A stretch of DNA of 13,490 nt from positions 1-13,490 of the forward strand of contig JBMFUT010000020.1 in assembly GCA_049966395.1 (NCBI GenBank), written 5' to 3'. This document shows, in pieces, positions 1-13,490 of the stretch; positions within the stretch are counted from its first letter, which is position 1, and each line of letters begins with the position of its first letter. The notes beneath the pieces were generated by a model. The model was not told where the DNA came from. It saw only the letters and a list, made by a program, of their open reading frames with translations, and made no database searches. Both the position numbers and the translations under genes were made by a program. Origin of the DNA: Candidatus Micrarchaeia archaeon (GTDB lineage: Archaea; Micrarchaeota; Micrarchaeia; Micrarchaeales; CABMGC01).

Positions 1-55
1 GGTTCGCTTTCATCCCACCTCTAAAGAGTGTGGGATTTCTCGCTCACATTGTTAA
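1..55 (-). mobile_element. Probable IS200/IS605-family terminal subterminal hairpin; element body would lie left of the window
   Basis: Imperfect hairpin ATCCCAC(12-18)-CTCT-AA-AGAG-T-GTGGGAT(30-36). Minus strand reads TTAAC-AATGTGAGCGAGAAATCCCACACTCTTTAGAGGTGGGATGAAAGCGAACC, resembling IS605/IS1341-type ends with an AT-rich target motif. No transposase visible in the window. Confidence 0.55.
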
Positions 56-60
56 TCTTC

Positions 61-663
61 TTAGCCTTGTATTTCAGCCACGGCGTCTTCGAACAACGAG
101 CTGATTTCGTCCATAGCCATTTCTATTGTGAGTATAGGGCTCGTTGGAATCTGAACTGATAGCACGTAATTCTTGCTCCCTGAAAAAAGCCACGAGCCGA
201 AATAATAGCTCTTGTACTGCAGTGAAAGATCGGCAGCGTAGTTTGAATGCTCGATGAGCTTGCTTATCAGGTTTTCTATCTTGTCATCGTACTGCGTTAT
301 CACTATGGACTCCTCCGCATCGGTGTCCCTGTTTATAAGCGATGGCTTTATGTATGGGAACTTGGAATCAGCTGCAACCTTACCTATGAAACCGTTTATT
401 TTTTCGTATAGCGCCTCCGCGTCTGAAAGCTGCTTAGTGAAAGTCTCTTGTTCGGTGCCCATTTTATTCATCAGGTTGTCGAAGTAGTTCTTAATGTCGT
501 CTCGCATTCCCGATATGGCGGTTGAAATGTCGGCCTTGGACTTGAATGCTTCCGGATTTGAAAGCAGATCGCTAAGCTTAATCCCGTATTTTTCAGACAC
601 TATAGAATCAAGGTCATTTATGAACCCCGCGGCGTCGTCGCTCCACTTTTCATTTTCAGCCAT
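61..663 (-). CDS. Hypothetical protein (200 aa, acidic, helical N-terminal half)
   Basis: Long ORF with protein-like composition, GTGGT upstream of the ATG and an AT-rich TATA-like tract near 690-700. No recognisable motif. Confidence 0.8.
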   Translation of the reverse strand: MAENEKWSDDAAGFINDLDSIVSEKYGIKLSDLLSNPEAFKSKADISTAISGMRDDIKNYFDNLMNKMGTEQETFTKQLSDAEALYEKINGFIGKVAADSKFPYIKPSLINRDTDAEESIVITQYDDKIENLISKLIEHSNYAADLSLQYKSYYFGSWLFSGSKNYVLSVQIPTSPILTIEMAMDEISSLFEDAVAEIQG

Positions 664-763
664 TTTACCACAATTACATATCGTTAAGCAGATTAAAATT
701 TCTTTCCACTGCGCTTCCCAAAAGCGAGAACGGCATTGCTTCAGAATATAACTGCGAAAGGCA

Positions 764-782
764 TATATAGCTTTTTTGGCAT
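764..782 (+). promoter_or_regulatory. Putative BRE/TATA promoter for tRNA-Ile
   Basis: GCGAAAGGCATATATAGC: purine-rich BRE-like stretch followed by ATATATA, about 35 nt upstream of the tRNA 5' end. Confidence 0.45.
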
Positions 783-811
783 GATATCTCTGCCGACGCG
801 ACGCGAGACAT

Positions 812-918
812 GGGCTCGTAGCTTAGCATGGTTGGAGCGCCCGACTGATATGGACTTTGCTGCATGAGCTGTGAAAGCAGCAATCGGGAGGTCGAGAGTT
901 CAAATCTCTCCGGGCCCA
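812..918 (+). tRNA. tRNA-Ile(GAT) with a 32-nt intron at canonical position 37/38 (851-882); CCA not encoded
   Basis: Acceptor GGGCTCG(812-818)/CGGGCCC(911-917), discriminator A918, D-stem GCTT/GAGC, anticodon stem CCCGA(840-844)/TCGGG(884-888), loop CT-GAT-A|A, T-arm GAGAG-TTCAAAT-CTCTC. Confidence 0.95.
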
Positions 919-1024
919 CTTGCTGCATATCGGCATCACTTTTATGTCTTTTCATTCATATATCAACGAGTAAATGCCCGATTGCAAGCAATGGTGCAAG
1001 GAACATTTTCAAAAGCGATTTGAG

Positions 1025-1918
1025 ATGCGCAGCAGCTTCTTTGCAGCACAATCTGCAATGGAATACCTGATGACTTATGGATGGGCTATTCTGATCATCG
1101 CAGTAGCGCTGGGCGCGTTATATGAACTTGGGATTTTCAGCCCTTCGGCTTTTGCCCCAAAGGCGCCTCCTGGAGCGTGCCAAGTCTTCAGGCCTGATGG
1201 GCCGTATACCACTACATTCATAAGCCTCGCCGGGTCATGCAGCGGCGAGGTGCCGCAATATGTGGCAGAAATGAATGGAAACTCTTATATAAACGGCACG
1301 CTTGCAAGCGGGTTCATACCGAATAGCCCGATATCTATAACGCTTACCGCTTGGGTGTACGATCCTTCTGGAGCAAATCTTGCCCCGATTGCTGTAGGAT
1401 CTTATTCCTATGGCTGCACGACGCATCTCTATGAGGCAGGGCTGAATTCTGTATCGACCAACACCATAAGGTATCATGGCTGCTGCTACGACTATCAGGC
1501 ATCTCCATTCAACAATGTAAATCTAGGTGATGGAAGGTGGCACTTCTTAGCACTGAGTTATTCCTATCCGGCGCAGAGGATAATTTTTATGGTTGACAAC
1601 AACACACAAATAGATCCCTGGTCGTCCGCACCGACGCTCGGGGCGCTGGCATTCTGGCTTGGCAGGGACATGTGCGACAAGTGGTATACTTCTGGTTACA
1701 TGTCAAACCTTCAGGTGTACAACACTTCTCTATCAGCAAACAGCCTTCGCGCCCTGTATCTTGAGGGCATTGGCGGCGCGCCGATACGTTTGCAAAACCT
1801 TGTTGCGTGGTGGCCGCTCAACGGCAACGCAGAGGACTACTCTGGCAACGGAAACAACGGCGCGCCAATTGGAATTACATATGTTTCGAACTGGTATTCT
1901 GGGTATACGCCGCCTTGA
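1025..1918 (+). CDS. Class III signal peptide (archaeal type IV pilin-like) protein with LamG/concanavalin A-like domain
   Basis: N-terminal AQSAMEYLMTYGWAILII hydrophobic pilin-like segment; LamG-type motifs ITLTAWV, WHFLALSY, GYMSNLQVYNTSLS, WWPLNGNAEDYSGNGNNG. Start moved from 974 to ATG 1025 to give a short leader. Confidence 0.85.
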   Translation: MRSSFFAAQSAMEYLMTYGWAILIIAVALGALYELGIFSPSAFAPKAPPGACQVFRPDGPYTTTFISLAGSCSGEVPQYVAEMNGNSYINGTLASGFIPNSPISITLTAWVYDPSGANLAPIAVGSYSYGCTTHLYEAGLNSVSTNTIRYHGCCYDYQASPFNNVNLGDGRWHFLALSYSYPAQRIIFMVDNNTQIDPWSSAPTLGALAFWLGRDMCDKWYTSGYMSNLQVYNTSLSANSLRALYLEGIGGAPIRLQNLVAWWPLNGNAEDYSGNGNNGAPIGITYVSNWYSGYTPP

Positions 1919-1961
1919 GAAAGCGTTCGAGTTTGGCGCTCACCGAGGAGTGATGCTCTTC

Positions 1962-2474
1962 TCAGACAATGCGCTCCATCTTACCGCTATCAGTATGGTA
2001 TATGACGCCAAAAACTGGCGTGCTCTTTTTTGATTCTGCTACGAGCTTCTTGATTTCGTCTATGCTGTTGCGCGTCATAAATTCAAGCGCTTGCCTTTCG
2101 CTTTTCCCCCTAAGCTGCGCTCTGAGTTCGTCTACAACGCTTCCGAGATCGCCCTTGAATTCCTCCTTAGAAAGCACGGCGTTTATCATTCCGCAAGAAG
2201 TGTGCGACATGTAAACCACGCCTTCTATTGTTGGTATGTGTTCAATCGCATACTGCAGTGTTGCCATTTCCTCCTTCGCCATTATGGCTCCGGCGTTTCT
2301 TATTACAAACAGGGTGTCCAAAGGCTGATTAAAGACTACTTCGGGGCTTACACGAGCGTCGGAACATGTGATAACAACAAATTTGGCATGCTGTCCTTTT
2401 GCGATTTTGGAGAAATCAAAGCCGCTTTCTACAAAATTCACGTTGCCTTTTTCCAATTCTTTTGGGATTTCCAT
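1962..2474 (-). CDS. Beta-class carbonic anhydrase
   Basis: Zn-ligand motifs CSDAR (CxDxR) and HTSCG (HxxC), plus LFVIRNAG and LQYAI. Confidence 0.93.
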   Translation of the reverse strand: MEIPKELEKGNVNFVESGFDFSKIAKGQHAKFVVITCSDARVSPEVVFNQPLDTLFVIRNAGAIMAKEEMATLQYAIEHIPTIEGVVYMSHTSCGMINAVLSKEEFKGDLGSVVDELRAQLRGKSERQALEFMTRNSIDEIKKLVAESKKSTPVFGVIYHTDSGKMERIV

Positions 2475-2478
2475 TATT

Positions 2479-2964
2479 TCACCTGTTTTTTCTTCCTGAT
2501 TTTTTGTTAAGTATCGCCTCGCTTATCGAGTACCTTTTTACCACCATCGACTTTACCTTGTCGACATCTGGAATTCCTTTCTCCCTTGCTATCCTCTCGG
2601 CCTGCTTGAGCTTGTTCGCGTATGCGTAGTAGGCGGTCTTGGCGGCCGCCAGAGCATCCCTTTCGTGCAAGTTTTCTGCATTGTAAGACGCACCTATGAA
2701 TTCCTTCTTTTTCTGGACGCTTATGTCCTTCGACGGGCTGAAGACAGTGCAGCCGAATATTGCCGCTACCCTGTCGACCATTGCGCTGCTGTTCTTCTTG
2801 TCAGAAGCGATTATTATAGGTATGCCTGCCTTTCTTATGTTGTCTACAAACCAGTCTATGCCTACGAACCTGCCGTATGACAGCATGACCTCCCTGCCAT
2901 CAAGATCAAGGCATGCTATCGCAGCAGTCTTCCCAGGGTCTATGCCCACTATTATATGCTGCAT
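2479..2964 (-). CDS. DUF460-like protein (predicted RNase H-like fold), short stand-alone form
   Basis: IIVGIDPGKTAAIACLDLDG, PIIIASD and HERDALAAA motifs. Start placed at ATG 2964, 4 nt after the upstream stop, instead of 3006 which overlaps the upstream gene. Confidence 0.8.
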   Translation of the reverse strand: MQHIIVGIDPGKTAAIACLDLDGREVMLSYGRFVGIDWFVDNIRKAGIPIIIASDKKNSSAMVDRVAAIFGCTVFSPSKDISVQKKKEFIGASYNAENLHERDALAAAKTAYYAYANKLKQAERIAREKGIPDVDKVKSMVVKRYSISEAILNKKSGRKNR

Positions 2965-2968
2965 GCCA

Positions 2969-4030
2969 TCATTTGCATATGGTGCTATTTGCGTAGCATA
3001 TCGCATTGAGCGTGGTCTGCGGGAGCGAAAGATACATGCAATCAGTGACCACTATGGGCGTGGAAGTTATGTTGTAGAATTTGGCTAGCAGCGCCTGCCT
3101 GTTCATCAGCGAAGTCGCGTTGGCCATGCAAGAATCAAGCAAGCTGGAGTTTATTCCTGAGAACTTGGCAAGCTGGCTTAGCGTTGCGGCGGGCACGTAG
3201 CTGTTGGAGTATATGGCATTCAAGCCGCCTACAAACCTAGAGAAGTTCCTTTGCATGCTCGCGCAGAGTATGTACTGACCTAGTGCCTGGGCATTTTGCG
3301 CACCGTACTGCGAAGCGACAATCTGCGAATAAGGCCCATAAAGCACCTTAACCGTCACGTTGAGCTTGCCGCCAAAGCGGCTTGAGAGGTTTTCAATTTC
3401 TTCGAGGCCGCTAATGCTTCCTGGCGCATAAGGGTCTATGAAAAGGTATACTTGCAGTGGATTTTGAATTTCGCATGCAAACTTTCCGGAAGCAAGAATC
3501 ACGCCCTCAGAAACCACCCTATTGCCTACTATCGATGACGGTGCTACGGTCTGCAGATAAGGCACCGCGAGGGAAAGATTGGAGTCGTACATAACCAGGC
3601 TCGCGTAAAGCTTGGCGCCAGAAACTGCGTTTAGAACAGGTATTCTCACAAGCCATTCCCTTGATGTGGGAATGTATGATATGCTCATGTTGCCCACATC
3701 AGAATAGTAAGGTAGCAGGGATAGCGAGCTGTTTATATAACCGTAGCTTGCCAGTATCCTTTCGGCCTGCGCGGCAACTTCAGATTGCGTGTGAATTGGC
3801 GATATGCAGGTGCCGTTGAGCATTCCGTAAGTGCAGTTCTCTGCAGTTGTGTTCCTTACTGATATAGGCTTTGAATAAGAAGTCACCAGGAGCACTGCGA
3901 TCAGCAGCAATACTAGTATTATAAGCGAAACGTGTATGCTGTCGAGGCCGCCAAGCCTTCCGACGCGTTTCACTATTATCTCAGGTTCCTTCCCATGTGA
4001 AGCATTTCTTGCATTCTTTCGCTTTTCCAT
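2969..4030 (-). CDS. Membrane-anchored extracellular protein with C-terminal DsbA/thioredoxin-like domain lacking CXXC
   Basis: Basic N-terminus, one TM helix (LIILVLLLIAVLLV), many N-x-S/T sequons; VYLFIDPYAPGS, YILCASMQRNF and YNITSTPIVV match the DsbA-family layout. Start reassigned to 4030 (GAGTGGT upstream) because the longer ORF runs through tRNA-Arg. Confidence 0.75.
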   Translation of the reverse strand: MEKRKNARNASHGKEPEIIVKRVGRLGGLDSIHVSLIILVLLLIAVLLVTSYSKPISVRNTTAENCTYGMLNGTCISPIHTQSEVAAQAERILASYGYINSSLSLLPYYSDVGNMSISYIPTSREWLVRIPVLNAVSGAKLYASLVMYDSNLSLAVPYLQTVAPSSIVGNRVVSEGVILASGKFACEIQNPLQVYLFIDPYAPGSISGLEEIENLSSRFGGKLNVTVKVLYGPYSQIVASQYGAQNAQALGQYILCASMQRNFSRFVGGLNAIYSNSYVPAATLSQLAKFSGINSSLLDSCMANATSLMNRQALLAKFYNITSTPIVVTDCMYLSLPQTTLNAICYANSTICK

Positions 4031-4047
4031 TTTACCACTCGACATAG

Positions 4048-4152
4048 CGGGCCCGACGGGATTTTCATCAGTAATGTTTGACAAAAACGAATTTGAACCC
4101 GTGACCATCACCTTAGGACGGTGCTGCTCTGTCCAAGCTGAGCTACGGGCCC
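4048..4152 (-). tRNA. tRNA-Arg(CCT) with a 30-nt non-canonical intron in the T-loop at 59/60 (4062-4091); CCA not encoded
   Basis: Minus strand: GGGCCCG-TA-GCTC-AGCTTGGACA-GAGC-A-GCACC-GT-CCT-AA-GGTGA-TGGTC-ACGGG-TTCAAA|intron|T-CCCGT-CGGGCCC-G. Arg identity base A20 and discriminator G present; clean bulge-helix-bulge at the splice sites. Confidence 0.95.
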
Positions 4153-4169
4153 TAAGACTAAATAGAGTT

Positions 4170-4188
4170 AAAGGTATAAATTGTTTTT
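4170..4188 (-). promoter_or_regulatory. Putative BRE/TATA promoter for tRNA-Arg and downstream genes
   Basis: Minus strand AAAAACAATTTATACC, TTTATA about 25 nt upstream of the tRNA 5' end. Confidence 0.55.
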
Positions 4189-4217
4189 GATACTGCGGAG
4201 TTGGAAATGAGCGGTAC

Positions 4218-4904
4218 TCAGAGCAGCGCTGCAAGCCATATAGTTGCGAGGGCAACCAGGGGCACTGTTATGTTGTCATAATTTGAAGGCGTGACTGCTT
4301 CTGCTATAGTGGCCAGGAAAAGCGCTACGAGTATTGCATAGATGTTTGAGTAAAGGCTTATTCCAGCCGCTGCGGCAAATACTAATGTCCCGGCCAATCC
4401 TCCAAGGAAGACTGAAATGCTGCCTTCGAAGCTTTTCTTGCCTTTGAAATAGTGGTGCTTTGAGTACTTTCCCACTATCGGAGCGATGCCATCACCGAAT
4501 GCCATCACGCTTATCGCGGTTATTCCTGCCAGCCCCTTGAACGAGAGAAATGTTATTATGATGAACATTATTGGAAAGAACAGCGTGCCATATAGCAGCT
4601 CTTTAGGATTGCCAGTCCTTGTCATGCTTACTACTGTGGGATCGTCAGGACCTTTTGCCAGCGCTGTATACGCCAGCAAAATTATCCATATGAGCGGGGT
4701 AATTGAGAAAAATTCCCTCTGGAAAGGGCCTGCAAACAGGAACCAAAATATTATGAGCCCGCCGGCCCAGAGGTGCACTATCTTCCTTGACATGTCGCGG
4801 GAAACAAGACGGCGCTTTACCATAGCGTCCATCAGGAAAACTATTACTATTGTGTATAGGAATTCAGCAACCGCCACCGCCGCATCGTATAAAAGATACG
4901 CCAT
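4218..4904 (-). CDS. CTP-dependent polyprenol/diacylglycerol kinase family membrane protein (phytol/farnesol/dolichol kinase-like)
   Basis: Multi-TM protein with SRKIVH, ELLYGTLFF, MAFGDGIAPIVGK, KKSFEGS and AE..YDNITVP motifs. Start reassigned to ATG 4904 (MAYLLYD), 14 nt after the upstream stop. Confidence 0.88.
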   Translation of the reverse strand: MAYLLYDAAVAVAEFLYTIVIVFLMDAMVKRRLVSRDMSRKIVHLWAGGLIIFWFLFAGPFQREFFSITPLIWIILLAYTALAKGPDDPTVVSMTRTGNPKELLYGTLFFPIMFIIITFLSFKGLAGITAISVMAFGDGIAPIVGKYSKHHYFKGKKSFEGSISVFLGGLAGTLVFAAAAGISLYSNIYAILVALFLATIAEAVTPSNYDNITVPLVALATIWLAALL

Positions 4905-4918
4905 AAAACCGCCAAACG

Positions 4919-5644
4919 TTAGGATATCACAGTGCCTATCTCTCCGCCGCTTATTGCCTTCGAAAGCGAGCCGTCCTTCCTCAAGTTTATTATCACGGCC
5001 TTTGTCGCAGTCAGGTGTCTTGCCTCTGAGAGCTTGTTTGCTATGCCTCCAGAAACATCGTTGACTTTCCACAAGTAGCTGCCAACGTCGTCGCCTGGAG
5101 AAACGCGCTTGATCACATTGCGATCCTTGTCATATATTCCATCTACATCTGTGCCAAAAAGCAGGAGCCGCGCCTTTGACGCGTTTGCAAGCTGCACTGC
5201 CATCCTGTCTGAAGAGACTATCGAAATGCCGTTCTTAGAGTCCGCTGGGGCGTCGCTATGCATTACTGGCAGGAATCCCATTTCGGCGAATTTCAGTATC
5301 TTCGAGGTGTCGAAATCTGAAATGGCGCCATTTGATGTAGTTATAGAAGATATAGCTGAGAAGTAGATTGCTGGAAATCCGGCATCTAAAAGAATTTTAA
5401 CAAGCTTTTGCGCAAGCTCGCTCACCTTGTATCTCAGGTAAGCCCAGTGGAGCGCGTTGCCTTCTAGCCTTGAAAGCTTGTAGTGCATGGCTATGCTGTG
5501 GCCGGTGTAGCCTGCTCCTAGAAGCAGTATGATGCTCTCGTTTTTTGGCAGCTCAGAAGCAACCCTCTTGAAAACGCCGTCTGAATAGTCCGTCCCTGTC
5601 TTCTTGTCGCTGAAGGCCGAGCCGCCAACCTTTATTATTATCAT
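4919..5644 (-). CDS. ipk: Isopentenyl phosphate kinase-like protein (amino acid kinase family)
   Basis: IIKVGGSAFSDK, GAGYTGH (IPK-diagnostic His), PVMHSD, IVSSD, GTDVDGIY, DVSGGIANKL, terminal IGTVI. TATA-like TTTTTAA about 30 nt upstream. Confidence 0.82.
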   Translation of the reverse strand: MIIIKVGGSAFSDKKTGTDYSDGVFKRVASELPKNESIILLLGAGYTGHSIAMHYKLSRLEGNALHWAYLRYKVSELAQKLVKILLDAGFPAIYFSAISSITTSNGAISDFDTSKILKFAEMGFLPVMHSDAPADSKNGISIVSSDRMAVQLANASKARLLLFGTDVDGIYDKDRNVIKRVSPGDDVGSYLWKVNDVSGGIANKLSEARHLTATKAVIINLRKDGSLSKAISGGEIGTVIS

Positions 5645-5720
5645 TCAACCTATTCGATTGCACAAGCAAGTCTTAAAAATTTTGCACCATAATCGCCAAA
5701 TGCCACGCGGCGCTGTGCAG

Positions 5721-6803
5721 TCATCTTGTAATCTGGTAGCTTTTCACTTTCTCGTAAAGCTCCTTGGCCTCGGTATTTTTCTCGAAGTGCTCTCGTATTG
5801 GCTTCACCTCTTTCTCTATGCCCTCCGCCACGAAGTTCTTCAGATCAGCAGGATGCAATTTGCCCTCTTTGTAGTAATTCAGAAGCTCGTTGAAATTCTT
5901 CAACTCTATGTCGCCTCCGAATTTCTGCGGTCTCGCGATTGTGATTGGCGCATTCTTGTCGTCTATTATTATCTTCTCGGCGTAATCTATCATCGGGTTG
6001 CCGTCAGTTATTCTCTCAGGGCAATATGCGCCGTTGATCTTTTGCCTTATCTGGTCGAATGTATCGTGAACGAATATGGAATTCTTTGGATCTGACTTGG
6101 ACATCTTGTACTGCATCAGCGTGGACTCGTCGCCAGACTTGAGATCAGGTGGCATGCCCCTTAATCCTATCAGCAGCGGATGGCTCACTATCACTGGGAC
6201 TTTCCATCCGAATTTCACAGCCACTTCCCTTGCAAGTATGTTTGCCTTCCTCTGATCTATGCCTAGCTGGCATATGTCTATGCCCATCTGGAAAATGTCA
6301 GTAACTTGCATTATGGGGTAGAATATCTGCCCCGCAGAGACCTTCTCGCCCTCCTTCCTGCCCATTATGGTTATGGCTCTCTTTGCCCTGTCGAGCGAGA
6401 CGACGCGGCCGACCTTCATGAAGCGCTCCCAGTACGAAGTGTCACTGATTAGATCCTTGCTCCATATGATCTCTACTTTGCTCGTGTCTATGCCAGCAGC
6501 CTTCCATACTTCAACGAAATACTTTCCCACATTTCTTATGCTCTCTATGTCGCCTCCCATCTTGTTGTTAAGGTATGCAAAATAGTCTGCAAGATAGAGC
6601 TTGAAGTGAATGCCTATGCCTAGCATCTTTTTTATTATCTTTGCCCTGTATACCCCGAAGTGCACAGGCGCTATGCCTGAGGGCTCGAAACCGTCGTAGG
6701 CAACCGGGTGCTCGTTAGAGGAGAACACTTCCCTTAGCTCGTCCTCTGTTACTATCTCGGCTGCAAAGCTCTTTACTACGCCTATTTTGGTTTCGACGTC
6801 CAT
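5721..6803 (-). CDS. tyrS: Tyrosine--tRNA ligase (archaeal/eukaryotic type)
   Basis: AYDGFEPSG, YPIMQVTDIF, QLGIDQRK, KMSKSDP, AYCP and LHPADLK motifs. Confidence 0.96.
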   Translation of the reverse strand: MDVETKIGVVKSFAAEIVTEDELREVFSSNEHPVAYDGFEPSGIAPVHFGVYRAKIIKKMLGIGIHFKLYLADYFAYLNNKMGGDIESIRNVGKYFVEVWKAAGIDTSKVEIIWSKDLISDTSYWERFMKVGRVVSLDRAKRAITIMGRKEGEKVSAGQIFYPIMQVTDIFQMGIDICQLGIDQRKANILAREVAVKFGWKVPVIVSHPLLIGLRGMPPDLKSGDESTLMQYKMSKSDPKNSIFVHDTFDQIRQKINGAYCPERITDGNPMIDYAEKIIIDDKNAPITIARPQKFGGDIELKNFNELLNYYKEGKLHPADLKNFVAEGIEKEVKPIREHFEKNTEAKELYEKVKSYQITR

Positions 6804-6827
6804 TGAATCGTGTGTATGTTGCTTTGA

Positions 6828-6846
6828 AAACTTTAAATTCTTTGCC
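6828..6846 (-). promoter_or_regulatory. Putative BRE/TATA promoter of tyrS (probably leaderless or short leader)
   Basis: Minus strand GGCAAAAGAATTTAAAG, TTTAAA at 6832-6837, about 30 nt upstream of the ATG. Confidence 0.5.
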
Positions 6847-6883
6847 TACAAATGCAGAATAAATTGAGACTGCACAAAGCGGC

Positions 6884-6904
6884 CATTTCGCCGATGGCGA
6901 AATG
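6884..6904. repeat. Perfect 9-bp inverted repeat in the tyrS-sepF intergenic region
   Basis: CATTTCGCC(6884-6892)-GAT-GGCGAAATG(6896-6904). Confidence 0.8.
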
Positions 6905-7123
6905 CTGAACCTGCTTTTCAATTTTGAATGACTCAAGTAATGATTTGCAGCGCGCAAGCATAATATTATATTGTATTACAATTGACACGCATATACCTAT
7001 ATACACATATTTAACCTTAAATGGACCGTTTATCTGATGCATGAAGATCGCGGTTTTCTTGCGATAGATTAATAAAAATTGCCTACGCTAAGATATTAGC
7101 CTAACAGGCGACTGGTGTAACTT

Positions 7124-7498
7124 ATGGGAGTTTTTGACAAATTCGGCAAAGCGCTAGGTGTATCCAAGGAAATGGACATAGAGGACTACATGAATTCGGC
7201 GGAGATGGAGGACGTTGACATACTGAACGAACCCGCGGACATGTATGTCAAGCCTGTCACGATAGTCAGCGAAGACGACGTGAGACTTATAGAGGGCGAG
7301 CTAGAGAAGAAGAACATAATACTGATGAACATAGAGGAGTTGAACAAGAGGCCCACTACAAGGAACAACGTAGTATCGCAGCTCAAGAACTATGTGGCAA
7401 AGGTAAATGGGGACATTGCCCAGATAGACGACAACAGGATACTTGTGACGCCTGCAAAGGTAAAGATAATAAAGAAGAAAAAGCAGGCAAGCAAATAG
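7124..7498 (+). CDS. sepF: Cell division protein SepF (archaeal type)
   Basis: N-terminal amphipathic helix MGVFDKFGKALG, acidic linker, core with NIILMNI, VNGDIAQI and ILVTPAKVKI; GGTG upstream. Confidence 0.92.
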   Translation: MGVFDKFGKALGVSKEMDIEDYMNSAEMEDVDILNEPADMYVKPVTIVSEDDVRLIEGELEKKNIILMNIEELNKRPTTRNNVVSQLKNYVAKVNGDIAQIDDNRILVTPAKVKIIKKKKQASK

Positions 7499-7501
7499 CC
7501 T

Positions 7502-8191
7502 TCACTTCAAGGCTGTTATGAGCGCGCGCACCTCCACTCCGGTGGGCTGCGCAGTGCTTATAATTTTCCTGAACACGCGCTTCACCGCGCCTTTGTCCCT
7601 TATTCTCTTTTTCTCTATTGTTTTGTCGAATGCCCTTAGCAGCGCTTCTATCTCAGAACTGCTTGCCGGCAGAGGCGCAAGATCCTTGTAAATTGCAGCA
7701 TTCGCATGCATTGTGAAGACAAAAAGAAGGACGGCAAGCGCATGCGATATGTTAAGCACAGGATATTCTGGATTTGCCCCTATGTACGCTATCATGTCGC
7801 ACCTCTCGAGCTCTTCATGGGTCAAGCCTGTGTCGTCTCTGCCTATCAAAAGGCAGACCTTGGTGCGTTCTTTTGACACTTTTGCAATCCTATCAAATGC
7901 GTCTTGTATCAGGTATATGTTCTTGAAGTTTGCCTTAGCCTTCTGCCATATGCCAGTGGTGCCTACGACAATATCACAGTCTGAAATGGCTTCTTCGAAG
8001 CTGCCGTAGACCTTTGCGCCCTTGAGCAGTTCTGACGCGTGCTTTGAGAATTTTACAGACTGAATGCCGTCGAGCTTTGCCCTCGGGTTCACGAAATAGA
8101 GTTTTTTTATCCCGAAATTCTTTGCAACCCTGGCAATGTAGCCTATGTTGATCTGGTATCTGGGCTCGACTATCACGAGCTTGAGCATCAT
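7502..8191 (-). CDS. trmJ: SPOUT tRNA position-32 2'-O-methyltransferase, TrmJ family
   Basis: VEPRYQINIGYIARVAKNFG, IVVGTT, GRDDTGLTHEEL, YPVLNISHA. ATGA overlap with the upstream gene's stop. Confidence 0.88.
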   Translation of the reverse strand: MMLKLVIVEPRYQINIGYIARVAKNFGIKKLYFVNPRAKLDGIQSVKFSKHASELLKGAKVYGSFEEAISDCDIVVGTTGIWQKAKANFKNIYLIQDAFDRIAKVSKERTKVCLLIGRDDTGLTHEELERCDMIAYIGANPEYPVLNISHALAVLLFVFTMHANAAIYKDLAPLPASSSEIEALLRAFDKTIEKKRIRDKGAVKRVFRKIISTAQPTGVEVRALITALK

Positions 8192-8886
8192 AGGATCGCC
8201 ATGGCCGCTACGGCAAGGGCGTTAACCAGTATGTGCGCGGCAAGCGAAGGGTACAGAGATTTGGTCTTCTTGAAGACGTAGCCAGCAAGTATGCCAAATA
8301 TAAATGCCGCTATCATTTCGACGCCGAAAGAGGAGTTGTACCCGGCATGGAGTATCGCGAAGAACAGGGCGCTCCATATTATGCCTATGCGCGGCACCAG
8401 CAGGCCCCTGAAGAATATTTCCTCGTTTATAGGTCCTATGAATGTGGCAAATATGTAGAACCAGAGCGGCGCGCCCTGGAGAAGCAGGCTCACATTGGTG
8501 TTTATGGTAATACCTGTTGCCTCCGAGAATGCGGTTATGAAAAGCTCCATGGCAAATATTATCAGGAAAAGCACCACGCCTATGCCGAGCATTTTCAAAG
8601 ACAGCGAGGATTTGCCAAGGCCGAAGCTCTTGAGCGCATCGCCCACAAAGACGCCCTTGTGGAGCATGTAAGATATAGCCGCAAACGGAAATACCAGAGA
8701 TATGACTGCTGAGAGCAGAAGATCAGCGCTTTCTATGCTTATAGCGCCGAGCCCCGCCATGTAAAAGAGCATTACAAAGGATATCAGAAGCAGATAGAAA
8801 ATAGCGTAGAATACCGTCTTCTCCTTTGCAAGCTTTGATTTAGCCGCCGCAGACCTTGCAGCATAATTGCGCCTATCGCTCTTCAA
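8188..8886 (-). CDS. CPBP/Abi (CAAX prenyl protease 2 family) intramembrane metalloprotease
   Basis: PINEEIFFRG (EExxxR), FAILH and AHILVN motifs with multiple TM segments. TTG start with GGGTG upstream; start position uncertain. Confidence 0.9.
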   Translation of the reverse strand: MKSDRRNYAARSAAAKSKLAKEKTVFYAIFYLLLISFVMLFYMAGLGAISIESADLLLSAVISLVFPFAAISYMLHKGVFVGDALKSFGLGKSSLSLKMLGIGVVLFLIIFAMELFITAFSEATGITINTNVSLLLQGAPLWFYIFATFIGPINEEIFFRGLLVPRIGIIWSALFFAILHAGYNSSFGVEMIAAFIFGILAGYVFKKTKSLYPSLAAHILVNALAVAAMAIL

Positions 8887-8898
8887 CTATCGCACCCG

Positions 8899-9063
8899 TT
8901 AGGACTTCTGATGCTTCCATTCCGTATAGTGGCACTTGCCACATGTGTACCTGTCGGAGTGCTCTGCCATCCTTGAGCCGCACTTCGGGCAGAACTTGCC
9001 CGGCTTGTATGCCTTTATGTCCTTGGCCTTCTTCTCTTGCTTCTTTTCCTCTTTTTCAGCCAT
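8899..9063 (-). CDS. rps27ae: 30S ribosomal protein S27ae (eS31), 54 aa, not in the ORF track
   Basis: Translated by hand: [55 protein letters not shown]4 zinc ribbon; lies directly after eS24 with AGGTG upstream. Confidence 0.93.
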
Positions 9064-9071
9064 TGCTACAC

Positions 9072-9443
9072 CTATTTGTTGCCGCCTTCGCCTTCTGCGG
9101 CGTTCCCTCCTTCAGTAGCAGCGCCCTGCGCCTTGCCTTCTGCGGATTTTCCGGCCGCACCTTTTTCAGCCTTTGGCGCGCCCCTTTTGGTTATGTATTC
9201 CGGCACAGTTTTCATCGCCTCGTCGCTCTCGTATGAGTATGCTACCACCTCACTAGAAGGCGAACCGTAGAGCTGGCTTGCCCTTACTATTACTGTGCGG
9301 CTCGGATCGAGATTGAGCTTCTTGCAAAGCTCCTCCCTGAGCTCGTCCCTCGATGGGGTCTTCCCGGAATACTTAGCGGTAAAATGTATTTCCTTCCTTC
9401 CCAGAAGCTTGTTCTCAGTTTGCTTGTCGATGCTTATGTCCAT
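9072..9443 (-). CDS. rps24e: 30S ribosomal protein S24e (eS24) with low-complexity C-terminal tail
   Basis: [19 protein letters not shown]...AYSYES motifs; GAGGTG upstream; conserved S24e-S27ae order. Confidence 0.93.
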
Positions 9444-9454
9444 TATAACACCTC

Positions 9455-9853
9455 TTAGCCCAGAACCCTTGATATTGCGTATCTGTTCATGCTCTCTATC
9501 ACTTCCACCTCTGAACCAGACTTTATGGAGCCTTTGAGATCATCAGGTATTGGCACCTCGTATGTCTCGTAGGTCTGGAGGTCCATAAGCTGCGCTGTTG
9601 ATTCAGTGACAGAGACAACCTGAGCTTTCTTCTTGTTTATCACAGGCACTTCCACATCGCCGCTGCTGGGCTTCAGCAGCGTCTTTTTCTGCCCGTCGAA
9701 TATGCCTATCGCCGTTACTCTCATCTTTGCAGAACCGTGCTTACCCGGCGCCGAAGTCTCCACGTCAACAACCTTGCAAGGTATGCCGTCTATCAGTATG
9801 AACCTTCCCGGCTTTATTTCTTTCATCGATACGTACAATATCTCTTCTGACAT
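9455..9853 (-). CDS. eif5a: Translation factor aIF5A
   Basis: PGKHGSAK hypusination motif, IGIFDGQK, AQLMDLQTYET. Confidence 0.97.
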   Translation of the reverse strand: MSEEILYVSMKEIKPGRFILIDGIPCKVVDVETSAPGKHGSAKMRVTAIGIFDGQKKTLLKPSSGDVEVPVINKKKAQVVSVTESTAQLMDLQTYETYEVPIPDDLKGSIKSGSEVEVIESMNRYAISRVLG

Positions 9854-9940
9854 CTAACCAACTCAGTTAATGATAGTTAAATCAAAAAGGAATATATTAC
9901 TTACACTCTTTTGCCAAAAGGCAAAATAAACAAAAGAAAG

Positions 9941-10963
9941 TCAAAGTATCTTTTCGAGCATCTCCATCTTCATTGGCGAATAGGCTTCCTCCTTGCTCTT
10001 CGAGCCGAATTTTGCCTTCACTCCTGTTATTATAGACATGACGCGGATCTGGTCGGAAAGCTCAGGAACCATCCTTGCCCCGAATATGACGTTCGCGTCA
10101 GGCGCAACATCCTCTGTCACGCCATCGCCTATTCTCGTCGCGTCGTTTATTGTGAGATTAGATCCTCCAACAACGTGTATGAGCGCTCCCTTGGCGCCTT
10201 CATAGTCGACAGTCAGCAGCGGATGCGCTCTTGTCGTCTTTATTGCCTGTTCCACTCTTTCGGAGCCGGAGCCGTTGCCGATGCTTATGACGGAAGTTCC
10301 TGTGCCCTTAACAACAGCCCTGAGGTCTGCAAAGTCCAGGTTTATCAGGCTTGGCAGCGTTATCGTGTCGGCTATGCCCTTTACGGCATTTCCAACTATG
10401 TTGTCAACAAGCGCGAAGGCCTTCTCTATTGGCAGGTTCGGCACGTAAGAAAGCAGCTTGTCGTTCTCTATTGTTATTATCGTGTCCGACTCCTTAATCA
10501 GCTGCTCTATGCCCCATTCTGCCTTGAGCTTCCTGCTCCTCTCAAGCGCAAAAGGATATGTCACTGCGCCTATTATCGTCGCGCCCTGTTCCTTTGCAAT
10601 CCTTGCAACTACAGGCGCGGCACCGGTGCCGGTGCCTCCTCCCATTCCAGCGCACACAAATACCAAGTCGTAGCCTTCAATTGCTTTTTCTATTTCTGTT
10701 CTGCTGGCGTCAGCACACTTTGCGGCTACTTCAGGGAAGCCTCCGGCGCCTAAGCCGTTTGTAATCTCCTTGCCAAGAAGCAGCTTTTTGTGCGCCCGGG
10801 TTATGTTGAGGTGCGACAGGTCAGTGTTCATTGCTATTGTGTCGGCACTCTTTATTCCGGAGTTGAAGAGCCTGGTGACAAGGTTGCTGCCTTGCCCTCC
10901 TACGCCGACCACGGCTATCCTTGGGGTAAACGCGTCATAATCTATGCTATTCTCGATAGGCAT
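9941..10963 (-). CDS. ftsZ: Cell division protein FtsZ (FtsZ2-like, downstream copy)
   Basis: GVGGQGSN, NTD, GLGAGG, GMGGGTGTG, PSLINLDFAD. Start placed at ATG 10963, which is preceded by GGTGA. Confidence 0.96.
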   Translation of the reverse strand: MPIENSIDYDAFTPRIAVVGVGGQGSNLVTRLFNSGIKSADTIAMNTDLSHLNITRAHKKLLLGKEITNGLGAGGFPEVAAKCADASRTEIEKAIEGYDLVFVCAGMGGGTGTGAAPVVARIAKEQGATIIGAVTYPFALERSRKLKAEWGIEQLIKESDTIITIENDKLLSYVPNLPIEKAFALVDNIVGNAVKGIADTITLPSLINLDFADLRAVVKGTGTSVISIGNGSGSERVEQAIKTTRAHPLLTVDYEGAKGALIHVVGGSNLTINDATRIGDGVTEDVAPDANVIFGARMVPELSDQIRVMSIITGVKAKFGSKSKEEAYSPMKMEMLEKIL

Positions 10964-10984
10964 TCTCTCACCAATTAAATGCAA

Positions 10985-12034
10985 TTATATTGATTCCAGG
11001 TCGCCGAACTGCTGAGATCTTGCCTTCTCCTCGAATTTGCCCAAGATGCTTGCTCCTTTGACTCCTGTGACTATGGCTACTATTTCCACCTGACCCTCGT
11101 AACCCGGTATTATCCTGGCGCCCCATTTAACGTTTGCCTTTGGATCCATGCGCTCAGTTATAACTTCTCCTGCCTTTATTGCGTCTCCAAGCGTGAGGTC
11201 GCTTGCGCCAGATATGTGTATGAGCGCACCCTTTGCGTTCTCGAAGTCAACATCAAGGAGCTTGTTCTTCAGCACTGCATCAGCAGCACTTGTAACCTTG
11301 TCGTTGCCCTTGCCCGTGCCGACTGATATGAAGCCCACGTCGCCGCTTCCCATTATCGACCTAACGTCAGCAAAGTCTATGTTTATCAGGCTAGGCTGCG
11401 TTATTGTCCAGACGAGTCCTCCAATCGCCTTTGCAAGTATGTCGTCAGCAACCGCGAAAGCCTCGTTCATAGGCAGGTTCGGCACAAGCTTCACCAGCCT
11501 GTTGTTGTCTAGGATTATCACGCTGTCGCTGAATTTCCTAAGCGTCTGAATGCCTTCCTCTGCTTTTACCTTTCTCACGCGCTCCAGGTCGAACGGATAA
11601 GTAACCATCGAGACCACTATCGCGCCCTGCTCCTTTGCAATCTGCGCAATTACAGGCACTGCTCCAGTACCTGTGCCTCCTCCCATTCCAGCGCACAAGA
11701 AGACAAGCTGGGCGCCTGAAAGCGTTTCCTCAAGCAAAGGCCTGTCAACTTCAGCGGCCTTGGCGCCTACAGAAGGGTCTCCGCCTGCGCCGAGCCCTCT
11801 CGTTATGCTTTTTCCTATAAGTATCTTCTTTATCCTGTCGTCTATAATTTTGAAGTGCTGAGCATCAGTATTCACAGCAACTAGTTCTGTCCCCTTCACG
11901 CCAACCTTGAGAAGACGGTTGACAGTGTTGTTGCCTGCGCCTCCAACGCCTATTGTCACTATCTTTATCTGTGGCATGTTGCTATTTTGCTCATCGGTGC
12001 TCTTGCCCAAAAATTCGTCCGCAAAGTCTACCAT
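10985..12034 (-). CDS. ftsZ: Cell division protein FtsZ (FtsZ2-like, upstream copy)
   Basis: GVGGAGNN, NTD, GLGAGGDP, GMGGGTGTG, LDNNRL, QPSLINIDFAD; AGGCGA upstream. Confidence 0.97.
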   Translation of the reverse strand: MVDFADEFLGKSTDEQNSNMPQIKIVTIGVGGAGNNTVNRLLKVGVKGTELVAVNTDAQHFKIIDDRIKKILIGKSITRGLGAGGDPSVGAKAAEVDRPLLEETLSGAQLVFLCAGMGGGTGTGAVPVIAQIAKEQGAIVVSMVTYPFDLERVRKVKAEEGIQTLRKFSDSVIILDNNRLVKLVPNLPMNEAFAVADDILAKAIGGLVWTITQPSLINIDFADVRSIMGSGDVGFISVGTGKGNDKVTSAADAVLKNKLLDVDFENAKGALIHISGASDLTLGDAIKAGEVITERMDPKANVKWGARIIPGYEGQVEIVAIVTGVKGASILGKFEEKARSQQFGDLESI

Positions 12035-12257
12035 GCTGATCGCCTGTTATTAGATATTTAATATAAGTTTAAAAATCTTTTGTAGAAAGCACGTATAGTG
12101 GAACACTGCAATTTTGACACGATGACAACCCGTTTGTCAATTATACTTAAGTAAATATCATTTAATCTGATAAATTCGAACATATTTTAATATATTTTGC
12201 TATAGCGTAATAAAAGCGAAAAATGCCAACAAGAAGGTTTAAAATTGTGGCATAGGT
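12035..12257. promoter_or_regulatory. AT-rich divergent promoter region with TATA-like boxes and a TGACAA-N5-TTGTCA palindrome
   Basis: TATA-like tracts at about 12056-12075 (toward ftsZ) and TTTAAAA at 12238-12244 (toward the regulator); TGACAA(12123-12128)/TTGTCA(12134-12139). Confidence 0.6.
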
Positions 12258-13439
12258 ATGATTATCATGCGCAAAAAACCCGGGCCGGTGCCCCTGCCAA
12301 CAAAAAGAGAGAGGAGAGCGCACAGGGAGAGCGTCGAAAACAAGATACTGACGATACTGAGCATGAACGGCAGGGCAAGCTTCAACATGATCAGTAGCAT
12401 GCTCGGCGTTGACAAGGCTACCGCTTACAGGAAAGTCAAGGCATTGGAGAAAAAATACAAAATAAGATACATAGCAGAAATAGACACAGAGAAACTAGGT
12501 TTCCTCAATTTTGTCATGCTTGTCAAATTCCTAGGGAAGGCACCGGACTACAACAAGGTAATGGAGGCGGTGGAGAGCCTACCGCAGATTCAGTTCGGCG
12601 CTGCAATGACTGGTGGCGAATACGATTATTTGTTCTATGCGCTTGTGGAAACAAACCTCCAAGCGACGCTTCTGACAATACAACTACATAAAAAATTTGG
12701 TGAATTTGAGTGCGAACTACATATGGTGCCATTTTATGAAACCTACGGCTTCGTGCCATTGAGAGATGTCTTCATAGACACGCTGAAAGAGCGTGTTTTC
12801 AAAAGACAGAAGGAGAGCATTACAAAAAAGCATGGAATGATATTGCAAAGGGAGTTCGCTGTGCTCAAGGAGCTTAACAGAGACGGATCCGCAGAATTCA
12901 CCGAGATAGACAAAAAGTACGGTTTTGATCAGGGTAGGTCGCAGTACTCGTATTACAGGATGTTGCAGGAAGGACTTCTAAAAAGGATTACTATAAGCAT
13001 GGACGTGCCACTCAAGTACATGGGAGTATTATTCATGAAAATAACAAAATACGAAAAGTTCAGCAAGACTAGGGTGAAACTTCTTCAAGATATTATAGCA
13101 GAAGGCAAAGGCTTAACCAACAGGTACTTGTTAGTTGGAGATATAAACTCGCCGAACGGAGGGATTTTCTTCTTACCGTGCACAGAAGAAGGGGATCTGG
13201 AGCGCTATAAGAAAAGCCTTGATGTGATAAAGGGCGTTGAAATTAGTGCATCGGTAATTACAAAGAGAATAATAGGCGACCTATGCTTTAGAAGATTCGA
13301 CAATGCACACTCTACGCAGGCAAATGTGCTAGAAGAAGAATACAAAATCAAGAACAAGGAAAAAATAGACTACGGTGTGTTGAAATCTGCGAAGACGCCC
13401 GGCAAGGAATTTACAATAGACCTGAAAGATTTAAAATAA
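12258..13439 (+). CDS. Lrp/AsnC-like transcriptional regulator with two tandem HTH + ferredoxin-like modules
   Basis: Module 1: KILTILSMNGRASFNMISSMLG..RKVKALE..IDTEKLG..GGEYDYL. Module 2: AVLKELNRDGSAEFTEID..YYRMLQEGLLKR. Start may be ATG 12267 given TATA spacing. Confidence 0.8.
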   Translation: MIIMRKKPGPVPLPTKRERRAHRESVENKILTILSMNGRASFNMISSMLGVDKATAYRKVKALEKKYKIRYIAEIDTEKLGFLNFVMLVKFLGKAPDYNKVMEAVESLPQIQFGAAMTGGEYDYLFYALVETNLQATLLTIQLHKKFGEFECELHMVPFYETYGFVPLRDVFIDTLKERVFKRQKESITKKHGMILQREFAVLKELNRDGSAEFTEIDKKYGFDQGRSQYSYYRMLQEGLLKRITISMDVPLKYMGVLFMKITKYEKFSKTRVKLLQDIIAEGKGLTNRYLLVGDINSPNGGIFFLPCTEEGDLERYKKSLDVIKGVEISASVITKRIIGDLCFRRFDNAHSTQANVLEEEYKIKNKEKIDYGVLKSAKTPGKEFTIDLKDLK

Positions 13440-13448
13440 AAGAAAAGA

Positions 13449-13490
13449 TTAAAAGATGGCCTTCGCTATCGACTTAGGAAGTTTTATCCT
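13449..13490 (-). CDS. Possible 3' end of a convergent gene continuing beyond the window
   Basis: Minus strand reads ...RIKLPKSIAKAIF* with TAA at 13449-13451; too short to assign. Confidence 0.35.
   Translation of the reverse strand, partial: RIKLPKSIAKAIF

Follow-up and report, generated by a model that had tools for sequence, protein, structure and literature searches.

Why would a Micrarchaeota genome keep a spare IPK gene directly beside a gene for a membrane kinase of the prenol-kinase family? Both genes lie in the window analyzed here, i.e., the whole stretch of 13,490 nucleotides. A first-pass annotation had read them as a prenol kinase and a prenyl-phosphate kinase acting in succession, thereby letting a host-dependent archaeon bypass the mevalonate pathway. 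We favor the first half of this proposal, and give a probability of roughly 0.68 to the pair being a portable unit of two enzymes dedicated to the re-activation of free isoprenoid alcohols. Judging from its family, the membrane protein would phosphorylate a prenol to its monophosphate with CTP. The spare IPK, whose family and linkage both point to this step, would then use ATP to produce the prenyl diphosphate. The latter would enter the prenyltransferases, i.e., polyprenyl synthase, GGGP and DGGGP synthases and cis-prenyltransferase, genes for all of which are found in this genome (G000). The usual role of the pair would be to supplement an intact synthesis, either by scavenging alcohols or by recycling those freed through dephosphorylation.

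The layout of the locus agrees with the initial description: the coordinates and spacing of the two genes and the TATA-like box ahead of them were confirmed (Table 1), and there is no mevalonate gene in the window. The box lies 27 nt ahead of the ATG of the IPK gene, and no TATA-like match occurs in the 60 nt ahead of the membrane kinase gene; the two genes are presumably co-transcribed. The TATA pattern has a background of ~1.6% per 11-nt window and matches between -40 and -28 in 14% of 346 upstream regions of the same genome; of the three patterns used, one was picked with foreknowledge of TTTTTAAG, and the two generic ones also fit by inspection. The flanking genes do not belong to the unit. 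The tyrosine-tRNA ligase gene recurs as a neighbor only in the locus of one near relative, the other neighbors in the window recur in only 2 of 121 loci, both from near relatives, and the pair is not accompanied by any further isoprenoid gene in the compared loci.

Table 1. Coordinates of the pair and of its immediate surroundings in the window.
Feature	Position	Strand	Remarks
IPK-family gene (IPK-B)	5644-4919	minus	241 aa; directly upstream of the membrane kinase gene
Membrane prenol-kinase-family gene	4904-4218	minus	228 aa, counted from the ATG at 4904
Spacer between both genes	4905-4918	minus	14 nt; GGCGG Shine-Dalgarno-like run; no TATA-like match
TATA-like box TTTTTAAG	5679-5672	minus	consensus match only; A-rich BRE-like stretch before the box
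Tyrosine-tRNA ligase gene	5721-6803	minus	flanks the pair; not part of the unit
tRNA-Arg(CCT) gene	4047-4152	minus	30-nt T-loop insert at 4090-4061; downstream neighbor of the pair, outside the unit

Other features of the window deserve mention in their own right. Neither ARAGORN nor Rfam, at its gathering score, reports the tRNA-Arg(CCT) gene. With the insert removed, ARAGORN does recognize it, and it is then the only Arg(CCT) tRNA that the program finds in this genome. The insert recurs, with changes, in two further loci (L234 and L235), and no splice motif could be confirmed at it. Given the position of this gene, the start of the ORF listed at 2969-4255 moves to near 4045. The resulting protein (2969-4045, minus strand) is membrane-anchored, with a C-terminal part that looks thioredoxin-like by eye and bears FIDPYAPGS in place of CxxC, and has no Pfam or NCBIfam match. 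A 107-nt tRNA gene at 812-918 (plus strand), apparently with an anticodon-loop intron, was found by Rfam and missed by ARAGORN. Two tandem FtsZ-like genes, recognized by eye (9941-12034, minus strand), and a SepF gene supported by a profile match (7124-7498) look ordinary.

The upstream gene of the pair encodes an IPK. Its product scores 141.1 bits with the NCBIfam model IPPK_Arch (NF040647), for which the cut-off is 120, vs. 28 bits with the FomA model. Its predicted structure (pLDDT 91.5) best matches 8U0K (TM 0.84), and every structural match listed down to rank 30 is an IPK, with FomA ranking below them. In the alignment, it keeps K5, K14, H49, D131, S144, D146 and D166. K5, K14, H49, D146 and D166 are equivalent to the catalytic Lys5, Lys14, His (H50 in Thermoplasma acidophilum) and Asp (D144 in T. 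acidophilum) and to the nucleotide-site Asp of IPKs, with T. acidophilum numbering taken from the 3LKK alignment. The catalytic His is kept in all 40 distinct kinase-linked IPKs. The motif variants pointed out by the first-pass annotation are all present (GAGYTGH at 43-49, HSD at 129-131 and SSD at 144-146). GAG is not a deviation, since the solved, canonical IPK of M. alvus carries HGAGSFGH, whereas SSD is rare even among linked IPKs (4 of 40).

This enzyme is a spare second copy. A housekeeping IPK encoded on contig C8, between polyprenyl synthase and Nudix genes, outscores it (207 bits) and is only 28% identical to it, i.e., the window IPK is its paralogue. The same holds more broadly: 17 of the 19 archaeal genomes that carry the pair (G000, G130, G152-G159, G161 and G165-G172) hold another IPK over the cut-off, and the linked copy is therefore spare.

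The membrane protein has no Pfam or NCBIfam match, CTP_transf_1 included, and only two of seven scanned homologues, both close ones, pass the CTP_transf_1 cut-off. It nonetheless has the features expected of COG0170 prenol kinases, being polytopic (about seven hydrophobic segments) and possessing the R-K-x-x-H clamp (R40-K41-x-x-H44), the GDG motif (G137-D138-G139) and the C-terminal E and DN motifs (E202 and D210-N211); it also carries K157. Among 21 aligned rows, R40, H44, G137-D138-G139, E202, D210 and N211 are invariant and K41 nearly so. The R-K-x-x-H spacing is that of the clamp described for a model of the Plasmodium prenol kinase (PMC10849223). An Atlas structure match (TM 0.90) leads to a plant cluster automatically named 'putative phytol kinase', while the alignments of the model with CdsA (Z 7.7, rmsd 5.6, 166 aligned) and CarS (Z 7.3, rmsd 2.8, 99 aligned) are within the range of common helical matches. 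Foldseek gave no match at E 0.001, and a PDB sequence search yielded nothing useful. The closest named homologues are Micrarchaeota proteins, and the labels borne by homologues are loose (dolichol kinase, diacylglycerol/polyprenol kinase, phytol kinase, cytidylyltransferase). A distant homologue of the membrane kinase lies on contig C12 of this genome, two genes away from a cis-prenyltransferase, and is another candidate for a putative lipid-carrier kinase. SEC59-like proteins fall outside the clade of the window kinase in a FastTree phylogeny with long branches, which includes no characterized VTE5 or FOLK.

How widely is this arrangement kept? Relatives of the membrane kinase were compared at 53 genome loci, and at 21 of them an IPK gene immediately precedes the kinase gene in the same orientation. 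Of these 21 cases, 19 are intact, another is broken into two frames and the last has an assembly gap. These loci belong to Micrarchaeota (2), DHVE2/Thermoplasmata-type archaea (8), Asgard archaea (3), Thermofilaceae (5) and bacteria (3, i.e., Caldithrix, KSB1 and an unclassified one); genomes within each group are kin, and the counts overstate independence, which amounts to about six lineages. In metagenomes, the pair was found in 29 of 68 loci, 9 others having too little upstream DNA, in a set that overlaps the genome set. Pattern-based scans favor close relatives, and these counts are no census. Several facts count against our reading. IPK is absent beside the kinase in 32 of the 53 genome loci, including those of Ignavibacteria, Chloroflexi and most Micrarchaeota, and in 30 of the 68 metagenome loci. 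Moreover, a DUF92 (VTE6-family) gene, located on contig C1 and unlinked to the pair, could carry out the second step in this genome. Within Micrarchaeota, the membrane kinase is rare, with 10 full-length matches among the 151 genomes of the order sample and 9 among 301 genomes of the phylum; again against our reading, the pair is kept in only two (G000 and G130) of the 10 kinase-bearing genomes of the order sample. The supplementary gene tables of the studies cited in this text, and of five others (PMC12892359, PMC9385802, PMC6359773, PMC6107057, PMC5898192), may also bear on this distribution.

Of the two arrangements suggested by the first-pass annotation, the conserved pair is borne out by these 21 loci; a kinase-IPK fusion was not found in a weak search confined to proteins of 439-2000 aa, where 11 matches were obtained among longer proteins, 6 of them with DUF92 and none with a recorded amino-acid-kinase domain. 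At the start of one contig (L131:1-693), a C-terminal IPK fragment is in frame with the kinase; this join is probably an assembly artefact and was left uncounted. Cultured Thermofilum has a lipid requirement, on which a literature search returned nothing specific. A link between this requirement and the pair is not supported, the kinase clade being present in only 4 of 23 genomes of the family.

The two genes also appear to have traveled together. In the 14 genomes that hold all three genes, kinase distances follow those of the linked IPK, with Spearman correlations of 0.82 over all pairs and 0.67 over the 74 between-group pairs. The agreement with the housekeeping IPK is lower overall (0.43) and nil on the between-group pairs (-0.04), these correlations resting on five groups of kin and bearing no p-value. 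In a quick tree, the window IPK clusters with DHVE2 IPKs that are linked to the kinase (support 98-100). A single clade of all Micrarchaeota IPKs was rejected in a 32-row quick tree (AU p 1.5e-6), and with it an origin of the window IPK by duplication within the lineage. As a further point against our reading, the quick tree does not unite all linked IPKs in a single supported clade and requires 6 changes, 3 of them forced by starred branches; the kinase FastTree contains the same broad groups as the IPK tree. These data support the view that the two genes form a conserved, co-inherited unit, as would be expected of the two-step activation of prenols to prenyl diphosphates put forward in the first-pass annotation.

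Bacterial carriers provide the clearest argument for a functional link. The three pair-bearing bacteria all possess Dxr, and two of them lack HMG-CoA reductase. To our knowledge, the MEP route makes no isopentenyl monophosphate. With no IPK substrate made de novo in such bacteria, the IPK likely serves the product of the neighboring kinase. In one of them (G162), another, separately encoded protein of 499 aa combines a DUF92 domain with a kinase-like N-terminus, so both systems can coexist. A different association is seen when the window's type of IPK is not linked to the membrane kinase: 10 of 11 such copies lie beside a Nudix gene, vs. 4 of 56 other IPKs, with Pfam confirming 8 of the 10. 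Nudix-IPK pairs of Micrarchaeales are found in L050, L052-L059 and L064, and also in L047:7321-8689 and L049:6120-7468. In G000 and G130, Nudix adjoins the housekeeping IPK, while the window-type IPK pairs with the membrane kinase. Some Nudix enzymes cleave prenyl diphosphates to monophosphates, and the Nudix gene is likely another source of prenyl monophosphates; our literature search found no paper on Nudix enzymes making these compounds.

Which alcohols the pair may handle depends largely on the alkyl pocket of the IPK, the known positions of which were taken from two studies (PMC13031432, PMC8500459). Y70, V73, V130 and I140 of T. acidophilum IPK correspond to W67, L70, A132 and I142 of the window IPK, according to both the 3LKK alignment and the IPK alignment. 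Characterized IPKs range over Y/F/A/S, I/V/T, I/V/T and I/V at these positions, R1 to R4, respectively (PMC8500459). Three of the four residues of the window IPK fall outside this range, and C5 specificity thus cannot be assumed. The earlier suggestion that the motif changes open the pocket to long chains is not supported as stated, since the residue is smaller at only one of the four positions, unchanged at another and larger at the other two; W67 and L70 exceed the size of their equivalents in any characterized IPK, which also counts against our reading. Small residues at the first two positions reportedly aid long chains more than at the third (PMC8500459), and the engineered geranyl-phosphate variant is Y70A/V130A/I140A (PMC13031432), of which the window IPK carries one opening change while being larger at the first two pocket positions. 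The pocket of the housekeeping IPK of the genome (A/T/V/I) resembles those of the more promiscuous natural enzymes. Linked IPKs share further changes: G or A at the V130 position (31 of 40 distinct linked IPKs vs. 7 of 56 others), V at the M77 position (39 of 40 vs. 5 of 56), H, P or S at the Y127 position (39 of 40 vs. at least 12 of 56) and W at the Y70 position (19 of 40), the 56 others including two from a genome marked unpublished (G068), which also figures in the 151-genome tallies and is never the sole basis of a claim here. By these alignments, the linked pocket is systematically changed and looks reshaped instead of simply widened, in a direction that sequence alone does not reveal. 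Granted prenol activation, our own guess gives even odds to C10-C20 chains, somewhat lower odds to C5 and a slim chance to anything else.

The genome itself tells how far the bypass idea can be taken. In this assembly (693,655 bases, 89% complete), which alone represents its genus in our genome search, we found genes for mevalonate kinase and IDI-2, as well as adjoining AcnX-type and UbiD-type genes, which we take to encode phosphomevalonate dehydratase and anhydromevalonate-phosphate decarboxylase. The ether-lipid and prenyltransferase set includes GGGP synthase, a DGGGP-synthase-like UbiA protein, polyprenyl synthase, cis-prenyltransferase and genes of the geranylgeranyl reductase family. 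HMG-CoA reductase, thiolase and Dxr were not found in the 89% complete assembly, UbiX was found in none of seven Micrarchaeota genomes tested, this one included, and G1P dehydrogenase in none of five Micrarchaeales genomes. Looking for mevalonate and archaeol synthesis genes, as the first-pass annotation proposed, thus recovers the lower mevalonate steps and the ether-lipid synthases, and fails to recover the reductase, thiolase and G1P dehydrogenase. The pathway in this assembly is broken at the top, not absent. Three details stand apart. A 523-aa HMG-CoA-synthase-like protein closer to the bacterial model is encoded on contig C3 (L102:5005-6573; 155 bits, cut-off 360). Fused AcnX subunits lie beside the UbiD gene on contig C21 (L173:63-2834), although UbiX was found in 0 of 7 genomes. 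A short IDI-2 fragment directly precedes the full IDI-2 gene on contig C11 (L180:4418-5946), with similar extras in G097. The kinase as a source of DMAP for prenylated FMN was dropped, given the result for UbiX.

Could the pair then exist to replace a mevalonate pathway lost by host-dependent archaea? The missing reductase, thiolase, UbiX and Dxr, together with the downstream lipid genes, speak for it, as does the lack of reductase in 9 of 10 kinase-bearing genomes of the order sample, vs. 72 of 151 overall; a cultured Micrarchaeon without reductase has lipids identical to those of its host (PMC8975820). Beyond this genome, however, HMG-CoA reductase is found in 18 of the 19 archaeal genomes with an intact pair, both other Micrarchaeota among them, G000 being the sole exception; of the 10 kinase-bearing genomes, 7 are members of a single genus, none of the 7 with the pair, and the window kinase is without a match in 63 of the 72 genomes that lack the reductase. 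The lower pathway genes listed above, with the sub-cut-off HMG-CoA-synthase-like gene, would also fit mevalonate uptake, and the assembly is 89% complete. We therefore hold replacement of the pathway to be very unlikely as the reason for the pair, and the comparative data say that the use of host isoprenoids is not why it exists. The mevalonate bypass of the first-pass annotation is thus weak as a general purpose; in G000, where the lower pathway and a separate housekeeping IPK are kept and the upper steps were not found, local dependence is possible. That the pair carries real flux from host or environmental prenols in this genome is accordingly a tentative proposition, with the odds leaning against it. 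A more ambitious version of our reading, in which prenol activation is natural and horizontally spread, the reshaped IPK paralogue is a dedicated prenyl-phosphate kinase (possibly for C15-C20, as a non-homologous substitute for VTE6) and host prenols enter the ether lipids of G000, seems unlikely to hold in full.

The membrane kinase could instead act on a dolichol or polyprenol carrier, or on archaeol, with the IPK as an ordinary C5 backup linked to it only for co-regulation. The loose family labels, the short pocket suggested by W67 and L70 and the frequent separation of the two genes fit such a role, and re-use of archaeol would help since G1P dehydrogenase was not found in five of five Micrarchaeales genomes. 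This alternative is rather improbable in view of the separate distant kinase of the cis-prenyltransferase cluster and the position of such proteins outside the window clade in the fast tree, of the persistence of the pair in MEP bacteria, which make no archaeol, and of a co-inheritance across phyla that exceeds the usual needs of co-regulation. A non-isoprenoid alcohol as substrate, in a detoxification or cofactor step like that of FomA in the same kinase fold, would account for a pocket that differs systematically from those of housekeeping IPKs and for the lack of any other isoprenoid gene traveling with the pair; the 141 bits with IPPK_Arch against 28 with FomA, the ranking of IPKs ahead of FomA among the listed structural matches and the catalytic His of all 40 linked copies leave it a very slim chance. 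Re-activation of free isoprenoid alcohols is the reading that we retain.

Archaea and animals both show measured prenol salvage, but the genes assigned to it come mainly from plants, cyanobacteria and Plasmodium, whose known prenol kinase is PolK (PMC9782597, PMC10849223). A membrane kinase paired with an IPK is a small and directly testable prokaryotic candidate for this function. If it proves true, it would be the equivalent in nature of the engineered isopentenol route, in which promiscuous enzymes take the first step; terpene synthesis would also profit from a natural IPK whose pocket is unusual. For DPANN archaea, the pair offers a concrete way to use host isoprenoids, short of whole-lipid uptake.

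How does the pair compare with known systems? Two-step, prenol-salvage kinase activities were reportedly measured in extracts of Sulfolobus acidocaldarius. The control genome examined for this system has no IPPK_Arch match at 1e-12 and no DUF92 match, and the pair is thus not tied to these activities. The archaeal IPKs of modified mevalonate pathways (NF040647; PDB 3LKK, 3K4O, 7LNT, 8U0K) have the same fold and catalytic residues that are kept in the window IPK, which differs from archaeal enzymes of the housekeeping type as a paralogue with a W/L/A/I pocket and linkage to a membrane kinase. In plants and cyanobacteria, salvage relies on VTE5 (phytol kinase) or FOLK (farnesol kinase), followed by VTE6 (phytyl-phosphate kinase, DUF92/COG1836) (PMC9782597, PMC10849223). 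The proposed chemistry is the same, and the first enzyme is probably of the same membrane kinase family as the window protein (Atlas match to the plant cluster at TM 0.90). The second step of the VTE5/VTE6 system is carried out by a membrane DUF92 protein, the gene for which would be expected to be fused or adjacent in such a system, whereas the pair would use a soluble ATP-dependent IPK, and in G000 the neighbor of the kinase is IPK and not DUF92. Engineered isopentenol utilization and terpene mini-paths combine a promiscuous kinase or phosphatase with IPK, or FOLK with an engineered T. acidophilum IPK (PMC8701039, PMC13031432); according to a 2021 review, no enzyme dedicated to the first step of this route was known in nature (PMC8701039). 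Our literature search, mostly covering open-access articles, found no paper describing a natural prenol kinase-IPK gene pair. The engineered routes share with the pair the conversion of an alcohol into a monophosphate and then a diphosphate, with IPK in second position; they are artificial, whereas the pair is natural and conserved. On our best reading, the pair would represent either a prenol salvage in which an IPK paralogue takes the role of VTE6, or the natural form of the engineered route.
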